In this document: positions 1-64,000 of the stretch, in pieces
Layout: the number at the start of each line of letters is the position of its first letter
How positions within the stretch are numbered: the stretch's first letter is position 1
Origin: Candidatus Krumholzibacteriia bacterium
GTDB lineage: Bacteria; Krumholzibacteriota; Krumholzibacteriia; LZORAL124-64-63
NCBI GenBank assembly: GCA_050174015.1
Contig: JBFXKG010000004.1
Span: 100,957-164,956 of the forward strand
Reading direction: 5' to 3'
Length of the DNA stretch: 64,000 bases
Position numbers and translations under genes: made by a program
The notes under the pieces: model-generated
Told to the model about the DNA's origin: nothing
The model's database searches: none
The model's input: the letters and a program-made list of their open reading frames with translations, nothing else

Positions 1-1158
1 CACCGTGCCCAGCAGACCCAGCAGCGGCGCCACGGCCCCCAGCACCGCCAGGATGGCGATCCCCTGCTGGATGCGCGGCAGCTCGTGCAGGATGGCTTCC
101 TGCAGGACCGTTTCCAGGGTGCTGCGGTCCTCGTCGCGGGCGCCCAGGCCCGCCCGGATCACGTGGATCACCGGCCAGTTCTTTCCTGCGTTCTCGGCCA
201 TGATCCTCTCGCAGCCGTCCCAGTCCCCCTGCGCCGCCAGATCCGTCACCCGACCCATGATGCGGTCGGTGTTGCCGTGCACCCTGTTCAGGAACACGAT
301 CTTGGCGATCACGATGACCAGGGCCGCCAGGGCGATCAGGCCGATGGGCCAGATGATGGGTCCGCCGGCCTGCAGCTGCTCGACGAAGCCGGTCCGGTGG
401 GTCAGCTGGCGCAGGGCCGCGCCCCCGCTCATGTCCACCGGAACGTCCGCGGACCGGCCATCGAGGTAGGCCTCCAGCGAACTCCGCACGCCCCGCGGCG
501 GCAGGGCTGCCAGGGCGAAGAGCTGTCCCCCGTCCGGCTGCCAGTCCAGGAAGCCGAGCTCGTCGCCGGTGCGATAGACCGTGGTGAACTTGCCCAGCTG
601 GAGGACGTCCCCCCGGGTCTGCTTGCCGTCCCGGCCGATGAAGTCCCCCGCCGCGAGGGTGACCTGCTGGCCGCGGGCGATCTCGTCGAAGAAGACGTCG
701 GCCATGGCCGTGATGTCGTCGATGTCCGGGAAGTAGCCGGTGTCCAGCAGGGGGGCCACCGTCTCCAGCCGCCAGGGCCGGCCGGCGCTCAGGGGCGAGG
801 CCTTGAGCAGGGACTCCAGTTCCCGCGCGGCCACGCGCACGTTGCCGCTGATCTCGCGGAAGGCCAGTTCGCGCCCGCTCCATCGGGCCGCCAGCTCGTC
901 GCGGCGCCGGGCGCCCTCGGCCTGGCGGCGTTCCAGGTCGGCCACGCCGTCCTCCAGCTCCGCCTGGCGCCGTTCGAGACGCTCGACCTCGGCCAGCAGG
1001 GCGGCGCGGTCGGCCAGGATGCGGGTCTCGGCGGCGCGGGCCTCCTGCAGGGCGGCCTGGCGGTCCGCCTCGGCCTTGCGCGCGGCCTCGCGGATGTCCT
1101 GGCCGACAGCGGGGACCGCGAATGCCAGCAACCACAGGATGGGCAGCAGGCGCCTCAT
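1..1158 (-). CDS. MotA/TolQ/ExbB proton-channel family protein with long N-terminal periplasmic coiled-coil domain; 3' end lies beyond window start
   Basis: Absent from the ORF track because it runs off the window edge. Manual reverse-complement translation from ATG at 1158 gives MRRLLPILWLLAFAVPAVGQ (signal peptide), then a coiled-coil region (RKAEADRQAALQEARAAE...), then PIIWPIGLIALAALVIVIAKIVFL ... GIAILAVLGAVAPLLGLLGTV, the ExbB/TolQ/MotA TM2-TM3 hallmark. The ATG overlaps the stop of the upstream DUF3450 gene (ATGA). Confidence 0.75.
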   Translation of the reverse strand, partial: MRRLLPILWLLAFAVPAVGQDIREAARKAEADRQAALQEARAAETRILADRAALLAEVERLERRQAELEDGVADLERRQAEGARRRDELAARWSGRELAFREISGNVRVAARELESLLKASPLSAGRPWRLETVAPLLDTGYFPDIDDITAMADVFFDEIARGQQVTLAAGDFIGRDGKQTRGDVLQLGKFTTVYRTGDELGFLDWQPDGGQLFALAALPPRGVRSSLEAYLDGRSADVPVDMSGGAALRQLTHRTGFVEQLQAGGPIIWPIGLIALAALVIVIAKIVFLNRVHGNTDRIMGRVTDLAAQGDWDGCERIMAENAGKNWPVIHVIRAGLGARDEDRSTLETVLQEAILHELPRIQQGIAILAVLGAVAPLLGLLGTV

Positions 1159-1955
1159 GGCTGCGCCTCCGCGGCGGGGGCGATCCTGCCCAGGGGAAGC
1201 TCGATGAGCTCGACCGGCCGCAGGCGCGAGGCCATCTCCATGGCCAGTCCGATGCGGCGACGGGCCCCGCCGTCGGCGAGAGCCAGCCAGGCCCCCTCGC
1301 CCTGATCGTACGTCCCTGCCTGCTTGCGGTCCGGGGTCATCCAGAACAGGGCCACCCGGCCGAGCCGCAGGATGTCGGCGAAGATCGTCTCGCCGGCGAC
1401 CTCGATCTCCCCCTGGTAGACCTCGGCCGTCGCCCCGTAGGCGGCTTCGACCTGCAGGGCTTCGAGCAGACGCCGCAGCTTCTCGGCCGAGGCGATGTCC
1501 GGTCTGGACAGCTCATCCCTCAGGGTTTCGAGGCGGAAACGGCGCTCTCCGGGCAGGAAGGGCAGGCTGCGGGAGACCGAATCCTCCAGGCGGTGGAAGA
1601 GGACCTGGAGGGTGTCCTGCAGGCTTCCCTCGAGCCGGTCCGCCTCGCCGAGCCGGCGCTCCAGTTCGGCGATGCGGCCCTCGAGGCCGAGCACCCGCTG
1701 CTGTTCCACCCCCTGGCGCTCCTCCAACCACTCGACCGACGCCTGGGCCTGACGGAAACGGCGCAGGAGGTCGTCCTTCTCCTCGGCCCAGGCGTCCAGA
1801 CCCTGCTGGGTCTGCTGCCGGACCTCCACCGCCTGATCCACCGCCTCGCGCGCCTCCTGCCCCGTCTGGGCCCACGCCTCGCCCGTCGCGGCGAGGAACG
1901 CCGCCAGGGCGTAGAACCAGCCCCGATACGCCATCCGATTCGAATTCATGAACAT
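1155..1955 (-). CDS. DUF3450-family TonB-system-associated periplasmic protein
   Basis: Start trimmed within ORF 1155..2234 to MFMNSNRMAYRGWFYALAAFLAATGEAWAQ (signal peptide). Coiled-coil-rich body; its position immediately upstream of, and translationally coupled to, a long ExbB is typical of DUF3450. Confidence 0.65.
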   Translation of the reverse strand: MFMNSNRMAYRGWFYALAAFLAATGEAWAQTGQEAREAVDQAVEVRQQTQQGLDAWAEEKDDLLRRFRQAQASVEWLEERQGVEQQRVLGLEGRIAELERRLGEADRLEGSLQDTLQVLFHRLEDSVSRSLPFLPGERRFRLETLRDELSRPDIASAEKLRRLLEALQVEAAYGATAEVYQGEIEVAGETIFADILRLGRVALFWMTPDRKQAGTYDQGEGAWLALADGGARRRIGLAMEMASRLRPVELIELPLGRIAPAAEAQP

Positions 1956-2001
1956 CCTGTTCCGGTTGAGGGGGGCCGGACCATCCGGCTCGCCCGCCTG
2001 G

Positions 2002-2628
2002 TCATTCCGCTCCCGGGGAGAAGGAATTGAAGAACTGCTGGATGAGAGGGTCGTCCCACAGGCCGCCCTCGACGTCCCAGGCCGAGAGCAGGTAGACCGC
2101 GCCCTCGACCAGCAGGCCCCGCAGCCAGACCTCGCCGACCCCGTCACCCGACGTCGCCCGGACGTCGACGCCCTCGCCCTGGCGGCCCGGACCGAATTCG
2201 CCGCTGATGAACTGCTCGCTCGTGACCAACGCATCCATCTGCTTGAGGACCTTGCGCAACTGCCGGGTGACCTCGTTCGGGCCGGCCGGGCCGCCCCTGC
2301 CGTCGGTGAGGTTGAAGAACGCCGTCACCGAACAGCCCTGACCCTGCTCCTCGAAGCGATCGCAGGTGACGGCGATCACCTGCACCGCCTCGATGTCGGG
2401 ATCGTCGTCTCCCAGCTGGTCCTGCTCGTTGTAGAGCTGCTTCACCTTGGCGCAGCCGGTCGGCATCATCACCCGGAAGTCGCCCAGGGAGGACGAATAC
2501 AGGTAGGGATTGTTCTGGTCGACCGTGGCGTTGTCCGACGTCGTGGTGATCTGCGGGTCGGTGGCCGTGGCGCTCGCCGCGCCGAGCAGGGCGGCTGTCG
2601 CCAGCAGGACGGTCATGATTTGCTGCAT
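2002..2628 (-). CDS. hypothetical secreted protein (208 aa, 4 Cys)
   Basis: Internal start MQQIMTVLLATAALLGAASATA (signal peptide) with GGAG RBS (gcgaggagccccATG); sits 11 nt downstream of the pepF stop. No recognisable family. Confidence 0.55.
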   Translation of the reverse strand: MQQIMTVLLATAALLGAASATATDPQITTTSDNATVDQNNPYLYSSSLGDFRVMMPTGCAKVKQLYNEQDQLGDDDPDIEAVQVIAVTCDRFEEQGQGCSVTAFFNLTDGRGGPAGPNEVTRQLRKVLKQMDALVTSEQFISGEFGPGRQGEGVDVRATSGDGVGEVWLRGLLVEGAVYLLSAWDVEGGLWDDPLIQQFFNSFSPGAE

Positions 2629-2639
2629 GGGGCTCCTCG

Positions 2640-4508
2640 CTAGGTGGTCCTGCCCAGGTCGGCGTGCAGGGCCTCGGCCTGGTCGATGAGGGATCCGAAA
2701 AGGGTCACCACGTCCTCCATGGGACCGGACGTGGCGAGGTCCACTCCGCCCAGCATCACGGTGGCCACGGGATAGCGGCTGCATCCCGAACGCAGGATGT
2801 CCAGGTATTGTTCCCGCTTCTCCGCACCCCCGGCCAGGACCTTCCGGGAAAGGGCCACCGCCGCCGAGTAGGCCGTGGCGTACTGGTAGACGTAGTAGTC
2901 GTAGTAGAAGTGCGGGATCCGCATCCAGGTCAAGGGGCTGCGGTCCGGATCGAAGTCCACCAGCGGCCCCCAGTACTTGACCAGCAGTTCCCGGTAGAGC
3001 TCGCCCAGGGCCTCGGCGGTCAGGGTCTGGCCCTGCTCGCCCAGGCGGTGGATGCGCAGCTCGAATTCGGCGAACATCGTCTGCCGGAACACGGTGTTGT
3101 TGATCTGGGACAGGTGGTAGTCCAGCAGGTAGGCCCGCCGCCGGGGGTCCGTGGTGGTGCGGACCAGGTGGTCCATCAGCAGGAGCTCGTTGAAGGTCGA
3201 GGCCACCTCGGCGGTGAAGATGGGGTAGCTGCCGTAGACGTACGGCTGGTTGTGCACCGCAAGCCAGCTGTGCATGGAATGCCCCAGCTCGTGGGCCAGG
3301 GTGAAGGAATCCCCCAGCTGGTCCGACCAGTTCAGCAGGATGTACGGCGGCGTGTCGTAGACGCCGTTGCTGTAGCCCCCGCTGCGCTTGCCGGCGTTCT
3401 CGTGGACGTCGATCCAGCCGCCCGCGATGCCCTCGCGCACCGTGCGCACGTAGTCCTCGCCCAGGGGCGCGAAGGCCTCGAGCATGACCTCGCACGCCTC
3501 GTCGTAGGTGAACTTGAACTCGCCCTCGGGAAAGAGGGGAACCGCCAGATCGTATTCCCGCAGCGGGTCAAGGCCGAGGACCGCCTGCTTGAGCGCGGTG
3601 TACCGGTGGATCGCCGGCAGGTTCTTGCCCACGGTGTCGAGCAGGGCGTGGTAGACCTCCGGCGGCACGGCGTCGGGGTGCAGGCTGGCCTCGAGGGTGC
3701 CCGCGTGACGCCGCGCCCCGGCGAAGAAGACGTGGTTCTTGACGTTGGCGTCCATGTTGGCGGCCATGGTGTTGCGCAGGGCGCCGTAGCCGTCCAGGAA
3801 GGCGGCGAAGGAGTCCCGCCGCACCCGCCGGTCCCGGGATTTCTGGAACTTGTAGTAGCGGGCCTTGGTCAAGGTCGCCGGCTCGCCGTCCTCCCCGGTG
3901 ATGGCGTCGAACTGGAGGTCGGCGTTGTCGAAGGCGTTGAAGATCTGGCCCGGCCCTCGCGACATCAACCCCGCCGAGGCCAGCAAGGCCTCCTGATCGG
4001 CGTCCAGGGTGTGGGGCCGCGCCCGCTGGACGTCGTCGAAGAAGTGACGGTAGACCTCCAGGCCGGCCTCCGCCGCGATGAACTCCTCCAGGATCCGCGG
4101 GTCCAGGTCCAGCAGCTCGGATTCGAACCAGCTGGTCGCCTCGGCGAACTTCACCGCCAGGCTGGACACCCGACCCTTGCGGGCCAGGTTCTCCCCGATG
4201 CGCGTGTCCTCGTCGCTCTTCATGCCCGCGAAGACCAGAGCCTTTTCCAGCCGGCGCCGGGACCCGTGGATGGCTTCGATGGTCTCCAGCAACCGCGCCG
4301 CCCCGTCGCCCAGGGTGCCCTGCCGCTCCGCCAGGCCGGGCAGGGACCCCTCGACCTCGGCGAAACATTCCTCCCAGGCCGCCCAGTCGGTGAAGATCAT
4401 CTCGAGCTTCCACTTGTAGCGGTCGTCGACGGCGCAGCGCTCGGCCAGGGCTCCGCCGCCGGGGATTTCCGCGTCCTTGAAGGGGGGCAGGATCTCTCTC
4501 AGGGGCAT
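2640..4508 (-). CDS. pepF: oligoendopeptidase F, peptidase family M3B
   Basis: Start trimmed to MPLREILPPF (cat at 4506-4508, GGAG RBS). HEXXH zinc site HELGHSMH, about 620 aa, M3B-like throughout. Confidence 0.9.
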   Translation of the reverse strand: MPLREILPPFKDAEIPGGGALAERCAVDDRYKWKLEMIFTDWAAWEECFAEVEGSLPGLAERQGTLGDGAARLLETIEAIHGSRRRLEKALVFAGMKSDEDTRIGENLARKGRVSSLAVKFAEATSWFESELLDLDPRILEEFIAAEAGLEVYRHFFDDVQRARPHTLDADQEALLASAGLMSRGPGQIFNAFDNADLQFDAITGEDGEPATLTKARYYKFQKSRDRRVRRDSFAAFLDGYGALRNTMAANMDANVKNHVFFAGARRHAGTLEASLHPDAVPPEVYHALLDTVGKNLPAIHRYTALKQAVLGLDPLREYDLAVPLFPEGEFKFTYDEACEVMLEAFAPLGEDYVRTVREGIAGGWIDVHENAGKRSGGYSNGVYDTPPYILLNWSDQLGDSFTLAHELGHSMHSWLAVHNQPYVYGSYPIFTAEVASTFNELLLMDHLVRTTTDPRRRAYLLDYHLSQINNTVFRQTMFAEFELRIHRLGEQGQTLTAEALGELYRELLVKYWGPLVDFDPDRSPLTWMRIPHFYYDYYVYQYATAYSAAVALSRKVLAGGAEKREQYLDILRSGCSRYPVATVMLGGVDLATSGPMEDVVTLFGSLIDQAEALHADLGRTT

Positions 4509-4657
4509 GACGTCTCCTCGAACGGATTCATGATTCGGATCGGGCGCACCCGCGCCTCGGGTGGATGCGGCGCCTGGGGCCTCCACCAAAATACTGCCCC
4601 CGGCCAGCATAGGCCAGATCCGGCCCGGTGCCAATCAAACCTGGAAAGGGGGCGTCA

Positions 4658-5518
4658 TCAGAGGGGTTTCCGGTAACAGGCCGGCAGGACGTACCTGTAC
4701 AGGCCGCCGTCCCGGTTGATCGTCTCGGAATGGCCGATGAAGAGGTAGCCGCCCGGAACCGTGTTGTCGGCGAACTTCTCGACAAGCTTGGCCCGGGTGG
4801 GGTTGTCGAAGTAGATCATGACGTTACGGCAGAAGATCGCGTCGAACGGGCTGCGGAACCTGAACACCCGGTTCATGAGGTTGTGGCGTCGGAAGTGGAC
4901 CAGGGTGCGGATGGGGTCCCCGACGCGGTACATTCCGCCCGGCTGCTTGATCAGGTAGCGGTTCTTCAGGGCGGGGGGCAGCTTGGACACCGCATCATGG
5001 GGGTAGATGGCCGCCTGGGCCTTTTGCAGGGCCTTCATGGAGATGTCGGTCGCCAGCAGGACCGGCTTCAGACGGGCTCCGGACGCCGCCAGGGCTTCCG
5101 CCATGAGCATCATCAGCGTGTACGGTTCCTCCCCCGTGGAGCATCCCGCGCACCAGACCCGGAGTTCGGGGTCGCCCGCGGCCGTCCTCCGCCTGATGGC
5201 CTCGGGCAGGACCGTGGCGGCGAAATGGTCGAAGTGCTCGTGCTCCCGGTTGAAGTAGGTGTGGTTGGTCGAGATGCGATCGGCCAGTTCGCTCAGGGCT
5301 TCCCCGCTGGGATCCCCCTGGACCCAGTGCAGGTAGTCCCCGAACGTCGAGAACCCCCGCAACCGGAGCACCTTCTGCAGGCGCCCCACCACGAGGGTCT
5401 TCTTCTGCGAGCTGAGTGATATCCCGAAGTTCTCGTAGACCAGACGCCGGACGGCGTCGAACTCCCGGTCCGAGATCCGCGACTCCACGGGCGCGGTGAG
5501 GGTGTCCTGGGGGCTCAT
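4658..5518 (-). CDS. cheR: chemotaxis protein methyltransferase CheR
   Basis: Start trimmed to MSPQDTLTAPVESRISDREFDAVRRLVYENFGISL. SAM-MTase motifs (VWCAGCSTGEEPYTL) and CheR C-terminal region. Its ATG shares one base with the cheY stop (TGATG). Confidence 0.85.
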   Translation of the reverse strand: MSPQDTLTAPVESRISDREFDAVRRLVYENFGISLSSQKKTLVVGRLQKVLRLRGFSTFGDYLHWVQGDPSGEALSELADRISTNHTYFNREHEHFDHFAATVLPEAIRRRTAAGDPELRVWCAGCSTGEEPYTLMMLMAEALAASGARLKPVLLATDISMKALQKAQAAIYPHDAVSKLPPALKNRYLIKQPGGMYRVGDPIRTLVHFRRHNLMNRVFRFRSPFDAIFCRNVMIYFDNPTRAKLVEKFADNTVPGGYLFIGHSETINRDGGLYRYVLPACYRKPL

Positions 5519-5943
5519 CAGGTCCTGTCCGCTCCCGAACCGACCAGTTCCACCTTCAGGCCGACTTCCTTCAGGACATCCATGAACTTCCGCTTGACGA
5601 TGGGCTTGACCAGGTAGCCGTCGGCCGCGTCCTTGAACGACTTGCGGATGACCTCGTGGTCCTCGAGCGCGCTGGTCATGATGATCTTGGCTCCCTGCCC
5701 CACCTGGAGCCCCTTGCGCTCCTCCAGCTTCCGGATGTCGACCAGGGTCTCCTGGCCGCACTTGCCCGGCATCATGATGTCCAGACAGATGAGATCGTAG
5801 TGGCTCCCGCTGTCCAGGGCGGCCTGCACGGCCGCCACGGCTTCGTTGCCGTTGACGGCGACGTCGCAGTCCCCGTAGGATTCCAGATATCGGCACAACA
5901 GGCGGCGGCTGATGAAGTCGTCTTCCACGATCAGGATCTGCAT
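5518..5943 (-). CDS. cheY: CheY-like single-domain response regulator
   Basis: Start trimmed to MQILIVEDDFISRRLL. Receiver domain with DD...D...K pattern (LICLDIMMPGKCG, IMTSA, YLVKP). Confidence 0.85.
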   Translation of the reverse strand: MQILIVEDDFISRRLLCRYLESYGDCDVAVNGNEAVAAVQAALDSGSHYDLICLDIMMPGKCGQETLVDIRKLEERKGLQVGQGAKIIMTSALEDHEVIRKSFKDAADGYLVKPIVKRKFMDVLKEVGLKVELVGSGADRT

Positions 5944-6194
5944 GGGTCGTTCCTCACGTTGGATCCGGCCTGAAGGCGCGGCGCGGACGGTAGGCGGAAA
6001 TCCGGACCATCCCCTCGGTCCTGCCTCACCTCCGATATCGGTCACGATTCCCGGACCCTTGAATAAATCTTCAGGTCCGCAGGTACTCTTGATGGCCGGC
6101 TCGCCGGGATTATCTTGGGAGCGATTCCGGCCCGGCCGGTGTTCCAGCAGGATCTGCCCCACTCCATGATCATGGCACGAAAAGGAAGGCGAAC

Positions 6195-6986
6195 ATGGGC
6201 TTGCTCGGCACCTTGATCGGGGGCGGCCTCGGTTTCATGTTTTTCGGTCCGCTGGGAGCCATCCTCGGCGGCGCCCTGGGCTCGAACATCGAGCTGGACG
6301 GGGGCTCCCGCCCCCATCCCGGCGCCAGGCGGCCCGGCCAGGCCTGGGGAACCCGCCCCGGCGGCAGGGTCGATCCCCTGCAGGCCCAGCAGATCTTCCT
6401 GGTCGCCATGATCAGCCTGGCGGCCAAGGTCGCCAAGGCGGACGGACGGGTCACCCCGGACGAGGTCGCCTCGTTCGACCAGTTCCTAAGGACCAACCTG
6501 GGGATGCCGGCCGACGAGCGACGCATCGCCGCCCGCATCTTCAACGAGGCGCGCGACTCGGCGATCCCCTCTTCCGAGTTCACCGCCCAGATCCGGCAGA
6601 CCATCGGCCGCCATTCCCAGCGCCTGCACGATCTGGTGACCCTGCTGGTGGGCATCGCCCTGGCCGACGGGGTGATGCACCCTGCCGAAGAGGACCTGAT
6701 CCGCACCATCGCCCGCGATCTCGGCCTCGGCGAACGGGCCTTCCAGGAGGCCCTCGCCATGTTCCGCCCCGAACAGAACCTCGCGAGCGCCTACGCCGCC
6801 CTCGGGCTCGATCCCGGCGCCACGGACGCCGAGGTCCGCAAGTCCTACCGCCGGCTGGCCAAGGAATATCATCCCGACATCATGGCCAACAAGGGCCTCG
6901 GGGAGGACTTCCAGAAGTTCGCCGAGGAGAAGATGCGCGCCGTCAACGGCGCCTACGCCGCCATCAAGGAAGCGCGGGGTTTCTGA
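6195..6986 (+). CDS. djlA: DjlA-like membrane co-chaperone (TerB-like domain plus C-terminal J domain)
   Basis: N-terminal Gly-zipper TM (MGLLGTLIGGGLGFMFFGPLGAILGGALG), a TerB-like middle domain, and a C-terminal DnaJ J-domain (YAALGLDPGATDAEVRKSYRRLAKEYHPD). RBS aaaggaagg. Confidence 0.75.
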   Translation: MGLLGTLIGGGLGFMFFGPLGAILGGALGSNIELDGGSRPHPGARRPGQAWGTRPGGRVDPLQAQQIFLVAMISLAAKVAKADGRVTPDEVASFDQFLRTNLGMPADERRIAARIFNEARDSAIPSSEFTAQIRQTIGRHSQRLHDLVTLLVGIALADGVMHPAEEDLIRTIARDLGLGERAFQEALAMFRPEQNLASAYAALGLDPGATDAEVRKSYRRLAKEYHPDIMANKGLGEDFQKFAEEKMRAVNGAYAAIKEARGF

Positions 6987-7807
6987 TGCCCGAACTGCCC
7001 GAGGTGGAGAGCGTCGGCCGCGCCTTGCTGGCCAACCTCCGGGGACGGCGCCTGACGGGATTGCAGGTCGCCTTTCCGGGCGTCCTGACCCAGACCCCGC
7101 ACCGGATCCGCCGGGCCCTGGTGGGCCGGACCCTCACCGGACTTCACCGGCGGGGCAAGTATCTCATCCTGCACTTCGCCGACGGCGGCGGCGATCCCGC
7201 CTACCTGATGATCCACCTGCGCATGACCGGCCAGATCTTCGTGCTGGACGGCTACCTCCCCGACAAGCACGTCCACGTGACCTTCGACTTCGACGGCCTG
7301 CCGGTGCATTACCGGGACATCCGCAAGTTCGGCCGCCTCACCCTCGTGGAGGACGGGGTGGCGCCCCGCGCCCTCGACCACGTCGGACCGGACATGCTGG
7401 AAGTGCGCTGGCCCGAATGGAGGGAGCGGATCGCCGCGCGCGGCGCCCCCGTCAAGGCCTGCCTGCTGGACCAGGGCATCGCCTCGGGCCTCGGCAACAT
7501 CTACGTGGACGAGTGCCTGTTCCTGGCCGGGATCCATCCCCTGGCCCGCCCCTGCGACCTGGACGAGGCGGAACTGCGGGAAGTGCTGCTGCGCGCCAAG
7601 CAGGTGTTGCGCCTGGCCATCCGCCACGGCGGCACCACCTTCCTGAACTTCACGAACTTCGTGGGCAAGCCGGGGAACTTCCGGCGCAAGCTGCGGGTCT
7701 ACGGGCGGGCGGGCGAGCCCTGCCGGGATTGCGACGCCACCCTGCAGAAGCTGACCGTGGCCGGGCGAACGACCGTCTTCTGTCCCCGGTGTCAGCCGGC
7801 TCCCTGA
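6986..7807 (+). CDS. mutM: formamidopyrimidine-DNA glycosylase (Fpg/MutM)
   Basis: N-terminal MPELPEVE catalytic Pro2/Glu, H2TH domain, C-terminal zinc finger CRDCDATLQKLTVAGRTTVFCPRCQ. Start overlaps the djlA stop (TGATG). Confidence 0.9.
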   Translation: MPELPEVESVGRALLANLRGRRLTGLQVAFPGVLTQTPHRIRRALVGRTLTGLHRRGKYLILHFADGGGDPAYLMIHLRMTGQIFVLDGYLPDKHVHVTFDFDGLPVHYRDIRKFGRLTLVEDGVAPRALDHVGPDMLEVRWPEWRERIAARGAPVKACLLDQGIASGLGNIYVDECLFLAGIHPLARPCDLDEAELREVLLRAKQVLRLAIRHGGTTFLNFTNFVGKPGNFRRKLRVYGRAGEPCRDCDATLQKLTVAGRTTVFCPRCQPAP

Positions 7808-7811
7808 GGAT

Positions 7812-8129
7812 TCAGACGCAGGAGTCGGGACGGGGCAACCCCGCGATGCGGCAGGCCCCCCGGGCCGGGCCGTCAGGGAAGAGGTCGTAGATCCTCTGGA
7901 GGGAGAACCCGGTTTCCCGGCAGAGCACCCGGATCATCGGGGCCGCTCCCTGGGCCCCGTGGAACTTCCGCAGGAAATCGATGATCTTCCAGTGGTCGGC
8001 CGTCAGCCCTCCCAGCCCGTCGGCCTCGGCCAGGGCGTGAGCCAGCGCGGGGGACCATTCCTGCCCGTCGACCAGGTAGCCCTTGTCGTCGATCTCGACC
8101 TTGATGTCTCCGGCTTCGAACAGCGGCAT
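7812..8129 (-). CDS. tusE: TusE/DsrC-family sulfur-relay protein
   Basis: 105 aa. C-terminal LFPDGPARGACRIAGLPRPDSCV matches the DsrC/TusE consensus (LFPxGPAxxAxKIAGLPKPxxC[IV]) with both conserved Cys. Confidence 0.7.
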   Translation of the reverse strand: MPLFEAGDIKVEIDDKGYLVDGQEWSPALAHALAEADGLGGLTADHWKIIDFLRKFHGAQGAAPMIRVLCRETGFSLQRIYDLFPDGPARGACRIAGLPRPDSCV

Positions 8130-8218
8130 GATCGGCTCCTGCGGGGTATGACGGCGCCGGTGCAGCGCCTACCGGCCGAAAAATACCGCGTTTGCCCCTG
8201 CGGGACAAGCGGCCGGCA

Positions 8219-10030
8219 TCAGCGCGCGGCCGCCCCGATCCGGCCACAGGATCCGGCGTCCAGGCAGGGCGATGCTGCGAGGAGCCCATAGCCGTACCGG
8301 TCGGCGAACAGGGGATCGGCCTCGAGATTGCCGCCGAGGTCCACGTAGAGGGACGCCGTGGGGAAGTTCTGGGTGTGGCCGAAGATGTCCGTGCAGCCCA
8401 GGGACAGATTGCTGTCCTGGTAGAAGCTGAAGGCCGCTCCGGGACGGTTGAAGGCGATGATGCACTCTTCGAAGGTCAGGAAGGAGGCGTCAGGCATCCG
8501 GACCGCCGATCCCCGCACTCCCTCGTTGTCGGCCAGGGTGCAACTCCTCACCACGCAGCCGGGATTCAGCTGCTCCACCGACAACGCGCCGCCGTCCAGG
8601 CGGCTTTCGTTGCCGGCCAGGAGACAGTCCTCGAGGGTGAAGGTCGCGTGGTAGACGTAGATGGCGCCCCCGTCCTGATCGGCGTGATTGTCCCGGAAGT
8701 CGCAGCCCGTGATGGTGATGCGCGGCGCGCTGTTGATGAGCATGATCCCCCCGCCCCAGTCCGCCTCGTTCCCGGTGAGGACGCAGTTCTCCAGGCCGCC
8801 GCCGCACTGGCCGGCGAAGATCACCCCGCCGCCCTGGGTCGCCCGGTTGCCGGTGATGATGCAGTCCCGGACCACCGAATCGGTCAGGTGCAGGGAGATC
8901 CCGCCGCCGGCCCAGGCCTCCTCCGGGGTGGTCTCCTGGGCGGTGGCCCGCCCGCCGGTGATGGTGAAACCCTCGATGAAGATGGCTGCGCGGTAGGTCC
9001 CCCGTTCCGGATCGGTGATCTCCCCGCCGGGGATGGTGATCACGTTGCCCTGGTCCTCGGCGTCCAGGATCGTCGCCTCCGGCCCCGCCAGGCTGCGCAG
9101 GGTGACGTCGTGGGTGAAGCGGTCGACGTAGATGAGCCCGAACTTGAGGTCGCCGGTGCCCTGGTCGGTCCAGGTGTAGCGGCCGGGGCCCACCAGGACC
9201 ACGTCCCCCTCGGCCGCCTCGGCCACGGCTTCCTCGATGGTGGGGAAGTCCCCCGTGCCCTCGACGTTCACGTAGATCGTGGTGCGCTCGACGGTCCGGG
9301 CCGGCACGTCCGCCGGCGCCCGCGACCGCAGGCCCGCCTCGTCGACGGCGACCACCCCAAGATGGAGGTCCGCATCGGGCTCCAGCCCCGTGACCGTCGC
9401 CTGCAGGAGGCCGGGCAGCGTGTGGGCGCCCACCGTGGATTCCACGGGAACGGCCTCGGCCCAGCTGGCGGCGGTGACCGGTTCGGCATGGCGGCGGATC
9501 TCGTACCCCGCCGCCTCCCCGTAGACCGTGTCGTCCCCGCAGGGCGAGAAGACGAGGGTCACCGAGCCGGGGGTGCTGGACCAGACCCGCAGGCCGGACA
9601 CCGGGCCGGGGGGCGTGATGTCGAACGCCGCGTCCGCCGTTCCCACGGCGAAGTTGGACGCTCCCGACCATGGGCCGGATCCCGACCGGGCCCGCAGGAG
9701 GCAGACCACGGTCTCGCCCTGGGCCAACCCCGTCACGGTGAACGAGGTGGCTCCGGTCGTACCACGAGTCGTCCAGGCCGCGATGTCGGCCCCCTCGTCC
9801 CCCAGGGGGATGGTCCGGATCTCGTAAGTCAGGTTCCCATCCTGGGGCGCCGTCCACCGGAGGGACAGTTCGCCCGGGCCGCCCCCCGTCACGGCCAGGT
9901 CTCCCACGGCCCCCGGCGCCGGACCGGCGGGCGCGGCGGGGTTCCCCTCGTCCGATCCGCAGGCCGGGATCAGGAGGATCGACAGGAAAACCAAGAAGAT
10001 CAGGTCAGGACGGCGGACACGACGAGGCAT
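8219..10030 (-). CDS. lipoprotein with fibronectin-III-like domains and right-handed parallel beta-helix (pectate-lyase-like) repeats
   Basis: Lipobox LLIPACGS after the signal peptide. Fn3-like segments, then repeated GGx / NxAxxGGGI beta-helix units (ITGNRATQGGGVIFAG, LTGNEADWGGGIMLINS, FRDNHADQDGGAIYV). Confidence 0.7.
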   Translation of the reverse strand: MPRRVRRPDLIFLVFLSILLIPACGSDEGNPAAPAGPAPGAVGDLAVTGGGPGELSLRWTAPQDGNLTYEIRTIPLGDEGADIAAWTTRGTTGATSFTVTGLAQGETVVCLLRARSGSGPWSGASNFAVGTADAAFDITPPGPVSGLRVWSSTPGSVTLVFSPCGDDTVYGEAAGYEIRRHAEPVTAASWAEAVPVESTVGAHTLPGLLQATVTGLEPDADLHLGVVAVDEAGLRSRAPADVPARTVERTTIYVNVEGTGDFPTIEEAVAEAAEGDVVLVGPGRYTWTDQGTGDLKFGLIYVDRFTHDVTLRSLAGPEATILDAEDQGNVITIPGGEITDPERGTYRAAIFIEGFTITGGRATAQETTPEEAWAGGGISLHLTDSVVRDCIITGNRATQGGGVIFAGQCGGGLENCVLTGNEADWGGGIMLINSAPRITITGCDFRDNHADQDGGAIYVYHATFTLEDCLLAGNESRLDGGALSVEQLNPGCVVRSCTLADNEGVRGSAVRMPDASFLTFEECIIAFNRPGAAFSFYQDSNLSLGCTDIFGHTQNFPTASLYVDLGGNLEADPLFADRYGYGLLAASPCLDAGSCGRIGAAAR

Positions 10031-10117
10031 GATCAGGGCTCCGGAGGCTCAGGGTGCATATCCCAGTTATTCCGATGGATTTAAGGAATGAATACGCAGC
10101 GGGCAAGAGGAAGGATG

Positions 10118-10156
10118 CAAAAAACGGGGAGCTGGTTCTACGACAACCTGCTCCCC
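10118..10156 (-). terminator. Rho-independent terminator downstream of atpC
   Basis: Minus-strand hairpin GGGGAGCA-loop-GCTCCCC (plus coordinates 10126-10156) followed by an 8-nt U-run (plus-strand A-run 10118-10125), about 90 nt after the atpC stop. Confidence 0.6.
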
Positions 10157-10242
10157 GGTCTCTCCTGATTCAGGAGAACATGATACTCGTTCTCAAGCCA
10201 AAAAGCAAACAAAATTTGTGTGGATTTCAGGCTTTCGGCGGA

Positions 10243-10656
10243 TCAGTGCATCTTCCCCGTGGCCTTCAACCGGGCTTCCGCCCTGGCCAGCGCCATCCGG
10301 GCGCGCTCCCGGTTCAGGTCGTGCTCCATGTCGTTGAGCCGCTTGCGGGCGCGCTTGAGGGCCTCCTCGGCCCGGTGGACGTCGATTTCGCCGGCCTTCT
10401 CGCAGGTCTCGACCATCAGGTTGACGGTGTTTTCCGAGATCTCCACGAAGCCCGCGCCCACGGCCATCTTCAGCTCGCTGCCCTGGTCGTCCTTCTTCAG
10501 GGTGACGACGCCGGGCACGACCGCGGCCACCAGCGGAGCATGGTTCGCCCACACGCCGATGTAGCCGGCCAGCCCGGGTATGACGGCCGAAATCGTCTGC
10601 CCCTTGTAGGCCGTCTTGTCGGGCGTGACGATGACCACGTCGAAGGGCTTGGCCAT
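10243..10656 (-). CDS. atpC: F-type ATP synthase epsilon subunit
   Basis: 137 aa; typical epsilon sequence (VVIVTPDKTAYKG...AVGAGFVEISENTV) and operon position after atpD. Confidence 0.9.
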   Translation of the reverse strand: MAKPFDVVIVTPDKTAYKGQTISAVIPGLAGYIGVWANHAPLVAAVVPGVVTLKKDDQGSELKMAVGAGFVEISENTVNLMVETCEKAGEIDVHRAEEALKRARKRLNDMEHDLNRERARMALARAEARLKATGKMH

Positions 10657-10659
10657 GGC

Positions 10660-12126
<1,467 letters not shown>

Positions 12127-12999
12127 CTAGAGTGCGTTGGCGCCGCCGACGATGTCCAGCAACTCGGACGTGATGGCGGCCTGGCGTTCCCGGTTGCGCT
12201 GCAGGGTCAGGCTCTCGATCAGCTCGCCGGCGTTCTCGGTGGCCGCGCTCATGCTGGTCATCCGGGCCGCGTGCTCGCTGGTGAAGGCCTCGCTCAAGGT
12301 CATGAACACGCGGTTGCGCAGGTAGAGAGGCAACAGGACCCCGAAGAGCTCCTCCTGGCTCGGCTCCCAGATGTAGTCCAGGTCGCCGTGCTCGGCGTCC
12401 CCGGTCTCCACCGGGTCCTGGGCGATGGGCAGGAGCGGCAGGTTCACCGGCTTCTGGGTCATCGTGCTGACGAAGGACGAGTAGACCACCCGCACCTCGT
12501 CGAAGGCCCCGGATGTGAAGGCCCCCACGGCGTTGTCCCCCACCAGCTTGCCGCGCTCGCTGTCGGCGTCCCCGGCGAAATCCTCGTGGCTCCGGAACAG
12601 CTTGTAGCCGCGCTTGCGGAAGTGGTCGGCCGCCTTCCTGCCGATGGCGTAGACCTCGGTCTCCACACCCTCGGCGACCGAGGCGTCCACGGCCTGGTGG
12701 GCCAGCTTGATGATGTTCATGTTGTAGGACCCGCACAGGCCCTTGTCCGAGGTGATCACCACGAACAGCCGGCGGCGCACGGGTCGGACCTCGAACAGCG
12801 GGTGGGCGACGTCCGCCTTGTCCGCCAGGTGCTGCATCAGCTCGGCCAGCTTGCGCGAATAGGGCCGCGCCGCCAGCATCTTGCCCTGCTGGCGCTGCAG
12901 CTTGGCCGCCGCGACCATCTTCATGGCCTTGGTGATTTGCTGCGTGCTCTTGACCGAACGGATCCGGTTGTTGAGTAGCTTTACCCCGGCTCCCGCCAC
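12127..12999 (-). CDS. atpG: F-type ATP synthase gamma subunit
   Basis: N-terminus LLNNRIRSVKSTQQITKAMKMVAAAKL matches the gamma consensus (IRNRIxSVKNTQKITKAMEMVAASKL); 290 aa. Confidence 0.9.
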   Translation of the reverse strand: MAGAGVKLLNNRIRSVKSTQQITKAMKMVAAAKLQRQQGKMLAARPYSRKLAELMQHLADKADVAHPLFEVRPVRRRLFVVITSDKGLCGSYNMNIIKLAHQAVDASVAEGVETEVYAIGRKAADHFRKRGYKLFRSHEDFAGDADSERGKLVGDNAVGAFTSGAFDEVRVVYSSFVSTMTQKPVNLPLLPIAQDPVETGDAEHGDLDYIWEPSQEELFGVLLPLYLRNRVFMTLSEAFTSEHAARMTSMSAATENAGELIESLTLQRNRERQAAITSELLDIVGGANAL

Positions 13000-13028
13000 G
13001 GGTTACCTCCTGAGGACGGGCTCGGCGG

Positions 13029-14534
<1,506 letters not shown>

Positions 14535-14588
14535 TGCCCATCTCCTCTTTGAAAACCGTTCAGCGCTTCGCCGCCCGTCCCCGGAGGA

Positions 14589-15137
14589 CTAGCGGACGGG
14601 CGTCTTCTCCAGCTGCCTGCGCAGCCTGTCCAGGTTCGAGCTGATCGTGCCGTCGAGGATCCTGCCGTCCATGGTCACGCAGGCCCCACCCAGGACGCGG
14701 GGGTCCACCTTCTTCTGCAGGAGGATCTTCCGGCCGGTCATCGCCGCCAGCTTGGCGGTGAGGCCCGCAGCCAGATCGTCCGCCAGGGGCACGGCCGTGA
14801 TCACCCTCGCCCTCAGGACACCCTGTTCCTTCTCGTAAAGGCCGGCGAAAACCTCTCCGATGTCCTTCAGGTTCTCGATGCGGTTCTTGTCGATCAGGAG
14901 GAAGAAGAAGGTCAGCAGGAGGTCCTCGATCCTGCCGCCGAAGACGTTCTTCAGGAGGTCCTTCTTCTCCTGCTCGGCCACCTGCGGACTGTCGAGGAAC
15001 GTCACGAGGTCGCGGTTGGCCGCGACCACCCCGACCACCGCGGCGAAGGAATCCGCCACCCCGTCGAGAACGCCGGCCTGCTTCGCCGAAGCGAGCAGGG
15101 CGCCGGCATAACGGACTGCCACCCGGCGATCACGCAT
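14589..15137 (-). CDS. atpH: F-type ATP synthase delta (OSCP) subunit
   Basis: 182 aa, OSCP-like; sits between atpF and atpA and overlaps atpF by 8 nt. Confidence 0.8.
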   Translation of the reverse strand: MRDRRVAVRYAGALLASAKQAGVLDGVADSFAAVVGVVAANRDLVTFLDSPQVAEQEKKDLLKNVFGGRIEDLLLTFFFLLIDKNRIENLKDIGEVFAGLYEKEQGVLRARVITAVPLADDLAAGLTAKLAAMTGRKILLQKKVDPRVLGGACVTMDGRILDGTISSNLDRLRRQLEKTPVR

Positions 15138-15630
15138 GGGGCCGCTCTCCCAGCTGGTCGATGTACTCGAGGATCAGCTTGCGGTGCAGGTCGTCGTCCA
15201 GCCGCTCGCCGATGATCTTCTCGGCGGCGCCGATGGCCATGGCGACCACCGAGTCGCGCAGCTCGATCTGGGCCTTGTGGGTCTCCAGCTCGATGTCCTG
15301 GGCGGCCTTGACCTTGGTCTCCTCGGCGCTCTGGCGCGCCCTGGCGATGATGCCCTCGCCCTGCTGCTCGCCCCGCTTGACCGCCTCCTGGACCTTCTCG
15401 CGCTCGATGACCTTGATGTCGGTGAGCTTGAGCTCGAACTCGCCCTTGAGCTGTTCGGCGTCGGCGAGGTTCTTCTCGGCGGCGGCGTAGTCCTTCTCGA
15501 TCTTGTTGCGCCGCTCGTCGAGCAGGTTGAGGATCGGCCCCCAGGCGAACTTGGCCAGCACCCATACGAAGATGAGGAAGCCGACCGCCGTCGTCAGCAG
15601 GTTGGTTATGTTTGGTGTCACGAATTCCAT
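15130..15630 (-). CDS. atpF: F-type ATP synthase subunit b
   Basis: N-terminal TM helix (LLTTAVGFLIFVWVLAKFAW) followed by a long charged coiled coil; 166 aa. Confidence 0.85.
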   Translation of the reverse strand: MEFVTPNITNLLTTAVGFLIFVWVLAKFAWGPILNLLDERRNKIEKDYAAAEKNLADAEQLKGEFELKLTDIKVIEREKVQEAVKRGEQQGEGIIARARQSAEETKVKAAQDIELETHKAQIELRDSVVAMAIGAAEKIIGERLDDDLHRKLILEYIDQLGERPHA

Positions 15631-15734
15631 GCTGGAATACCTTCCGGTCGCAGTTTCCCGGTCGTGCCGGGGCAGCCGCCGCGCTCAGAGCAGGCCGCTA
15701 CCGTTCCGTCACGCGCCGGGGCCCGGGCGAATGA

Positions 15735-15959
15735 CTAACCGACCTTGCCCATCAGCAGGATGGTGGCGACCAGAGCGTAGATGGTCAGGGCCTCGATGAA
15801 GGCGCAACCGATGATCATGGCCGTCTGAATCTGGCCGATGGCTTCGGGCTGACGGCCCATGGCGTTCATGCCGCCTTCGATGGCGCGACCGAGACCGAGA
15901 CCCGAGCCGATGGCCGCCAGGCCGAGACCGATGGGGAGAGCGAATCCGAGCAGATCCAT
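15735..15959 (-). CDS. atpE: F-type ATP synthase subunit c
   Basis: 74 aa, two TM helices, GxGxGxG loop (IGLGLAAIGSGLGLG) and a conserved carboxylate in helix 2 (FIEALTIYALVA). Confidence 0.9.
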   Translation of the reverse strand: MDLLGFALPIGLGLAAIGSGLGLGRAIEGGMNAMGRQPEAIGQIQTAMIIGCAFIEALTIYALVATILLMGKVG

Positions 15960-16034
15960 TGTTCCTCCTAAACGCGCGTTCGCGTGTCAGGTTTGCGGGA
16001 CGACCCCGCGTTATCCGGGCGCAGCGGGCCCGGG

Positions 16035-17105
16035 CTAGTGCCCGTGGGCCTCCTCGTGACCGTGATGACCATGGTCATGAGGCAGCCACAGGGCAATATA
16101 GACCGTCGACAGCAGGGTGAAGACCAGCGCCTGGATGGTGCTGGACAACAGACCCAGGAAGTAGAACGGGAACTGCAGGGGCAGACCCGGCACGAAATCG
16201 GATCCGGTGAGGCCGTAGCTGATGCCGGCGCCCAGCAGGACCATGGTGGCCACCAGGGTCTCCTCGCCGAAGATGTTGCCGAACAGACGCAGGCTCAGCG
16301 AGATGGGCTTGATCAGCTCGCCCACCAGATGCAGGGGGAAGAACAGCCAGACCAGGGCCCACTCGACCCCTGACCTGGGGGATCCCGCCATGTGGAACAG
16401 GTACCCGCCCACCCCGTTGAGCCTCAGGGCGGTCCCCTGCACGTACAGGAAGGTCAGCGCCCCCAGGGCGAAAGTGGTGTTGGCGAAGCTGCTGGTCGCC
16501 GCATGCCCCAGAGGGATGATGCCGAACAGGTTGTTGCAGAGGATGAAGATGAACAGGGAGCCGAGGTAGGGCGTGTACTTGCGGGCGTCCTCGCCGAGGA
16601 TGGTCCGGAACAGGGAGTAGAGCCCCCCGAAGATCATCTCGACGGCCATCTGCATGCGGCCGGGCCGGCGGGCGTCCAGCTTCCTCGACAGGATGACGAA
16701 GACCACCGCCAGGACCAGGGCCATGAACAGGGAGAAGATGGGATCCTTGGCCGCGTCCAGCCTGGCGGCGAAGTCGGCAGGGACCCACTGCTCGATGAAG
16801 GTCAGGGCGCTGGGCAGATGGGGCATGCCCCCGTGGCCACCCCCGTGCTCGCCGTTCGCATCCCCGTGGGCCTCGGCGGCATGGGGATCGGCGGCGTGGA
16901 CGTCGATGGGCGCGTGATCGTCCCCGTGGTCGGTCTCCTGGCCGTGGGCGTCATGCTGTTCGGCGGCCTGCCGGGTGTCGTGGGCGTCATGCTGGGCGGA
17001 AGCGACGGACCCCACGCCCGATGCGAACAGGACGGCACCGAGGACGAGCAGCCAGGCAGCCGGGACTTTGGTCTGCAATTTGCGCATGTTCATCCAGATC
17101 ATTCC
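16035..17105 (-). CDS. atpB: F-type ATP synthase subunit a with His/Asp-rich N-terminal extension and His-rich C-terminus
   Basis: Start trimmed to MIWMNMRKLQTKVPAAWLLVLGAVLFASGVGSVASA (signal peptide); alternative in-frame ATGs lie at 17096 and 17090. Then about 60 aa of His/Asp-rich sequence (QHDAHDTRQAAEQHDAHGQETDHGDDHAPIDVHAADPHAAEAHGDANGEHGGGHGGMPH). Canonical a-subunit follows, including the conserved Arg region (LSLRLFGNIFGEE). C-terminal tail HDHGHHGHEEAHGH. Confidence 0.85.
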   Translation of the reverse strand, partial: GMIWMNMRKLQTKVPAAWLLVLGAVLFASGVGSVASAQHDAHDTRQAAEQHDAHGQETDHGDDHAPIDVHAADPHAAEAHGDANGEHGGGHGGMPHLPSALTFIEQWVPADFAARLDAAKDPIFSLFMALVLAVVFVILSRKLDARRPGRMQMAVEMIFGGLYSLFRTILGEDARKYTPYLGSLFIFILCNNLFGIIPLGHAATSSFANTTFALGALTFLYVQGTALRLNGVGGYLFHMAGSPRSGVEWALVWLFFPLHLVGELIKPISLSLRLFGNIFGEETLVATMVLLGAGISYGLTGSDFVPGLPLQFPFYFLGLLSSTIQALVFTLLSTVYIALWLPHDHGHHGHEEAHGH

Positions 17106-17545
17106 GGTCCATCGTGAGGGGTCGGCTTGGTGGCAGTTCCCGGCCCGGAGGCCCCTGGGGACACGACAACCTGCCGGGTCTTGATCTCCATCGAACGTGC
17201 CCGGGAACCGAGCACCACCAGGACGACCATCAGCAAAGTGAAGCCGACGGCGTGACTCACCCCTGGAAACGGTCGGGAAAATAACACCCAGACCGCAACC
17301 GCGTAAACAGCCAATTTGGCCAGGAACCAGAGAAAAACCGCGAATCCGTTGCGGGGCGCGCCTGGCGGCACCACCGCCGCGCGCAACAATCTTTCGAGGA
17401 CGAAGAACCCCGTCACCGCCCACAGGGCCGTCAGCAGCACGCCCAGGGCGAAGGGGCGCGAAACGGCCAGCCAGCACGCTCCGGACGCCGGCAAGGCGAT
17501 CAAAATAGTCCAAAATCGAACGCGGGCAAGGAGGGAATCGGTCAA
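17099..17545 (-). CDS. atpI: putative ATP synthase protein I (AtpI/AtpZ-like small membrane protein)
   Basis: Four predicted TM helices (FWTILIALPASGACWLAV, ALGVLLTALWAVTGFFVL, FAVFLWFLAKLAVYAVAVWVLF, VGFTLLMVVLVVLG) immediately upstream of atpB. Start proposed at the TTG at 17545, preceded by GAGGAA (agaggaaaacgccgttTTG). The long 5' extension in the ORF track is discounted. Confidence 0.4.
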   Translation of the reverse strand: MTDSLLARVRFWTILIALPASGACWLAVSRPFALGVLLTALWAVTGFFVLERLLRAAVVPPGAPRNGFAVFLWFLAKLAVYAVAVWVLFSRPFPGVSHAVGFTLLMVVLVVLGSRARSMEIKTRQVVVSPGASGPGTATKPTPHDGPE

Positions 17546-17712
17546 AACGGCGTTTTCCTCTTGCTCGGGTGGACTGTCGGCGCATTCGGAAGCATCGGGG
17601 GATGCTGCGTCGGCGGTAAAGATGGTGAATTGATAGGGAATGTCAACAAAATGGGCGGCGGACGGGGTGGGGGGACTCCGGCCTGGGGATGACGCCGCCG
17701 CCCTGCGACCAA

Positions 17713-17741
17713 CCGGAATTCCATTCCAGGATCCGGAACGG
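17713..17741. promoter_or_regulatory. palindromic TTCCGGAA-type motif upstream of atp operon (site A)
   Basis: CCGGAATTCC-ATTCCAGGATCCGGAACGG; shares the ATTCC...TCCGGAACG pattern with sites at 21527 and 21820. Lies between the upstream terminator (17867-17895) and the atpI start. Confidence 0.25.
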
Positions 17742-17866
17742 CGCCGGGATATGATTCTCAAGCCCCGATGGGGAACAGCGGACGGACATTCGGAACGGTC
17801 ATCCTGGCCACATCGATCATCGAAATGAAATTATTGATTCCAAAGGGTTTGAACGAACGCCGCCGC

Positions 17867-17895
17867 AAAAAGGGGCCGCCCCGAAGGGCGGCCCC
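17867..17895 (-). terminator. Rho-independent terminator after the tandem-AAA gene
   Basis: Perfect 10-bp stem GGGGCCGCCC / GGGCGGCCCC with CGAA loop (17872-17895), followed on the minus strand by UUUUU (plus-strand A-run 17867-17871); 40 nt after the stop at 17934. Confidence 0.7.
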
Positions 17896-17933
17896 ACCTT
17901 CATCCGGCCGGGACTCGCTGCCGGCATTCCCGC

Positions 17934-20147
17934 TCAGAAGCCCACCACCCTGACGGGTCCGGCCGCCCGATGCTTGAGGGCCACCTCCTCCTCCAGGAGG
18001 GCCAGGAGATCGGCGTGCGTCGTCCGGCGGACCCCCTGCATCCGGAGGTTGCGCCGGATCAAGGCCATGTCGGCGGCCGTCAACGGGTCGAGGGCGCACA
18101 ATCGCCGCCTTTCCTCGGCCGAAGGGGCGCCCGGAGCCAGGGGCGCCAGCAGCCGGTCGTAGGTGGCCTCGATCCCCGCCGGCTCCAGGGGTCGGAACTC
18201 GACCTTCAGGGCGAACCTGCGCAGGGCGGCCGGATCCAGGGCGTCCAGCCGGTTGGTGGTGCAGATGACGGCCCCGTGATGCTGTTCGATCTGCACGAGC
18301 AGTTCGTTCACCATGCTGATTTCCCAGGTACGCCGGGAACGGCTGCGGGACGCCAGGAAGGTGTCGACCTCGTCGATCACCAGGACCGCCCCGGTCGCCG
18401 CGGCCTCGGCGAAGGCCTTCGCGAGGTTGCGCTCGGTCATGCCCACGTAGGGGTCGAGGATCTCGCTGGCCTTGCGCGTGACCACCGGGCGGCCCGCCGC
18501 GGCAGCCAGGTACCCTGCCGTCAGGGTCTTGCCGGTTCCCGGCTGGCCGTGGAAGAGCATGGCCAGGGCTCCCCGCTCGCCGGCCACGGCCGACTTGTCC
18601 AGATCCTTGACGTACCGGACCATCTGGCGGATCAGCGCCCGCAGGGGCCGCGAGGGATTCACCCCGCACTCGAGGAACTCGACGGCGGGCCCCTTGCGGA
18701 CCTCGACCCGGCGCTTGACCCCCTGCAGCCCCGCCTGGGCTTCGAGAGTCCTGCCAAAGGCCTCGCGACAGGCCCGCGGGGTGGTCTGGATCCCCGACGC
18801 CACCCTGGCGGCCATGGCGAACACCGCCGGAGCCAGGGTGAACTCCCCGGCCAGCCTGGTCACCTCCGCGGCGGTGAAGTGCCTCTTGATGCGGTGCCGC
18901 CGGAGGATTCCGTCGAGCATCGCCGCCCGCTTTTCCCCGTCCAGGGGAGGCAACTCCAGGCTGTAGGCGAACCGGCGCCTGACCGCCGGATCGATGCCGT
19001 CGTGTTCGTTGACGATCCAGATGCCCCGCGAGCCGGGCAGTTCCAGGATCCCGTTGAGGTAGCCCTTGTCCATCACTTCACCCCGGTGGAACCAGGGGCG
19101 GTCGGTGTTGAGCAGCTGGTCGGCCTCGTCCACGAAGACGAGAGCTCCCGCCTGTCCCGCCGCCATTTCCAGGCAGGCGGCCAGGGCGGCACGGCGGGCC
19201 CGGGCCTCGTTCTGGCGCTGGCCCAGCACCTCGAACCCCCGCAGTCCCAGTTCCGCGCACATGGCGCGGCACAGGGTGGTCTTGCCGGTGCCCGGAGGTC
19301 CGTAGACCAGGATGTGCACCGGGGCGTCCCCTCCGGAGGTCAACAGGAGCCGCATCAGGTCGAGCTTGCCCGTCTCGATTCCGAGGTCGTCGGCCGCCAA
19401 AGCGGATCCGGGAACCGGGCGGAAGAGTTCCTGCCTCGCGGGCGCCTGATCGGGATCGGCGAAGAACGGCAGGAATTCCTCGCTGATCTGCAGCCACTTG
19501 CGGTCGGTGTCGAGGATGCCCATGCCGGCCAGCTTGCCTCCCAGGACCGTCCCCATTTCCGCGGGAGCCAGTCCCAGGGCGGTGACCAGGCCGTCCCTGC
19601 CCCGGGGCTCGTCGCAGTGGAGGTGGTTCTCGAAGAAGTCCTGGACCGGTTCCCACCAGCGCATCGCCGTGAAGAAGAAACAGAACTCGGTCTCCTGCTC
19701 GGAAAGCCCGAACAGCCGGCGGGTCCCATCGAGATGCCGGGCCAGCGGCGAGGCCTGGAAACGGTCCCTGCCGGCGGCCCACCCGGTCAGGCGGTCGGAC
19801 AGGGTCGAGGCCAGACGCTGGAGACGGGCCGGAGGGGCCCCGTTGTGGACCACCGAGACCACCGACGCCATGTCCTGGGGGTCTCCCCAGGCCCGGCGCA
19901 GGTCGGGCAGCAGGCGGTCCCGGTCGGTGTCGCTCAGCAGGTCGTCCACCAGGGTCTGGGTTCCCGCCGGATCGACCCCGGCGACCCAGAAGGCGAACCC
20001 GAGGGTTTCCCGGTCGATGGTGCGCCGGCGGGCGACCGTGCGGGCGGCCCACTCCGCACAGGCGCAGAGAGTGAACTGGAGGTTGGCATCGGGATTTCCG
20101 GGTGTCTTCTCCTTCCGCTTGCGGGCTCGGGCGTAGAATCGCGTCAT
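17934..20147 (-). CDS. tandem AAA+ ATPase (two classical AAA modules) with about 300-aa N-terminal domain of unknown function
   Basis: Start trimmed to MTRFYARARKRK with strong RBS aaggagattgcccATG. AAA1: Walker A GPPGTGKTT, Walker B ALVFVDEADQL, Arg finger AVRRRF. AAA2: Walker A GQPGTGKTL, Walker B VLVIDEVDTF, Arg finger AALRRF. 737 aa. Confidence 0.8.
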   Translation of the reverse strand: MTRFYARARKRKEKTPGNPDANLQFTLCACAEWAARTVARRRTIDRETLGFAFWVAGVDPAGTQTLVDDLLSDTDRDRLLPDLRRAWGDPQDMASVVSVVHNGAPPARLQRLASTLSDRLTGWAAGRDRFQASPLARHLDGTRRLFGLSEQETEFCFFFTAMRWWEPVQDFFENHLHCDEPRGRDGLVTALGLAPAEMGTVLGGKLAGMGILDTDRKWLQISEEFLPFFADPDQAPARQELFRPVPGSALAADDLGIETGKLDLMRLLLTSGGDAPVHILVYGPPGTGKTTLCRAMCAELGLRGFEVLGQRQNEARARRAALAACLEMAAGQAGALVFVDEADQLLNTDRPWFHRGEVMDKGYLNGILELPGSRGIWIVNEHDGIDPAVRRRFAYSLELPPLDGEKRAAMLDGILRRHRIKRHFTAAEVTRLAGEFTLAPAVFAMAARVASGIQTTPRACREAFGRTLEAQAGLQGVKRRVEVRKGPAVEFLECGVNPSRPLRALIRQMVRYVKDLDKSAVAGERGALAMLFHGQPGTGKTLTAGYLAAAAGRPVVTRKASEILDPYVGMTERNLAKAFAEAAATGAVLVIDEVDTFLASRSRSRRTWEISMVNELLVQIEQHHGAVICTTNRLDALDPAALRRFALKVEFRPLEPAGIEATYDRLLAPLAPGAPSAEERRRLCALDPLTAADMALIRRNLRMQGVRRTTHADLLALLEEEVALKHRAAGPVRVVGF

Positions 20148-20192
20148 GGGCAATCTCCTTTCGGATCGGTTGATGCCGAATCTAACCCGAAA

Positions 20193-20212
20193 CCGTTCCA
20201 AATTTCGGAACG
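20193..20212. promoter_or_regulatory. inverted repeat CGTTCC-N7-GGAACG upstream of the AAA+ gene (site B)
   Basis: CCGTTCCAAATTTCGGAACG, 45-65 nt upstream of the ATG at 20147 and downstream of the WYL-gene terminator. Shares the CGGAACG half-site with sites C and D. Confidence 0.3.
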
Positions 20213-20249
20213 ATCGGTCAGTGGCCGGATCGACCGGAAAGGAATGCCC

Positions 20250-20279
20250 AAAAAAAGGCCCGGCGGGGAGAGCCGGGCC
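20250..20279 (-). terminator. Rho-independent terminator between the WYL regulator gene and the AAA+ gene
   Basis: 8-bp stem GGCCCGGC / GCCGGGCC with 7-nt loop (20257-20279), followed on the minus strand by seven U (plus-strand A-run 20250-20256). Confidence 0.7.
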
Positions 20280-20464
20280 AGATGAGCAATCCGTTTGCAC
20301 GGATCAGTTCCGACCGTTTAGCGAATTGTTTTACGTGGCTGCAAGCAATTCGGCTCCAAATCACCACGGGGCGGCGGGGCCCCCAGGTCCGGGTTTCCAC
20401 ATCCGACCGGTCAACACGATAACAAATCCTCCTCGAAATGTCAAGCGAAATCAATTCAAGTCGT

Positions 20465-21457
20465 TTATTTATAATATTTTACAGTTTCGGCCAATTCCGC
20501 CTGGAGCCGCTCGACCAGGGCCTTGGGGGCCAGCAACCGCGCACTGGATCCGAGGCTCAGGATCCAGGCCATGACCTCCGGCTCGCTGGTGGACGTGAAG
20601 GCGACCTCGATCCGGCCGTTCTTCTTCTCCCGGATGGTCTGGTCCGGGTTCAACTTCCGCTCGGCGGTGAAGTTCGCGGCCCATCCCCACAGCTCGGCCT
20701 TCACCTTGAAGGTCTTGCCCTTGATCACCCCGAAATGCGTGTTGAACACCTTGTCGAAGTCGTAGTCGGTCACCGGCTTGAACGGCGTGTCGGTCAGGGC
20801 GACCCCCGCGAACCGGTGCAGGGCGAACAGCGGATCGTAGCCCGGATTCCTGAACACCCGGTCGGGCATCTTGGCGTAGCGGGCGTGCACGTAGATGGTC
20901 TCGTGGTGCGAGAAGATCTTCAGGGGCTTGATCCGGAAGACCTTCGGCTCCTTGTCCTGAAGGCGCCGGTAGGCGACCTCGCAGACCCGGTGCTGCTCCA
21001 GCCCCTGGACCAGGGTGCTGAGATTCCCGTAATGCGGGGTGTAGTCGATGACCCCGGGACGGTAAACGCCGAAGGCGCTGCGGTCGGGATCCCGTCCGCC
21101 CTGGTGCAGCCTCGCCGTCTTGTCCACGGCGCGCATGGCCGCGGTGAAGTGCTCGCGCCCCAGCAGATGGCTGGTGAAGGCCCGGCACATCAGCAGCACC
21201 TCCAGTTCGTCGTCCGTCAAGGGCAGCGTCGCCTTGGGCCGGCGCGCCCGCGGGATGCGGTAGAAGCTCCGGTTGCCCTTGGGCACCCGTTCGATGCCGG
21301 TCCCCCCCTCGTCCAGGTCCGCGACCAGGCGCAGGACCGTCTGCTTGCTGCATTGCAGGCGTGAGCTGAGTTCGGTGAGGGAATACTCCCGGTCGTTGAA
21401 AAGGAGCATGGCGTAGAGCTCGAGCAGGCGGGACCCGGGGGAGATGCCGGCTGTCAT
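20465..21457 (-). CDS. HTH-WYL-WCX transcriptional regulator (PafBC/DriD/BrxR-like)
   Basis: Start trimmed to MTAGISPGSRLLELYAMLL (cat at 21455-21457). N-terminal wHTH (YSLTELSSRLQCSKQTVLRLVADL). Middle WYL-like segment (KPLKIFSHHETIYVHARY ... FALHRFAGV, an IYV variant of the WYL triad). C-terminal extension of about 100 aa. Confidence 0.8.
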   Translation of the reverse strand: MTAGISPGSRLLELYAMLLFNDREYSLTELSSRLQCSKQTVLRLVADLDEGGTGIERVPKGNRSFYRIPRARRPKATLPLTDDELEVLLMCRAFTSHLLGREHFTAAMRAVDKTARLHQGGRDPDRSAFGVYRPGVIDYTPHYGNLSTLVQGLEQHRVCEVAYRRLQDKEPKVFRIKPLKIFSHHETIYVHARYAKMPDRVFRNPGYDPLFALHRFAGVALTDTPFKPVTDYDFDKVFNTHFGVIKGKTFKVKAELWGWAANFTAERKLNPDQTIREKKNGRIEVAFTSTSEPEVMAWILSLGSSARLLAPKALVERLQAELAETVKYYK

Positions 21458-21526
21458 GGGGCGTCCTTTCACGGAGGGGATTCGGTGCCGCCTCGATTCT
21501 CCAGCAGCCGGCAGGATCCCGCAAGA

Positions 21527-21546
21527 CCATTCCGGATACCGGAACG
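21527..21546. promoter_or_regulatory. palindrome ATTCCGG-ATA-CCGGAACG upstream of the WYL regulator (site C)
   Basis: cATTCCGGATACCGGAACGc; arms TTCCGG / CCGGAA with 3-nt spacer, 70-90 nt upstream of the WYL ATG. Candidate autoregulatory operator. Confidence 0.35.
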
Positions 21547-21819
21547 CAAAGACGATCAGGCCCGGCGGACCAACGGTCCGCCGGGCCGCCGCATCGGAAG
21601 GCTCGCCCAACCTTCCTCCACGGTCACCGGACCCGGATCAGGGCTCCAGGGTCAGGTCGATGGTCACCTTGGCGATGCCCGGCCTGCGGCCTCATCACGG
21701 GCCTTCCTGATCTCGATCACGTTCATGCCTTCTCCTCCGGTCGATTGTTCCGATGCTGTCGGCAATCATACCCCGGACCCGACGATCTATTTGCCAGGAT
21801 GTCGATAATAGCGGCGGGT

Positions 21820-21840
21820 CATTCCGGAATCCGGAACGAC
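21820..21840. promoter_or_regulatory. second copy of the ATTCCGGAATCCGGAACG palindrome (site D)
   Basis: cATTCCGGAATCCGGAACGa, near-identical to site C, about 365 nt upstream of the WYL ATG in the 467-nt intergenic region after the phosphoesterase gene. Confidence 0.3.
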
Positions 21841-21924
21841 AGGGCCGGAAAGCGGCGTCCACCGGGCCCAAGGGAGACGGACAGGGTCCCTTGGCGCGAA
21901 TCCTTCGACCCGGGCGGAGCCGGG

Positions 21925-22905
21925 CTACCCGGTCCGATCATGACAGGACGTGGTGAAATGGGCGTCGGATAGACTCTCGCCCGGCCGATGGGTGTAGGCC
22001 GCGAGGCACCCGTCCCCGGCCACCGAATAGTCCAGGCAGACCACGTTGTGCGCCTGGATCTCCGGCTTTCCCTTCAGCCAGTAATGGCCGAAGAAAACCG
22101 GGGGATCCGCTGCGGGATAGCCGGGGTTGCCCAGCTCCAGCGCCCTGGAATCCTCGAGGGGAGCGTCGGGAACCCCGGCCATCGACCCGGGCGGGAAGAG
22201 CATGGTGCGGTAGGTCGGATCCTCGGGGATGAGGAACCAGCGGACCCTGATGGCCCGCCGGGGATGGCCGTCCTTGTCCAGAGCCGGTCGCGCCCCTGCC
22301 GGAAGCGGCGCTTCCTTGCCCTTGAGCAGCCATTCCGTCGCCTGGAAGAGAGCGTTCCCGGGACCGGGCGGGATCAGCGCGGCCGCCATGAACCCGTCGG
22401 TGACGCCTCCGTGCTGGGCGAGGGCGGCGTCCACGGCCCGGACCGCACCGGGATCCCAGCAGGCATGGACCACGCGCAAATGCTCGCTGGCGAGGTAGAG
22501 TGGCAGGGTGCGGAACCAGTCCAGCCAGTGGTCCGGCACCGTCCGTCCTCCCAGCTGATCGAGGGTGTGGCGGACCTGGCTCTCGTTCCGGGGGGAATGG
22601 CTCCTCAGGTACCGGCCTTCATGGACGGTCGCATAGGCGATGGCGTTGAACTCGTGGTTGCCCATCAAGGCGTAGGCGTTCCCGGCCTCCACCATCGCGC
22701 GGACGATCTCCAGGGTCTCGAGGATCTCCGGACCCCTGTCGATGAAATCCCCCACGAACACCGCCTTGCGGTCGGAATCGCCATGGCGGAATCCCAGGCC
22801 CGCCCGCTCGTAACCGAGTTTCCCCAGGAGTTCCCGGAGCCGCAGCGCGTGGCCGTGGACGTCCCCGATGATGTCGTAGCAGGAATGGTGGGGTAGCATC
22901 GCCAT
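21925..22905 (-). CDS. metallophosphoesterase, ApaH/PrpE-like (diadenosine tetraphosphatase / PPP-family phosphatase fold)
   Basis: DIIGDVHGH, GDFIDRGP, GNHE calcineurin-like motifs; 326 aa; start MAMLPHH (cat at 22903-22905). Confidence 0.8.
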   Translation of the reverse strand: MAMLPHHSCYDIIGDVHGHALRLRELLGKLGYERAGLGFRHGDSDRKAVFVGDFIDRGPEILETLEIVRAMVEAGNAYALMGNHEFNAIAYATVHEGRYLRSHSPRNESQVRHTLDQLGGRTVPDHWLDWFRTLPLYLASEHLRVVHACWDPGAVRAVDAALAQHGGVTDGFMAAALIPPGPGNALFQATEWLLKGKEAPLPAGARPALDKDGHPRRAIRVRWFLIPEDPTYRTMLFPPGSMAGVPDAPLEDSRALELGNPGYPAADPPVFFGHYWLKGKPEIQAHNVVCLDYSVAGDGCLAAYTHRPGESLSDAHFTTSCHDRTG

Positions 22906-23052
22906 GATCTCGCCGCCGCCAAGTTGTTGAAAAGTGACCGGTTATACCCAAGGAGTCGTCGAGCGGCCCAATATACCACGTTGACCGGATCCGGCCAAAC
23001 TCGTCGGTCTCCCCTGCCGGTCGCCCCGCGGGGACACCCTGGTGTTTTCCCA

Positions 23053-23068
23053 GAAATTCCGGAATTGC
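23053..23068. promoter_or_regulatory. perfect palindrome AATTCCGGAATT upstream of the phosphoesterase gene (site E)
   Basis: gaAATTCCGGAATTgc, about 150 nt upstream of the ATG at 22905. A CCGGATCCGG palindrome lies at 22988-22997. Confidence 0.25.
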
Positions 23069-23216
23069 TAAAGGAAAAGAGGGATCACCAACCACCTATT
23101 TCGAGGCCGACCCGGACCGGGTTGCTCGAAAGGCACGATATCGCCGACGGCCAGGCGGCTGGACACCCTGGCCATGGTGGAGGTGCTCGGAGACCTCATG
23201 GCCAGGGTGTGACCGG

Positions 23217-23780
23217 TCATTCCTCTTCGGGAGCGAACGCCGCGGCCAGCTTGTCCTGGACGAGGCCGTAGGTCTCCTCGATCCGGTCCGACGTTTCCCC
23301 CTGGAGCATACCCAGGCCCGCCAGCGCGTCCTTGGCCCTGCGGAACCCATCCTCGATTCCCCGGCGGATCTCCGCCTCGAACCTGTTCAGGGTCTCCGTC
23401 TCGTCCTGGCCGGCATTCAGCCCCTTGTAATGGGGAAAGAACCCGAGAGCGAAGCCGAGCACCCTTTCGGCCACGGCCTCGGGCGAGGTGTCCAGGCCGA
23501 TGGAGAAGCTGTCCTCGGGCTTCTTCCCTTCAGGTCCCACGGCTTCCTTATCTCCCGACGGAAAGGCGTCCCGGAGGCTTTCCTCCAGCTCCTTCCTGAG
23601 CAGGGCGAGGCCACCGTCCTCGAGGATGCTCAGGGCCAGTTCCTCGCCGTGGGCCCGGGCCGGGCCGGCGCCCCCGCGAAGGTAGGCGCTCGTGCGTTCA
23701 TCCGAGGATGTCGTCTTCTGGGGATCCTGGGCCTTCTTGACAGGCGAAAGGCCCGGTAGGTTTGATATGGGGTTCGCCAT
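23217..23780 (-). CDS. hypothetical acidic protein (187 aa)
   Basis: Start trimmed to MANPISNLPG with strong RBS ttcaaggagggagagccATG. No recognised family. Confidence 0.55.
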   Translation of the reverse strand: MANPISNLPGLSPVKKAQDPQKTTSSDERTSAYLRGGAGPARAHGEELALSILEDGGLALLRKELEESLRDAFPSGDKEAVGPEGKKPEDSFSIGLDTSPEAVAERVLGFALGFFPHYKGLNAGQDETETLNRFEAEIRRGIEDGFRRAKDALAGLGMLQGETSDRIEETYGLVQDKLAAAFAPEEE

Positions 23781-24274
23781 GGCTCTCCCTCCTTGAAAGG
23801 AGCCTATGGGGTGGGGCGATGGTTTCGCACCATATATAAAATATCGGCATGATATTGATTTTCTTGAAGGAAATCTCCCCAGGGGAGGCGCAACGCGGTC
23901 GAGGCCTCCGGCGGGGGCTGGGTCCCGGTGGCCGCGGACCCTGGATGTGCGGCAGGTCACGAGGAAGAGGCGGTTCGAGGGGCGGCCGGGCCCCCCGGGG
24001 GACCTAAAACCCTGAAATGGGCCTCAAATCGCTGGTTTAGGGCCGTTTTTCGGAAATCCCCCCCCAGTCCCGCAGGTCGTGGAACACTGGACGGGCGAAC
24101 GGATGGAACCGGGGCGGATGGGTCTGGCGCATGACGCCCAGGCCTCGCCGCCACCCCTCATCCGAGCATATCGTCACACGCATGGTTTCTTCGCCTTGGA
24201 GAGATCCCCGCGGATGTGGCACACTCCCCATCGGCCGGAAACCCATCCTCCAGGACCCTCCAGGAGCGCCAGGC

Positions 24275-25336
24275 ATGACCCCCAAGCCCCGATTCCTCAA
24301 GGCGGCCAGCTTCGCCGCCGGCCTCGTCATCGGCCTCGTCCTCATCACCGCCGGCTGCGGCCCCGACCGGAAGGAGACACCCCCCGCCGAGCCATCTTCC
24401 GCGGCCCTGCGACCCTTCCGTCCCTTCAGCGGCGACCGCTGGATCGGCAACGCCGTCTGCTACGGCCCCCACCGGGACGGGCAGCGGCCCGGCGGCCCCG
24501 GCCCCACCGCCGCCCAAATCCGGGAGGACCTGGACCTGATGCTCCCGCACTGGAACCTGCTGCGGGTGTACGGCGCCACCGGCGCCACCCCCATCCTGCT
24601 CGAGGAGATCCGGCGCGGCGATCTGGACATGAAGGTCGTGCTGGGGGTGTGGATCGCTCCCGAGGAGCACCGCGATCCGGAAGGAACCGTGACCGGCCGC
24701 GACCCTGAAGCCGCGGCCGCCAACCGGCGCGAGGTCTGGGCCGCCATCGACCTGGCGAACCGGTACCCCGATCTCGTCGTGGCGGTCTGCGTCGGCAACG
24801 AGACCCAGGTCTCCTGGTCGGCCCACCGCAGTCCGCTGGACATCCTCATCGGCCACGTGCGGACGGTGAGGTCCGCCGTCTCCGTCCCCGTCACCGTCGC
24901 CGACGACTTCAACTTCTGGAACAAGCCGGAAAGCCGTGAACTGGCCGGCGAGCTGGACTTCATCACCATGCACGCCCACCCGATGTGGAACGGGCTGCAG
25001 CTGGACGGCGCGCTTCCCTGGCTGCAGGAGCAGGTGAAGGCGGTCCAGGCTTTTCACCCGGACCGCCCGGTGATCCTGGGGGAGACGGGCTGGGCCACCT
25101 CCGTCCACGACGAGGGGGAACAGGCCACGCTGATCAAGGGAGCCGCGGGCGAGCAGGAACAGAAGACGTTCTTCGCGGAGGTCCGCGCCTGGGCGGAGCA
25201 CGACCGGCTTCCGGTGTTCTTCTTCGAGGCGTTCGACGAGAACTGGAAGGGTGGCGATCATCCCGCCGAGGTCGAGAAGCACTGGGGGGTGTTCCGGGCG
25301 GACCGGACGCCCAAGGCGGCGGTCAAGGGGTCCTGA
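24275..25336 (+). CDS. glycoside hydrolase family 17-like lipoprotein (beta-glucanase-like TIM barrel)
   Basis: Start trimmed to MTPKPRFLKAASFAAGLVIGLVLITAGCG (lipobox), RBS ccaggagcgccaggcATG. Two catalytic-Glu contexts typical of GH17 (CVGNETQ and ILGETGWATS). Confidence 0.6.
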   Translation: MTPKPRFLKAASFAAGLVIGLVLITAGCGPDRKETPPAEPSSAALRPFRPFSGDRWIGNAVCYGPHRDGQRPGGPGPTAAQIREDLDLMLPHWNLLRVYGATGATPILLEEIRRGDLDMKVVLGVWIAPEEHRDPEGTVTGRDPEAAAANRREVWAAIDLANRYPDLVVAVCVGNETQVSWSAHRSPLDILIGHVRTVRSAVSVPVTVADDFNFWNKPESRELAGELDFITMHAHPMWNGLQLDGALPWLQEQVKAVQAFHPDRPVILGETGWATSVHDEGEQATLIKGAAGEQEQKTFFAEVRAWAEHDRLPVFFFEAFDENWKGGDHPAEVEKHWGVFRADRTPKAAVKGS

Positions 25337-25475
25337 CCCGTTCACCGGGACGCGCTCCGCGGGCGGGCCATGCCTCGCCTCCTGCCGGGATTTCGGCGCC
25401 ACCCCGGCCCTTCCGCCGGGGATTCATGCTATCATTGTCTTCTGGTGCCACCTGCTCCCTCCTGAAAGGTCCGAC

Positions 25476-28154
25476 TTGAACCCGCTTCAGCTCATCCCGT
25501 CACAGCTCCACGCCCGCTGGGCCCTGCTTCTTCTGATCATGCTGGCGATCCCCGGTCCGGTGGCCTTCGCAGGTGGCCAGGACGTCGCCGACGAGGTCTT
25601 CTACCACTACATGCCCATCTGCTGGCGCGACTCGGACAACGACGCCTACCGGTTCGGCGACTTCGGCGGCATGACCGCCGCCCTGCCCTACCTGACGGAA
25701 CTGGGCGTGACCGCCATCTGGATGAACCCCGTGTTCCCATCCCCCGCCTACCACGGCTATCAGCACGGCCGCGCCGACCAGCTGAATCCCTGGTTCGGGA
25801 CCGAGGCCGACTTCATCGCCTTCATCGAGGCCGCCCACGCCGCCGGCATCAAGGTCTTCGTGGACTTCGTGGCCTACGGGATCAGTCACGACTCGCCCTG
25901 GTACCAGGACGCCTACGGCCATCCCGGCAGTGTGTACGACGACTGGCTGGCCTTCACCAACCCGGCCAACACCGAGTCCTGGGGATCGACCTACAACACC
26001 TGGAACGGTGCGACGGTGGGGCACGTCTGGTGGGACCTGCGCGACTCCGGCCCGGTCGGCTTGGTCACCCAGTGGGCGCAATACTGGTTGGATCCCGACG
26101 GCGACGGCGACTTCGGCGACGGGCTGGACGGCTACCGGCTGGACCACGTCTGGAAGACCTATCCCAACGGGCCCGACGGCTGGGGCTACCACGTCGACAC
26201 CTTCTGGGCCCCGTGGCGCGACGCTTTGCGCGCGGTGAACCCCGACGTCTTCGTCTTCGCCGAGCAGGCCGACTGGGGCAGCCAGGGCGTCGAGCTGCTG
26301 GCCGGACTCGACGCCGCCTTCACCAAGCCCTTCGAGTTCGCCGCCCGCGACGCCCTGCGCTGGGAATTCGCATCCGCACTTTACGACGGGATGGCTGCAG
26401 CCACCGCCGCCCTGAACGGTTCGCCCCATCCCGGCACCCTGATGACCACCATCGGCAACCACGACGTGGATCGCCTGGCCACCAGTATCGGGGACGATTT
26501 CGCCAGGGGGAAGGCCGCCGCCGCGGTGCTGCTGACCCAGCCCTTCACGCCGGTCATCTACCACGGGGACGAGTTCGGGATGCGCGGCGCCAAGAACACT
26601 TCCTACAGCGGGGACGCCGCCGACATCCCCATGCGCGAGCCCTTCAAGTGGAACGCCGTGGCCGGCCCGCCCATGAGCGACTACGACGTCTTGAACGCCG
26701 CGGCCTTCGCCGGGCGCATCGCCCAGGACAACGACGGCCGCAGCGTCGAGGAACAGTTGAACGTCCCCGGCAGCCTGCTCGAGGCCTACCGCGAGCTGAT
26801 CGCGGTCCGCAAGGGCAACGTGGCCCTGCGGCGCGGCGGCTACCACCCCGTGACCGCCGACGACGGCGGCGTCTGGGCCTTCGTCCGCGCCCATGACGAC
26901 CAGCAGGCGCTGGTCGTGATCAACGTCACCGGCAACGCCCGCAGCTTCAGCCTGGACCTGGGCGGGTACGCCATCCCCGGCGGATCGACCCAGCCCGTCG
27001 ACCTGCTGGGCGGTCCTGCGCCCGCGCAGTTGACCGACGCCAACAAGGGCGACTATCCCCTGTCCCTAGGTGCCTTCGGGTACGCCGTCTACGAGCTTTC
27101 GGTGGATCCCCCCGCTCCGCCGGCGGTCATCGCCGACGGGCGCAACGTCCCCGGCGATTTCGTTCCCCACGCAGCCCTCGCCACCCAGGACGGACCCACC
27201 CATCTCGGCGACAACGTCTCGGAGCTGGACCAGCTGTTCGCCCGCATCTCGGACGACTCGCTCTTCGTCGGCATCACCGGGAACCTCGCCACCGACGGCA
27301 CCGGTCTCGCCCTGCTGATCGACGCCGCCCCCGGAGGCCAGACCACCCTGGACACGAGCACGCTGTCGCCCCCGCCCTCGGGCCCCCAGCACTTGACCGG
27401 CCTGCGCCTCGACCCGGGTTTCGAGCCCGAGACCATGATGTTCATCAACGCCTACTCGGGGACCATCTACGCCGACAGGGTCGAGTTACCCTCCGGGTCC
27501 GGCGCCGTCAAATCCTACGTCGGGCAGGGGATCGTCGGCAGCGGCAACGGCCTCCTCACCGGCGGGTCGAATCCCGGCGACATCCGGGTCGCCCTCGACA
27601 ACTCCAACACTTCGGGCGTGACCGGCAGCAGCGTCGCCGACGCGGGCGCCGCCGTCACCGGCTTCGAGCTCTTCCTGTCCCTGGCGGACCTGGGTCACGC
27701 GGGCGGCCCGGTGAGGCTGGCCGCCTTCATCCTCGAGACCAGCGGGGACGTGAGCAACCAGTGGCTGCCCCCCCTGGGCGGAGTGACGGGATCGCTGGGG
27801 ATCGCCCCCGACCTGACGACCTTTCCGGGATCGCAATTCGCCGAGCTGGATGGAGCCTCCGGGGTCGGCCTGCCTGCCGTGAATGGCCTCGAAGCAAGCG
27901 CACAGGCGACGGGCGAGGGCGCGGTCTTCCGTTTCACGCTGGTGGAATCGGGGCCCGTGACCCTGGCCATCCACGATCTGCGCGGCCGGGAAGTTTGTCG
28001 TCTTCTGGATGGGATCATACGCCCGGCGGGGCGGCGGAGCGCGTTCTGGGACGGCCGCTCCGGCGGCGGCCGTCCCGTGGCGTCGGGCGTTTACCTCTTC
28101 CGGCTGGAGGCCGGAGGGATGATTGCGACCGGACGGGTGGCCCTGGTGCGTTAG
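25476..28154 (+). CDS. GH13 alpha-amylase-family glycosidase with C-terminal T9SS-type (Por_Secre_tail / FlgD-Ig-like) sorting domain
   Basis: GH13 regions DGYRLDHVWK (II), FVFAEQ (III), IGNHD (IV). C-terminal approx 80 aa AVFRFTL...GVYLFRLEAGGMIATGRVALVR = TIGR04183-like tail. Start uncertain: TTG at 25476 after GAAAGG gives signal peptide MNPLQLIPSQLHARWALLLLIMLAIPGPVAFA; in-frame ATG alternative at 25539. Confidence 0.8.
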   Translation: MNPLQLIPSQLHARWALLLLIMLAIPGPVAFAGGQDVADEVFYHYMPICWRDSDNDAYRFGDFGGMTAALPYLTELGVTAIWMNPVFPSPAYHGYQHGRADQLNPWFGTEADFIAFIEAAHAAGIKVFVDFVAYGISHDSPWYQDAYGHPGSVYDDWLAFTNPANTESWGSTYNTWNGATVGHVWWDLRDSGPVGLVTQWAQYWLDPDGDGDFGDGLDGYRLDHVWKTYPNGPDGWGYHVDTFWAPWRDALRAVNPDVFVFAEQADWGSQGVELLAGLDAAFTKPFEFAARDALRWEFASALYDGMAAATAALNGSPHPGTLMTTIGNHDVDRLATSIGDDFARGKAAAAVLLTQPFTPVIYHGDEFGMRGAKNTSYSGDAADIPMREPFKWNAVAGPPMSDYDVLNAAAFAGRIAQDNDGRSVEEQLNVPGSLLEAYRELIAVRKGNVALRRGGYHPVTADDGGVWAFVRAHDDQQALVVINVTGNARSFSLDLGGYAIPGGSTQPVDLLGGPAPAQLTDANKGDYPLSLGAFGYAVYELSVDPPAPPAVIADGRNVPGDFVPHAALATQDGPTHLGDNVSELDQLFARISDDSLFVGITGNLATDGTGLALLIDAAPGGQTTLDTSTLSPPPSGPQHLTGLRLDPGFEPETMMFINAYSGTIYADRVELPSGSGAVKSYVGQGIVGSGNGLLTGGSNPGDIRVALDNSNTSGVTGSSVADAGAAVTGFELFLSLADLGHAGGPVRLAAFILETSGDVSNQWLPPLGGVTGSLGIAPDLTTFPGSQFAELDGASGVGLPAVNGLEASAQATGEGAVFRFTLVESGPVTLAIHDLRGREVCRLLDGIIRPAGRRSAFWDGRSGGGRPVASGVYLFRLEAGGMIATGRVALVR

Positions 28155-28158
28155 CCCG

Positions 28159-29103
28159 CTACTTCGCGAGCAGGATCTTCTGCGTCGAAATCCCGCCGCC
28201 GGTCTCCAGACGGACGAAATAGGCCCCGGATGCGGCTCGACGCCCGCCGTCGTCGTTGCCGTTCCAGGTCACCGCCTGGGGCCCCGGCGAGAACGTGGTC
28301 CGGGCGAGGGTGCGCACGAGGCGGCCGCTCATGTCGAACACGTCGAGGGCCGCGGGCCCCGCCGCGGGCATGACGAAGGTGATGGTGGTGACGGGGTTGA
28401 AGGGGTTGGGATAGGCCTTCGGCGCCGCCAGGGCCGTGACCAGGTCGCCCCGCACGCCCGACAACCCGCACGGTTCCGGCGGACCGGCGGCATCCGTCCC
28501 CGTCGTGAACCACACGAAGTACCGCTTCGAGGCCGTATCCACCCCGACCCCCATGGCCGCCCAGGTTTGGGAAGCCCAGATCCCCTGGTTGAGGATCACG
28601 TCGTTGTGGCCAGAGCTGCCCTTCCAGGCGTTCAGCGCCCCGGCGGGATCCGCGTAACCCTGGGCGGCGATCTCGTACCCCGTCGACGTGTAGGTCCCCT
28701 CCGAAATCTCCGACGGCTTCGTCCACATGCACAGGGCCTGGGCGTGATCAGGAGTGTAGCAGCAGGTGGAGTACGGCGCCCCGGAGACCCCGTACCAGGA
28801 GTGCAGGTTGCAGCTGGGGTCGCTGCCCCAGTCGCCGGTGACGTCGTGAGCGTAGTTGTGATCGGCCACATGCCACTGGGCGACAGCCGTCAACACGGTC
28901 GAGACCGGTATGGCGGGCAGGCTGTTCTCCGCCCGGTAATCGTCGATGAGCTGGATCATCAGCTCCTCGTCCGCGTTGAGGCAGCCGGGGGGCTGGTACT
29001 GGGCGGATGCGCCGCCGGCGAGGATCAGACCGAGAATCAACACACGCACTACCACGATGCTCCTCCTGGATGATGAAGTCTTCGAAAGCACTCCCGGAAT
29101 CAT
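28159..29103 (-). CDS. CAP/SCP (PR-1-like) domain protein with C-terminal T9SS-type sorting domain
   Basis: Signal peptide; CAP-like core (HNYAHDVTGDWG ... GHNDVILNQ ... KRYFVWFT); tail PNPFNPVTTITF...GAYFVRLETGGGISTQKILLAK. Alternative GTG start at 29055 has a better RBS (caggaggagcatcGTG). Confidence 0.6.
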   Translation of the reverse strand: MIPGVLSKTSSSRRSIVVVRVLILGLILAGGASAQYQPPGCLNADEELMIQLIDDYRAENSLPAIPVSTVLTAVAQWHVADHNYAHDVTGDWGSDPSCNLHSWYGVSGAPYSTCCYTPDHAQALCMWTKPSEISEGTYTSTGYEIAAQGYADPAGALNAWKGSSGHNDVILNQGIWASQTWAAMGVGVDTASKRYFVWFTTGTDAAGPPEPCGLSGVRGDLVTALAAPKAYPNPFNPVTTITFVMPAAGPAALDVFDMSGRLVRTLARTTFSPGPQAVTWNGNDDGGRRAASGAYFVRLETGGGISTQKILLAK

Positions 29104-29239
29104 CCCACAGCTCCCGCCAAAATTCTACCGAATTACTCCTGTTTTGAGAACAAGAGTGTCGCATTCCATGAGGTTGCTGGATGGAGTCGATCTCAACGCC
29201 GGACAGCGGACCGTCACCGGGGGGTATGGTCCTGGTGCC

Positions 29240-30085
29240 TTAGCCAACGACGGTGACGCCCCGTTCATCAACGGCGACCAAACGGAAATCGGGAAATCCG
29301 TAATCCGCTCCCTGGGTGTGCACCACCAGGTTGGGAGCGAGCCGCGCCGTCCCCTCCCCGTGGGTGTGGCCGCACAGCACCGTGAAGCTGCTGTCGGGGT
29401 GGGCCGCCGCGGTCCGCGCCAGCAGGTCCCCAACCGCCTTGCAGGTGAAGTGGGGCAGCCAGTCGGGATCGGAGATGCGGCCCTCGTGCCAGCAAGCCTC
29501 GGCGAAGGGGGGAACGTGGGTGAGGACGACCACCTGCCTGCCGCCGGCTGCCGCAGCCGTGAGTCCGGGTTCCAGGGCGGAGGCCTCCGCATCCCCCAGG
29601 CGCTGCAACCTTTCCTGGAGGGCGGTACCCCCTCCGTAGGACCGGCCGAACCCCCGCCGGTCGAACACCTCGTCCAGTTCCTCGATCAGCAGGTAGTCGT
29701 TCAGCACGACTCCCGATCCGGCGAAGTCCCCGAGGCGCGCGTCCCCCCAGCCTCCGCAGCCCACCAGGGTCGCGCCATCGCCCAGGGCGACCGGACCGGT
29801 CTGCGGTAGCCAGCGGAGCAGGGGGTGATCGAGCGCGCCGACCCTCTGCCGGATGCCCGCGATCGATCCGCCGTAGAAGTCGTGATTGCCGAGGACGAAG
29901 GAAATCGGCTTCCCGGTCCTGTCGGCGAGTTCCCGGAGGAAGAGTTCGAGCCGGGCGGCGGTGGCGATGTCACCCCCGAGCAGGACCGCCTCGACCCCCG
30001 CGGCCTCGAGGCGGTCGCAGAACCCGGCAACGCGTGCGGGGTCCGCATGGTCCAGATGAAGGTCCGTCGACCAGGCGAGGGTCAT
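29240..30085 (-). CDS. calcineurin-like metallophosphoesterase
   Basis: Start trimmed to MTLAWSTDLHLDH; motifs DLHLD, GGDIA, GNHD, GHTH. Confidence 0.7.
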   Translation of the reverse strand: MTLAWSTDLHLDHADPARVAGFCDRLEAAGVEAVLLGGDIATAARLELFLRELADRTGKPISFVLGNHDFYGGSIAGIRQRVGALDHPLLRWLPQTGPVALGDGATLVGCGGWGDARLGDFAGSGVVLNDYLLIEELDEVFDRRGFGRSYGGGTALQERLQRLGDAEASALEPGLTAAAAGGRQVVVLTHVPPFAEACWHEGRISDPDWLPHFTCKAVGDLLARTAAAHPDSSFTVLCGHTHGEGTARLAPNLVVHTQGADYGFPDFRLVAVDERGVTVVG

Positions 30086-30192
30086 GGCTGATTCCGAGGG
30101 CAAGGGGTCTCCTTCCGCATGGAGAAAGGAGGATACTCCCTGGCGGGACGGCCGTCACCTCTGATGGCCGGCCGCAGGCTGCGGCGCGATGT

Positions 30193-31224
30193 TCACGCGC
30201 GGGGCCGGCTCCGGAGCGCCCGGAAGCTGACCATCTTCTGCTGCTGCTCGTCCCAGAGGTTCATGGCCAGCGACCGCAGGCTGCGCCTGAGGGTCAGGGG
30301 AGACACCGCCTGCAGGACGGGGATGGTGTCCTGACAGGCCTGCAGGTGGTAGTTGGGGATGCGGGGCCGCAGGTGGTGGATGTGGTGCAGGCCGATGTTG
30401 CCCGTGATCCACTGGAGGATGCGCGGCAGCTTGTAGTAGGAGCTGCCCTTCAGGGCTGCGTCGAGGGGATCCCGCTGGTCCCCCGTCGCCCAGTAGGCGT
30501 CCTCGAACTGGTGCTGCACGTAGAAGAGCCAGACGCCCATGGTCCAGGAGATGACGATGACCGGCACCTGCACCAGCAGGTAGGTCTGCCAGCCCACCGT
30601 CAGGGCGGCGACCGTGAAGATCCCCGCCAGCGCCAGATTGGTGATCATCACGCTGGCGACCGCCCGCCAACCCGACCCGCGGTCGGGGATGCGGTAGGCG
30701 ATGATCGACAGCCAGAACGGCACCACCAGCAGCAGGAAGAACGGATTGCGGACCAGGCGGTAGCCGAGCCGGGTGAGGCGCGGCGCCTTGAGGTATTCCT
30801 CCACCGTCATGGTCCAGACGTCCCCGGTGCCCCGGTTGTCGAGATCCCCCGCCGTCGCGTGGTGGATGTTGTGGCTCCGCTTCCAGGCGTCGAAGGGCGT
30901 GAAGGTGAGGATGCCCGTGACGTACCCCACGATGCGGTTGGCCCGGCGCGAGGCGAAGTAGGAATCGTGGCAGCAGTCGTGGAAGAAGATGAAGATGCGG
31001 ATCGACAGGGCCGCCGCCACCGGAGCCATGGCCAGGGTCGCCGCGTAGGGCCATCCCTCGACCCGGCTGTAGACCATCAGGGCCAGCACCGTCAGGTAGG
31101 GGATGATGGTGTTGACGAGCTGCGCGACGGCCTTGCGGGTGTCCGACCGGCTGAACGGGGCGATGGCCCGGCTCCAGTCGGAGCGACCGCCCGGCTTCCC
31201 GGGCGTCCTGGACTCAGTGGTCAT
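30193..31224 (-). CDS. membrane fatty-acid desaturase
   Basis: Three His boxes (HDCCH, HNIHH, HHIHH) and TM-rich body; 343 aa. Confidence 0.85.
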   Translation of the reverse strand: MTTESRTPGKPGGRSDWSRAIAPFSRSDTRKAVAQLVNTIIPYLTVLALMVYSRVEGWPYAATLAMAPVAAALSIRIFIFFHDCCHDSYFASRRANRIVGYVTGILTFTPFDAWKRSHNIHHATAGDLDNRGTGDVWTMTVEEYLKAPRLTRLGYRLVRNPFFLLLVVPFWLSIIAYRIPDRGSGWRAVASVMITNLALAGIFTVAALTVGWQTYLLVQVPVIVISWTMGVWLFYVQHQFEDAYWATGDQRDPLDAALKGSSYYKLPRILQWITGNIGLHHIHHLRPRIPNYHLQACQDTIPVLQAVSPLTLRRSLRSLAMNLWDEQQQKMVSFRALRSRPRA

Positions 31225-31278
31225 GCATCCTCCCCGGGATGGGCGGCGAAGGGGGCTCCGGTCACGGGCAGGAGCGGA

Positions 31279-32142
31279 TCAATCCCAAGGTAGCACCGCT
31301 TGCCCGCGGCGGACAGGGTCGAGGGTGTCCCTGACCGCCCGGGAGAAGTCGGGGGAATCGCCGGCCGCCCGCGCCCGGTCGTTGATCCGCCACAGCCTGC
31401 GGGCTCCGTCCAGATCCTGCTCGCCGCGCAGGCGGCCCAGGCCGATCATCAGCTCGTCGGTGTAGCCGGGGAAAACGACCTTCCAGGTGGGGGGCACCAT
31501 CCCCGGCGCCACGGCGTTGACGTGGTCGCGCAACCGGGACGTGCAGTTGTCCGTCAGGGTGTTGTACCAGGCGGGTTCGCGCCCCAGGCGATCCGCCTCC
31601 ACCAGCAGGCTCACGAAGAGGTCGCGGATTCCCGCCCGCGGCGCCTCAACCGGGAAGAGATAGACGTCGTCGGGCCGCGAGACGGCGCGGTCCAGCAGCA
31701 GATCCCGCTCGTCGCCGACGATGTAGATCAGCTCGAAGGTGCGCAGCAGCCCGCGGTAGATCCCGTACTTCTCGCCCTTCTCCTTGCGGGCTTCGACGCT
31801 CACAGCCACGTAGGTCCCGTCGTCGAAGCCGAAGCTGAAGAAGCCGTGGGCGGGGCCGCGCCAGCCGTCCGGGTGGAAGACCGACAGGCCGTACCACAAG
31901 GACTCCAGTCGGCCGAGGTCGTAGGTTCGCGTCTCGAAGGTCCCGGCCGGGGCACCTCCCGGGGGGAACCGGAAGTCCCGGACGCCTTCGACCACCACCG
32001 TGTCCCCGGCGAAGGTGACCCTGGGCGTGACGGCGTGCTCGGGGATCCAGTCCCGCTCCAGGGAGGCAGGCCACAGGGCGAAGACCAGCCAGGCGAGGGC
32101 GAGGACGGGCAGCAACCCGAACAGAAAGATGCGTTTCTTCAC
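31279..32142 (-). CDS. exported hypothetical protein (possibly DUF4105-like)
   Basis: N-terminal signal/anchor MKKRIFLFGLLPVLALAWLVFALW; 287 aa. The family assignment is a guess from memory. Confidence 0.5.
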   Translation of the reverse strand: MKKRIFLFGLLPVLALAWLVFALWPASLERDWIPEHAVTPRVTFAGDTVVVEGVRDFRFPPGGAPAGTFETRTYDLGRLESLWYGLSVFHPDGWRGPAHGFFSFGFDDGTYVAVSVEARKEKGEKYGIYRGLLRTFELIYIVGDERDLLLDRAVSRPDDVYLFPVEAPRAGIRDLFVSLLVEADRLGREPAWYNTLTDNCTSRLRDHVNAVAPGMVPPTWKVVFPGYTDELMIGLGRLRGEQDLDGARRLWRINDRARAAGDSPDFSRAVRDTLDPVRRGQAVLPWD

Positions 32143-32376
32143 CGGCTCGTCACTCCTCCATTCCGGGCGACCCTACTTCCACGGTGAAGGCCAGGGAATC
32201 GTTTTCGGGGTCGGCATCGCCGGGGGAACGACCGCAGGCGCCGGGCATGGGATCCAATGTATCACCCCGGGTCCGGACCTTCAATTCCCGCCGGACCGGT
32301 CGGAATTTCCTCGATCCTCCCGGGAATCTGGTACAATGGTCTCAATTCTCCACACGATTCCCAAAGGAGGAACCGG

Positions 32377-32955
32377 ATGAAATTTGCTATCGCCACTCTT
32401 CTCGTCCTGATCATGGGATCCTCGACCTTCGCAAGCCCGGTCGATCCATGGGACGCCATGGTCCTTTCCTTCGGCACCACTTATTACGAGCGCACGGCCT
32501 ACGCCCCGATGTTGACCCACCTGCCGGTGTACATCATCTACAACTGGCCTGAGGAGCCAGCGGTATGGGGTTTCGAGTGCTCCGTGGAAGTCATGGGCGC
32601 GACCAACAGCTTGCTGTCGACCACCTCGTTTCCCATGCCTTCGATCGACGTCGGGGACAAGAATCCGGTCTCCCATGTGTACAACTTCATCGTGGGGTAC
32701 AACGAGCCCATGGTGACCCAGGGCCTCACCGTGCTGGCGACCTTGGACCTGTTCTACCTCGACACCGCCCCCCTGGCGCTCATGCTGGGCGAATCCAACC
32801 CCTCGTCCCTGGACGAGGGTTATCCGGCGATCCTTCTGCCCGACGGCAGCGTACGGTCGGTTTGGATCGAAAACTGCGCCTGCGTGAACCAGGACTGCTG
32901 CTACATCGAGACCGAGGAGACGTCCTTCGGAACAGTCAAGAGCCTGTTCAGGTAA
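32377..32955 (+). CDS. hypothetical secreted protein (192 aa) in a locally low-GC segment
   Basis: Start trimmed to MKFAIATLLVLIMGSSTFASP (signal peptide) with RBS caaaggaggaaccggATG. By eye the GC content is roughly 58%, against roughly 69% for the flanks. Confidence 0.55.
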   Translation: MKFAIATLLVLIMGSSTFASPVDPWDAMVLSFGTTYYERTAYAPMLTHLPVYIIYNWPEEPAVWGFECSVEVMGATNSLLSTTSFPMPSIDVGDKNPVSHVYNFIVGYNEPMVTQGLTVLATLDLFYLDTAPLALMLGESNPSSLDEGYPAILLPDGSVRSVWIENCACVNQDCCYIETEETSFGTVKSLFR

Positions 32956-33034
32956 GGTCCGGACATTCCATCTCGAGGAGGACGACCCGCTTCGGCGGGT
33001 CTTCCCCTTCCCCGGACAGGCCAACCTCGGTTCT

Positions 33035-35638
33035 TCACCGTACCAGGGTGATCCTCCGGGTCCGCACGGTCCCCTCCGCTTCCAGCCGCACCAGGTAGAC
33101 GCCGCTGGACTGGGGACGCCCGGAATGGTCCGATCCATCCCAGATCACCTCGTGCCTGCCTTCCCCTCTCGCTCCTTCCACCAGGACCCTCACCAGGCGG
33201 CCGGCCGGATCGAAAACGCCCAGCCTTACGGAAGCCGCGCGAGGCAACTCGAACGTGACCTCGGTGTGGGGATTGAACGGGTTCGGCCGCGCCGGATGCA
33301 ACTGCACGCCGGACACCGCAGCCGGCACGTCCGGCGAACCGGTCACCGGTTCGAGCAGCGGCCGCTCGTACGCCCCGTTCCCGTGGCCGGCGATGCGCAG
33401 CATCCGGTCACCCGGCGAAATCGCGAGGTCCATGACCATGACGGCTCCCGGCAATCCCTCGCTGAAGGCGAACCACGACTGCCCGGAGTTCACCGTTGCG
33501 AAGACGCCCAGATCCGTCCCCACGTAGACGTTCTGGGAATCCTGGGGATCGACCACCACCGCCTGGGTCGGCACGTCCGGCAGGCCGGCGCCCACGTCCT
33601 GCCAGGTCGCTCCCGCATCGTCGGTCCGGAAGACGTGGCTCGTTCCGAAACCCGAGAACGTGATCCAGACCACGGCGTCTTCCGCCGGATCGATGGCCAG
33701 GCCCACCGGGTACCGGTCCGGAAGGTCCCGGGTCACGTTGGTCCAGGTCGCCCCGCCGTCGAGGGTGCGGAACACCCCCGCCCGGGCGGTCACCGGAGCG
33801 GTGGTGACGTAGGCCGTCCTGCTGTCCGCCTGCGAGACTTCCAGGGCGAGAGCTGGATTCCCGTCGAGGGCGTACCCCCCGTTGGTCACCGCCCAGGTTT
33901 CGCCCTGGTCGAGGCTCTTGAGGACGAGACTGCCGCCGGCGTAGATCACGCCGGGTTCGGCGGGACCGCCCAGGGCGTACGGCGCGATGAACCCCGCGCT
34001 GCCGGCTCCGGGCAGCGCGAGCTCGACCCAGTTCGCGCCCGCATCCCGCGAACGCAACATGCCCAGGTACTGGTAGGACCCGAACAGCGTCGCGTCGTCG
34101 GTCGGATCGATGGCCGCGCATGACCCGTCACCACCGATCACCCTCGTCCAGGCCACGCTGCCGGTGTAGATGGCCGTGGCGTTGTCCTGCATGCCGCCGA
34201 TAGCCAGGTCCGGATCGGTCGGCGAACAGGCGAATCCGGGATAGAACTGCTGGGTCTGGTAGCCTCCGTTGCAGCCGGCGAACGTCAATCCCCCGTTCAG
34301 CGAGCGGAAGATGCCCCCGTCGTTGGCGAAATAGACGATGTCGGGATTCGTCGGATGCCACGCCACGTCGTGGTGGTCGGCATGGGAGTAGTTCGGCGGA
34401 CCTTCCGGCCCCCCCGGAGGCACCTGGCCGAAGATCCAGGCCCGCCAGTCCGACCGCTTGGCAAGGCTCGCCCCGCCGTTCACGCTGCGCCAGATGTCGA
34501 TGCCCACGGCCATCACCAGGAAGGGGTCGGTCGGGCTCACCGCGACGTCGTGGGAGAACCAGCCCTGCCACTGGCTGTAATCGGTGGTGGACTTCACGGT
34601 CCAGGTCGATCCCGCGTCCTGGGATCGCCCCAGCCAGGTGCCCGATGCCCCCAGGCCCCCGTTGCCGATGCTGACGTACATGACGTCGGGCTGGCCAGTG
34701 CAGACCGCCAGCTGGGCCTTTCCCAGGTAGCTGGACGGTCCGATGTTCTGGGCGACACGGAGCCAGTTCAGCCCTCCGTCGGTCGTGCGGTAGATTCCCG
34801 CCTGGGGGCTGCCCAGGTTGCCGGCCGCGATGACCACCGTGTCCGGATGGACGGTGTGGATCACCAGGTCGGTGACCATGGGGATGGCGTTCACCTGGAC
34901 CCAGCTGGATCCGCCGTCGGTGGTCTTGTAGACCCCCTCCGTGGTTCCGGCCCAGACCGTCCTGCGGTCGAGTGGATCGACCCGCACCACCTGGACTCCC
35001 CTCTGCTGGTCGTACGACCAGTCCAGGGACTTGTGCCAGGTGGCGCCTCCGTTGGTCGACCTGAGCACGCCGATGCCGAAACTGCCCCGGGTCAGCCTCA
35101 CCGAGAGCCCGCCCTGGGTGTCGTCGTACGAATAGACCTCCCCCGTGCCGATGTAGATGGTCAACGAATCGTCCGGCGCGAAGGCCACCGACCCCACCCC
35201 CAGCACCGGATGCCCGGTCTCGACCCTTTCCCAGGCGGCCGCACCCACGCCCCCGGTGTAGCTTCGCCACAGGCCGCCGCTTGCCGATCCGGCCCAGACC
35301 GTCGTGGGATTCTGGGGATTGAAGGCGATACACAGGGTGCGTCCGCCGATGTTGTGCGGGCCGATGGCCACCCAGCTGGAGCCGCCGGTCTTGGCCGCCG
35401 GAGCGCGCCGCATCCTGTCGCGGGCGAAGGTGAAGGCCTCGGCGTAGCCGGACCGGGGCAGATCCCGCCCGGGATAGGCCCGCTGGCGGGCGAGGAATTC
35501 CATGGCCTGGCCGGCGCCCGAAAGGGCCGGAGCCCTGCCCGCCCCCCCTGGGGCCGGATCATCCAGGCTGAACAACAGGCCCAGGCTGACGGTGGCCACC
35601 ACAGCGGCCACGAGACCGGGAACAGGAACTCGCTTCAT
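33035..35638 (-). CDS. BNR/Asp-box repeat (sortilin/Vps10- or GH74-like) secreted protein with T9SS-type C-terminal sorting domain
   Basis: Signal peptide; multiple S/T-x-D-G-G-x-T/S-W Asp-box repeats (STNGGATW, TTDGGSSW, TTDGGLNW, SQDAGSTW, SVNGGASL, TLDGGATW, TDDAGATW); tail PNPFNPHTEVTF...GVYLVRLEAEGTVRTRRITLVR. Confidence 0.75.
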   Translation of the reverse strand: MKRVPVPGLVAAVVATVSLGLLFSLDDPAPGGAGRAPALSGAGQAMEFLARQRAYPGRDLPRSGYAEAFTFARDRMRRAPAAKTGGSSWVAIGPHNIGGRTLCIAFNPQNPTTVWAGSASGGLWRSYTGGVGAAAWERVETGHPVLGVGSVAFAPDDSLTIYIGTGEVYSYDDTQGGLSVRLTRGSFGIGVLRSTNGGATWHKSLDWSYDQQRGVQVVRVDPLDRRTVWAGTTEGVYKTTDGGSSWVQVNAIPMVTDLVIHTVHPDTVVIAAGNLGSPQAGIYRTTDGGLNWLRVAQNIGPSSYLGKAQLAVCTGQPDVMYVSIGNGGLGASGTWLGRSQDAGSTWTVKSTTDYSQWQGWFSHDVAVSPTDPFLVMAVGIDIWRSVNGGASLAKRSDWRAWIFGQVPPGGPEGPPNYSHADHHDVAWHPTNPDIVYFANDGGIFRSLNGGLTFAGCNGGYQTQQFYPGFACSPTDPDLAIGGMQDNATAIYTGSVAWTRVIGGDGSCAAIDPTDDATLFGSYQYLGMLRSRDAGANWVELALPGAGSAGFIAPYALGGPAEPGVIYAGGSLVLKSLDQGETWAVTNGGYALDGNPALALEVSQADSRTAYVTTAPVTARAGVFRTLDGGATWTNVTRDLPDRYPVGLAIDPAEDAVVWITFSGFGTSHVFRTDDAGATWQDVGAGLPDVPTQAVVVDPQDSQNVYVGTDLGVFATVNSGQSWFAFSEGLPGAVMVMDLAISPGDRMLRIAGHGNGAYERPLLEPVTGSPDVPAAVSGVQLHPARPNPFNPHTEVTFELPRAASVRLGVFDPAGRLVRVLVEGARGEGRHEVIWDGSDHSGRPQSSGVYLVRLEAEGTVRTRRITLVR

Positions 35639-35803
35639 GCATCGCGCCTTCCGCGGCGCCGGGGGATACGCCCAGGGGGTCGTCCATCAGGATACGGCAT
35701 CCGCGCCCCCCGCAACAGTCCGCCGGCGCCTTGCGTCTTGACAAGGCGTTCCCATGAGCCTGTCATTGGGCCGTCCCAAACAGTCCCCAGCCCGGAGGCC
35801 GCC

Positions 35804-37078
35804 ATGCGTGTTCACGTCGCCGCCATTCTGCTTGTGGGCCTTGCCGCCGGCGCCCTCGCTGACGAGCCGACCCTGCCCCGGACCATGATGGATTTCTACC
35901 GGCTGGCCTCCGGTGCCGAGCGCCAAGGGGAGACGGGCGCTGCCCGCGACCATTACCGGGCCGGACTCGCGGCCGTTCCCCAGAGCCCCCACCTGTGGCT
36001 GGGCGTGGTCCGCACCAGCGCGGCCCTGCAGGACGAGGCGGCGTGCCTCGAGGCGCTGCGGCGTCTGGCCGCTCTCGGCGCGGCTTTCGATCCGGCGGGC
36101 GACGCTGCCGTCGCCTCTCTTCTCGGGAAGCCGGAATTCGCGGCAGCCGCCGCCGCCATCGCCCGCAACGCGGCGCCGCCGCCGCCCGCTCCGGTCGTCG
36201 CGACCTTCGCCGACCCCGATCTGTGGAACGAGGGGATCGCCTGCGACCTCGACACCGGCGATCTCTATGCCGGCAGCGTCAAGCTGAGCAAGCTGCTGAG
36301 GATCCGCGACGGGGTGGAATCCCTCCTGGGAACCTCGGCGAACGACGGTCTCCTGGAGATCCTGGGCCTGGACGTGGACGAACAGCGCAGGCACCTGTGG
36401 GCGGTCACCGGCCGCGACTCGACCGAGGCCGGGGCCCCCCACGACTTCGGCGAGGCGCCCAGAGCCAACGCCCTGGTCCAGTACGACCTGGAATCCGGGG
36501 CGCAACTGGCGGTCTACCCCATGGTCTTCGACGGGCGCACCCACATGTGGAACGACGTTTCGGTGAGTCCGGACGGGACCGCGTACTTCACCGACCTGGC
36601 CGCATCCGAGGTCTACCGGCTTCCGCCCGGGGGCAAGCCCGAGGTGATCCTCGACGGCACCGATTTCCAGTACTTCAACGGAATCGTGGTCGATGACACC
36701 GGAACCCTGCTGTACGTCGCGGCCCTGGAGGGCGTGGTGGTCATCGATCTCGCCGACCTGAGCGCCGCCCTCCTCGATTGCCCGCCCGACGTCTACGCGG
36801 GCCTGGGGGACGGCATGGCCATCGGGGGAGGCGACCTCTTCATCGTGCAGAACAACGGCTTGCTCAATCAGAGGATCCTGCGTGTCCGGCTGGATGAGAC
36901 CGGACGCAGGGCCCTTGGCGCCGAGACGGTGCCCTGTGGACTGCCCGATGGGCTCATGCCCTACACTTGCGCCCTCGGGAACGGCGTTCTCTACGTGAAT
37001 GGGACGCCCCCGTTCGCCGAGTACGATGGGGAGGATTTCGCCCGACCCTCGGTGATCGTGGCCCTGAAAATCGACTGA
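35804..37078 (+). CDS. periplasmic beta-propeller protein, SMP-30/gluconolactonase/LRE-like (SGL) family
   Basis: Start trimmed to MRVHVAAILLVGLAAGALA (signal peptide), RBS cccggaggccgccATG. N-terminal TPR-like segment, then SGL-type propeller motifs (SVSPDGTAYFTD, LLYVA). Confidence 0.6.
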   Translation: MRVHVAAILLVGLAAGALADEPTLPRTMMDFYRLASGAERQGETGAARDHYRAGLAAVPQSPHLWLGVVRTSAALQDEAACLEALRRLAALGAAFDPAGDAAVASLLGKPEFAAAAAAIARNAAPPPPAPVVATFADPDLWNEGIACDLDTGDLYAGSVKLSKLLRIRDGVESLLGTSANDGLLEILGLDVDEQRRHLWAVTGRDSTEAGAPHDFGEAPRANALVQYDLESGAQLAVYPMVFDGRTHMWNDVSVSPDGTAYFTDLAASEVYRLPPGGKPEVILDGTDFQYFNGIVVDDTGTLLYVAALEGVVVIDLADLSAALLDCPPDVYAGLGDGMAIGGGDLFIVQNNGLLNQRILRVRLDETGRRALGAETVPCGLPDGLMPYTCALGNGVLYVNGTPPFAEYDGEDFARPSVIVALKID

Positions 37079-37122
37079 ACCGACTGGTTTCTTTAGATTT
37101 GTGCCAGTCCGAAAAATACTTG

Positions 37123-37151
37123 TTGAAACAATTTTCCTTTATACATATATT
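37123..37151 (+). promoter_or_regulatory. sigma70-like promoter for the marR-yceI operon
   Basis: TTGAAA (37123-37128), 17-nt spacer, TATATT (37146-37151), in a locally AT-rich segment 40 nt upstream of the MarR TTG start. Confidence 0.45.
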
Positions 37152-37191
37152 ATTCCCCAAGGCCCGGGCAACCAATGGAAGGACGTCGCCC

Positions 37192-37662
37192 TTGTCGACC
37201 CTGAAGCAGGAACTGAAACAGAAGCAGCCGTTCGCCGCGCCCCAGCAGGAGGTGTTCCTGAACGTGCAACGCACCGCCGGAATCCTGAACGGCCCCCTGT
37301 TGAAGCTCCTGCGCTGCGAGGGATTGAGCCCGCCCCTCTACAACATCCTGCGGATCCTCCGGGGACAGAAGGGCGAGGGCCTGTCCTGCTCCAGCATCGG
37401 CGAGCGGATGGTCACCAGGGATCCCGACGTGACCAGGCTCATCGACCGCCTCGAGAAGGGCGGCCTGGTCGAACGGGAGCGGTCAGCCGAAGACCGGCGC
37501 GTCGTTCTGATCAGCATCACCGCCGCCGGGATGGCGGTGCTGGCGAAGCTGGACCGCCCCGTCCTGGATCTGCACCGGGATCTGCTGGGGCATCTGACCG
37601 TGAAGGAAATGGCCGAGCTGAACCGCCTCCTCGTGAAGGCGCGCCAGCCGCATGTAGCATAG
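37192..37662 (+). CDS. MarR-family transcriptional regulator
   Basis: wHTH MarR fold (LSPPLYNILRIL...LSCSSIGERMVTRDPDVTRLIDRLEKGGLVERERSAEDRRVVLISIT). Start set to the in-frame TTG at 37192 (GGAAGG 9 nt upstream); no in-frame ATG gives a sensible N-terminus. About 156 aa. Confidence 0.7.
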   Translation: MSTLKQELKQKQPFAAPQQEVFLNVQRTAGILNGPLLKLLRCEGLSPPLYNILRILRGQKGEGLSCSSIGERMVTRDPDVTRLIDRLEKGGLVERERSAEDRRVVLISITAAGMAVLAKLDRPVLDLHRDLLGHLTVKEMAELNRLLVKARQPHVA

Positions 37663-37724
37663 ACCGCATGAAACCGTGAACGAGGCCGCCCTAAGGGCCG
37701 CCGACATAATCAGGAGTTCCCGAC

Positions 37725-38318
37725 ATGAAAACGAAACTGACCCTTCTCGCCCTGAGCACCGTGATGGCCGTCGCCGCCCTGCCTGCGGCCGCGGCCCCGT
37801 ACGACATCGACACCGCCCACAGCTCGGTGGGATTCCAGATCAAGCACCTTGCCATCAGCAAGGTCAACGGCGCCTTCAACGAGTTCTCCGGGAACTTCGT
37901 GTTCGTCGAAGGGGATCCCTCGCAGTGGTCCGCCGAGGCCGTCATCCAGGCTGCCTCCATCGACACGGGCAACAAGGACCGTGACGACCACCTGCGTTCC
38001 GCCGACTTCTTCGACGTCGAGAACTTCCCGACCATCACCTTCAAGTCCACCGGGGTGACCATGACCAACGCGACCGAAGGCGTGATGAAGGGTGCATTGA
38101 CCATGCACGGGGTGACGAAGGACGTCGAACTCGACCTGGAGTTCCTGGGCACCGTGACCGATCCCTGGGGCAACGAAAAGGCCGGCTTCTCCCTGTCCGG
38201 CAAGATCGACCGGCGGGATTTCGGCCTGACCTGGAGCAAGGCCCTGGAGACCGGCGGCCTGGTCGTGGACCACACCGTGAAGATCATGCTGGAGATCGAG
38301 GGCAACAAGGCCAAGTAG
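37725..38318 (+). CDS. YceI-family periplasmic protein
   Basis: Signal peptide, then the YceI-like signature (YDIDTAHSSVGFQIKHLAISKVNGAFNEFSG ... HGVTKDV). RBS aatcaggagttcccgacATG. Confidence 0.85.
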   Translation: MKTKLTLLALSTVMAVAALPAAAAPYDIDTAHSSVGFQIKHLAISKVNGAFNEFSGNFVFVEGDPSQWSAEAVIQAASIDTGNKDRDDHLRSADFFDVENFPTITFKSTGVTMTNATEGVMKGALTMHGVTKDVELDLEFLGTVTDPWGNEKAGFSLSGKIDRRDFGLTWSKALETGGLVVDHTVKIMLEIEGNKAK

Positions 38319-38433
38319 CCTGCCCGGACCATTCGGCCTCGCCCGGGGGCCGGGCCTGATCGGCCCGGCCCCGCTCGTTTCCGGTGGCCCGCGGTCCGGC
38401 CCGGGATTAGATTTCCCCCCGAAGGAGGGCGCC

Positions 38434-38640
38434 ATGTTTTTGATGGTCGGGATGCGGCCGTTTCACAAGGATCTCGGGCCGGTCGATTATCGCACCTGCA
38501 CCCACTGCAACAACCACTCGCGGTGGCGGCGGTCCGAGCTGTCCAACCGCCTGACGGTGTTCTTCCTCCCCGTGCTGACCCTCAACCGCAGCACCTGGGA
38601 CGTCTGCCCCGTCTGCGGGCGGGGCTACGAGGTCGGTTGA
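38434..38640 (+). CDS. small zinc-ribbon protein (68 aa)
   Basis: CTHCNN ... CPVCGRG: two CxxC pairs. RBS cgaaggagggcgccATG. Confidence 0.45.
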   Translation: MFLMVGMRPFHKDLGPVDYRTCTHCNNHSRWRRSELSNRLTVFFLPVLTLNRSTWDVCPVCGRGYEVG

Positions 38641-38649
38641 TCTTCCGGG

Positions 38650-39177
38650 CTAGTCCATCTCATCCAGCGCCCGCTCGTATTCTTCCAGATCTCCCGCCGA
38701 ATAGCAGACCAGCCGCACTTCCAGGAGCTCCGGGAAATCCTGCAGGCCTTCCCGGACGGTCGCCAGGGCGATGCGGCAGGCCTCCGCGATGGGATAGCCG
38801 TAGACGCCCGTGCTGATGCTCGGAAAAGCGATGGTCGTGAAACCCTCCTCGACGGCCAGTTGCAGGCTCTCCCGGTAGCACGAGGCCAGCAGGTCGGCTT
38901 CGAGGTCTCCGGAGCCGCCCCCGAAGATGGGTCCCGGAGTGTGGATCACGCGGCGGCAGGGAAGATCGTAGGCCCGGGTCATCACAGCCTCCCCGGTGGG
39001 ACAGCCTCCGATCAGGCGGCATTCCCGGGCCAGGGCCGGCCCCGCGGCCCGGTGGATGGCCCCGCAGACCCCGCCCCCCGGTTCAAGGTCTTCGTTGGCC
39101 GCGTTGACGATGACGTCGCAGGCCTCCTCCGTGATGTCCCCCTCGAGAATCAACACCTTCTGCTTCCAGTCCCCCAT
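38650..39177 (-). CDS. macro-domain protein (ADP-ribose / O-acetyl-ADP-ribose processing, YmdB-like)
   Basis: Start trimmed to MGDWKQKVLILEGDITEE. Macro-domain motifs VIVNAANEDL, GGGVCGAIHRAAG, GFTTIAFPSISTGVYGYP. Confidence 0.8.
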   Translation of the reverse strand: MGDWKQKVLILEGDITEEACDVIVNAANEDLEPGGGVCGAIHRAAGPALARECRLIGGCPTGEAVMTRAYDLPCRRVIHTPGPIFGGGSGDLEADLLASCYRESLQLAVEEGFTTIAFPSISTGVYGYPIAEACRIALATVREGLQDFPELLEVRLVCYSAGDLEEYERALDEMD

Positions 39178-39272
39178 GACCACCCTTTCCGGTTGCGGCA
39201 AGGGACCATCCCCTGCAACCCTGCCTCCGGGCCATCGTATCAAAAATCCGGTATCAACCAAAGGAGCCTGTC

Positions 39273-40487
39273 TTGAAACGTGTGATCAGCCCGACCGGTT
39301 TTCTGTCGATCGCCCTCATGCTGCCCACCCTGGCCGGCTCCGCGCAACCCACCCACGTCGCCAATTCCGACCAGCCCCGCGACGGGAGGCACGTCCTCGA
39401 GATGGCGACCGTCTGGCACCGGGGCCATGACGCCGACGACCTCATCTTCGGCTCCATCAACAACGTGCAGGTCGGTCCCGACGGCGGCATCTACGTCCTG
39501 GACCAGCAGCAGTCCCAGGTCTGCGTCTTCGACGATGCGGGCGAACTGCTGCGCACCCTCGGCCGCGAAGGGGAGGGCCCGGGAGAATCGCGCCAGCCCG
39601 AGGACATGGTCTTCCTGCCCGACGGCAGCCTGGGCCTGGCCCAGTACATCAACGGGCGCATCGTGAGGATCGACCTGAAGGGCACCCCCCTGAAGATGCT
39701 GATGCCCCCGGGCTTCGATCCCCAGGGGGGCGGCGGCGGCCTGGTGAGCATCAGGCGCGCCCGTTGCAGGGGCGGCTCCTTCGTGATCAACGGCGTGAAG
39801 GTCTCTCCCCAGGACGACGGGATGATCCGCACCCAGTACCTGGTCCGGTGCAACGAGCAAGCCGAACCGCTGGTCGAGTACCTCTCCCGGTCCACCTCCT
39901 CGAACCTCCAGAGGGACGGCTGGGTCGAGAAGAACCACTACTTCCCCTCGCACGAACGGTGGGACATCGACGCCCGGGGGCGGGTGCTCGCCGCCTGCGA
40001 ACGCAACGAATACCGCCTCACCGTCTTCGAACCCGACGGGACCGAGGCCTTCACCTTCGGCCGCGACCAAGAGCCCTGGCGGCGCACCGGGCAGGAGAAA
40101 CAGGAGATCAGGGATTCGCTGGTGGTCCTGGCGGACGGCGTGAGGGTGCAGATCGAGGTCCAGGTCGAGGACATGGCTCCGGTCATCGCCGCGGTCCACG
40201 CCATGCCCGGCGGGGAAACCTGGGTCCTCACGACGCGCAACATGAAGGACCAGCCCGACGGGATCATGCAGACCTACGACGTCTTCGATTCGGCGGGACT
40301 GTTCATCCGGCAGGAGGAGGTCGCCTGCGGCGGGGAGGCCGACGAGGACCGCCTGATCTTCCTGGACGAAGGCCGGGCCGCCCTGGTCCGGGGCGCCGTC
40401 CAGGCCCGCCGCAACACCTTCGGCGGCAGCCGCACCGACGAGGACCAGGACGTCGCCGTCCACGACCTGATGATCCTGGCGTATTGA
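39273..40487 (+). CDS. secreted beta-propeller-like hypothetical protein
   Basis: TTG start (per ORF track) with RBS aaaggagcctgtcTTG; signal peptide MKRVISPTGFLSIALMLPTLAGSA. Repetitive beta-strand-rich body; no clear family. Confidence 0.55.
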   Translation: MKRVISPTGFLSIALMLPTLAGSAQPTHVANSDQPRDGRHVLEMATVWHRGHDADDLIFGSINNVQVGPDGGIYVLDQQQSQVCVFDDAGELLRTLGREGEGPGESRQPEDMVFLPDGSLGLAQYINGRIVRIDLKGTPLKMLMPPGFDPQGGGGGLVSIRRARCRGGSFVINGVKVSPQDDGMIRTQYLVRCNEQAEPLVEYLSRSTSSNLQRDGWVEKNHYFPSHERWDIDARGRVLAACERNEYRLTVFEPDGTEAFTFGRDQEPWRRTGQEKQEIRDSLVVLADGVRVQIEVQVEDMAPVIAAVHAMPGGETWVLTTRNMKDQPDGIMQTYDVFDSAGLFIRQEEVACGGEADEDRLIFLDEGRAALVRGAVQARRNTFGGSRTDEDQDVAVHDLMILAY

Positions 40488-40699
40488 GCCCTGCATGTTC
40501 AAGGCCATGCCCGCCGGGATCGAATGGGGGCAGCCGGACGCCCCGGAGCTTCTGGTAGCGGGAGGTCCTCAGCCGCCCAGGACCGGCCCTGGTCGCTTCC
40601 GATCTGGAGTTGGGGCCGACATCAGCAAAGGGGCGCGGCCGGGTTCAACTCGCCCGATTTGGCCGCCAACATCGTGACTTGTGCCGCCGAAAATGAGTT

Positions 40700-40743
40700 C
40701 CCCAGTCAATGATGGAAAATTCCATCGTTGACTGGGGTTTTAT
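40700..40743 (+). terminator. Rho-independent terminator (strong hairpin plus U-tract)
   Basis: 17-bp stem CCCCAGTCAATGATGGA / TCCATCGTTGACTGGGG (one G-U wobble) with AAAT loop, followed by TTTTAT. A second 8-bp hairpin GTCCTAAT-N7-ATTAGGAC lies at 40744-40766 in an AT-rich spacer. Confidence 0.6.
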
Positions 40744-40813
40744 GTCCTAATTTATTACATTAGGACAAAAAATTTGAACCTGAGCCGATGGGGAACAAAT
40801 TCGGCGGCACAAC

Positions 40814-41080
40814 CTAACGGTTCCCTCCCCTTCCCCAGCCTCGGCCGGGGCCGAAACCGCGCCCGCGCCCGCCGCCGGCGCCCAAACCCGCCCCACGCCC
40901 CAGCCCCCGGCCGAATCCCCGGCCCAGGCCCCTGCCGAACCCCCGACTCCGATCCTGCGGATCCGAGGCTGGCGCCTCGTTCGCTTTTTGATCGTCCTGC
41001 CGCGGCACCCCGCAGCGTCCCAGACCCCGCCCCGTGCGGGGACCCTGGCCCAGCGGACCTCGTCCATTCTCTCCCGGCAT
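40814..41080 (-). CDS. putative small Gly/Arg-repeat (GRG/RGG-box) protein
   Basis: ORF 40814..41089 on the minus strand. ATG at 41080 is preceded by AAAGGTGA 5 nt upstream. Encodes ...SRGFGRGLGRGFGRGLGRGAGLGAGGGRGRGFGPGRGWGRGGNR; the underlying DNA is a degenerate CCCGGCCGAAnCCC tandem repeat. Sits 15 nt after the DUF134 stop and just before the terminator hairpins. Both strands are open here, so coding status is uncertain. Confidence 0.3.
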   Translation of the reverse strand: MPGENGRGPLGQGPRTGRGLGRCGVPRQDDQKANEAPASDPQDRSRGFGRGLGRGFGRGLGRGAGLGAGGGRGRGFGPGRGWGRGGNR

Positions 41081-41104
41081 CGCGTTCACCTTTCGGTTGC
41101 GGAG

Positions 41105-41494
41105 TCAGACCCGCCCGTCCCGCCGGCATCCCCGCCGCCCCCTGCGGCCGGGCTCGCTGCCGGGGAGGCTCCCCGGATCCTCCCGGTCGCCAGGTCCCAC
41201 GGTTTCCACGTGGCCCCCTTCGACCCGGATGGCCCACCCGTGGACCAATGCGGCCGCCGTCTTGCGCCGGGCCTCGGCGATGATCCGGCCGGCGGTGGCG
41301 CGCGAGACGTTCATCATCTCGCCGACCTGTTCCTGGCTCAGGCCTTCGAGGTCGGCCAGCCGCAGGGCCTCGAGCTCGTCGAGCCCCAGGGCGACCTCTT
41401 CCAGGTCGCGCATGGGGATCCCGGCCGGCTTGAAGTAGACCACCGAGGGATCGTGGCGGACGGAGCGCATCTTGGGTGGGCGGGGCAAGGTCAT
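41105..41494 (-). CDS. DUF134 (UPF0251) family putative DNA-binding protein
   Basis: MTLPRPPKMRSV ... VVYFKPAGIPMRDLEEVALGLDELEALRLADLEGLSQEQVGEMMNVSRATAGRIIAEARRKTAAALVHGWAIRVEGG matches the DUF134 consensus (MPRPRKCRRV...FKPxGIP...LxLDExEAxRLxDxEGL). Divergently transcribed from the NifX/MinD cluster. Confidence 0.8.
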   Translation of the reverse strand: MTLPRPPKMRSVRHDPSVVYFKPAGIPMRDLEEVALGLDELEALRLADLEGLSQEQVGEMMNVSRATAGRIIAEARRKTAAALVHGWAIRVEGGHVETVGPGDREDPGSLPGSEPGRRGRRGCRRDGRV

Positions 41495-41583
41495 CCTCCT
41501 GTTTGCTTTTTCCTGGTTATGAGCATATACTCAAAACTGGAAACCGTCAAATCGACTGGTGAACCGATCCCACGGAGGTCGCG

Positions 41584-41940
41584 ATGAAGCTGGTCATCAC
41601 AGCCCAGGGCCCGAACCCGGAAGACCCGGTGGACCCCCGCTTCGGCCGTGCAGCCTACCACATCCTCTTCGACGACAAGGCGGGAACCTTCACGACCCTG
41701 GAAAACCAGGGGAGGGACGCCGCCCAGGGCGCCGGGGTCCAGGCGGCCCAGACCATCGCCGCCAGCGGGGCCGAAGTCCTGCTGACCGGCCACTGCGGGC
41801 CCAAGGCCTTCCAGGCCCTGGAGGCAGCCGGGGTCTCGATCTTCTCCGGCGTCGAAGGTCGGATCCTCGATGCGGTCCAGGCCTGGCGGGACGGCCGGCT
41901 GGAGGAGCTCCACAGCCCCGACGGCACCCCCCGTCACTGA
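41584..41940 (+). CDS. NifB/NifX/NafY-family (dinitrogenase FeMo-cofactor-binding fold) protein
   Basis: 118 aa. MKLVITAQGPNPEDPVDPRFGRAAYHILFD...AGAEVLLTGHCGPKAFQALEAAGVSIFSG: typical DUF269/NifX-like architecture. Confidence 0.75.
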   Translation: MKLVITAQGPNPEDPVDPRFGRAAYHILFDDKAGTFTTLENQGRDAAQGAGVQAAQTIAASGAEVLLTGHCGPKAFQALEAAGVSIFSGVEGRILDAVQAWRDGRLEELHSPDGTPRH

Positions 41941-41948
41941 GAGGCCCC

Positions 41949-42800
41949 ATGCGCATCGCGGTCGCCAGCGGCAAGGGAGGAACGGGCAAGACCACCGTCG
42001 CGGTCAATCTGGCCGTCACCGTGGCCCGGTCCGGCCGTCAGGTCCATCTCTGCGACTGCGACGTCGAGGAGCCCAACGCGGCCATCTTCCTCGACCCGCA
42101 GCTGGGACCGGCGGTTCCCGTGTCCACCCCGATCCCCGTGGTCGACAGCGATCTCTGCAACCACTGCGGGCAGTGCGCCGCCATCTGCGAGTTCAACGCC
42201 ATCGCCTGCCTGCCCCACCGGACCCTCGTATTTCCCGATCTCTGCCACAGCTGTTCCGGTTGCTGGCTGGTTTGCCCCGAGCAGGCCATCACCCAGGCCG
42301 ACCGGGTGCTCGGCGAGGTCTCGGTCGGTTCAGCCGGACCCATCGGCTTCACCCAGGGCGTGCTCCGCATCGGAGAGACAGTCGTTCCTCCCCTGATCCA
42401 CACAGTCAAGGCGACTGTCCGCGGAGCACCCTGGGTGATCCTCGACGCCCCCCCCGGCACCACCTGCCCGGCCGTGGAGGCCCTGCGCGGGGCCGATTTC
42501 GTCGTGCTGGTCACCGAACCCACCCCCTTCGGACTGCACGATCTCGACCTGGCCGTCAAGCTGGCCCGAGGTCTCGACATCCCCTGCGGGGTCGTCGAGA
42601 ACCGGGCGATTCCCGGACGGGACATCGTGGACCGTTTCTGCGCGGAAAAGGACCTCCCCGTCCTGGCCCGCATCCCCTTCACCCGGGAGCTGGCCGCCGT
42701 GGGTTCCGAAGGGGGACTTCTCGTCGATGCGGACGCCGGCGTCGCCGCCGCCTTCACCCACCTGCTCGATGAACTGGTGGGACTGGAGGCGCGGACATGA
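41949..42800 (+). CDS. MinD/Mrp-family P-loop ATPase with inserted 4Fe-4S ferredoxin domain
   Basis: Start trimmed to MRIAVASGKGGTGKTT (deviant Walker A); ferredoxin insert CNHCGQCAAICEFNA ... CHSCSGCWLVCP; ParA/MinD body. Confidence 0.8.
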   Translation: MRIAVASGKGGTGKTTVAVNLAVTVARSGRQVHLCDCDVEEPNAAIFLDPQLGPAVPVSTPIPVVDSDLCNHCGQCAAICEFNAIACLPHRTLVFPDLCHSCSGCWLVCPEQAITQADRVLGEVSVGSAGPIGFTQGVLRIGETVVPPLIHTVKATVRGAPWVILDAPPGTTCPAVEALRGADFVVLVTEPTPFGLHDLDLAVKLARGLDIPCGVVENRAIPGRDIVDRFCAEKDLPVLARIPFTRELAAVGSEGGLLVDADAGVAAAFTHLLDELVGLEART

Positions 42801-43702
42801 AGGAACTGGTGGTCCTCAGCGGCAAGGGCGGCACCGGCAAGACCAGCGTCACCGCGGCCCTCGCGGCCCTCGGGGCGGGCGCAGTGCTGGCCGACTGCGA
42901 CGTGGACGCCGCCAACTTCCATCTCGTCCTCGGGACGCACGGCGAGGCGGCCCATCCCTTCGTGTCGGGACACACCGCGGTGATCCGGACCGGCGATTGC
43001 TCCGGCTGCGGCGAATGCGCCAGGCTCTGCCGTTTCGATGCCATCCTGACTGAAACCGTCGCCGGCGGGATCCGGTTCCGGGTCGATCCGATCGCCTGCG
43101 AGGGCTGCGGCGTCTGCGTGCACTTCTGCCCCGGCGGGGCCATCGACTTCCCCTCGAGAACGTGCGGCTGGTGGGGAACCTCAAGGACACGGTTCGGCAC
43201 CTTGATCCACGCCGCCCTCGACGTGGGCGCGGAAAACTCCGGCAAGCTGGTCACCCTGGTGCGGGAGCAGGCCCGCAAGGCCGCAATCGGTTCGGGCGCG
43301 GACCTGGTCCTGGTGGACGGCCCTCCCGGGATCGGCTGCCCGGTGACCGCCTCGCTCACAGGTGTGGACCTGGCCCTCCTGGTGACCGAACCGAGCCTGC
43401 CCGCCCTGCACGATCTCGGGCGGATCCGCGAACTCGCCCGGCACTTCGCCGTGCCGGTGATGGTCTGCATCAACAAGTGGGATCTCAACCCCCGCCTGTC
43501 CGACCGCATCGCGGAATTCTGCCGGGACCAGGGCATTCCCGTCGTCGGCCGCCTCCCCTATGATCCCCTGGCCGGGGACGCCCAGATCGCCGGACTCAGC
43601 CTGGTGGAATTCGCCCCCGAATCCCCTGCCGCGAGGGCGCTCGCCGCCATGTGGGAAGACATCAGCGGCGCCCTCGCGGCCGCATCGCAACCGAAAGGAT
43701 GA
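42797..43702 (+). CDS. second MinD/Mrp-family P-loop ATPase with 4Fe-4S ferredoxin insert
   Basis: MKELVVLSGKGGTGKTS; CSGCGECARLCRFDA ... CEGCGVCVHFCP. Start overlaps the upstream stop (ATGA). Confidence 0.8.
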   Translation: MKELVVLSGKGGTGKTSVTAALAALGAGAVLADCDVDAANFHLVLGTHGEAAHPFVSGHTAVIRTGDCSGCGECARLCRFDAILTETVAGGIRFRVDPIACEGCGVCVHFCPGGAIDFPSRTCGWWGTSRTRFGTLIHAALDVGAENSGKLVTLVREQARKAAIGSGADLVLVDGPPGIGCPVTASLTGVDLALLVTEPSLPALHDLGRIRELARHFAVPVMVCINKWDLNPRLSDRIAEFCRDQGIPVVGRLPYDPLAGDAQIAGLSLVEFAPESPAARALAAMWEDISGALAAASQPKG

Positions 43703-43706
43703 TTCC

Positions 43707-44045
43707 ATGCGCATCGCCGTTCCGGTCAACCAGGGCAAGCTCTCGGCCCACTTCGGCCACTGCGAACACTTCGCGTTGATCGAGGTCGACACCCGCGAGA
43801 AAACAATCATCGGGCAGGAAAGCGCCACCCCGCCTCCCCACGAACCCGGCGTGCTGCCGGTCTGGCTGGCCGATCTGGGGGTGGAGCTGGTGCTGGCCGG
43901 AGGCATGGGGGGACGGGCCCAGCAGGCCCTGAACGCCAGGAACGTCCAGGTTCTCGTCGGCGTGCCCGAGCTGGATCCCGAAACCCTGGTCCGCGCCTGG
44001 CTCCAGGGGGAACTCCCCTCGGGCCTCAACTCCTGCGACCATTGA
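43707..44045 (+). CDS. NifB/NifX-family protein (second copy)
   Basis: Start trimmed to MRIAVPVNQGKLSAHFGHCEHFALIEVD...GVELVLAGGMGGRAQQAL; RBS cgaaaggatgattccATG. Confidence 0.75.
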   Translation: MRIAVPVNQGKLSAHFGHCEHFALIEVDTREKTIIGQESATPPPHEPGVLPVWLADLGVELVLAGGMGGRAQQALNARNVQVLVGVPELDPETLVRAWLQGELPSGLNSCDH

Positions 44046-44061
44046 CCGCCTGGAGGAAGCC

Positions 44062-44499
44062 ATGAAGAAGCTGGGGATCATCATCTGCCACCGGTACCAC
44101 ACCTGCGCCGGGGGCAAGTGCTTCCGCTCGTTGCGGGAGCGTGAAGGCGCCTTCGCGAGATACGCGGGCGAGGAGGTCGAACTCGTGGGGTACACCACCT
44201 GCGACGGCTGTCCCGGCGGCAACGTGGAGTACGCTCCGGCCGAGATGAAACGCAACGGGGCCGAGGTGGTCCATCTGGCCACCGGCCTGGTGGTGGGTTA
44301 TCCACCCTGTCCCTACCTGGACTACTTCCGGGAGTACATCCCCCGCCAGTTCGGCCTCGAGGTGGTGGTCGGCACCCATCCCATCCCCGAGAAGTACCGC
44401 ATCATCCACGATCAGCTGGGAACCTGGCAGGCGCCGTCGTTCCCCGATGACCTGAAGTCCCTGCTCGCCGACGAGCCGACGCGATTGGCCTACGACTGA
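44062..44499 (+). CDS. CGGC-domain metal-binding protein
   Basis: CHRYHTCAGGKCF ... CDGCPGG: CGGC-domain pattern; 145 aa. Confidence 0.65.
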   Translation: MKKLGIIICHRYHTCAGGKCFRSLREREGAFARYAGEEVELVGYTTCDGCPGGNVEYAPAEMKRNGAEVVHLATGLVVGYPPCPYLDYFREYIPRQFGLEVVVGTHPIPEKYRIIHDQLGTWQAPSFPDDLKSLLADEPTRLAYD

Positions 44500-44508
44500 T
44501 CCGGACGG

Positions 44509-45171
44509 TCAGAAACCGACCCCGGCCATGATCGTGACGGCCTCGTTCTCGATGTCGAAGTAGATCTCTTTCAGGCCCCTGTCGTAGCGGACCTGGAACA
44601 GGTAGAGCCGTCCGTGCTTGAGGATCTCCACGCCGCCGCCGAACACCAGGCTGATATCCGTGGTTTCGTCGGTGTCGAGGTCCTCCTCGACGGATCCGCT
44701 GTCCTGGAGAACGTCGTTGGGGATCTCGCCCTTGACTTTGGCCGACAATTCGAACCCCACCGCGGGCCCCGCGAAGACCACCGGACGGATGGTTTCCCCC
44801 TGGAAGAGGCTCACCGTCAGCAACGCCGGGATCTGGAGATAGTCCACGTTGTGGAAGAAGTCGTACTCGCCGAGATCCTCCCCGTTCTCGTTCACCGCCG
44901 TGAGGATCTGCTTGGCCCCCTTGCGGGCGTAGAGGGCCTCCGCCCTGAACCCGATCGGAGTGTCGAATCCCGTTCCGATGAACGCCCCGGCCTGGAACCC
45001 GTTCTTGCCGTCGAAGATGTCGCCTTCGATGAAACCACCGGGGATCTCGTAGTCCCAGTCCGTCATGCTCCAGCCCCCGATGAGGCCCTTGACCAGTTCC
45101 GCGTCGGACGGCTCCGGCAGCACCGCCAGGACCAGGGCGATCAGGATGCCCGTCAGGTTTCTCTTCTTCAT
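44509..45171 (-). CDS. outer-membrane beta-barrel protein (OmpA-like barrel / OmpW-like porin family)
   Basis: Start trimmed to MKKRNLTGILIALVLAVLPEPSDA with RBS ggagggagatccATG. Alternating amphipathic strands and a C-terminal aromatic residue (GVGF). Confidence 0.6.
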   Translation of the reverse strand: MKKRNLTGILIALVLAVLPEPSDAELVKGLIGGWSMTDWDYEIPGGFIEGDIFDGKNGFQAGAFIGTGFDTPIGFRAEALYARKGAKQILTAVNENGEDLGEYDFFHNVDYLQIPALLTVSLFQGETIRPVVFAGPAVGFELSAKVKGEIPNDVLQDSGSVEEDLDTDETTDISLVFGGGVEILKHGRLYLFQVRYDRGLKEIYFDIENEAVTIMAGVGF

Positions 45172-45295
45172 GGATCTCCCTCCAGGGTTGGAATGGCGCC
45201 TCTCCATTCTACTCCAGCCGTCCGCGCCGGAAAACCCCGGACTTGCCTGCCGCCCGGTCCATGCCCGATAGTCCCGGGAAACGAAAGGAACTCCC

Positions 45296-46441
45296 ATGTC
45301 CGAGAACATCATCGTGCTCGGGGGCGGTCTGGTCGGCGGCCCCATGGCCCTGGACCTCGCCCGCGACGACCGTTTCACGGTGACCGTCGCCGACATCGAT
45401 CCCGGAGTGCTCGAGGGGCTGGCGGCCCGCGGCCCCGTTCAGGGCGAGGCCTGCGACCTGTCCGACCCCGCCGCCGTCGCCGACCTGGTCCGGGACTTCG
45501 ATCTGGTCGTCGGCGCCGTTCCCGGCCACATGGGTTTCGCCACCCTGGAGGCCGTCATCTCCGCCGGCCGGGACATCGTTGACATCGCCTTCTTCCCCGA
45601 AGATCCCTTCCTGCTCGATGCGGCGGCGAGGGCCCGGGGCGTGACCGTGATCGTCGACTGCGGTGTGTTTCCCGGAATGGGCAGCGCCCTGGTCGGTCGC
45701 GCCGACCGCCTGTGCGACAGGTTGGATAGGGTTCTGGTCTATGTGGGCGGCCTGCCGAAAATCCGGCGCCAGCCCTTCGAGTACCGTGCCGTGTTCTCGC
45801 CCATCGACGTGATCGAGGAATACACCCGGCCCGCCCGCTACCGGGAAAACGGGAAGCTCATCGAACGGCCCGCGCTGTCCGACGTCGAGCTGGTCGAACT
45901 GTCCACGCTCGGCACCCTCGAGGCCTTCAACACCGACGGCCTGCGCACCCTGCTGGAGACGATCTCCGCCCCCGACATGAAGGAGAAGACCCTGCGCTAC
46001 CCCGGACACGCCGCCAAGATGGCCCTGCTGCGGGAATGCGGGTTCTTCGGCGAGGAGCCGGTGGACGTCGGCGGACACCCCGTGCGGCCGGTGGACGTGA
46101 CCGGGCGCCTGCTGTTCCCCATGTGGAAGCTGCAGCCCGGAGAGGGCGACGTCACGGTCATGCGCATCCTGGTCGAGGGGGTCCAGGCGGGGCGGAAGGT
46201 TCGCTGGACCTGGGACCTGTACGACGAGTTCGACCATGCCCTGGGCGTCTCGAGCATGGCCCGCACCACCGGCTACACCGCCACCATGGCCGTCCGGGCC
46301 ATCGCCGACGGCGTCTACCGGGAACAGGGCGTATCGCCCCCCGAGTTCCTCGGGCGCGTCGACGGCTGCGTGGAGTACCTGCTCGCCGGCCTCGAGCAGC
46401 GGGGCGTCGTCTACCGGGAACAGCGGGAATTCCCGGACTGA
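45296..46441 (+). CDS. saccharopine dehydrogenase-family NAD(P)-dependent oxidoreductase
   Basis: N-terminal Rossmann motif IIVLGGGLVGGPMALDLA; saccharopine DH / carboxynorspermidine DH-like body; 381 aa. Confidence 0.75.
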   Translation: MSENIIVLGGGLVGGPMALDLARDDRFTVTVADIDPGVLEGLAARGPVQGEACDLSDPAAVADLVRDFDLVVGAVPGHMGFATLEAVISAGRDIVDIAFFPEDPFLLDAAARARGVTVIVDCGVFPGMGSALVGRADRLCDRLDRVLVYVGGLPKIRRQPFEYRAVFSPIDVIEEYTRPARYRENGKLIERPALSDVELVELSTLGTLEAFNTDGLRTLLETISAPDMKEKTLRYPGHAAKMALLRECGFFGEEPVDVGGHPVRPVDVTGRLLFPMWKLQPGEGDVTVMRILVEGVQAGRKVRWTWDLYDEFDHALGVSSMARTTGYTATMAVRAIADGVYREQGVSPPEFLGRVDGCVEYLLAGLEQRGVVYREQREFPD

Positions 46442-46450
46442 ATCACCGGG

Positions 46451-47146
46451 TTACTCCCTGAACAGCGCCTTCACCGCTCCCCAGGTCGCCACAGCCGCCG
46501 GCACCGGTCGGTCGGTGTAGGTTTCCAGGCGATAGACCTGATCGATGGTCTCCTCCACGATCCCTACGCCCCGGGAAATCCACCTTTCGACCAGGAGCGC
46601 ATCTTTGGCCCCCACCGCCCGTCCGCAGACGTCATAGATCCCGTCGAAAAACAGCTTGGGGGGGCCCGAGGACGAACCCCTGAGGCCGAACGACGGGAAG
46701 TCCCCCGCGGGGACGGTCCGGATCCCCTCCTCCTCCACCACGAAACCGAAGGTCCAGGTCCCGTAGAAGGCCATGGTGGGCAGGATGTAGAAATCCACCT
46801 GCTGGGTCCAGGTCTTGCCCAGCCAGAGCGGGGCGTCCACCCAGGTGATCGGCGGATCGTAGAAGGCCCCCACGAAACCGCGGGTCCAGCCGTGCAGCAG
46901 CACGCCCCCCTCGGGCCCCGGAGTCCAGTAGTTCACCAGGTCCGAATTTGCAGGGCTGACCGGGTGGGCGATGGGATAGACCTGACGGCCCTGGAAGTCC
47001 GTCAACTCGCCCACGATCCGCGTTTCGAGGCCGCCGTCGTCGAGGCGATAGTTCCAGAAGTATCCCGGCTGCAGTGGCAGGTATCCCTGCCCCAGGCAAG
47101 GAATGGCTGTCAACAGGGCCACCGTGATGATCAAACAGGTTTTCAT
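46451..47146 (-). CDS. hypothetical secreted protein (231 aa)
   Basis: Signal peptide MKTCLIITVALLTAIPCLGQG; Trp/Tyr-rich; no recognised family. Confidence 0.5.
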   Translation of the reverse strand: MKTCLIITVALLTAIPCLGQGYLPLQPGYFWNYRLDDGGLETRIVGELTDFQGRQVYPIAHPVSPANSDLVNYWTPGPEGGVLLHGWTRGFVGAFYDPPITWVDAPLWLGKTWTQQVDFYILPTMAFYGTWTFGFVVEEEGIRTVPAGDFPSFGLRGSSSGPPKLFFDGIYDVCGRAVGAKDALLVERWISRGVGIVEETIDQVYRLETYTDRPVPAAVATWGAVKALFRE

Positions 47147-47290
47147 GATTCACCCCCGGACTTCAGGTCGCATTGGTTTCCGCTCCCTCGCCAAAATGAT
47201 ACTGCAAATCCAGCCCGGGGTGGGGGCCGGAACGGCAATAATCCGAATCCCCGTCAAGGGCTGCCGGAATCCGCCGATAGAATCGTCGAT

Positions 47291-49498
<2,208 letters not shown>

Positions 49499-49509
49499 GC
49501 TCCCGCACC

Positions 49510-50640
49510 ATGAACCCTTCATCGACCGGACCCGGCCGCATCGCGGGCGTCGACGCCCTGCGCGGTGCGACCATGGCCGCCATGATCGTCGTGAACAACC
49601 CGGGCTCGTGGAGCGCCATGTATCCCTGGCTGCAGCACGCCTCCTGGGGCGGTCCGATCGCTCCCGCCGATCTCATCTTCCCCACGTTCCTGTTCCTGGT
49701 CGGGGCGGCCACACCCCTGGCCATGGGTCGCGGTCTCGAGGCCGGCCTCCCACGGGGAGCCCTGCTGCGCAAGGCCGCCCGCCGCTCGGCCGAGCTGTTC
49801 CTGATCGGGGTGTTCCTGAACCTCTATCCCGATTTCTCGTTGACCACCCTGCGGATCCCGGGGGTCCTGCAGCGCATCGCCGTGGTATTCCTTGCCTGCG
49901 CCTGCGCCTTCCTGTACCTCGGTCGGCGCAGGATCCTCCTGCTGGCCGTCGCCCTGGTCGGCGGGTACACCCTGGCGCTGGCGCTGATCCCGGTGCCCGG
50001 CCCCGGCGGGCCGGTCATCACCGAATCGGTCAGCCTGCCGGTCTGGCTGGACGACCGGATCCTCGGCGCGCACACCTGGCGGGGACCGGGCGACCCCGAA
50101 GGCATCCTGTCCACCTTCCCCGCGGTGGTCACCGGCCTGATCGGCGTCCTGGCGGGATCGGCCCTGCGGCGCCGGCCGCGGCCGGGATCCGCCTCCCTGG
50201 GGCTCGCCCTGGCGGGGGCGGCCCTGCTGGCGGGGGGCGCCCTGGCGTCCACCCTGCAATCCCCCATCAAGGAACTGTGGAACGCACCTTACGTCCTGCT
50301 GACCGGTGGCTGGGCCCTGGTGGCCACGGGGGCCTGCCTTCAGGTCGTCGATGGTCTGGGATGGCGACCGGGGCTGGGCCCGGTTCTCATCCTCGGCCGG
50401 CACGCCCTCAGCGCCTTCGTGGCCGCGCACCTGCTGTCCGATACCGCCATCTCGGTGATCCGCTGGTCCGACGGAGCGGGCGGGACGATGTCGCTGCATC
50501 ACTTCTTCAGGAGTATCCTGTTTACCAGCTGGCTGCCGCCCGAGGCGGCTTCGCTGGCCCAGTCGGTCGCGATGCTCGCCGTGATCACCGCGGGCCTGGC
50601 AATCTTCCGGGTTCTGTCGAGCCGAAGGAGTCCCGCGTGA
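49510..50640 (+). CDS. DUF1624/DUF5009 membrane acyltransferase (heparan-alpha-glucosaminide N-acetyltransferase-like)
   Basis: Start trimmed to MNPSSTGPGRIAGVDALRGATMAAMIVVNNPGSW; about 10 TM helices; 376 aa. Confidence 0.6.
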   Translation: MNPSSTGPGRIAGVDALRGATMAAMIVVNNPGSWSAMYPWLQHASWGGPIAPADLIFPTFLFLVGAATPLAMGRGLEAGLPRGALLRKAARRSAELFLIGVFLNLYPDFSLTTLRIPGVLQRIAVVFLACACAFLYLGRRRILLLAVALVGGYTLALALIPVPGPGGPVITESVSLPVWLDDRILGAHTWRGPGDPEGILSTFPAVVTGLIGVLAGSALRRRPRPGSASLGLALAGAALLAGGALASTLQSPIKELWNAPYVLLTGGWALVATGACLQVVDGLGWRPGLGPVLILGRHALSAFVAAHLLSDTAISVIRWSDGAGGTMSLHHFFRSILFTSWLPPEAASLAQSVAMLAVITAGLAIFRVLSSRRSPA

Positions 50641-50807
50641 ACATCTACTTCATCCTGTTCATCTCCCTGGTCGTCCTGCTGGTCGTAGGAGCCACGGTGA
50701 TCTCCATCATCATGTCCACCACCGCCGGCACCGAGATGATGGAATCGGCCTGGAGGAAAGCAGGCAAGCCCGGGGCGGACAAGGAGGACGATCCCCCCTC
50801 CGCCTGA
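50637..50807 (+). CDS. putative small membrane protein (56 aa)
   Basis: In-frame GTG at 50637 overlapping the upstream stop, preceded by AAGGAG (gagccgaaggagtcccgcGTG). MNIYFILFISLVVLLVVGATVISIIM..., one TM helix. Confidence 0.35.
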   Translation: MNIYFILFISLVVLLVVGATVISIIMSTTAGTEMMESAWRKAGKPGADKEDDPPSA

Positions 50808-50902
50808 TTCCGCCTATCCCCACCGGCCGATCCCGCCTATAATCCGCCCGCTCACTCTGCTGAGACCACCGCGCCCCCCGGGGGCCGAGCACGGGCGGAA
50901 CC

Positions 50903-52816
50903 ATGGGCAAGTTCTCCATCAACAACTTCACGGCGCTCGACGTCTTCTGGGCGGTCGCCTTCCTCCTGCTGATGGTCGGCGGCGCGGCCTTCTTCTACCG
51001 GCTGGCGCGGCGCAGCGAGAGTGACTTCTTCCTGGCGGGAAGGGGCCTGCCCTGGTGGCTGCCGGCCTCGTCGGTCTTCTCGACCCACACCGCCACCGAC
51101 ACGCCCATGTGGATCACCGGGGTGATCTACGCCAACGGGTTGCGCGGCCTGTGGTACACCTTCTTCACCGCCTGGACGGCCATCGGCGCCTTCGTCTCGG
51201 CGCGCATCTTCCGCCGCTCGCTGGCCTACACCCAGGCCGAGTGGCAGACCCAGCGCTTCGGCGGCCTGGGCGCCGAGATGCTGCGTGGCTGGATGGCGGG
51301 CTGGCAGGTGTTCATGAACATGTTCATCCTCGGCTGGGTGGGCATCGCCATGGGCAAGGTCTGCGCCCTGGCCTTCGGCTGGCCGGTGTGGGTGGGGCTG
51401 GTCATTCCCAGCGTGATCACCGCCTTCTACACCCTGGCCGCCGGCTACTGGGGCGTGGTCATGGGCGACTTCCTGCAGGGCATCGTCGCCGTGTTCGCCA
51501 TCGTGCTGGTCTCGCTGGTGGGGGTGGCTGCGGCCGGAGGACCCGCCGAGGTCACCGCCCGCATCACCGAGCTCGGGCATAGCTGGCGGCTGGACGCCTT
51601 CGCGTTCACCGGCTGGCTGAACGGGGACTTCCCCATCGTCTGGTGGCTCACGATGCTGGTGATCGCGGTGATCGGCGGCTTCGGCATGGGCACCAGCATC
51701 GACTGGTACGTCGAGGCCCAGCGCATCCAGTCGGCGAAGACCGTGCGCGACGCCACCTACGGCCTGTGGGCCGGCGGCGCGGTCACCCTGGTGCGCAACG
51801 GGTTCTGGGCCGCGGGCATCCTCGCCTTCTTCGCCATGCTGCCGGACATCGCCGACCAGGCGGAGTACGAGCTGGGCTGGTTCCGCCTGGGCTTCGAGCT
51901 GCTGCCCGCCGGCCTGGTGGGCGTGTTCTTCGGGGCCATCCTCGCCATCCACCTGTCGACCATCAGCAGCCACCTGAACCTGGGCGCGCTGTACTTCACC
52001 CGCGACATCTACCAGCGGTACATCAAGCCGGATGCGAGCGAATCGCGCCTGGTGTGGATGGGCCGCGCGGCCACCTTCGTGCTGCTGATCGGCTCGTTCT
52101 TCTACGGCCTGATGATGCAGGAGATCACCAAGTGGCTGATCTTCGCGCTGTGGCTGATGATGGCCGGCATCTGGCTGCCCAACATCCTGCAGGTGGTGTG
52201 GTGGAGGTTCAACGCCTGGGGCTACCTGGCCGGCTGGATGGCCAACCTGGGCGTCTCGTGGCTGGTGGTGTGGATCCTGCCCGCGTTCGGGGTGATCCCC
52301 AAGCTGCCCGACCACTTGAACTTCTGGCTGCTGATGGCCCTGGGCGCGGTGATCTTCATCCCCGTGACCCTGGGCACGAAGCCCGAGAAGATGGACCGTC
52401 TCGTGCGCTACTACGTGATGACCCGGCCCATCGGCTGGTGGGGACCGGTGCACCGTGAAGCCGTCAGGCGCGGGCTGATCCCCGAGACCGTCCCGGCCAA
52501 GGATGCGGGGCCGCGGCCGCTGATCCGCCGGGAGTGGACCCCCGAGCAGGCCGACGCCTGGACCCGCGAGGACTGGCTGGTGGTCGTCCTGTCGCCCCTG
52601 GCCATGGCAGGCCTGATGATCGGGGTCACCAAGTCCCTGCTCCTGCAGCCGGGCGGACTGCTGGTGCTGATCTCCGCGATCGCCTGCATCTTCCTGATCT
52701 ACTGGATCATCGATCCCAAGCTGAGGGCGGTCTCGCAGGAATACGAATCCCAGCAGGCGAGCTACGTCGAGCAGCTCGAACAGCGCCTGCGCTGGCAGGA
52801 CGAAGGGGGGCGCTGA
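50903..52816 (+). CDS. sodium:solute symporter family (SSF/SSS) transporter
   Basis: 637 aa, about 13-14 TM helices, SSF-type N-terminal region (LAGRGLPWWL). Confidence 0.85.
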   Translation: MGKFSINNFTALDVFWAVAFLLLMVGGAAFFYRLARRSESDFFLAGRGLPWWLPASSVFSTHTATDTPMWITGVIYANGLRGLWYTFFTAWTAIGAFVSARIFRRSLAYTQAEWQTQRFGGLGAEMLRGWMAGWQVFMNMFILGWVGIAMGKVCALAFGWPVWVGLVIPSVITAFYTLAAGYWGVVMGDFLQGIVAVFAIVLVSLVGVAAAGGPAEVTARITELGHSWRLDAFAFTGWLNGDFPIVWWLTMLVIAVIGGFGMGTSIDWYVEAQRIQSAKTVRDATYGLWAGGAVTLVRNGFWAAGILAFFAMLPDIADQAEYELGWFRLGFELLPAGLVGVFFGAILAIHLSTISSHLNLGALYFTRDIYQRYIKPDASESRLVWMGRAATFVLLIGSFFYGLMMQEITKWLIFALWLMMAGIWLPNILQVVWWRFNAWGYLAGWMANLGVSWLVVWILPAFGVIPKLPDHLNFWLLMALGAVIFIPVTLGTKPEKMDRLVRYYVMTRPIGWWGPVHREAVRRGLIPETVPAKDAGPRPLIRREWTPEQADAWTREDWLVVVLSPLAMAGLMIGVTKSLLLQPGGLLVLISAIACIFLIYWIIDPKLRAVSQEYESQQASYVEQLEQRLRWQDEGGR

Positions 52817-52936
52817 CATGGACAAGGGGTTGGTCACGCTCATCGGCATGAGCATCGCGTACGTGGCGTCGTTCCTGGGCCTGGGCCTGGCCTGGTGGAG
52901 CTGGCGCAAGCATCACCGGAAGGACGAAAGACGATG
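52817..52936 (+). CDS. putative small membrane peptide (39 aa) coupled to the SSS transporter
   Basis: ATG immediately after the transporter stop (TGACATGG). MDKGLVTLIGMSIAYVASFLGLGLAWWSWRKHHRKDERR. Below the 60-aa ORF-track threshold; found by manual translation. Confidence 0.3.
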
Positions 52937-53070
52937 AACGGACCGTTGCCCGCCGCCTCGCCCATCAGCGGATTCTTCTGGACCTGGATCGTCCCGGTGG
53001 CCCTGTTCACGCTGACCGCGGTGGCGACCTGGATGCTCTACCGGAACTTCTCCCGCAAGGGGCCCGACTA
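52933..53070 (+). CDS. putative small membrane peptide (45 aa)
   Basis: ATGA overlap with the previous peptide. MNGPLPAASPISGFFWTWIVPVALFTLTAVATWMLYRNFSRKGPD. Confidence 0.3.
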
Positions 53071-53081
53071 GTCACGCCCCT

Positions 53082-54566
53082 TCAACCGGCCGGTTTCGGA
53101 TCCGCACCGGCGGCGCCGGTGGGACCGCGCCGCCGCTCGAGTTCCATGCGGACCTCGTACGCCTTCTCCTCCGTGATGGGGAAGCGCAGCACGGCCCAGA
53201 GGGCCAGGATCGAGGTCACGATGGGCACCCCCGCGTCGCAGAGCCGCATCAGGATGATCGATCGGGCCGTCTGCCCGGCGCCCAGTTCGACGTCGAATCC
53301 CGTGGCGTTCAGCAGGTAGCCCCCGCCCACCAGGGCCGCCGACAACCCCAGCTTCACCATGAACCAGAAGATCGAGCCGAACATGCCCTCGCGGCGCTGG
53401 TGCGTCTTGAGCTCGTCGGTGTCCACGACGTCGGCGATCATGGACGGCATCAGGGTGAACAGGCCGCCCAGGCTGAAGGCCAGCAGGGGAGCCGGAAGGA
53501 TCACCATCCAGGGGATCTCCGGATTGTAGCAGACCCACTTGAGGGCGTAGCCGATGATCGCGACTCCGGTGGAAACGAAGAAGGCCTTGCGCTTCCCGAT
53601 CTTCGTGGCCAGCCAGGTGACGAAGGCCACCACCGCGAAGGTGGACACCCCGCCCACGGTGCCGGCAAGCCCGGCGTACTTGGCGCCCAGGGCCTGGTCC
53701 CCCTGCGCGACGTAGTAGATGATCACGTAGTACTGGAACGACGAGACCAGGATGAAACCGTTGAAGACCAGGAAGGTCGCGGCGCAGAGCTTCAGGAACG
53801 GCCCTGAATTGAGGGTCATCCCGAATCCCGTGAAGAACTCCTTGATCTTTCCGGACAGCGTTCCCCGCAATCCGCCCTCCGCCGCGGCCACCTTCAGCAT
53901 CCGCTCGCGCAGGAAGATCGCCGGCAGCACTCCCAGGCCGATGGCCACCACCGCCAGCACGACCGCCAGCCCCTTGGCTCCGGCGATCTGATCGGGTTCT
54001 CCGGCGGCATCCCGGAAGAAGTATCCCGAGTTCATGATCCACAGGAACCACGGCGAAACCACGTAGGCCAGCTGCGACACGAAGTTCTGCGTGCCCATCA
54101 GCCGCGTGCGCTCGTGGTAGTCGGGCGTCAGCTCGTAACCGAGGGCCACCCAGGGCGTGCAGAAGATGGTGAACCCTATGTAGAAGAGGATCGAGAAGAC
54201 CAAAAACCAGGCGTAGATGGTCTTCTGGCCCCAGCTGGGATCGAAGCTCCACAGCAGGACGAAGCAGATGGCGGAGATGAAGGCCCCCGCGAAGATGAAC
54301 GGGCGGCGGCGGCCCCAGCGGGTCCGGGCCCCGTCGGAGATGAATCCCATCAGTGGATCGGTGATGGTGTCCGTGATGCGGGGCCAGAAGCCCAGCCAAC
54401 CGATGAGCACCGGGTTCATGCCCAGTCCCAGGTTCAGGACGATCATCATCCCGCCGCTCGCGGCCGACAGGAGGTTGTTGACGAACGCCCCGGCGCCGTA
54501 CGCCAGCCGCTGGGGGATGGCGACGCGGTCTTCCGGCCTGGTTGCGTGGTGGGTGGACTCGCTCAT
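53082..54566 (-). CDS. MFS transporter, glycoside-pentoside-hexuronide (GPH, MelB-like):cation symporter family
   Basis: 494 aa, 12 TM helices; GPH signature region (GFISDGARTRWGRRRPFIFAG). Confidence 0.8.
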   Translation of the reverse strand: MSESTHHATRPEDRVAIPQRLAYGAGAFVNNLLSAASGGMMIVLNLGLGMNPVLIGWLGFWPRITDTITDPLMGFISDGARTRWGRRRPFIFAGAFISAICFVLLWSFDPSWGQKTIYAWFLVFSILFYIGFTIFCTPWVALGYELTPDYHERTRLMGTQNFVSQLAYVVSPWFLWIMNSGYFFRDAAGEPDQIAGAKGLAVVLAVVAIGLGVLPAIFLRERMLKVAAAEGGLRGTLSGKIKEFFTGFGMTLNSGPFLKLCAATFLVFNGFILVSSFQYYVIIYYVAQGDQALGAKYAGLAGTVGGVSTFAVVAFVTWLATKIGKRKAFFVSTGVAIIGYALKWVCYNPEIPWMVILPAPLLAFSLGGLFTLMPSMIADVVDTDELKTHQRREGMFGSIFWFMVKLGLSAALVGGGYLLNATGFDVELGAGQTARSIILMRLCDAGVPIVTSILALWAVLRFPITEEKAYEVRMELERRRGPTGAAGADPKPAG

Positions 54567-54787
54567 GGGGTCATCTCGTCATCACGCTCCAGGGAAGAAG
54601 GCGGCGTCCCGGTTCGGGGGGCTTTGTACGAATATCGAACAAAGTATCATGACCTCCGCAGGATGGTCAACCGCATTCTGGGTTTCTCTGGATTCGGAGG
54701 CAACTGCGATCCCGGGTTTGTCCTCGCCACCTGGCGCGTGACCTTTCATAATGGAGCCTGGACCATCCGACCTGGAAGGACGGCTTC

Positions 54788-57679
54788 ATGAAACAGGCAT
54801 TGATCATCCTCGCGGTCACGATCGCCGCCTTCCCCAGCTGGGCCTCGCTCGTCGACCGCGTCGACCCCTTCATCGGCACCGGCGGCCACGGCCACACCTT
54901 CCCCGGCCCCACCCTGCCGTTCGGGATGGTGCAGCTCTCCCCCGACACCCGCCTCGAAGGCTGGGACGGCTGCTCGGGCTACCACTTCTCCGACACGGCC
55001 GTCTTCGGCTTCAGCCACACCCACCTGAGCGGCACCGGGGTCGGCGACTACGGCGACATCCTCCTGATGCCCGTGACCGGCGAACCCCGGCTGGACAACG
55101 GCTATCCCGACCGGGTGGACGAGGGCTACGGTTCGCGCTTCCTCAAGGAAACCGAGCGTGCCGAGGCCGGCTGGTACGCCGTCCATCTCGACGACTACGG
55201 CATCGACGTCGAGCTGACCGCCACCCCTCGCACCGGCCTGCACCGCTACGTGTTTCCCGCCGGCGAGCCCGCCCACGTCATCATCGACCTCACCCACCGC
55301 GACGAGCTGCTCGACGTCGATCTGACCGTCCCCGACGACAGGACAGTCGCCGGCTTCCGCCGCTCCGCGGCCTGGGCCCGCGACCAGATGGTCCACTTCC
55401 GGGCTGCGTTCTCGCGGCCGTTCAACGCGTCGAAGATCATCACCGACGACATCGGCAGGCCGCTCAAGGCGGTGCTGTCCTTCGGCGACCAGGGCGGCGA
55501 CCTGCTGGTCCAGGTCGGGATCTCGGCGGTCGACGACGCCGGCGCCCGCGGCAACCTCGAAGCCGAGTGGGCCGACTTCGACTTCGCCGCGACCCGCGCC
55601 AAGGCCCGCGCCGCCTGGTCCGCCGTCCTGGACCGCTTCGAGGTCACCGGCGCCGACGATGCCGACCTGACCGTCCTGGCCACAGCCCTCTACCACAGCT
55701 TCATCGCCCCCAACCTGTTCAGCGACGCCGACGGCCGGTACCGCGGCATGGACCTCGCCACTCACACCGCCGAGGGTCGCAACCAGTACACCGTGTTCTC
55801 CCTGTGGGACACCTACCGCGCCACCCATCCCCTGTTCACCCTGGTCGAGCGCGGCCGCACGCAGGACTTCGTCGCCACCATGATGGCCCAGTACGACCAG
55901 GGCGGCCGCCTCCCCGTGTGGGAGCTGGCCGCCAACGAGACGGACTGCATGATCGGCTACCACAGCGTCTCGGTCATCGCCGACGCCTATCTCAAGGGCA
56001 TCGTGACCGGCGGCGAGGATCACGCCCTGGACGCCATGATCGACATCGCGAAGCGGGATCACTTCGGCCTCGACGCCTACAAGCGCGACGGATTCATCTC
56101 CGCCGACCTCGAGTCCGAGTCGGTGAGCAAGACCCTCGAGTACGCCTACGACGATCTCTGCATCGCCCGCATGGCCGCCATGACCGGCCGGATGGATGCG
56201 TTCGACGAGTTCAGCCGGCGGTCCCTGGCCTGGCGACACCTGTATGATCCGGCCACCGGTTGCTTCCGTCCCCGCATCAACGGCCAGTGGCTGAAACCCT
56301 ACGATCCCCGCCGGGTCGACAACCACCATACCGAGGCCAACGGGTGGCAGTACCGCTTCGCCGCGCCCCACGACCTGCAGGCCCACATCCAGGTCTGCGG
56401 CGGCGACGGACCCTTCCTCGCAGCCCTCGATTCATTGTTCAGCGTCGTGAGCGCGACCACCGGCCGCGACCAGCCCGACATCACCGGCCGCATCGGCCAG
56501 TACGCCCACGGCAACGAACCCAGCCATCACGTGGGCTGGCTCTACCACGGGGCCGGAAGGCCTCAGAAGAGCGCCGACCGCATCGCTCACATCCTCGACG
56601 AGTTCTACACCCCCCTGCCCGACGGCCTGATCGGCAACGAGGACTGCGGGCAGATGTCCAGCTGGTACGTCCTGGCCGCCTACGGCCTGTACGACATCGC
56701 GCCCTCCTCCCGTCAATGGCTGGTCATCCCGCCCCGGCACGAGCGCATGTCCATGCGGTTCGAAAACGGCGCCGTCTTCACCACCCGGCGCGTAGGGACC
56801 GGCGCCGTCGAGAGCGTCACCTGGAACGGGAAGCCCCTTTCGCGCAGCTTCCTCTGGCACCACGAGGTGGTCGATGGGGGCGAGCTCGTCTTCCAGCTCG
56901 GCGAGGAAGGCGAGTGGGGCAAGGCCCTCGAGGACCGTCCGCCCAGCAGCGCCCGCCTGGGCGACGTCATTCCCGCCCCCTGGGCCGATGCGCCGGCCCA
57001 GCGCTTCCGGGGACGCCTGAAGATCGCCCTGGGGGTGGACGACCCCCGGGCCGAGATCCGCTGGACCGATGACCCCCAGGTCGATCCGCACCTGGGCGCG
57101 GTCTACGACAAGGCCATCACCATCGCCGCCACCACCACCCTGCGCTTCGTCGCCATGAAACATCCGCAGGAGCCCAGTCCGGTCGTCGCCGCCACCTTCA
57201 CGGCCCTTCCCGAAGACTGGTCGGTGACCCTGGGCGCCGAACCCAATCCGCAGTACACCGCCGGCGGCCCGGACGCCCTGATCGACGGGGTGCGCGGACC
57301 CGAGGACTGGCGCCGCGGCGGATGGCACGGCTACGAGGGGCAGGACTTCCTGGCCACGCTGGATCTTGGCGGGCCGACTCCCCTGCGACGGGTTGGCGCT
57401 TCCTTCCTGCAGGACGTGCGCTCGTGGATCGTGATGCCGCGGGAATTGCTGGTCGAAACCTCCCGGGACGGGAGAACGTTCAGTCCCGCCGGCCGGGTCG
57501 CTCCCGACGTGGCGGTCGAGGACTACGGCGTCATCATGCGCGACCTGACGGTGGAACTCGACGGCGCCCCGGTCCGGACCCTCCGTTTCACTGCGACCGG
57601 ATCCGGACCCATGCCGCCGTGGCACCCCGGCGCCGGCGGCGCATCCTTCATCTTCGTCGACGAGCTGATCGTCGAATGA
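54788..57679 (+). CDS. glycoside hydrolase family 92 (alpha-1,2-mannosidase-like) with C-terminal F5/8-type-C/discoidin-like domain
   Basis: Signal peptide; GH92 N- and C-domain motifs (DRVDPFIGTGGHGHTFPGPTLPFGMVQLSPDT ... HGNEPSHH ... GNEDCGQMSSWYV); about 200-aa C-terminal extra domain. Confidence 0.85.
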   Translation: MKQALIILAVTIAAFPSWASLVDRVDPFIGTGGHGHTFPGPTLPFGMVQLSPDTRLEGWDGCSGYHFSDTAVFGFSHTHLSGTGVGDYGDILLMPVTGEPRLDNGYPDRVDEGYGSRFLKETERAEAGWYAVHLDDYGIDVELTATPRTGLHRYVFPAGEPAHVIIDLTHRDELLDVDLTVPDDRTVAGFRRSAAWARDQMVHFRAAFSRPFNASKIITDDIGRPLKAVLSFGDQGGDLLVQVGISAVDDAGARGNLEAEWADFDFAATRAKARAAWSAVLDRFEVTGADDADLTVLATALYHSFIAPNLFSDADGRYRGMDLATHTAEGRNQYTVFSLWDTYRATHPLFTLVERGRTQDFVATMMAQYDQGGRLPVWELAANETDCMIGYHSVSVIADAYLKGIVTGGEDHALDAMIDIAKRDHFGLDAYKRDGFISADLESESVSKTLEYAYDDLCIARMAAMTGRMDAFDEFSRRSLAWRHLYDPATGCFRPRINGQWLKPYDPRRVDNHHTEANGWQYRFAAPHDLQAHIQVCGGDGPFLAALDSLFSVVSATTGRDQPDITGRIGQYAHGNEPSHHVGWLYHGAGRPQKSADRIAHILDEFYTPLPDGLIGNEDCGQMSSWYVLAAYGLYDIAPSSRQWLVIPPRHERMSMRFENGAVFTTRRVGTGAVESVTWNGKPLSRSFLWHHEVVDGGELVFQLGEEGEWGKALEDRPPSSARLGDVIPAPWADAPAQRFRGRLKIALGVDDPRAEIRWTDDPQVDPHLGAVYDKAITIAATTTLRFVAMKHPQEPSPVVAATFTALPEDWSVTLGAEPNPQYTAGGPDALIDGVRGPEDWRRGGWHGYEGQDFLATLDLGGPTPLRRVGASFLQDVRSWIVMPRELLVETSRDGRTFSPAGRVAPDVAVEDYGVIMRDLTVELDGAPVRTLRFTATGSGPMPPWHPGAGGASFIFVDELIVE

Positions 57680-57696
57680 CCCGGGTCGAGGTGCGT

Positions 57697-59970
57697 ATGA
57701 GATCCGTCATCCTGGCACTGGCCGTCGCCCTGGCGGCCCCCGGTCCGCAGGCGTCCGCCGCCGGGGACCTCGCCCGCCACGTCGATCCCCTGGTCGGCAC
57801 CCGCAACATGGGCCACACCTTTCCCGGAGCCGTCGTGCCCTTCGGTCTGGTCCAGCTCAGCCCGGACACCCGGCACCTGTCCATGTACGACGCAGAGGGC
57901 AAGTACGTCCCCGAGGTCTACCGCTACTGCGCCGGCTACCAGTACGAGGACAGCACCATCGTCGGGTTCAGCCACACGCACTTCAGCGGCACCGGGCACT
58001 CCGACCTGGGCGACGTCTCCCTGCTGCCGGTGATGGGAGACGTGGACCTGGACGCCGGTCCCTCCGCGCGGTTCGATCACGCCACCGAGACGGCCGAACC
58101 CGGCTTCTACCTCGTCCGCCTGGAAGACCCGGGCATCACCGCCGAACTGACCGCCACCACCCGCACCGGCTGGCACCGCTACACCTTCGACCAGGCAGGC
58201 GAAGCCCACGTGGTCCTCGACCTCGTGGCCAACATCTACGACCACGACGACAAGAACGTCTGGACCTTCGTCCGCGTGGAGAACGACACCCTGGTCACCG
58301 GCTACCGCATCACCACCGGCTGGGCCCGCACCCGTACCGTGTACTTCGCCATCGCCTTCGACCGCCCGATCTCGAGCTATGGCCACCGGCGCCTGGACCC
58401 CACCCCCTACCGCGGGTTCTACCGGCGCTTCGACCAGGAGCACGACTTCCCCGAGATGGCCGGCCGCGACCTGCGGGCGCAGTTCGCCTTCCCCGTCCAG
58501 GCCGGGGACCGGCTCACCGTCAAGGTCGCGCTCTCCGGGGTCAGCACTGCGGGCGCTCTTGCCAACCTCGCCGCCGAAGCCCCCGGCTGGGACTTCGACC
58601 AGGTCCGCGCGGCCGCGCGAGCGGCCTGGAACCGGGAACTGGGCCGCATCGAGGCTGTCACCACCACTTCCGACCAGGCCTCCATCTTCTACACGGCCCT
58701 GTACCACACCATGCTGGGTCCGGTGGTCTACGAGGACATCGACGGCAGTTACCGCGGCCTCGACCAGAACGTCCACGTCTCCGACGGTTTCACCAACTAC
58801 ACGGTCTTCTCCCTGTGGGACACCTACCGGGCCCTGCATCCTCTGTTCAACCTGCTCCAGCCGGCGCGCAACGCCGACATGATCGCTAGCATGCTCGCGC
58901 ACTTCGACCAGAGCGTTCACCCCATGCTGCCGGTGTGGAGCCATCACGCCAACGAGAACTGGTGCATGATCGGTTACCACAGCGTGTCGGTGATCGCCGA
59001 TGCCGCGGTCAAGGGCGTGGGGGGATTCGACCTCGGCCGCGCGCTGAAGGCCTGCGCGACCACCGCCTCGGTGCCCTCCTTCGACGGGGTGGGCGAGATG
59101 ATGGAGCTGGGTTACGTGCCCGATGAGGCGACCGGATCCTCGGTGAGCGTGACCCTGGAACTGGCCTACGACGACTGGTGCATCGCGCAGCTGGCCCGCC
59201 TGGCCGGTGACCGCGGAACGGAGCAGCGGTTCCAGGCGCGGTCCCGCAACTTCGCGAACGTCTTCGATCCGGACATCGGCTTCATGCGGCCCCGCCTGCG
59301 TGACGGTTCATGGCGCGAGGACTTCGACACCATGGCGACCCACGGCCAGGGCTTCATCGAGGGCAACGCCTGGAACTACGGGCTGTACGTCCCCCACGAC
59401 GTGCCCGCCCTGGTGACCATGATGGGCGGCCCCGGACGTCTCGGCGCCCACCTCGACCGGCTGTTCACCATGGAGCTCGGCGACGAGCACATTGCCCACA
59501 CCGAGGACATCACCCGCGACGGGATCATCGGGAACTACGTCCACGGCAACGAACCGGGCCACCACATCGCCTACCTTTACAACTGGACCGACCGGCCCTG
59601 GCGGACCCAGGAGCGGGTGCGCATGATCCTGGACACCATGTACGGGACGGGTCCGTCCGGCCTGTGCGGCAACGACGACCTGGGCCAGATGTCCGCCTGG
59701 TACGTCTTCAGCGCCCTGGGATTCTACCCGGTGTGCCCCGGGTCGCCCGAGTACGCCCTGGGCAGCCCGCTGGTCGAACGCGCGGACGTGCACCTGGAGA
59801 ACGGCCGCACCCTGACCGTCGTCGCGCACGATCAGGGTCCGGAAAACGTCTACGTGCAGAAGGTGGAAGTGGACGGCAAGCGGATCGAACGCCGCTACCT
59901 GACCCACGAGGAGCTGATCGCCGGGAGCCGCATCGAGTTCTTCATGGGCCCGGAGCCCGCGGGACGTTGA
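57697..59970 (+). CDS. glycoside hydrolase family 92 (alpha-1,2-mannosidase-like), second paralogue
   Basis: Start at MRSVILALAVALAAPGPQASAAG (57697); alternative ATG at 57676 overlaps the upstream stop (ATGA). Same GH92 motifs (HVDPLVGTRNMGHTFPGAVVPFGLVQLSPDT ... HGNEPGHH ... GNDDLGQMSAWYV). Confidence 0.85.
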   Translation: MRSVILALAVALAAPGPQASAAGDLARHVDPLVGTRNMGHTFPGAVVPFGLVQLSPDTRHLSMYDAEGKYVPEVYRYCAGYQYEDSTIVGFSHTHFSGTGHSDLGDVSLLPVMGDVDLDAGPSARFDHATETAEPGFYLVRLEDPGITAELTATTRTGWHRYTFDQAGEAHVVLDLVANIYDHDDKNVWTFVRVENDTLVTGYRITTGWARTRTVYFAIAFDRPISSYGHRRLDPTPYRGFYRRFDQEHDFPEMAGRDLRAQFAFPVQAGDRLTVKVALSGVSTAGALANLAAEAPGWDFDQVRAAARAAWNRELGRIEAVTTTSDQASIFYTALYHTMLGPVVYEDIDGSYRGLDQNVHVSDGFTNYTVFSLWDTYRALHPLFNLLQPARNADMIASMLAHFDQSVHPMLPVWSHHANENWCMIGYHSVSVIADAAVKGVGGFDLGRALKACATTASVPSFDGVGEMMELGYVPDEATGSSVSVTLELAYDDWCIAQLARLAGDRGTEQRFQARSRNFANVFDPDIGFMRPRLRDGSWREDFDTMATHGQGFIEGNAWNYGLYVPHDVPALVTMMGGPGRLGAHLDRLFTMELGDEHIAHTEDITRDGIIGNYVHGNEPGHHIAYLYNWTDRPWRTQERVRMILDTMYGTGPSGLCGNDDLGQMSAWYVFSALGFYPVCPGSPEYALGSPLVERADVHLENGRTLTVVAHDQGPENVYVQKVEVDGKRIERRYLTHEELIAGSRIEFFMGPEPAGR

Positions 59971-60826
59971 CGGCCACCCGGCCGAGCCCCCAGCGCTCGG
60001 CGAAGGCCTCCAGGTCACCGCCGGCCGCTCCGGTGAATTCCAGATCGGCGGCCGACATCCCGCAGGGGGCCTCGTACTCCAGGGTCACCAGCCGGCGGCT
60101 GAGCAGCGCCTGGTCCCTGCCCTCCTCCAGCTTTCGGCGCAGTCCCCTGGCCCCGCGCACGGGCAGGGTCTCGACCCTGTCCAGGTCGGCGTAGATCGCA
60201 TCCAGATCGGCGAACTCGGCCAGCAGGGCCGTCGCGGCCTTGGCCCCCACCCCCCGCACGCCGGGGATGTTGTCCACCGCATCGCCCGTCAGCGCCAGGA
60301 GGTCGCACACCTGGCACGCCCGCACGCCCAGCCTTTCGTGGATCCGGTCCTCGTGCCACCAGTCGTCCTTCGCCAGGTCGTAGATGCTCACGCCCGGGCC
60401 GACGAGCTGCGCCAGATCCTTGTCCCCCGAGACGATGACCACCTCGTGGCCCTCGCCCCGCAGCCGGAGCGTCAGGGTGGCGATGAGGTCGTCCGCCTCG
60501 TAGCCCGGCAGGATGGCGGTGGGGATGCCCATCTTCTCCACCAGTTCGCGGCAAAGGTCGAACTGGGGGATCAATTCCTCCGGCGGCGCGCCCCGGTTGG
60601 CCTTGTACGCGGGATAGATCTCGTTGCGGAAGGTCCGGGCCCCCGCGTCGAAGCAGCAGGCCAGCAGCTCGGGCCGGTGCTCCAGCAGGAAGCGCCTGAG
60701 GGTCAGACCCAGGCCGAACACCGCGTTGACGGGCGTGCCGTCGGGCGCGGCCATGGGGCGCATCCCGTAGAAGCTGCGGAACACGTAGGCCATGCCGTCG
60801 ATGAGGTAGGCGGTCCGGGCGGCCAC
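59942..60826 (-). CDS. 5'-3' exonuclease (FEN/Pol I N-terminal-domain family, stand-alone)
   Basis: PIN-like N-domain (AYLIDGMAYVFRSFY ... FDAGARTFRNEIYPAYKANR) and H3TH region (LTGDAVDNIPGVRGVGAKAA); 294 aa, no polymerase domain. Confidence 0.8.
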   Translation of the reverse strand: MAARTAYLIDGMAYVFRSFYGMRPMAAPDGTPVNAVFGLGLTLRRFLLEHRPELLACCFDAGARTFRNEIYPAYKANRGAPPEELIPQFDLCRELVEKMGIPTAILPGYEADDLIATLTLRLRGEGHEVVIVSGDKDLAQLVGPGVSIYDLAKDDWWHEDRIHERLGVRACQVCDLLALTGDAVDNIPGVRGVGAKAATALLAEFADLDAIYADLDRVETLPVRGARGLRRKLEEGRDQALLSRRLVTLEYEAPCGMSAADLEFTGAAGGDLEAFAERWGLGRVAVNVPRAPGP

Positions 60827-60827
60827 G

Positions 60828-61628
60828 TCAATCCCCGATCCCGGCGAGGAAGCCCAGCAACCGATCGTTGAAGAACTCCGGGCTCTCGAGGTTGCTCAGG
60901 TGCCCCGCCCCGGGAACCAGGGCCATCTGCGACCCGGGGATGCGCTCGTGCATCGCCCGGGACAGGGACGGCGGGGTGACGGCGTCGAGCTCGCCGCAGA
61001 GGATGAGCGTGGGCACGGCGATGCGCGCAAGGGAGGCGCTGGTGTCGGTTCGTCCAGCCATGGCCAGCAGCTGCCCCGCGATCGCCAGGGGAGGGGTGGT
61101 CGCGATGATGCCCCTGATGAGCGACACCGCCTCGGGCTTGGCCTTCAAGGAACCGGGCGCGAAGACGGCGGGGATGAACGCCTCGGCGAAGGCCGCCGCA
61201 CCGTCGCGCTTGACCCCCGCGACCCCGGCGGCGCGCTTGAGCTTGGCGGCGTCGTCGTCGGCCTCGCTGCGGGTGTCGCACAGCACCACGGCCCTGAACC
61301 GCTCGGGGTGGCGCTCCACGGCCCTCAGGGTGACGTAACCCCCCATGGACAGTCCGACGATGACGGGGGACGTCAACTCCAGGTGATCGAGCACCGCGAT
61401 CAGGTCGTCGACGTGCCCTTCGATCGTGTACTGGCCGTCGCCGACGGCGCTGCGCCCCATCCCCCGCAAATCATAGGTGACGGCACGGTGACGGTGGCTG
61501 ACGGCCGCCACCTGGGGTTGCCACATGGCGCCGCTGAAGGGGAAGCCGTGGACGAAGACGACCGGCGACCCGCGGGGATCGCCGGCGTCCTCGACGTGAA
61601 GGGACGTGCCGTTGAGGGGGACCATCAT
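60828..61628 (-). CDS. alpha/beta-fold hydrolase
   Basis: Start trimmed to MMVPLNGTSLHVEDAG; HGFPFSG oxyanion motif, nucleophile elbow GLSMGG, C-terminal GHLSNLE. Confidence 0.75.
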   Translation of the reverse strand: MMVPLNGTSLHVEDAGDPRGSPVVFVHGFPFSGAMWQPQVAAVSHRHRAVTYDLRGMGRSAVGDGQYTIEGHVDDLIAVLDHLELTSPVIVGLSMGGYVTLRAVERHPERFRAVVLCDTRSEADDDAAKLKRAAGVAGVKRDGAAAFAEAFIPAVFAPGSLKAKPEAVSLIRGIIATTPPLAIAGQLLAMAGRTDTSASLARIAVPTLILCGELDAVTPPSLSRAMHERIPGSQMALVPGAGHLSNLESPEFFNDRLLGFLAGIGD

Positions 61629-61706
61629 GGCGGCCACCTGGAGTTGGGGTTGCACCTCGGAGTTCAGGCGACCCAACATAACCCGGGGCGGCCCGCCCCG
61701 CCCACC

Positions 61707-62276
61707 TCAATCGTCCAGGAACCAGCCCAGGGCCGCCAGCTCCGGGATCCGTTCGTTGAGCTCCTCCGCCAGGTCCTCCACCCTGTCGGCGCGGTCCCCG
61801 ATCTCGTCGGCGACCTCCTCGATCATTTCGATGCGCTCCTCGAAGTCGGATTCCAGGTCGGCATCCACGTCCTCGCCCTCGTCCTCGTCACCGAGGGAGG
61901 CCAGGGCCGAGCGGATGGCCGCCGCGGCGTAGGCCGTGCTCGCGGCCGCGATCTCCCCGGCGTCCAGGGCGACCGCCTCGGCCATCTCGACCAGCTGCCG
62001 GGATTCGGAATGGAACTTCTGCAGGAGCTTGCGCTCCCGCTCGTCCGTGGCGACGGCGCGGCCGTTGATGACCAGGTCGCCCTTCGCCGACACCGTCACC
62101 TCGTCGTCGCTGCGGTGGTGCTTGTACCTGATGACAAGGAGGTCGTCCTCGAAATCCAGGCTGGTTTCGCCCGAGACGCGGATCGCCCGGTCATGGTCCC
62201 GGGCCAGGGCCCGGTCGGCGGCGCAGGGACAGGCCAGCAGGCCCGCGGTCAGCAGGATGGGCAGGAAGATCTTCAC
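61707..62276 (-). CDS. hypothetical secreted acidic protein
   Basis: GTG start at 62276 with GGGAG RBS gives signal peptide MKIFLPILLTAGLLACPCAA. C-terminal half is highly acidic (DEDEGEDVDADLESDFEERIEMIEEVADEIGDRADRVEDLAEEL). Confidence 0.5.
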   Translation of the reverse strand: MKIFLPILLTAGLLACPCAADRALARDHDRAIRVSGETSLDFEDDLLVIRYKHHRSDDEVTVSAKGDLVINGRAVATDERERKLLQKFHSESRQLVEMAEAVALDAGEIAAASTAYAAAAIRSALASLGDEDEGEDVDADLESDFEERIEMIEEVADEIGDRADRVEDLAEELNERIPELAALGWFLDD

Positions 62277-62638
62277 GGCAAAACTCCCGGTTGGGCGTAC
62301 GATCGGGGGGAGGCCTGGAATACGCCGCCCATCCTTCCAGGGTTGCATCCCGGAGGGCCGGGGCCGGAGGCTGGAGACCTTGCTCGCCCTCCCAAAAGGA
62401 CAGCATGGAGCGATTTTCTCACCATTTTCCGAGTCCGCATTTCGCCACCAAGAATTCAAAACATATAAATTGCTTACAAGACAACAAGTTAATGAGCCCG
62501 CCGCCGGGGGGAGCCGGATATTCCTCTCCCCCCGAAAATTGTCTGCGGATATTTCCCGCTTTTTTGATAATATGGAGCGGGATTGAGGCGGCCAATCAAC
62601 CGAACCACCGACATCTCTAGACGGACCCGGAAATCATC

Positions 62639-64000
62639 ATGAGACCCATTTCGGCCCCCCACCACCGATCTGCGGTCGCTTCCCTGTTGAGGGCTGCGCC
62701 GTTGCTGGGGGCCGTCTGCCTGGGCCTGGCGGTGACGCCCGCCCGCGGCGGCGAGGACATCCCCGAGATCTGGCCCATGGCCGCCCTCATCGAGAGCAAG
62801 GGGGGACCGGAGGACGCCACCGCCTATCCCCTGGGAGGCATGCCGGTGCCCGATCCCCGGCAGGATCTCTTCGACCTCCAGCACTACGACCTGCGCCTCG
62901 AGGTGGATCCGGTCACCGGGTTCATCGCCGGGGTGAACACCATCGCCCTCACCGCCCTCGCCCAGCCCGTCGACCAGCTGGTTCTGGACTTCCGCGGGAA
63001 CATGTACACCCAGGGCTGGACCATCACCCACCCCTACCGGGAGCGCCTGTCCGTCGAACGGGAGGGCGACCTGGCCGTGGTCCACCTGCCGACCGCCCTG
63101 GAGCCCGGCCGGCTGGCCGTGGTGGAGATCCCCTTCCTCGGTTTCCCCGTACCCGAAGGGCTGTTCGGCTTCCGGACCGGTCTGACCCCTGCCGGCAACC
63201 CGGTCCTGGCCACCGTCAGCGAACCCTGGAGCGCGCGTTCGTGGTGGCCCTGCAAGGACGATCCGAGGGACAAGGCCACCTTCGCCGCCAACGTCACCGT
63301 GCCTGGCGGGATGACCGCCGTGTCCAACGGGGTGGCCGGACTGTACGGCAACGATCCGGGCACCTGGGTCGAACCCCTGCCCATCTCGACGTACCTGTTC
63401 AGCCTCGCGGTCGCGGATTACGTGGAGATCGACGACCATTACTCGGGCAGCGCGGGCGAGATCGACCTGAAGCACTTCGTGTTCCCCGAACTCGAGGAGG
63501 AGGCCCGGGCCGACTTCGCCGTCCTGCCGGAAATGCTGGACTTCTGCGGCGAGGTCTTCGGTCCCTATCCCTTCCCCGGCCAGAAGTACGGCATGGTCAC
63601 CTGCTCCTGGGACGAGGCGATGGAGCACCCCACGGCCGTGACCTGGGGGGACGTGCTGGTCACCGGGACGGGGCAGTTCGAGACCATCGTCTTCCACGAG
63701 CTGGCCCACATGTGGTTCGGCAACCTGATCACGCCCGAGGACTGGACCCACATCTGGCTCAACGAGGGCTTCGCGACCTACGCCGAAGCTCTCTGGGCCG
63801 AACACAAGTGGGGATTCGCCGGGCTCTACAACTTCATGGGCGCCCACAACTGGGGTTTCGCCTATCCCTACGACACCCTGATCCGGAACCCGGCCATCTC
63901 CGATCCCGTGTACTACTTCCACGTGGTCGCCTACCACAAGGGCGCCTGGGTGCTGCACATGCTGCGGCGATGGATCGGCGACGAGGCGTTCTTCACCGCC
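62639..64000 (+). CDS. M1-family aminopeptidase (aminopeptidase N-like), 3' end beyond window
   Basis: Not in the ORF track (no stop inside the window). Manual translation from ATG at 62639: MRPISAPHHRSAVASLLRAAPLLGAVCLGLAVTPA (signal peptide) ... HELAHMWFGNLITPEDWTHIWLNEGFATY (HExxH-x18-E zinc site). Confidence 0.8.
   Translation, partial: MRPISAPHHRSAVASLLRAAPLLGAVCLGLAVTPARGGEDIPEIWPMAALIESKGGPEDATAYPLGGMPVPDPRQDLFDLQHYDLRLEVDPVTGFIAGVNTIALTALAQPVDQLVLDFRGNMYTQGWTITHPYRERLSVEREGDLAVVHLPTALEPGRLAVVEIPFLGFPVPEGLFGFRTGLTPAGNPVLATVSEPWSARSWWPCKDDPRDKATFAANVTVPGGMTAVSNGVAGLYGNDPGTWVEPLPISTYLFSLAVADYVEIDDHYSGSAGEIDLKHFVFPELEEEARADFAVLPEMLDFCGEVFGPYPFPGQKYGMVTCSWDEAMEHPTAVTWGDVLVTGTGQFETIVFHELAHMWFGNLITPEDWTHIWLNEGFATYAEALWAEHKWGFAGLYNFMGAHNWGFAYPYDTLIRNPAISDPVYYFHVVAYHKGAWVLHMLRRWIGDEAFFTA

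What the first reader, a model, noticed from the sequence alone, without database searches (positions are those of the whole stretch)
16035..17105. ATP synthase subunit a carries a signal peptide plus His/Asp-rich N-terminal extension and a His-rich C-terminal tail
The atpB reading frame is continuous from a signal-peptide-like start (MIWMNMRKLQTKVPAAWLLVLGAVLFASGVGSVASA) through about 60 residues with a periodic HD/AH pattern (HDAHDTRQAAEQHDAHGQETDHGDDHAPIDVHAADPHAAEAHGDANGEHGGGHGGMPH) into a canonical a-subunit. It ends HDHGHHGHEEAHGH. Such His-rich, likely periplasm-facing, metal-binding segments are not part of standard Fo a-subunits and could bind Zn/Ni/Cu or buffer protons at the half-channel entrance.
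Basis: seen in the sequence. Interest (0 to 1): 0.5.

Follow-up and report, generated by a model that had tools for sequence, protein, structure and literature searches.

The report
ATP synthase a-subunit with histidine-rich tails
This bacterium's ATP synthase a-subunit (the proton-channel subunit) really carries an export signal, a floppy histidine/acid-rich tail on the outer side of the membrane and a short histidine tail on the inner side; over a hundred relatives share the design, the outer tail seems undescribed, and both tails sit where protons enter and leave.

Summary
The gene is window 16035..17102 (-), 355 aa, three bases shorter than reported. It is one uninterrupted frame made of four parts:
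- a signal-peptide-like start (aa 1-36, ASA|Q)
- a 56-aa stretch with 11 His, 16 Asp/Glu and one Arg (aa 37-92)
- a canonical F-type a-subunit core (Pfam 176 bits; Arg272 in LRLFGN)
- a 14-aa tail with 7 His

It is not an assembly error. A Logan contig is identical in DNA. An 85%-identical orthologue has an in-frame 20-codon deletion in the extension. The ~120 best homologues (51-100% identity) share the architecture wherever both ends could be scored.

The extension keeps its composition and even His spacing, not its sequence. AlphaFold predicts it disordered. Shorter versions occur in Poribacteria and Armatimonadota.

Topology puts the N-extension in the periplasm beside the proton-entry half-channel. 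The C-tail is a longer form of a common short tail (E. coli SEEH, Bacillus PS3 SHDH, P. aeruginosa HEDNH, which binds Zn). It parallels the ice-worm ATP6 His tail that raised ATP synthesis about 5-fold.

Most likely function, inferred only: local proton collection and release, possibly modulated by metal. This is a new variant of a known kind, of moderate interest.

The parts
16995..17102 (-). Signal-peptide-like N-terminus, aa 1-36 (MIWMNMRKLQTK / VPAAWLLVLGAVLFA / SGVGSVASA|Q). The ATG at 17102-17100 overlaps the TGA at 17101-17099 of the upstream gene (ATGA coupling).
   Evidence: Sequence read. Three Lys/Arg lie before the hydrophobic run, with A-x-A at -3/-1. 111 of 120 homologues have such a run, with Ala at -1 in 81 and Gln/Glu/Asp at +1 in 86. 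AlphaFold gives a helix at 12-36. There is no Cys (no lipobox) and no twin-Arg motif, read directly from the sequence. Cleavage is inferred, not shown.
16827..16994 (-). His/Asp/Ala/Gly-rich N-terminal extension, aa 37-92: 11 His, 16 Asp+Glu, 1 Arg, 0 Lys. Net charge is about -9 at pH 7 and -12 at pH 8 or above. Predicted disordered and periplasmic.
   Evidence: Composition and binomial P = 2.7e-7. pLDDT is below 50 with no secondary structure for 33-93. Across 89 homologues the length is 36-109 aa, His 11-28%, Asp+Glu 10-35%, median Lys+Arg 0 and hydrophobics 3%. Nearest-neighbour His spacing peaks at 5 (z = 20) and 4 (z = 9), and adjacent HH is depleted (17 against 164 expected). Extension identity is 36-54% where core identity is 61-92%. 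L081 has an in-frame 20-codon indel. There is no DNA tandem repeat. Charge calculation.
16737..16826 (-). Conserved periplasmic lead-in to helix 1, aa 93-122 (MPHLPSALTFIEQWVPADFAARLDAAKDPI). Pro94, His95 and Pro121 are invariant in the clade. This is the canonical N-terminal region of subunit a.
   Evidence: Invariant columns. pLDDT rises to about 87 at 101-110, with helices 100-104 and 109-141. Equivalence to the E. coli 'GHHLNNL' region is my inference from memory of that sequence and was not aligned here.
16080..16736 (-). Canonical F-type a-subunit core, aa 123-341 (five membrane helices). It contains Arg272 (16287-16289) in LSLRLFGN, equivalent to E. coli Arg210.
   Evidence: Pfam PF00119 at 175.9 bits. 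TIGR01131 at 112.2 against a cut-off of 102.6. Sequence alignments to solved a-subunits 5dn6_X, 6fkf_a, 6n2d_a, 9o1a_a and 5t4o_K. Foldseek hits of the model to subunit-a chains with probability 1.0.
16392..16394 (-). His237, invariant in the clade, in the cytoplasmic loop before helix 5. It aligns with P. aeruginosa Glu182 (a Zn ligand) and E. coli Glu177.
   Evidence: Pairwise HMMER alignments, invariance, and ligand identities from PMC12796488.
16329..16331 (-). His258, invariant in the clade. It aligns with E. coli Glu196 and P. aeruginosa Glu207 at the cytoplasmic half-channel.
   Evidence: Alignments and invariance. The role of Glu196/Glu207 is from PMC6377231 and PMC12796488.
16038..16079 (-). 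C-terminal His-rich tail, aa 342-355 (HDHGHHGHEEAHGH; 7 His, 3 Asp/Glu). It follows the invariant L-P-H and is predicted disordered and cytoplasmic.
   Evidence: Binomial P = 5.6e-8. Across 116 homologues the tails are 6-35 aa with 41% His, and most end AHGH or EHGH. pLDDT is below 50 for 346-355. H342/D343/H344/H346 align to P. aeruginosa H285/E286/D287/H289 and to Bacillus PS3 H235/D236/H237.
17099..17545 (-). Upstream AtpI-like membrane protein (148 aa as called in the identical contig L082), translationally coupled to atpB.
   Evidence: Gene call in L082/L081. Weak Pfam ATP-synt_I match (E = 0.011, 16.5 bits, below the 25.1 cut-off). In other lineages the same 'FLxRVR...' protein is fused in frame to subunit a.
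15735..15959 (-). atpE (c-subunit), the next gene in the operon. Its ion-binding region lacks the Na+ signature, so the enzyme is taken to be H+-coupled.
   Evidence: Pfam ATP-synt_C. I compared it by eye with the Ilyobacter tartaricus motif, recalled from memory (Q32->L, S66->A, T67->L; E65 and Y70 kept). This is inference, not a tool result.

Best explanation
This is the genuine a-subunit (atpB) of the main H+-translocating F1Fo ATP synthase of a Krumholzibacteriota-like bacterium. It is a clade-typical long form with two intrinsically disordered, histidine/carboxylate-rich appendages, one at each proton half-channel.

**Shown**
- The frame, the operon context and the canonical core.
- Conservation of the architecture in the ~120 best homologues.
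- Predicted disorder of both appendages.

**Inferred from topology rules and solved homologues**
- A cleavable Sec-type signal peptide (aa 1-36) inserts N-in/C-out. This lets the Sec machinery export the 56-residue, strongly acidic extension, which could hardly cross the membrane as an unassisted N-tail.
- After cleavage at ASA|Q the extension stays tethered to the periplasmic end of helix 1. It lies next to the mouth of the periplasmic (entry) half-channel, which is formed by helices 1, 3, 4 and 5.
- The 14-residue (HX)n tail leaves helix 6 on the cytoplasmic side, next to the exit half-channel. There the family also has invariant His237 and His258 in place of E. coli Glu177 and Glu196.

**Proposed mechanism (inferred, not shown)**
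- Outside, about 12 His spaced every 4-6 residues among about 16 carboxylates form a polyanionic buffer that titrates near neutral pH. It would concentrate protons and hand them to the entry channel, acting as a proton-collecting antenna.
- Inside, the His cluster and tail would accept protons leaving the c-ring and pass them to the bulk.
- The inner tail would do this either as a mobile proton shuttle, as proposed for the ice-worm ATP6 tail, or by ordering the exit channel around a bound Zn, as in P. aeruginosa.
- The net effect would be higher proton flux in the synthesis direction when bulk proton supply is limiting.
For: **Identity and context**
- Pfam and TIGR01131 are above their cut-offs, and Arg272 lies in LRLFGN.
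- Gene order is atpI-like, a, c, b, delta, alpha.
- The alternate N-ATPase model scores far below its cut-off (72 against 302 bits).

**Real and under selection**
- DNA is identical in a Logan contig, and there is an in-frame indel in an 85% orthologue.
- Composition, lack of Lys/Arg and of hydrophobic residues, and His spacing are kept, while sequence identity in the extension drops to 36-54% and its length varies from 36 to 109 aa.
- The signal-peptide features are conserved.
- Similar but shorter modules occur in Poribacteria and Armatimonadota.
- The module persists in lineages where AtpI is fused to a.

**Topology**
- 3 Lys/Arg lie before the hydrophobic run.
- The extension and lead-in to helix 1 hold 17 Asp/Glu against 3 Lys/Arg.
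- The segment after helix 1 holds 4 Lys/Arg.
- This matches the N-out/C-in a-subunit.

**Position relative to the channels**
- PMC6377231 states that the periplasmic half-channel is a cavity between helices 1, 3, 4 and 5. It also places C-terminal residues (Tyr228, His231) near the cytoplasmic half-channel.

**Disorder:**

**Functional precedent for the C-tail**
- The ice-worm 18-aa alternating-His tail fused to E. coli or Caulobacter AtpB raised apparent synthesis Vmax about 5-fold and left hydrolysis unchanged (PMC12035521).
- The P. aeruginosa C-tail coordinates a probable Zn capping the exit channel, and ligand mutants lose 25-45% of synthesis (PMC12796488).
- Our H344 and H346 align with its ligands D287 and H289, and our H237 with E182.

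**His pattern of the N-extension**
- HH and HxH are strongly depleted and spacings of 4-6 are enriched. This differs from typical (HX)n chelating loops.

**Coupling ion:** the c-subunit lacks the Na+ motif (by eye).
Against: - No experiment or computation here measures proton handling. The antenna idea rests on position, composition and analogy with proton-collecting antennae of cytochrome oxidase and reaction centres (from my own knowledge).
- Signal-peptide cleavage is not shown, and no SignalP-type predictor was available.
- The N- and C-appendages do not strictly co-occur. Vicinamibacteria and other Acidobacteriota have long His C-tails but no N-extension, so a single two-sided system is not required.
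- The His periodicity statistic treats related sequences as independent.
- Many bacteria living at similar pH lack any such extension.
- The ice-worm result is normalised to western-blot signal, and its mechanism is unresolved by the authors' own account.
- The AlphaFold model is of modest quality (mean pLDDT 67; TM about 0.5 to solved a-subunits). I did not measure the geometry of the tails relative to the channels.
Confidence: 0.45

Rival explanations
1. Metal-binding appendages. The His-rich segments bind Zn/Ni/Cu/Co. The C-tail, with His237 and His258, would form a metal cap on the cytoplasmic exit channel as in P. aeruginosa. The periplasmic extension would be a low-affinity metal sponge or a metal-dependent gate, for example Zn blocking proton entry. 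Its primary role would be metal sensing, buffering or structural ordering rather than proton buffering.
For: - The C-tail is (HX)n-like with 41% His across the family.
- Its residues align with P. aeruginosa ligands D287 and H289, and invariant His237 aligns with ligand E182.
- The P. aeruginosa paper itself suggests that His-rich a-subunit tails may bind Zn.
- The isolated N-terminal 121 aa gives only weak compositional hits to CopL and ZrgA metal proteins (E = 0.039 and 0.46).
- From general knowledge, His/Asp-rich disordered loops in ZnuA, ZIP and CDF proteins bind metals.
Against: - The fourth P. aeruginosa ligand position (H186) is Ser241 here.
- The CopL and ZrgA hits are far below their cut-offs (14.6 against 40 bits; 10.1 against 185).
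- In the N-extension, HH and HxH are strongly depleted and His sits 4-6 residues apart. That is a poor geometry for high-affinity chelation in a disordered chain.
- No Fo function is known to need a periplasmic metal.
- The two readings are not exclusive for the C-tail.
Confidence: 0.25
2. Tolerated low-complexity spacers with no specific role in catalysis. The extension would be a fast-evolving disordered linker kept only to be soluble, non-sticky and exportable, hence acidic and free of Lys/Arg. The signal peptide would exist only because a long N-tail must be exported. The C-tail would be a drifted elongation of the common ...EEH end.
For: - The extension evolves faster than the core: 8 non-synonymous changes in 36 aligned codons against 15 in 219.
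- Its length varies three-fold, and it is shorter in Poribacteria and absent in the Acidobacteriota loci examined.
- From my recollection of Eya et al. 1991, not checked here, the last seven residues of E. coli subunit a are dispensable.
- AlphaFold finds no structure.
Against: - Neutral drift would not hold His at 11-28%, which is 4 to 10 times background.
- It would not keep His spacing regular, nor exclude Lys/Arg, across 89 sequences whose extensions share only 36-54% identity.
- It would not maintain the same module in distant lineages (about 45% core identity) and in fused AtpI-a proteins.
- There is no DNA tandem repeat that could explain the pattern by recent slippage.
- A His tail at this position has measurable effects in two experimental systems.
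Confidence: 0.15
3. Removable pro-region. Signal peptide and His-rich extension would both be cleaved off during assembly, so the mature subunit starts near Met93/Pro94. N-terminal processing of this kind is known for yeast Atp6 (10-aa presequence) and chloroplast AtpI. The extension would act only as an insertion or assembly chaperone.
For: - The invariant HG-x-MPHLP junction (His90, Pro94, His95) could be a processing site.
- N-terminal processing of a-subunits is known in yeast mitochondria and chloroplasts (from my own knowledge).
- The extension is disordered and so accessible to proteases.
Against: - Nothing here identifies a protease or a cleavage motif.
- A discarded pro-peptide would have little reason to keep a His-rich, evenly spaced composition over 36-109 residues.
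- The invariant residues are equally explained as the canonical N-terminal periplasmic segment of subunit a.
Confidence: 0.07
4. Artefact. A frameshift, chimeric assembly or wrong start codon would join a small His-rich ORF to atpB, with real translation starting at Met93.
For: An in-frame ATG (Met93) preceded by a G-rich stretch exists. The +1 frame across the extension is also open.
Against: - DNA is identical in a Logan contig.
- The closest orthologue has an in-frame 20-codon indel.
- The ~120 best homologues, from many samples, share the architecture.
- Met93 is Ile or Thr in many of them.
- The signal peptide is conserved.
- The ATGA start/stop overlap with the upstream gene supports Met1.
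- The GC pattern by codon position fits the annotated frame, whereas the shifted frame has an atypical GC2 of 0.86.
Confidence: 0.01

Closest known systems
Canonical bacterial F-type ATP synthase subunit a (AtpB: E. coli 271 aa, Bacillus PS3 237 aa; Pfam PF00119, TIGR01131)
   Same: The core has the same helix layout and carries the essential Arg in LRLFGN. It sits in the same operon position, with N-out/C-in topology and a short acidic/His C-terminus (E. coli SEEH; PS3 SHDH aligned to our PHDH).
   Different: About 92 extra N-terminal residues (signal peptide plus His/acid-rich extension), which none of the solved bacterial a-subunits matched here covers in the alignments. The C-tail is about 10 residues longer with 7 His. 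His replaces E. coli Glu177 and Glu196.
P. aeruginosa AtpB C-terminal tail coordinating a probable Zn that caps the cytoplasmic proton channel (PMC12796488; PDB 9o1a)
   Same: The tail is at the same position. Our H342/D343/H344/H346 align with P. aeruginosa H285/E286/D287/H289, and invariant His237 aligns with ligand Glu182. In P. aeruginosa the effect is on synthesis rather than hydrolysis.
   Different: Ligand His186 corresponds to Ser241 here. Our tail continues nine residues further with four more His. No metal has been observed. The authors report that the site is absent outside Pseudomonas in their survey.
Ice-worm (Mesenchytraeus solifugus) mitochondrial ATP6 18-aa His-rich C-terminal extension (PMC6047255, PMC12035521)
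   Same: Both are alternating-His, disordered tails appended to the C-terminus of the a/ATP6 subunit at the N-side exit of the proton path. The endings are similar in kind (…GHAHSHGF against …HEEAHGH). A proton-shuttle role has been proposed, and the tail raises synthesis when grafted onto bacterial AtpB.
   Different: The ice-worm tail was described as unprecedented and absent from other ATP6 sequences in GenBank. Here the tail is native to bacterial AtpB and common across several phyla. Homology cannot be shown for such low-complexity sequence. The ice worm has no N-terminal counterpart.
Proton-collecting antennae at proton entry points (cytochrome c oxidase D-pathway, bacterial reaction centre); functional analogue, from my own knowledge
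   Same: Clusters of surface His and carboxylates next to a proton entry point, which enlarge the capture area and buffer protons near neutral pH. Zn binding at such clusters inhibits uptake.
   Different: Those antennae are folded surface patches of the protein. Here it would be a tethered disordered chain added through a signal peptide. No kinetic data exist.
N-terminally processed a-subunits (yeast Atp6 presequence; chloroplast AtpI); from my own knowledge
   Same: An N-terminal segment that is not part of the mature canonical subunit and is removed after membrane insertion.
   Different: Those presequences are about 10-18 residues, are not Sec/SPase-I signal peptides and are not followed by a retained His-rich domain.
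NCBIfam NF009953 (PRK13419), a 346-position 'F0F1 ATP synthase subunit A' long-form model
   Same: The profile aligns along almost the whole protein including the extension (query 25-355 to profile 17-345). So at least one curated long-form a-subunit family exists.
   Different: The score is 125.8 bits against a cut-off of 460, so this protein is not a member. I could not see which organisms that model represents.

Membership tests
F-type ATP synthase subunit a (PF00119 / TIGR01131) | Profile match above the curated cut-off | tested here: met
   PF00119 scores 175.9 bits against 33.9. TIGR01131 scores 112.2 against 102.6.
F-type ATP synthase subunit a (PF00119 / TIGR01131) | Essential stator Arg in helix 5 (E. 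coli Arg210, motif RLxxN) | tested here: met
   Arg272 in LSLRLFGN aligns to the Arg of 5dn6_X, 6fkf_a, 6n2d_a, 9o1a_a and 1c17_M. It is invariant in 59 homologues.
F-type ATP synthase subunit a (PF00119 / TIGR01131) | Fo/F1 operon context (a, c, b, delta, alpha) | tested here: met
   ATP-synt_C and ATP-synt_B lie immediately downstream. OSCP and alpha are called in the syntenic locus L081.
F-type ATP synthase subunit a (PF00119 / TIGR01131) | Fold of solved a-subunits | tested here: met
   The AlphaFold model gives Foldseek hits only to subunit a/ATP6 chains at E <= 1e-3, with probability 1.0 and target-normalised TM of 0.45-0.55. Model quality is modest.
Alternate N-type ATPase subunit a (TIGR03306) | Profile match above the cut-off | tested here: not met
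   72 bits against a cut-off of 302.1. The operon also has a delta subunit.
Sec-dependent SPase-I signal peptide | Positively charged n-region, 7-15-residue hydrophobic h-region, small residues at -3/-1 | tested here: met
   MIWMNMRKLQTK has 3 Lys/Arg, the h-core is AAWLLVLGAVLFA, and the cleavage motif is A-S-A|Q. Among 111 homologues Ala is at -1 in 81 and at -3 in 57. This is a rule-based reading only.
Sec-dependent SPase-I signal peptide | Score from a trained predictor (SignalP/DeepTMHMM), and actual cleavage | not testable with these tools
   No such predictor is installed. Cleavage needs N-terminal proteomics.
P. aeruginosa-type metal-capped cytoplasmic channel | Two ligands from the C-terminal tail (Asp287, His289) | tested here: met
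   They align to His344 and His346, and His342 aligns to P. aeruginosa His285. These are compatible side chains only.
P. aeruginosa-type metal-capped cytoplasmic channel | Two ligands from the loop before helix 5 (Glu182, His186) | tested here: inconclusive
   Glu182 aligns to invariant His237, a possible ligand. His186 aligns to Ser241, not a usual ligand. Many homologues have HH at 236-237 (consensus).
P. aeruginosa-type metal-capped cytoplasmic channel | Bound metal ion observed | not testable with these tools
   Needs cryo-EM or ICP-MS of the purified enzyme.
Ice-worm-type His-rich ATP6 C-terminal extension | Alternating-His, disordered tail after the last helix of subunit a, on the N side | tested here: met
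   The tail is HDHGHHGHEEAHGH, with pLDDT below 50. Position comes from the alignments. The ice-worm sequence is from PMC6047255.
Ice-worm-type His-rich ATP6 C-terminal extension | Sequence homology to the ice-worm tail, and enhancement of ATP synthesis | not testable with these tools
   An 18-aa low-complexity sequence cannot establish homology. The activity needs biochemistry.
NCBIfam NF009953 (PRK13419) long-form subunit A | Score above the equivalog cut-off | tested here: not met
   125.8 bits against 460.
Named His-rich metal-binding families (CopL, ZrgA) | Profile match of the N-terminal 121 aa above the cut-off | tested here: not met
   CopL_fam scores 14.6 bits against 40 (E = 0.039). 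ZrgA scores 10.1 against 185 (E = 0.46).

The most novel reading that the evidence does not exclude
The exported His/carboxylate N-tail and the cytoplasmic His cluster and tail (His237, His258, aa 342-355) would form a natural two-sided proton-funnelling device on the Fo stator. One part is a tethered, disordered proton antenna at the entry half-channel and the other a proton sink at the exit. Possibly switchable by Zn, it would raise synthesis-direction proton flux at low proton availability. It would be the native and widespread bacterial counterpart of the 'unique' ice-worm ATP6 tail, and a new way of tuning ATP synthase kinetics without changing c-ring stoichiometry.
Probability: 0.3. Interest if true: 0.75.

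Novelty: new variant of a known kind. Interest (0 to 1): 0.55.

Why it matters
Subunit a holds both proton half-channels of the ATP synthase and is usually treated as a compact, invariant five-helix membrane protein. This finding bears on three points.

1. **A long form appears to be undescribed.** A large group of uncultivated bacteria (Krumholzibacteriota-like, Poribacteria, Armatimonadota and others) uses a long form. It needs a signal peptide to export a 36-110-residue His/acid-rich disordered tail to the proton-entry side. My full-text searches found no description of it.

2. **The C-terminal His tail is common in bacterial AtpB.** It is a natural trait, not a one-off of the ice worm as the 2018 and 2025 papers state. 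This gives hundreds of natural variants for testing whether such tails speed proton exit or bind Zn as in P. aeruginosa.

3. **It suggests a cheap evolutionary knob, if the antenna/sink reading is right.** The knob would adjust proton capture at low pmf or alkaline pH. It would also offer parts for engineering faster ATP synthases.

If the tails turn out to be inert spacers, the result is still useful for annotation. Start codons of these atpB genes should not be moved downstream, and AtpI-a fusions exist.

Tried and rejected
- **Frameshift, assembly error or wrong start.** Rejected.
- **Genome-wide quirk of His-rich proteins.** Rejected for this window. The only His/acid-rich, Lys/Arg-poor 35-aa windows in a coding-like frame are in atpB. 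The other hits are out-of-frame or antisense frames with atypical GC by codon position.
- **Recent DNA repeat expansion as the cause of the periodic His.** No tandem repeat was found in the extension.
- **Searching the 5.8-billion-protein index with the extension alone**, to see whether the module occurs on other proteins.
- **The listing of cluster members on ten distant representatives, to get taxonomy.** No organism names were returned.
- **First regex for extracting a-subunits from loci.** It was too strict and was replaced by phmmer on ORF segments.
- **Pfam and NCBIfam on the isolated N-terminus.** They gave only sub-threshold compositional hits: DUF2946, CopL, ZrgA and StpX.
- **Literature searches** for a signal peptide or N-terminal extension on bacterial subunit a, for Krumholzibacteriota ATP synthase and for proton antennae at ATP synthase. 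Nothing relevant turned up. The Chloroflexus structure paper (312-aa a-subunit) says nothing about a-subunit termini.
- **Na+-coupled or N-type ATPase.** Rejected on the TIGR03306 score and the c-subunit motif (by eye).
- **Lipoprotein or Tat signal.** Rejected because there is no Cys and no twin-Arg (read from the sequence).


Full report
**1. What is in the sequence**

On the minus strand there is a single open frame from ATG 17102-17100 to the stop at 16037-16035, giving 355 codons. Otherwise the quoted peptides are exact.

The start ATG overlaps the TGA of the upstream gene (ATGA), a typical sign of translational coupling. Pfam ATP-synt_A matches aa ~123-336 (175.9 bits against a gathering score of 33.9), and TIGR01131 is above its cut-off. 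The core aligns with solved a-subunits from Paracoccus, chloroplast, Bacillus PS3, P. aeruginosa, E. coli and mycobacteria. The stator arginine is Arg272 in LSLRLFGN.

Downstream lie atpE (c), atpF (b), atpH (delta) and atpA. Upstream lies a 148-aa membrane protein with a weak ATP-synt_I match. The N-ATPase model scores far below its cut-off. By eye the c-subunit lacks the Na+ signature. So this is the a-subunit of the main H+ F1Fo ATP synthase.

**2. Is the His-richness more than chance, and is the frame right?**

- The extension (aa 37-92) has 11 His in 56 residues. The tail has 7 in 14.
- Background in coding-like frames of the window is 2.7% His, giving P = 2.7e-7 and 5.6e-8.
- GC by codon position in the extension (0.93/0.45/0.86) fits the coding frame. 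The +1 frame is open but has GC2 of 0.86 and encodes a Pro/Thr/Arg string.
- A contig assembled from run SRR27751817 is identical in DNA over the gene.
- The syntenic orthologue L081 (85% aa identity) has an in-frame 20-codon deletion inside the extension and an identical C-tail.
- There is no DNA tandem repeat in the extension.
- No other coding-like frame in the window has such a segment.

Frameshift, chimera and mis-start are therefore excluded.

**3. Conservation**

The 120 best homologues in the 5.8-billion-protein index share 51-100% identity and come from JGI, ENA, NCBI and Logan. Those with names are called Candidatus Krumholzibacteriia or simply 'bacterium'.

| Feature | Count |
|---|---|
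| N-terminal hydrophobic run preceded by Lys/Arg | 111 of 120 |
| Ala at -1 of the predicted cleavage site | 81 of 111 |
| Gln, Glu or Asp at +1 | 86 of 111 |
| Extension that could be delimited automatically | 89 |
| Scorable His-rich C-tail | 116 |

For the 89 delimited extensions:
- Length is 36-109 aa.
- His is 11-28%.
- Asp+Glu is 10-35%.
- Median Lys+Arg is 0.
- Hydrophobic residues are about 3%.
- Pooled composition is A22 H17.5 G16.5 D11 E10.

Extension identity to the query is only 36-54% where core identity is 61-92%. So composition is kept, not sequence.

His spacing is regular. Nearest-neighbour distance 5 occurs 238 times against 73.5 expected (z = 20), and distance 4 has z = 9. 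Adjacent HH occurs 17 times against 164 expected. The residue after His is Gly or Ala, giving an (A/G)-H-(G/A)-x-x pentad. This statistic treats related sequences as independent, so its size is overstated, but the direction is clear by eye.

After the extension comes an invariant junction (His90, Pro94, His95...Pro121). The C-tails (116 sequences) are 6-35 aa with 41% His, and most end AHGH or EHGH.

**4. Breadth**

A HMMER scan of 1.84 billion 50%-cluster representatives found 3,695 related proteins at E <= 1e-3 and 148 at E <= 1e-30. Among the best 150:
- 85 of 120 with an intact C-terminus have at least 3 His in the tail.
- 49 of 106 with at least 40 residues before helix 1 have a window of 6 or more His in 40 aa.
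- 11 begin with the AtpI-like 'FLxRVR' motif. These are in-frame AtpI-a fusions that still contain an internal signal-like helix followed by a DAHG-type stretch, for example P0135, P0127 and P0141.

In genome loci:
- Poribacteria have a signal peptide plus a short AEDAH...HGG extension and a ...EHHDEEHGAEAHH tail.
- Armatimonadota have a signal peptide plus a 20-30-aa His/Gly/Glu stretch and tails with up to 10 His.
- Vicinamibacteria and other Acidobacteriota have no N-extension but long His tails.
- Methylomirabilota end ...GHEEHH and Desulfovibrionaceae end ...EHAH.

So the C-tail is an old and common trait, while the N-module occurs in several lineages and is longest in the window's clade. 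The retrieval used the tail peptide as one of six search patterns, and the ranking includes the tails. Both samples are therefore somewhat biased towards His-rich ends.

**5. Structure and topology**

AlphaFold2 with a 59-sequence alignment (mean pLDDT 67) gives:
- a helix for aa 12-36
- no secondary structure and pLDDT below 50 for 33-93
- confident helices for the core
- a disordered end at 346-355

The model hits only subunit-a chains in the PDB.

Charge distribution follows the positive-inside rule for an N-out mature protein. There are 3 Lys/Arg before the signal-peptide core. The extension and lead-in hold 17 Asp/Glu against 3 Lys/Arg. The segment after helix 1 holds 4 Lys/Arg.

This agrees with the established N-periplasmic, C-cytoplasmic topology of bacterial subunit a (my knowledge; consistent with PMC6377231). 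That paper states that the periplasmic half-channel is a cavity between helices 1, 3, 4 and 5. It also places C-terminal residues Tyr228 and His231 of the PS3 subunit near the cytoplasmic half-channel.

Hence the N-extension is tethered at the entry mouth and the C-tail at the exit mouth.

**6. The cytoplasmic side in detail**

Pairwise alignments give these correspondences:

| This protein | P. aeruginosa | E. coli / Bacillus PS3 |
|---|---|---|
| His342-Asp343-His344-Gly345-His346 | His285-Glu286-Asp287-Asn288-His289 | PS3 His235-Asp236-His237 |
| His237 (invariant) | Glu182 | E. coli Glu177 |
| Ser241 | His186 | E. coli Gln181 |
| His258 (invariant) | Glu207 | E. coli Glu196 |

In P. aeruginosa, Glu182, His186, Asp287 and His289 coordinate a metal, probably Zn, that caps the exit channel. 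Glu207 orients His289. Single Ala mutants lose 25-45% of synthesis (more than 70% for Glu207) with little effect on hydrolysis (PMC12796488).

So this family has a histidine-based exit vestibule, with three of the four ligand positions occupied by possible ligands. Whether it binds metal cannot be told here.

**7. Precedent from the ice worm**

The ice-worm mitochondrial ATP6 has an 18-aa C-terminal extension, (V/P)QDRSQAH(S/A)PGHAHSHGF. It was described as unprecedented and of possible microbial origin (PMC6047255). Grafted onto E. coli or Caulobacter AtpB, it raised apparent synthesis Vmax about 5-fold without changing hydrolysis-driven pumping. Its authors propose that it shuttles protons away from the exit pore (PMC12035521).

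The tail here is the same kind of thing at the same place, but native to bacterial AtpB and widespread.

**8. Mechanism proposed**

*Shown:*
- a real, conserved long-form a-subunit
- disorder of both appendages
- H+-type operon context

*Inferred:*
- Sec export and SPase-I cleavage
- a periplasmic location for the extension
- a cytoplasmic location for the tail

*Hypothesis:*
- The extension carries about 12 His with pKa near neutrality, embedded in about 16 carboxylates. Net charge is about -9 at pH 7 and -12 at pH 8.
- It would act as a tethered proton-collecting antenna and local buffer at the entry channel.
- The His cluster and tail would accept protons at the exit, as a mobile shuttle or through a Zn-ordered channel.
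- The even His spacing and the avoidance of HH and HxH in the extension fit a distributed buffer better than a chelator. The (HX)n tail fits both.

I put this at 0.45.

**9. Rivals**

| Rival | Confidence | Main reason |
|---|---|---|
| Primarily metal-binding | 0.25 | Not exclusive for the C-tail |
| Inert spacer | 0.15 | Argued against by conserved composition and spacing across deep divergence, and by experimental effects of such tails |
| Pro-region removed at the invariant HG-x-MPHLP junction | 0.07 | No protease or cleavage motif identified |
| Artefact | 0.01 | Excluded by section 2 |

**10. Novelty**

The core is an ordinary AtpB. C-terminal His tails on subunit a have two experimental reports from 2025. 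I found no description of a signal peptide plus exported His/acid-rich N-terminal tail on subunit a.

A curated long-form model exists (NF009953), and its profile aligns through the extension. The score is far below its cut-off, and I could not identify its source organisms, so sequences of this kind may already sit unremarked in cultured genomes.

I rate it a new variant of a known kind, with interest 0.55.

Noticed in passing
window 17099..17545 (-); also P0130, P0135, P0127, P0141, P0153: The upstream 148-aa membrane protein (weak ATP-synt_I match, E = 0.011) overlaps atpB by ATGA. In at least 11 of the 150 best 50%-cluster representatives the same 'FLxRVR...' protein is fused in frame to subunit a (440-560 aa). 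These fusions keep an internal signal-peptide-like helix and a DAHG-type His stretch between the two parts, which may be a polyprotein cut by signal peptidase.
   Followed up: partly
window 16329..16331 and 16392..16394 (-): Two clade-invariant histidines, His258 and His237, occupy the positions of E. coli Glu196 and Glu177 (P. aeruginosa Glu207 and Zn ligand Glu182). In this family the cytoplasmic exit region is His-based rather than carboxylate-based.
   Followed up: partly
window 16824..16826 (-), codon Met93: There is an in-frame ATG just after the extension, preceded by a G-rich stretch (GGGGGTGGCCACGGGGGC) that resembles a Shine-Dalgarno sequence. A second, short isoform starting here cannot be excluded in this organism, although the position is Ile or Thr in many homologues.
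   Followed up: partly
window 17934..20300 (-): A 788-aa protein with two AAA+ ATPase domains lies directly upstream of the atp operon. It is in the same position in the related loci L081 and L082.
   Followed up: no
window 15735..15959 (-): The c-subunit (74 aa) keeps the ion-binding Glu and Tyr. It has Leu, Ala and Leu at the positions of the Ilyobacter Na+ ligands Gln32, Ser66 and Thr67 (compared by eye from memory), so it is probably H+-specific.
   Followed up: partly
L041 and P0275-P0393 (Armatimonadota): Armatimonadota a-subunits of about 300-320 aa carry very long C-tails, for example GDSHGHDEHGHGHDVHGHQDAAHAH with up to 10 His. Many also have a signal peptide plus a short HGG/E-rich N-stretch ending in a conserved NPLAEHP motif.
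   Followed up: partly
L037-L080 (Acidobacteriota/Vicinamibacterales loci): These a-subunits start directly at MEKLEHPLWIV, with no signal peptide and no extension. They end in 20-30-aa His-rich tails such as AVEHHEDEHGHDAPSGHQAPAAA. So the two appendages are separable in evolution.
   Followed up: partly
window 57073..59967 (+): A long stop-to-stop frame with a coding-like GC3 of 0.84 contains a His/Arg-rich stretch (GHHHRRHHHPALRRHE...). It may lie upstream of the real start codon. I did not examine it.
   Followed up: no
window 16035..17102 compared with L082: The gene is identical at the nucleotide level to Logan contig SRR27751817_245882 (14.7 kb). The window's organism, or the same sample, is therefore present in that public run.
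   Followed up: no

What the first reader, a model, noticed from the sequence alone, without database searches (positions are those of the whole stretch)
17713..23068. Recurring TTCCGGAA-type palindromes in five intergenic regions of one 5.4-kb stretch
Sites: A 17713-17741 (CCGGAATTCC...TCCGGAACGG, upstream of atpI); B 20193-20212 (CCGTTCCAAATTTCGGAACG, upstream of the AAA+ gene); C 21527-21546 (ATTCCGGATACCGGAACG, upstream of the WYL gene); D 21820-21840 (ATTCCGGAATCCGGAACG); E 23053-23068 (AATTCCGGAATT, upstream of the ApaH-like phosphoesterase). C and D are near-identical 18-mers; all share TTCCGG / CCGGAAC half-sites. A relaxed copy also occurs at 32282-32310 upstream of the low-GC secreted-protein gene. 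Clustering of one palindrome family in consecutive promoters suggests a small regulon controlled by one dimeric factor, plausibly the adjacent WYL protein.
Basis: seen in the sequence. Interest (0 to 1): 0.55.

Follow-up and report, generated by a model that had tools for sequence, protein, structure and literature searches.

The report
Operator sites of a WYL regulator
Four of the six reported palindromes are real binding sites (CGTTCC-N7-GGAACG) for the neighbouring WYL-family transcription factor, which probably switches on an adjacent AAA+ ATPase gene and a few neighbours much as the known damage sensor DriD does; the pairing is conserved across several bacterial phyla but has not been described.

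Summary
Sites A-D are real and form one family. The true motif is a 23-bp palindrome, A-N-C-R-TTCC-R-T-N3-A-Y-GGAA-Y-G-N-T (core TTCC-N7-GGAA), not TTCCGGAA. In the 64-kb window only A-D score at least 20 bits; the next best scores 13.6. All four lie between genes within 4.1 kb around an HTH-WYL-WCX gene. Site E and the 32282 copy have other spacings, do not score, and E is not kept in a 95% relative.

In 79 orthologous loci (Krumholzibacteriia, Desulfobacterota, Gemmatimonadales; GC 36-72%), 74 carry the motif just upstream of the WYL gene. Only the N7 spacing is enriched (51 hits; at most 2 for any other spacing).

A ~740-aa tandem AAA+ (Cdc48-like) gene is the main second target (37 loci). 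A -10 hexamer TAnnnT, often TGnTAnnnT, sits exactly 7 nt from the 23-mer in 83 of 232 flanks, placing the site centre near -31, where a -35 box would be. This matches the Caulobacter activator DriD (CGAC-N7-GTCG, fixed distance to -10), which is also the best structural match.

Verdict: a local regulon of a DriD-like WYL regulator, a new member of a known kind. Activator versus repressor, the effector and the AAA+ function remain inferred.

The parts
20465..21457 (-). Gene for the regulator: 330-aa HTH-WYL-WCX protein (COG2378/YafY type)
   Evidence: Pfam WCX 41.9 bits, WYL 28.8 bits, HTH_11 24.0 bits. The AlphaFold model's best PDB matches are DriD (E 1e-16) and PafBC. 647 homologues were found. 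The recognition-helix residues C36 S37 K38 Q39 are invariant in 42 sequences.
21526..21548 (.). Site C: 23-bp palindrome TGCGTTCCGGTATCCGGAATGGT (gene sense), 69 nt upstream of the WYL start codon. Autoregulatory site.
   Evidence: 21.8 bits. The same position is kept in L001 and L006-L010, each followed by the conserved cTTGCrG-GATCCT. 74 of 79 orthologues have such a site.
21496..21524 (-). Candidate promoter elements downstream of site C: weak -10 GATCCT (21513-21518) at the canonical +7 offset, and an overlapping sigma-70-like TTGCGG (21519-21524)-N17-GAGAAT (21496-21501)
   Evidence: Read from the sequence. The block is conserved in 7 Krumholzibacteriia-type loci. Which of the two promoters is used is not determined.
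20192..20214 (.). Site B: ATCGTTCCGAAATTTGGAACGGT (gene sense), the best-scoring site, upstream of the AAA+ gene
   Evidence: 26.4 bits. Equivalent sites lie upstream of the AAA+ gene in L001, L006-L008 and L010 and in 37 loci overall.
20179..20184 (-). -10 hexamer TAGATT of the AAA+ promoter, exactly 7 nt from site B. Predicted transcription start near 20172.
   Evidence: The offset-7 TAnnnT rule holds in 83 of 232 flanks and in 30 of 40 AAA+ promoters.
17934..20147 (-). Main target gene: 737-aa tandem AAA+ ATPase (all-alpha N-domain, D1, and a Cdc48/VCP-like D2)
21818..21840 (.). Site D: GTCGTTCCGGATTCCGGAATGAC (gene sense)
   Evidence: 22.0 bits. Equivalent sites precede a 60-aa ORF in L007-L010.
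21805..21810 (-). -10 hexamer TATTAT, 7 nt from site D
21640..21726 (-). Decayed small ORF served by site D: the N-terminus MNVIEIRKARDEA and the C-terminus GIAKVTIDLTLEP lie in different frames
   Evidence: The intact 60-aa homologue is in L008 1493-1675, and also in L009 and L010.
17720..17742 (.). Site A: TCCATTCCAGGATCCGGAACGGC (plus strand), between the AAA+ terminator and the atp operon
   Evidence: 20.1 bits. It is present in L006 only, and absent from L007 and L008.
17750..17755 (+). -10-like TATGAT, 7 nt from site A on the PLUS strand. It points toward 17760-17930 (a 61-codon ORF or untranslated RNA, antisense to the AAA+ 3' end), not toward the atp operon.
   Evidence: The minus-strand hexamer at the same offset is TTGGTC. 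The atp operon has its own TTGACA near 17650-17655 (read).
17872..17895 (-). Intrinsic terminator of the AAA+ gene
20257..20279 (-). Intrinsic terminator between the WYL gene/riboswitch and site B, so the AAA+ gene has its own promoter

Best explanation
Sites A-D are operators for a homodimer of the WYL-family regulator encoded at 20465-21457.

Shown by comparison: each winged-helix domain would read one CGTTCC half-site, and the two half-sites are 7 bp apart.

Inferred: at target promoters the 23-bp site lies exactly 7 nt upstream of a -10 hexamer (TAnnnT, often TGnTAnnnT). The dimer is therefore centred near -31, where a -35 box would normally be. From there it most likely recruits or stabilises RNA polymerase holoenzyme, as shown structurally for Caulobacter DriD. 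By analogy, it would do so once its WYL domain has bound an effector (single-stranded nucleic acid in DriD, PafBC and CapW).

In this window the regulon is local:
- the tandem AAA+ ATPase gene (site B);
- a decayed small ORF (site D);
- the regulator's own gene (site C, with a different conserved geometry that also allows a basal sigma-70 promoter);
- an unassigned plus-strand transcript (site A).

My confidence in the parts: about 0.85 that A-D are operators of this WYL protein, about 0.6 that it acts as a DriD-like activator rather than a repressor, and about 0.35 that the effector is single-stranded nucleic acid.
For: Reality of the motif:
- Shuffles and the matrix scan.
- 116 sites of at least 16 bits in 849 kb of related loci, against 2 in reversed-sequence controls.

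Link to the WYL gene:
- 74 of 79 orthologues have a site within 320 bp upstream, and only N7 is enriched. This holds over GC 36-72% and several phyla.
- The WYL protein is the only DNA-binding protein common to the loci.
- The recognition helix is invariant, matching the invariant TTCC/GGAA core.

Promoter geometry:
- TAnnnT at offset 7 in 83 of 232 flanks, against 0-22 at any other offset.
- The oriented matrix shows an upstream A-tract, TG at -15/-14, and an A-rich position where +1 is predicted.
- 30 of 40 AAA+ promoters follow the rule.
- 5 sites carry a -10 on both sides, serving divergent genes.

Similarity to DriD:
- Best Foldseek PDB hits are DriD (E 1e-16), then PafBC, and only then the repressors CapW and BrxR.
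- The model has three helices between the wHTH and the WYL domain.
- The DriD operator is ATACGAC-N7-GTCGTAT, overlaps the -35 position and sits at a constant distance from -10 in promoters that lack a -35 (PMC13004042). In the didA oligo, the 21-bp site is followed by 7 nt and then ACAATC (the -10 assignment is mine).

Action in trans: a 26.3-bit site lies about 100 nt upstream of a metK-DUF7663-AAA+ operon with no WYL gene within 5 kb.
Against: - There is no experimental evidence of binding, transcription starts or induction.
- Many target promoters carry an extended -10 (TGn), which can work without a -35 or an activator. A dimer at -42 to -20 could then equally be a repressor.
- 38 of 116 sites have no TAnnnT at offset 7, including site C.
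- Only about 17% identity to DriD (phmmer E 0.05).
- In a profile alignment, the DriD ssDNA-contact residues Tyr240 and Arg288 align to non-equivalent residues (my mapping), so the effector may differ.
- The weight matrix was trained on the same loci it was used to score, so the counts of strong sites are partly circular. The N7-versus-other-spacing test and the window shuffles are not.
- Whole genomes could not be scanned, so 'local regulon' holds only for this 64-kb window and for 6-kb flanks.
Confidence: 0.6

Rival explanations
1. Same protein and same sites, but the WYL dimer is a repressor, like the WYL regulators BrxR and CapW. It sits on the -35 region of constitutive extended -10 promoters and is released by an effector, so the AAA+ gene and its neighbours are derepressed.
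For: - The site covers about -42 to -20, which RNA polymerase must occupy.
- 50-70% of the oriented promoters carry TG at -15/-14, which can replace a -35.
- In divergent Desulfobacterota loci, one site lies only about 29 nt from the WYL start codon, overlapping any possible WYL core promoter.
- WYL repressors of neighbouring genes are well documented (PMC13004042 introduction).
Against: - Single-nucleotide constancy of the site-to--10 distance across phyla is expected for a protein that contacts polymerase, not for simple occlusion.
- The model's structural neighbours are the activators DriD and PafBC (E 1e-16 to 1e-13), well ahead of CapW and BrxR (1e-8 to 1e-5).
- An upstream A-tract suggests an alpha-CTD contact.
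- No defence system was recognised next to the gene.
Confidence: 0.27
2. The palindromes are chance or compositional products of GC-rich DNA, or they are bound by an unrelated factor encoded elsewhere, and the adjacency to the WYL gene is coincidental.
For: The half-site CGGAACG alone is not enriched in the window. TTCCGGAA-like 8-mers with one mismatch are common (52). E and the 32282 copy do look like chance.
Against: 0 of 100 shuffles reach the observed count. The enrichment is N7-specific and occurs upstream of 74 of 79 orthologues in genomes of 36-72% GC. Reversed-sequence controls give 2 sites against 116. No other DNA-binding gene is shared by the loci.
Confidence: 0.04
3. The inverted repeats act at the RNA level, as 5'-UTR hairpins or terminator-like structures, rather than as protein-binding DNA.
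For: Each site can form a 6-8-bp stem with a short loop. A phage contig carries four copies of a similar palindrome placed just after a consensus promoter, where it would be transcribed.
Against: In the cellular loci the -10 hexamer lies downstream of the palindrome, so most sites would not be transcribed from their own promoter. Conservation is of base identity (TTCC/GGAA invariant), not of pairing with compensatory change. The sites serve genes on either side.
Confidence: 0.03

Closest known systems
DriD (Caulobacter crescentus WYL activator of the SOS-independent DNA-damage response) and its Acinetobacter relative DdaA
   Same: - wHTH, helical linker, WYL and WCX architecture; best structural match.
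- Homodimer-type palindromic operator with half-sites 7 bp apart (CGAC-N7-GTCG against TTCC-N7-GGAA).
- The operator overlaps the -35 position at a constant distance from the -10, in promoters without a recognisable -35.
- The regulator's own promoter is among the targets (PMC13004042; PMC13010146).
   Different: - About 17% identity, with no significant single-sequence match.
- Different half-site sequence.
- The targets seen here are a tandem AAA+ ATPase, DUF2779, ClpP-like and small ORFs, not didA, bapE, recA or similar.
- Found in Krumholzibacteriota, Desulfobacterota and Gemmatimonadota rather than Proteobacteria.
- The effector is untested, and two DriD ssDNA-contact residues are not matched.
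PafBC (actinobacterial WYL activator; RecA-NDp promoter motif, sigma adaptation)
   Same: A WYL activator whose DNA motif lies a fixed few nucleotides upstream of a TAnnnT -10 and replaces the -35 (the motif sequence is recalled from my own knowledge; the position is in PMC13004042). Second-best structural match. In Actinobacteria the gene is linked to an AAA+/proteasome system (PMC5656591 abstract).
   Different: PafBC is a heterodimer or fusion of two WYL proteins. It binds a short non-palindromic motif at -26 and only together with RNA polymerase. Here there is a single 330-aa protein and a symmetric 23-bp site.
SiwR (Mycobacterium smegmatis WYL activator)
   Same: A homodimeric WYL activator of the adjacent operon through a 19-bp imperfect palindrome lying between the -35 and -10 regions of a divergent promoter (PMC10693628).
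   Different: Its targets are DinB/YfiT-like genes and it responds to oxidative or genotoxic stress. It is actinobacterial and has a different motif.
BrxR / CapW (WYL repressors of BREX and CBASS defence systems)
   Same: A WYL regulator encoded next to the genes it controls, autoregulated, with an inverted-repeat operator in the intergenic region.
   Different: They are repressors of recognised anti-phage systems. Here PADLOC finds no defence system; there is only generic AAA similarity to IetA, far below the NCBIfam IteA equivalog cut-off. They are also weaker structural matches.

Membership tests
WYL-domain transcription factors (wHTH-WYL-WCX, COG2378/YafY type) | WYL domain (PF13280) | tested here: met
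   28.8 bits against a cut-off of 21.8.
WYL-domain transcription factors (wHTH-WYL-WCX, COG2378/YafY type) | C-terminal WCX dimerisation domain (PF25583) | tested here: met
   41.9 bits against a cut-off of 23.9. A profile of the family aligns this region to DriD at E 2e-7.
WYL-domain transcription factors (wHTH-WYL-WCX, COG2378/YafY type) | N-terminal winged helix-turn-helix | tested here: met
   HTH_11 scores 24.0 bits, just under its cut-off of 25. The model shows H7-20, H27-34, H38-50 and a beta-hairpin at 56-67. Full-length Foldseek alignments to DriD and PafBC support it.
DriD-type homodimeric WYL activators | Palindromic operator with two half-sites separated by 7 bp | tested here: met
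   The TTCC-N7-GGAA core within a symmetric 23-mer. Only N7 is enriched. The DriD operator is given.
DriD-type homodimeric WYL activators | Operator at a constant distance from the -10, over the -35 position, in promoters without a -35 consensus | tested here: met
   TAnnnT at offset 7 in 83 of 232 flanks. In the oriented matrix, the place where a -35 box would fall lies inside the palindrome and reads roughly C-R-T-N-A-T. This is a computational result only.
DriD-type homodimeric WYL activators | Helical (three-helix) linker between the wHTH and WYL domains that contacts RNA polymerase | tested here: inconclusive
   Helices 82-99, 101-118 and 140-154 are predicted, but residues 113-134 have pLDDT below 50. 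Contact with polymerase cannot be tested here.
DriD-type homodimeric WYL activators | Sequence-level orthology to DriD | tested here: not met
   phmmer E 0.05, covering the C-terminal part only; 17% identity in the structural alignment. It is a separate subfamily.
DriD-type homodimeric WYL activators | Activation by ssDNA binding to the WYL domain; DNA-damage regulon | not testable with these tools
   The targets seen are AAA+, DUF2779, ClpP-like, DnaB_C-like and a metK operon. This is suggestive of a stress response, not diagnostic.
PafBC / RecA-NDp promoters | Two-WYL-protein heterodimer and a short non-palindromic motif at -26 | tested here: not met
   A single 330-aa gene and a symmetric 23-bp site.
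BrxR/CapW-type defence-island repressors | Adjacent recognised anti-phage system (BREX, CBASS or similar) | tested here: not met
   PADLOC gives only generic AAA-domain hits to IetA. NCBIfam IteA scores 114 bits against a cut-off of 510. There are no hits for the Metallophos or DUF2779 proteins. The neighbours are the atp operon and glycosidases.
ECF-sigma promoters (-35 GGAAC) | GGAAC about 16-17 nt upstream of the -10 element | tested here: not met
   GGAAC ends 10 nt before the TAnnnT, and the motif is symmetric.

The most novel reading that the evidence does not exclude
This WYL subfamily and its partner, a Cdc48-like tandem AAA+ ATPase with a previously unclassified all-helical N-domain, form an undescribed stress-response module conserved across phyla. 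The regulator would sense a nucleic-acid or metabolite signal and switch on an unfoldase, with ClpP-like, DUF2779 nuclease-like and small-protein accessories in some lineages. This would be a functional counterpart of the PafBC/proteasome link in Actinobacteria.

The module may also be tied to S-adenosylmethionine status. A SAM-II riboswitch with a terminator lies directly upstream of the AAA+ promoter here, and elsewhere a motif-bearing metK-DUF7663-AAA+ operon is found.
Probability: 0.3. Interest if true: 0.65.

Novelty: new member of a known kind. Interest (0 to 1): 0.5.

Why it matters
WYL regulators are emerging as nucleic-acid sensors that control DNA-damage and anti-phage responses, but only a handful (PafBC, DriD, DdaA, SiwR, BrxR, CapW) have defined operators.

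This analysis gives an uncultured-lineage subfamily a precise 23-bp operator, a promoter rule (site-N7-TAnnnT, centre near -31) and a conserved target, from sequence alone. The same N7 half-site spacing and the same site-to--10 geometry as in DriD, at only about 17% identity, suggest that this activation geometry is ancestral to a large part of the WYL family.

It also points to an uncharacterised tandem AAA+ ATPase as the output of the response in Krumholzibacteriota, Desulfobacterota and Gemmatimonadota. That is directly testable by gel shift, in-vitro transcription and reporter assays.

Tried and rejected
- TTCC-N8-GGAA was a miscount on my part (0 hits), corrected to N7.
- E and the 32282 copy are not family members.
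- The Metallophos gene is not a regulon member. No site lies upstream of it here or in L008. The 13.6-bit hit inside its coding region was set aside as probably chance or coding sequence.
- The atp operon is unlikely to be a target of site A. The site is not conserved in L008, and its -10 faces the other way.
- ECF-sigma promoter reading rejected because the spacing is wrong.
- Defence-system assignment of the AAA+/WYL pair is not supported.
- Pfam on about 20 other site-linked ORFs was mostly empty. It returned ClpP, DnaB_C and DnaA-ATPase hits only.
- The viral-contig scan for CGTTCC-N7-GGAACG-N9-TAnnnT gave 46 stretches of DNA with no WYL or AAA+ homologue. About half look like random core matches. 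One phage repeat has a different geometry.
- Mapping DriD ssDNA-contact residues by sequence was possible only for the WCX part and was not convincing.
- I skipped a metagenome-wide pattern scan because I expected chance hits to swamp it.
- Full-text search found no paper describing this module. The library is limited to open-access papers.

Full report
**What is in the sequence**

The 5.4-kb stretch holds four minus-strand transcription units.
- An ATP-synthase operon (ATP-synt_A ORF, start at or before 17585).
- A 737-aa protein with two AAA domains (17934-20147).
- A 330-aa HTH-WYL-WCX protein (20465-21457).
- A calcineurin-like phosphoesterase (21925-22905).

Intrinsic terminators follow the AAA+ gene (17872-17895) and lie between the WYL gene and the AAA+ promoter (20257-20279). 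A strong hairpin lies between the small ORF and site C (read). The units are therefore separate.

What they share is RTTCC-N7-GGAACG, not TTCCGGAA.

**Is it more than chance?**

- TTCC-N7-GGAA occurs 6 times in 64 kb against 1.16 expected, and no shuffle reaches 6. Four of the six are A-D.
- The half-site alone (CGGAACG) is not enriched, so the signal is the paired arrangement.
- A 23-bp symmetric weight matrix was derived from related loci: A-N-C-R-T-T-C-C-R-T-N3-A-Y-G-G-A-A-Y-G-N-T. It scores A-D at 20.1, 26.4, 21.8 and 22.0 bits. The next best window position scores 13.6 bits.
- Site E (abutting half-sites) and the 32282 copy (N13) do not score. E is degenerate in a closely related locus (95% identical WYL protein; about 85% DNA identity around E) whose flanking promoter is conserved.

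**Related loci**

The WYL protein has hundreds of full-length homologues at 40-72% identity. Eighty genome loci were fetched, from Krumholzibacteriia, Desulfobacterota (Syntrophales, Desulfobacterales), Gemmatimonadales and some bins labelled Bacteroidota or Fibrobacteraceae, with GC from 36 to 72%.
- Exact TTCC-N7-GGAA sits just upstream of the WYL gene in 48 of them.
- With the matrix, 74 of 79 have a site of at least 16 bits within 320 bp upstream. The site centre is typically 46-52 or 100-115 nt before the start codon.
- Spacings N3-N11 other than N7 give 0-2 hits against 51 for N7.
- Matrix scores are bimodal: 116 sites of at least 16 bits in 849 kb against 2 in reversed-sequence controls. 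The matrix was trained on these loci, so this count is partly circular. The spacing test is not.
- The recognition-helix residues C36-S37-K38-Q39 are invariant across 42 sequences, in line with the invariant TTCC/GGAA core.

**Targets**

- ORFs next to strong sites fall mainly into two clusters: the WYL gene (74 loci) and a ~740-aa tandem AAA+ protein (37 loci).
- In Desulfobacterota the two genes are usually divergent and share a single site in an intergenic region of about 100 bp. In the Krumholzibacteriia clade they are tandem, each with its own site.
- Less frequent targets are a ~500-aa DUF2779 protein (present in 21 loci, site-linked in at least 5), a ClpP-like protease, a DnaB_C-like protein and several unannotated small proteins.
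- Site D corresponds to a site that precedes an intact 60-aa ORF in L008-L010. In the window that ORF has decayed.
- A more distant AAA+ homologue lies in a metK-p139-DUF7663-AAA+ operon. A 26.3-bit site precedes it, and no WYL gene lies within 5 kb, which argues for action in trans.
- Another AAA+ relative sits beside a different WYL subfamily with a different palindrome.
- A still more distant paralogue without a WYL neighbour has no site.

**Promoter anatomy**

I aligned all 116 sites and asked where TAnnnT occurs in the flanks.
- There is a single sharp peak: 83 of 232 flanks at exactly 7 nt from the edge of the 23-mer, against 0-22 at every other offset.
- 73 sites have the hexamer on one side, 5 on both, and 38 on neither.
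- Oriented on the hexamer, the consensus reads: A-rich tract, 6 nt, 23-mer, 4 nt, TG, N, TAtnnT, then an A-rich position 7 nt later, where transcription would start. That places the dyad near -31 and the site over -42 to -20.
- Where a -35 hexamer would fall, the sequence is the centre of the palindrome, with no resemblance to TTGACA.
- 30 of 40 AAA+ promoters obey the rule.

In the window:
- B is followed by TAGATT (20179-20184, minus strand).
- D is followed by TATTAT (21805-21810, minus strand).
- A is followed by TATGAT, but on the plus strand (17750-17755).
- C is followed by a conserved GATCCT. This overlaps a conserved TTGCRG-N17-GAnAAT sigma-70-like promoter found in all seven loci of the clade.

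**Comparison with known systems**

- The AlphaFold model (pLDDT 78.7) is most similar to DriD (E 1e-16), then PafBC (about 1e-13 to 1e-14), then CapW and BrxR (1e-8 to 1e-5).
- Sequence similarity to DriD is marginal (E 0.05; 2e-7 with a family profile, C-terminal part only).
- The cryo-EM study of DriD reports that it binds the pseudo-palindrome ATACGAC-N7-GTCGTAT. [quoted passage not shown] In the didA oligonucleotide printed there, the 21-bp site is followed by 7 nt and then ACAATC. I take ACAATC as the -10 because the authors' 'optimised -35' variant puts TTGACA 16 nt upstream of it. My geometry differs from this by about one base pair.
- DdaA of Acinetobacter uses a DriD-like CGAC-N7-GTCG site (PMC13010146).
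- SiwR uses a 19-bp palindrome between the -35 and -10 regions (PMC10693628).
- PafBC differs: it is heterodimeric, and its motif at -26 is non-palindromic.

The system therefore works like DriD but is not a DriD orthologue. It is a separate WYL subfamily with its own half-site and its own targets.

**Mechanism, with the status of each step**

- Shown: the motif, its N7 specificity, its linkage to the WYL gene and to the AAA+ gene, and its fixed distance to a -10-like element.
- Inferred: the WYL protein binds it as a dimer; it activates rather than represses; the signal is a nucleic-acid ligand.

The repressor alternative is serious (about 0.27), because extended -10 promoters need no -35 and the site would block polymerase. 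I favour activation for three reasons: the single-nucleotide phasing across phyla, the upstream A-tract, and the structural ranking of activators above repressors.

**The AAA+ protein**

- Its second ATPase domain is Cdc48/VCP-like.
- It falls below every curated family cut-off.
- Its 270-residue N-domain is confidently predicted as all-helical, with no convincing structural neighbour.
- Its function is unknown. An unfoldase role, with ClpP in some lineages, is a guess based on family.

**Novelty and score**

- I found no paper describing this WYL-AAA+ module or this operator in the searchable library.
- It is a new member of a known kind: a DriD-like WYL regulator.
- It is useful because it gives an exact, testable operator, promoter rule and target for uncultured phyla, and because it extends the DriD geometry to a very distant subfamily.
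- Interest 0.5.

Noticed in passing
window 20298-20377 (minus strand); promoter 20416-20444; terminator 20257-20279: A full-length SAM-II (SAM_alpha, RF00521) riboswitch aptamer: 56.9 bits against a gathering score of 36, E 4e-11. A near-consensus TTGACA-17-TATCGT promoter precedes it, and an intrinsic terminator follows directly, then site B and the AAA+ gene. No ORF follows the aptamer. It also occurs in the 95% relative L006 (57.5 bits) but not in L007-L010. It could be an orphan riboswitch RNA or a SAM-dependent attenuator feeding into the AAA+ gene. The family is unusual outside Proteobacteria and Bacteroidota (from my own knowledge).
   Followed up: partly
L086 2442-2464 (site), 2548-7226 (operon): In an unrelated 70% GC metagenome contig, a 26.3-bit copy of the motif lies about 100 nt upstream of an operon: metK (SAM synthetase), a 139-aa ORF, DUF7663, and a homologue of the AAA+ protein (34% identity). 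No WYL gene lies within 5 kb. Together with the riboswitch above, this is a second, independent link between this AAA+ family and SAM.
   Followed up: partly
window 23094-23156 versus L006 2863-4458: Relative to its close relative L006, the window lacks about 1.6 kb that carries a DUF2779 gene divergent from the Metallophos gene. The junction lies about 30 nt from palindrome E.
   Followed up: partly
window 21640-21726 (minus strand): The ORF downstream of site D is a frameshifted, internally deleted remnant of a conserved 60-aa protein (MDIQQIK...VTIDLTLE in L008-L010) of unknown function.
   Followed up: yes
L087 1900-2115 and 4315-4535: A related tandem AAA+ gene (37% identity) sits next to a different 320-aa WYL regulator and UvrD-like helicases. 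The intergenic regions carry another palindrome (CCGTCCAC-N6-GTGGACGG, GTTCCACA...TGTGGAC). This suggests that the AAA+/WYL pairing is older than the operator specificity.
   Followed up: no
L095 9395-9417, L100 4428-4450, L109 2880-2902, L126 7501-7523 (IMG/VR contig UViG_3300025030_000005, 113 kb): One phage contig carries four copies of a consensus TTGACA-17-TATAAT promoter followed 4 nt later by the perfect palindrome ATCGTTCCGCTGGTCGGAACGAT. The core is the same as the WYL operator, but it is placed after the -10, as an operator at +1 or a 5' RNA hairpin. No WYL or AAA+ homologue is present in the stretches held.
   Followed up: partly
window 16035-17585 (minus strand): The longest ORF for the ATP-synthase a-subunit gene is 516 aa, but the Pfam domain covers only residues 284-497. 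In L008 a separate 125-aa gene precedes atpB, so the window ORF probably merges an atpI-like gene or upstream non-coding DNA with atpB.
   Followed up: no
window 17788-17799: A lone half-site, CATTCGGAACGG, lies 50 nt from site A inside the putative plus-strand transcript. It does not score with the matrix.
   Followed up: no

What the first reader, a model, noticed from the sequence alone, without database searches (positions are those of the whole stretch)
17934..21860. WYL-family regulator next to a 737-aa tandem-AAA+ ATPase: candidate uncharacterised two-gene module
An HTH-WYL-WCX regulator (20465-21457) lies directly upstream, on the same strand, of a large protein (17934-20147) with two classical AAA modules. 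Each module has Walker A/B motifs and an RRF Arg finger, and the protein carries a 300-aa N-terminal domain with no recognisable family. WYL regulators (PafBC, DriD, BrxR/CapW) typically sit beside and control DNA-damage or anti-phage modules. Tandem classical-clade AAA proteins are rare in bacteria. The two genes are separate transcription units: a strong intrinsic terminator at 20250-20279 sits between them, and another at 17867-17895 follows the AAA gene. Each gene carries its own palindromic operator-like element (CGTTCC-N7-GGAACG before the AAA gene; ATTCCGG-N3-CCGGAACG before the WYL gene). The pair is wedged between the ATP-synthase operon and a glycoside-hydrolase block, as expected for an accessory or defence-island insertion.
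Basis: partly seen in the sequence, partly recalled or inferred. Interest (0 to 1): 0.7.

Follow-up and report, generated by a model that had tools for sequence, protein, structure and literature searches.

The report
WYL-controlled tandem-AAA module with SAM riboswitch
A WYL-type sensor/transcription factor and a rare p97-like double ATPase form a conserved, undescribed stress- or defence-type gene module found across several bacterial phyla, and in this genome a SAM riboswitch has been added in front of the ATPase gene.

Summary

Three things change the picture.

1. The pairing is conserved. A specific WYL subfamily lies within 1.5 kb of the AAA gene in 20 of 28 independently fetched homologue loci. 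These span at least five phyla and one plasmid, in every orientation.

2. The palindromes belong to a rigid composite promoter, CGTTCC-N7-GGAAYG-N9-TAnnnT. It occurs four times in this window and nowhere else in 64 kb. It is present in front of AAA or WYL genes in more than 20 loci. It places GGA at about -26, as at PafBC and SiwR activator sites.

3. The "terminator between the genes" follows a bona fide SAM-II riboswitch (Rfam 56.9 bits, gathering score 36) that has its own sigma-70-type promoter. It is most likely the riboswitch's expression platform. This element exists only in this narrow Krumholzibacteria lineage.

The ATPase is Cdc48-like. Its 255-aa N-domain (a helical bundle plus a winged helix) is found only in this family. 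Frequent partners are a DUF2779 nuclease, which is deleted in this window, and a calcineurin-like phosphoesterase.

My best reading is a nucleic-acid-damage- or infection-inducible protein-remodelling module. The function has not been tested.

The parts
17934..20147 (-). Tandem classical AAA+ ATPase, 737 aa. N-domain is residues 1-255 (19383-20147), D1 is about residues 268-470 and D2 about 500-728. The C-terminal Gly-Phe is nearly invariant.
   Evidence: AlphaFold model pLDDT 86.8; the best PDB matches are Cdc48, Rix7, NVL and AFG2. D2 has a YVG pore loop (V568 and G569 invariant). D1 has no aromatic pore loop.
19383..20147 (-). Family-specific N-terminal domain: a helical bundle (residues 20-175) plus a winged helix (about 181-222).
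20465..21457 (-). HTH-WYL-WCX transcription factor, 330 aa.
   Evidence: Pfam. PADLOC WYL models. 646 homologues, many 42-72% identical. Only weak PDB similarity, to DriD and PafC.
20194..20212 (-). Operator O3, CGTTCC-N7-GGAACG, in front of the AAA gene. It is followed 9 nt later by a -10-like TAGATT (20179-20184). The AGGAG ribosome-binding site is at 20155-20159.
   Evidence: The same composite element lies upstream of AAA genes in 16 other loci. It is invariant between the window and L001 while its flanks vary.
21528..21546 (-). Operator O2, 71 nt upstream of the WYL start codon, with no good -10 beside it.
   Evidence: It aligns with a degenerate site in L002.
21820..21838 (-). Operator O1, with a -10-like TATTAT (21805-21810) 9 nt downstream. 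This is the likely main autoregulated promoter of the WYL transcript.
   Evidence: Equivalent sites in L002, L087 and L089 lie upstream of a small ORF plus the WYL gene.
17722..17740 (-). Operator-like site O4, downstream of the AAA terminator and upstream of the atpI-like ORF. Its role is unexplained.
   Evidence: It is conserved in L001. On the + strand a TATGAT lies 9 nt away (17750-17755).
20416..20444 (-). Sigma-70-type promoter TTGACA-17-TATCGT with an upstream TG, just after the WYL stop codon.
   Evidence: In L001 the -35, the TG and the -10 (TAACAT) are kept while much of the spacer is substituted.
20298..20377 (-). SAM-II (SAM_alpha, RF00521) riboswitch aptamer.
   Evidence: 56.9 bits against a gathering score of 36, E = 2.9e-11, full model length 1-79. 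It is the only Rfam hit in the whole window. L001 scores 57.5 bits.
20250..20308 (-). Putative expression platform: a GNRA hairpin (20288-20305), then the intrinsic terminator (stem 20257-20279, U7 at 20250-20256).
   Evidence: The left arm of the terminator (20273-20284) is complementary to the 5' leader CCGGUCGGAUG (20400-20410) and to the aptamer tail CGGUCGGA, so an alternative antiterminator pairing is possible. One A-to-G change in L001 keeps the hairpin pair as G-U.
17867..17895 (-). Intrinsic terminator of the AAA gene.
   Evidence: (10 GC pairs plus a T-run).
21925..22905 (-). Calcineurin-like phosphoesterase (related to the Pnkp phosphatase domain, PrpE and ApaH), a recurrent neighbour of the pair.
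   Evidence: Pfam Metallophos and NCBIfam. It holds the same position in L001, L002, L087 and L089. A Metallophos_2 gene sits between WYL and AAA in L007, and a Metallophos gene is present in L095.

Best explanation
This is a conserved regulon, not a chance neighbourhood.

Regulator. A WYL homodimer binds the 19-bp palindrome CGTTCC-N7-GGAAYG, which replaces the -35 element of a fixed composite promoter. The palindrome ends 9 nt before TAnnnT, so GGA sits at about -26. From there the WYL protein controls its own gene and the adjacent tandem-AAA gene. I infer that it acts mainly as a ligand-switched activator in the manner of PafBC, SiwR and DriD. The WYL domain would sense a nucleic-acid-derived signal, such as ssDNA or a related damage or infection product.

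Effector. The induced product is a hexameric, Cdc48/p97-like type-II AAA+ unfoldase. It would thread a protein substrate through the canonical YVG pore loop of D2. D1 lacks a pore loop, so it would assemble or regulate the ring. The family-specific N-domain (helical bundle plus winged helix) would choose the target or dock on nucleic acid. I infer that the job is to extract or remodel proteins in the context of damaged or foreign nucleic acid, together with the frequent partners: a DUF2779 Cas4-like/RNase-H-like nuclease (lost in this window) and a calcineurin-like phosphoesterase.

Second input in this lineage only. A constitutive-looking promoter drives a SAM-II riboswitch followed by a terminator, 103 nt upstream of the AAA start codon. 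When SAM is plentiful these transcripts should stop. When SAM is low they should read through into the AAA gene independently of WYL.

What is shown: the gene pairing, the conserved motif and its spacing, the domain content and the riboswitch identity. What is inferred: activator versus repressor, the ligand, the substrate and the polarity of the riboswitch.
For: Pairing.
- WYL lies within 1.5 kb of the AAA gene in 20 of 28 loci that were fetched through the AAA protein.
- The hosts are Krumholzibacteria-like, Desulfobacterota, Acidobacteriota, Bacteroidales and Synergistota genomes, plus a Desulfosarcina plasmid.
- The WYL gene is found upstream, divergent and downstream of the AAA gene.
- Two of four loci fetched through WYL homologues also carry the AAA gene.

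Operator.
- Four sites lie in the window; none of 100 shuffles reached this count.
- The same palindrome sits in the WYL/AAA intergenic region in more than 20 loci.
- TAnnnT starts exactly 9 nt after the palindrome in 20 of 23 sites, against about 1 in 64 expected by chance.
- No -35 consensus occupies the -35 position.
- Stand-alone WYL genes (L093, L094) carry the palindrome too, which indicates autoregulation.
- A GGA at -26 is required for activation by the homodimeric WYL factor SiwR, and PafBC also binds at -26 (PMC10693628 section 12).

ATPase. Both modules have invariant Walker A/B, sensor-1 Asn and Arg-Arg. Foldseek and phmmer give Cdc48, VAT, NVL and Rix7 as the top matches.

Neighbours.
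- DUF2779 nuclease in 12 loci.
- Metallophos in WIN, L001, L002, L007, L087, L089 and L095.
- Y-family polymerase, RecQ and UvrD-PDDEXK.
- BrxA/BREX in L014 and L007.
- ARG, DSP-phosphatase and ARPP-1.

Riboswitch. The promoter hexamers are conserved while the spacer has diverged. No gene lies between the terminator and the AAA gene.
Against: - There are no experimental data for any member.
- Palindromic operators in divergent intergenic regions are also typical of the repressors CapW and BrxR, so the sign of regulation is open.
- The neighbours are heterogeneous and none except WYL is near-universal.
- The WYL subfamily (646 hits) is far larger than the AAA family (about 120 clusters). Two of four sampled WYL homologues have no AAA neighbour. 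WYL may therefore run a wider regulon of which AAA is only one target.
- The riboswitch occurs only in the window and in the L001/L124 lineage. Those sequences are nearly identical (96% mean column identity over the WYL-AAA intergenic region), so there is no covariation support for the expression platform.
- In the thermodynamic fold the terminator forms regardless.
- O3 and the AAA gene's own -10 lie downstream of the terminator, so the riboswitch unit could be an orphan small RNA.
- SAM has no obvious link to the proposed function. The only hints are a MetK-fusion operon in L005 and a methyltransferase-like gene plus DUF1848 in L048.
Confidence: 0.5

Rival explanations
1. This is a dedicated anti-phage (abortive-infection-type) module. 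The WYL protein is a BrxR/CapW-like repressor that keeps a toxic or costly AAA+ effector silent until infection. The ATPase is the effector, analogous to IetA.
For: - The best PADLOC and NCBIfam hits of the ATPase are IetA/IteA.
- In L014 the WYL gene sits exactly where brxR sits, upstream of brxA and a 1182-aa gene. BrxA is also near the pair in L007.
- Neighbours include PIN, Fic, transposases and PF09820 ATPases, and one copy is on a plasmid.
- The family is patchily distributed across phyla.
- A palindromic operator in divergent intergenic regions is also what CapW and BrxR use.
Against: - The IetA score is far below the cut-off (114 against 510) and covers only D2. No IetS protease is adjacent.
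- No PADLOC system is matched.
- The position next to the atp operon is stable in four genomes whose AAA proteins are only 55% identical.
- The promoters lack a -35 element and carry the -26 geometry of activators.
- No phage carries the family.
Confidence: 0.25
2. This is a peripheral component of the ARG-centred systems that Iyer et al. 2022 predicted to reverse viral ADP-ribosylation. WYL would sense ADP-ribose-derived ligands, and the AAA+ unfoldase would be the "chaperone" for modified proteins.
For: - L095 has ARG-Metallophos-DUF2779 next to WYL and AAA.
- L012 and L013 have DSP-phosphatase, ARG and GGACT directly upstream of AAA-WYL.
- L003 has ARPP-1. L005 has ARG nearby.
- The paper lists WYL transcription factors, calcineurin-like phosphatases, REase-fold nucleases, helicases and chaperones as parts of these systems (PMC9503650 section 3.8).
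Against: - There is no ARG, rhodanese-phosphatase or ARPP gene in this window or in most loci.
- The paper mentions neither an AAA ATPase nor DUF2779.
- The association is seen in only 4-5 of about 30 loci.
Confidence: 0.12
3. The SAM-II element is an orphan riboswitch or small-RNA unit (promoter, aptamer, terminator), or a relic of a lost methionine gene. It would have no regulatory effect on the AAA gene, which would be driven only from the O3 promoter.
For: - O3 and a properly spaced -10 lie downstream of the terminator, exactly as in relatives that have no riboswitch (L002, L087, L089, L090).
- The element is confined to one narrow lineage.
- The terminator is strong and forms in the minimum-free-energy fold regardless.
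- The Shine-Dalgarno-like part of the SAM-II consensus is missing.
Against: - The element has the same orientation as the AAA gene, and the terminator ends only about 100 nt upstream of its start, with no intervening ORF.
- The promoter hexamers and the aptamer are conserved between the window and L001 while the promoter spacer has diverged.
- Sequences complementary to the left arm of the terminator exist in the leader and in the aptamer tail, as expected for an antiterminator.
Confidence: 0.35
4. The ATPase is a housekeeping chaperone tied to the neighbouring ATP-synthase operon, for example an assembly factor.
For: It is adjacent to the atp operon in the window, L001, L002, L087 and L089. 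Site O4 lies upstream of the atpI-like ORF.
Against: In L090/L091 and in every other phylum the pair lies elsewhere. The atp link is limited to one clade. The family is rare.
Confidence: 0.03

Closest known systems
PafBC, SiwR and DriD (WYL-domain activators of SOS-independent DNA-damage responses)
   Same: They share the HTH-WYL-WCX architecture. Their binding site sits immediately upstream of the -10 with GGA at about -26 and no -35 element. They control adjacent genes. The weak best PDB sequence matches are to DriD and PafC (PMC10693628; PMC8635444).
   Different: The sequence relationship is only marginal (E about 0.05-0.3). The operator here is a full 19-bp palindrome, whereas PafBC uses a half-site. 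Ligand and sign of regulation are untested. The target gene is an AAA+ unfoldase, not a repair enzyme or DinB-like gene.
BrxR and CapW (WYL repressors of BREX and CBASS)
   Same: They are homodimeric WYL factors that bind palindromes next to the genes they control. In L014 and L007 this WYL subfamily sits beside BREX genes.
   Different: There are no PDB hits to BrxR or CapW structures at E <= 1. There is no BREX or CBASS system in this window. The promoter geometry suggests activation.
Cdc48/p97/VAT, NVL/Rix7 and AFG2 (type-II classical AAA+ unfoldases)
   Same: They have two stacked classical AAA modules, an SRH with Arg-Arg, and an aromatic-hydrophobic-Gly pore loop in D2. They give the best structural and sequence matches.
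   Different: There is no double-psi-barrel CDC48_N domain. The N-domain here is a unique helical bundle plus winged helix. D1 lacks a pore loop. TIGR01243 scores 88 bits against a cut-off of 803. The protein ends in a conserved Gly-Phe rather than HbYX.
IetA/IteA of the IetAS anti-phage system
   Same: It is the best hit in the defence-protein libraries, and D2 shares the classical AAA module with the RRF motif.
   Different: IetA has a single AAA module. The score is 114 bits against a cut-off of 510. No IetS protease partner is present.
SAM-II riboswitch (metA/metX leaders of Alphaproteobacteria and Bacteroidota)
   Same: It is a full-length match to RF00521 above the gathering score, with the conserved core GUGAUUUG...GCUUGCAGCCACGU...UCGCUAAA.
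   Different: The downstream gene is an AAA+ ATPase, not a methionine or SAM gene. The Shine-Dalgarno part of the consensus is replaced, and an intrinsic terminator follows, so control would be transcriptional rather than translational. The host is a Krumholzibacteria-like genome. The usual gene associations and phyla are from my own knowledge.
ARG-centred anti-ADP-ribosylation systems (Iyer, Burroughs, Anantharaman and Aravind 2022)
   Same: They share a WYL transcription factor, a calcineurin-like phosphatase, an REase-fold nuclease and helicases, and occasionally ARG, R-P phosphatase and ARPP-1 in relatives.
   Different: ARG, the defining enzyme, is absent here and in most loci. The AAA+ ATPase and DUF2779 are not part of the published description.

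Membership tests
WYL-domain transcription factors (HTH-WYL-WCX) | An N-terminal HTH, a central WYL domain and a C-terminal WCX domain | tested here: met
   Pfam: HTH_11 24.0 bits (E = 3.7e-5, just under the gathering score of 25), WYL 28.8 (above 21.8), WCX 41.9 (above 23.9). PADLOC WYL models give E = 9.5e-21.
WYL-domain transcription factors (HTH-WYL-WCX) | Sequence-specific binding to an operator beside the regulated genes | not testable with these tools
   Indirect evidence only. The conserved palindrome co-occurs with the WYL gene in more than 20 loci, including stand-alone WYL genes.
WYL-domain transcription factors (HTH-WYL-WCX) | Ligand (ssDNA, RNA or nucleotide) binding by the WYL domain switches activity | not testable with these tools
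   Inferred from PafBC, DriD and SiwR (PMC11804915, PMC9186387, PMC10693628).
Classical-clade AAA+ ATPase, type II (Cdc48-like) | Two PF00004 modules, each with Walker A, Walker B, sensor 1 and SRH arginines | tested here: met
   Two PF00004 stretches. The motifs are invariant in 41 sequences. Foldseek aligns 540-580 columns to Cdc48, Rix7 and NVL.
CDC48 family proper (TIGR01243) | The family model score is reached and a CDC48_N double-psi-barrel N-domain is present | tested here: not met
   88 bits against a cut-off of 803. No PF02359 or PF02933 domain. The N-domain is helical plus a winged helix.
IetA/IteA (IetAS defence system) | The equivalog score is reached and an adjacent IetS serine protease is present | tested here: not met
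   114 bits against 510. No protease gene lies next to the pair.
SAM-II riboswitch (RF00521) | The covariance-model score reaches the gathering threshold over the full model | tested here: met
   56.9 bits against 36, model positions 1-79. L001 scores 57.5 bits.
SAM-II riboswitch (RF00521) | SAM binding, and ligand-dependent control of the downstream gene | not testable with these tools
   Only the architecture is seen: promoter, aptamer, hairpin, terminator and alternative pairings.
ARG-centred anti-ADP-ribosylation system (PMC9503650) | An ADP-ribosylglycohydrolase gene at the core of the neighbourhood | tested here: not met
   tblastn with two ARG proteins finds nothing in the window. ARG is present only in L012, L013 and L095, and nearby in L005.
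BREX with BrxR | The WYL gene lies directly upstream of brxA-brxB-brxC-pglX... | tested here: not met
   There are no BREX genes in the window neighbourhood. BrxA is seen only in L014 and L007.

The most novel reading that the evidence does not exclude
The AAA+ unfoldase is under two independent sensory inputs: a nucleic-acid-sensing WYL factor and a SAM-II riboswitch. The riboswitch would serve as a metabolite guard. When the SAM pool collapses (for example through a phage SAM lyase that disarms SAM-dependent BREX or R-M, or through severe methionine stress), termination would be relieved and a p97-like segregase would be made without any need for the WYL signal. This would be the first riboswitch-gated stress or immune effector, and the first functional lead for a bacterial Cdc48-like family that has its own N-domain and a DUF2779 nuclease partner.
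Probability: 0.12. Interest if true: 0.85.

Novelty: new variant of a known kind. Interest (0 to 1): 0.62.

Why it matters
WYL factors are emerging as the bacterial sensors that couple nucleic-acid damage or infection to gene expression. Few of their effector genes are understood.

This work defines a compact, cross-phylum module with four features:
- a precisely specified composite promoter, which gives a ready-made motif for finding regulons;
- a rare p97-like double-ring ATPase whose N-domain occurs nowhere else;
- a recurrent uncharacterised nuclease, DUF2779;
- in one lineage, a SAM riboswitch controlling a gene with no known link to sulfur or methyl metabolism.

Each feature is directly testable: by EMSA, reporter assays, in-line probing and substrate trapping. 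The results could reveal a bacterial counterpart of Cdc48-type protein extraction in DNA repair or immunity.

Tried and rejected
- A universal third partner. I clustered all flanking ORFs of 87 loci and ran phmmer with 17 neighbour proteins. Only WYL, and then DUF2779, recur widely. Everything else (ARG, PTPase, GGACT, ARPP-1, Fic, the MetK fusion, DUF7663, DUF1848, RecQ) is lineage-specific.
- A general SAM link. Rfam scans of 28 further homologue loci found no riboswitch of any class. A metagenome scan for a SAM-II tail plus the operator returned 66 stretches, of which 65 were chance matches and one (L124) was the L001 variant. The MetK-fusion operon (L005) is a single case.
- Known defence systems. 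PADLOC gave only sub-threshold IetA and TRIP13 hits.
- Phage origin. There is no full-length homologue in 50,697 phage records.
- The longer 788-aa ORF from the GTG at 20300. I rejected it because homologues start at the ATG, a strong ribosome-binding site precedes the ATG, and the extension would encode the terminator hairpin.
- My first greedy ORF caller failed in high-GC loci because of antisense shadow ORFs. I replaced it with a rule based on GC3 being higher than GC1.
- The Comamonadaceae subfamily (L024-L086, about 30% identity). It has no adjacent WYL gene except in L061 and L062, so I left it out of the statistics.
- Literature searches for WYL with AAA or Cdc48, for SAM-II with AAA, and for DUF2779 found no description of this module.

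Full report
**1. What is in the sequence**

On the minus strand the window carries, in order of transcription:
- a calcineurin-like phosphoesterase (21925-22905);
- a 330-aa HTH-WYL-WCX regulator (20465-21457);
- a 737-aa protein with two PF00004 AAA modules (17934-20147);
- the atp operon.

The longest AAA ORF reaches a GTG at 20300. The ATG at 20147 is the real start: it has an AGGAG ribosome-binding site, and all homologues are 727-753 aa and align from residue 1. Both palindromes are present. GC content of the region is ordinary.

**2. The palindromes are one motif, present four times and part of a fixed promoter**

Both elements fit CGTTCC-N7-GGAAYG. Searching that pattern gives four sites: 21820-21838, 21528-21546, 20194-20212 and 17722-17740. 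All are intergenic and all lie between 17.7 and 21.9 kb. The remaining ~60 kb has none, and no shuffle of 100 reached this count.

In relatives the same palindrome lies in the WYL/AAA intergenic region or just upstream of the AAA start. I found it in L001, L002, L003, L007, L008, L011-L015, L048, L087, L089, L090, L092, L095 and L096. It also lies upstream of stand-alone WYL genes in L093 and L094.

In 20 of 23 such sites a TAnnnT hexamer begins exactly 9 nt after the palindrome. About 1 in 64 would be expected by chance. With the -10 at -12 to -7, the proximal half-site GGAAYG spans -27 to -22. The palindrome therefore covers the place of the -35 element, and no -35 consensus is seen.

A GGA triplet at -26 is what the homodimeric WYL factor SiwR needs for activation. 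PafBC also binds at -26 for "sigma adaptation" (PMC10693628 section 12; PMC8635444). In divergent arrangements (L092, L095, L096) one palindrome serves a -10 on each side.

In the window, O3 (20194-20212, -10 TAGATT at 20179-20184) serves the AAA gene. O1 (21820-21838, -10 TATTAT at 21805-21810) most likely serves the WYL transcript. O2 and O4 have no properly placed -10 on the gene strand.

**3. The pairing of the two genes is conserved**

The AAA protein defines a family with full-length homologues at 30-56% identity. I fetched loci through the AAA protein in three ways: encoding contigs, a scan of one genome per species and the plasmid collection.

An HMM built from the neighbouring WYL proteins finds a closely related WYL gene (more than 300 bits) within 1.5 kb of the AAA gene in 20 of 28 distinct loci of the close subfamily. 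The WYL gene lies upstream on the same strand, divergent, or downstream.

The hosts are:
- Krumholzibacteria-like genomes (a cluster member is named so);
- Desulfobacterales, Syntrophaceae and Desulfovibrio;
- Acidobacteriota;
- Bacteroidales;
- Synergistaceae;
- a Desulfosarcina plasmid.

A WYL gene also sits beside a more distant Nitrospira homologue (L081), outside the 28. Three of the eight loci without WYL end within about 1 kb of the AAA gene.

A more distant subfamily (L024-L086, mostly Comamonadaceae, about 30% identity) has no adjacent WYL gene except in L061 and L062.

In the other direction the WYL subfamily is larger: 646 hits, many at 42-55% identity. Of four WYL homologues sampled, two have the AAA gene next door and two do not. 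AAA therefore nearly always comes with this WYL, but WYL does not always come with AAA.

**4. Other recurrent neighbours**

- DUF2779 (a Cas4-like PD-(D/E)XK domain plus an RNase-H-like domain). It is adjacent in 12 loci. It is cleanly missing from the window: 60 bp (23095-23155) replace the 1.6 kb that carry it in the relative L001, whose AAA protein is 95% identical.
- A calcineurin-like phosphoesterase. It recurs in WIN, L001, L002, L087, L089, L007 and L095.
- Lineage-specific neighbours:
  - BrxA plus a 1182-aa gene directly downstream of WYL (L014), and BrxA near the pair in L007;
  - DSP-phosphatase, ADP-ribosylglycohydrolase, GGACT and UvrD-PDDEXK (L012, L013);
  - ARPP-1 (L003), Fic (L016) and RecQ (L023);
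  - a MetK fusion plus DUF7663 in one overlapping operon with AAA (L005);
  - a methyltransferase-like gene plus DUF1848 (L048);
  - a Y-family polymerase and Tn3 on the plasmid.
- L095 (Gemmatimonadales) unites ARG, Metallophos, DUF2779, WYL and AAA.

This mixture overlaps with the ARG-centred systems that Iyer et al. predicted to counter viral ADP-ribosylation. That paper mentions neither an AAA ATPase nor DUF2779, and ARG is absent from the window.

**5. The ATPase**

With a 41-sequence alignment the AlphaFold model is confident (pLDDT 86.8). Foldseek and phmmer place it with Cdc48/p97, VAT, NVL/Rix7 and AFG2.

Both modules keep Walker A, Walker B, a sensor-1 Asn and an Arg-Arg pair. D2 has a canonical pore loop, P-Y-V-G, with V568 and G569 invariant. 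D1 has none. The last two residues, Gly-Phe, are nearly invariant and lie in a low-confidence tail. That pattern is reminiscent of docking tails, but this is speculation.

Family models are not reached: CDC48 scores 88 against 803, and IteA 114 against 510.

**6. The unexpected element: a SAM-II riboswitch**

An Rfam scan gives SAM_alpha (RF00521) at 20298-20377 on the gene strand. The score is 56.9 bits against a gathering score of 36, over the full model length. It is the only Rfam hit in the window.

Immediately upstream, after the WYL stop codon, lies TTGACA-17-TATCGT with a TG (20444-20416).

In L001 the -35, the TG and the -10 are kept while much of the spacer has changed. The aptamer core is identical, and one hairpin change is A-U to G-U.

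The Shine-Dalgarno-like part of the SAM-II consensus is absent. Control, if any, would therefore act through termination.

Folding the nascent leader shows that the left arm of the terminator (20273-20284) can instead pair with the 5' leader (20400-20410). The aptamer tail contains the same CGGUCGGA sequence. This is a plausible antiterminator, but it is not proven.

No other homologue locus has any riboswitch. A metagenome scan found only the L001 variant again. The element is therefore a recent, lineage-specific addition, inserted between the WYL stop codon and the ancestral O3 promoter. I read it as a second, SAM-gated route to AAA expression. The rival reading, that it is an orphan small-RNA unit, remains substantial.

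**7. Interpretation**

It is better described as a WYL regulon with:
- a defined composite promoter;
- a Cdc48-like unfoldase as the constant target;
- a DUF2779 nuclease and a phosphoesterase as frequent companions.

Four lines of evidence favour a nucleic-acid-damage-inducible module in which WYL acts as an activator:
- the promoter geometry;
- the weak affinity to DriD and PafC;
- the repair-type neighbours;
- the stable chromosomal position in Krumholzibacteria.

The BREX, ARG, PIN, Fic, transposon and plasmid contexts keep an anti-phage role open. The two are not exclusive, because WYL factors link both responses.

The claims of two cleanly separate transcription units and of a recent island insertion are not supported.

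**8. Novelty**

I found no description of this module in the searchable literature or in PADLOC, NCBIfam or Pfam as a system.

The kind of system, a WYL factor plus an adjacent effector, is known. Four things are new:
- the effector family;
- its N-domain;
- the exact promoter grammar;
- the SAM-II association.

Noticed in passing
window 23095-23155 (compare L001 5553-7146): The DUF2779 nuclease gene accompanies the WYL/AAA pair in 12 loci, including the relative L001 (AAA protein 95% identical). In this window it is cleanly deleted, and 60 bp replace 1.6 kb.
   Followed up: yes
window about 21640-21800 (-); L002 1493-1675; L089 3412-3591: A 59-60-aa ORF lies between the phosphoesterase and WYL genes in relatives and ends in the conserved ...VTIDLTLE. 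The window and L001 keep only a frameshifted remnant with the start codon lost. Its function is unknown.
   Followed up: partly
window 17722-17755: A fourth operator copy (O4) sits after the AAA terminator, in front of the atpI-like ORF. It has no -10 on the gene strand. On the + strand a TATGAT lies at the canonical 9-nt spacing and points antisense into the 3' end of the AAA gene. It is conserved in L001 and unexplained.
   Followed up: partly
L005 4420-10226: A homologue 34% identical is the last gene of an overlapping operon. The operon encodes a 765-aa protein (an unknown 380-aa N-terminal region fused to a complete MetK SAM synthetase), a 139-aa protein and DUF7663. A perfect CGTTCC-N7-GGAACG lies inside the MetK-fusion gene (5444-5462). 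This is a second, independent hint of a SAM connection.
   Followed up: partly
L006 8001-15452: Three paralogous tandem-AAA genes of this family (739, 820 and 737 aa) lie in a row beside PF09820 AAA-ATPase_like genes, with no WYL gene.
   Followed up: no
L014 1783-7716; L007 2122-7794: In an Acidobacteriota locus and a Desulfobacterales locus the WYL gene of this subfamily heads a BrxA-containing (BREX-like) gene string, while the AAA gene is transcribed divergently.
   Followed up: partly
window 17934-17942 (C-terminus of the AAA protein): The protein ends in Gly-Phe in at least 90% of family members, on a disordered tail. This may be a docking motif for a partner ring.
   Followed up: no
window 23217-23780 (-) and 24131-28154 (+): A DUF5610 protein, a GH17-like gene and a 967-aa alpha-amylase-family protein flank the module. 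L001 carries the same genes plus a gene with a weak T9SS sorting-domain (Por_Secre_tail) hit. This fits an FCB-group (Krumholzibacteria) host.
   Followed up: no
L092 (NZ_CP087953.1 41974-45319): A cultured organism, Desulfosarcina sp. BuS5, carries the divergent WYL/AAA pair with the operator. The pair is on a 108-kb plasmid next to a Y-family DNA polymerase and a Tn3 transposase. This is a possible experimental entry point.
   Followed up: partly
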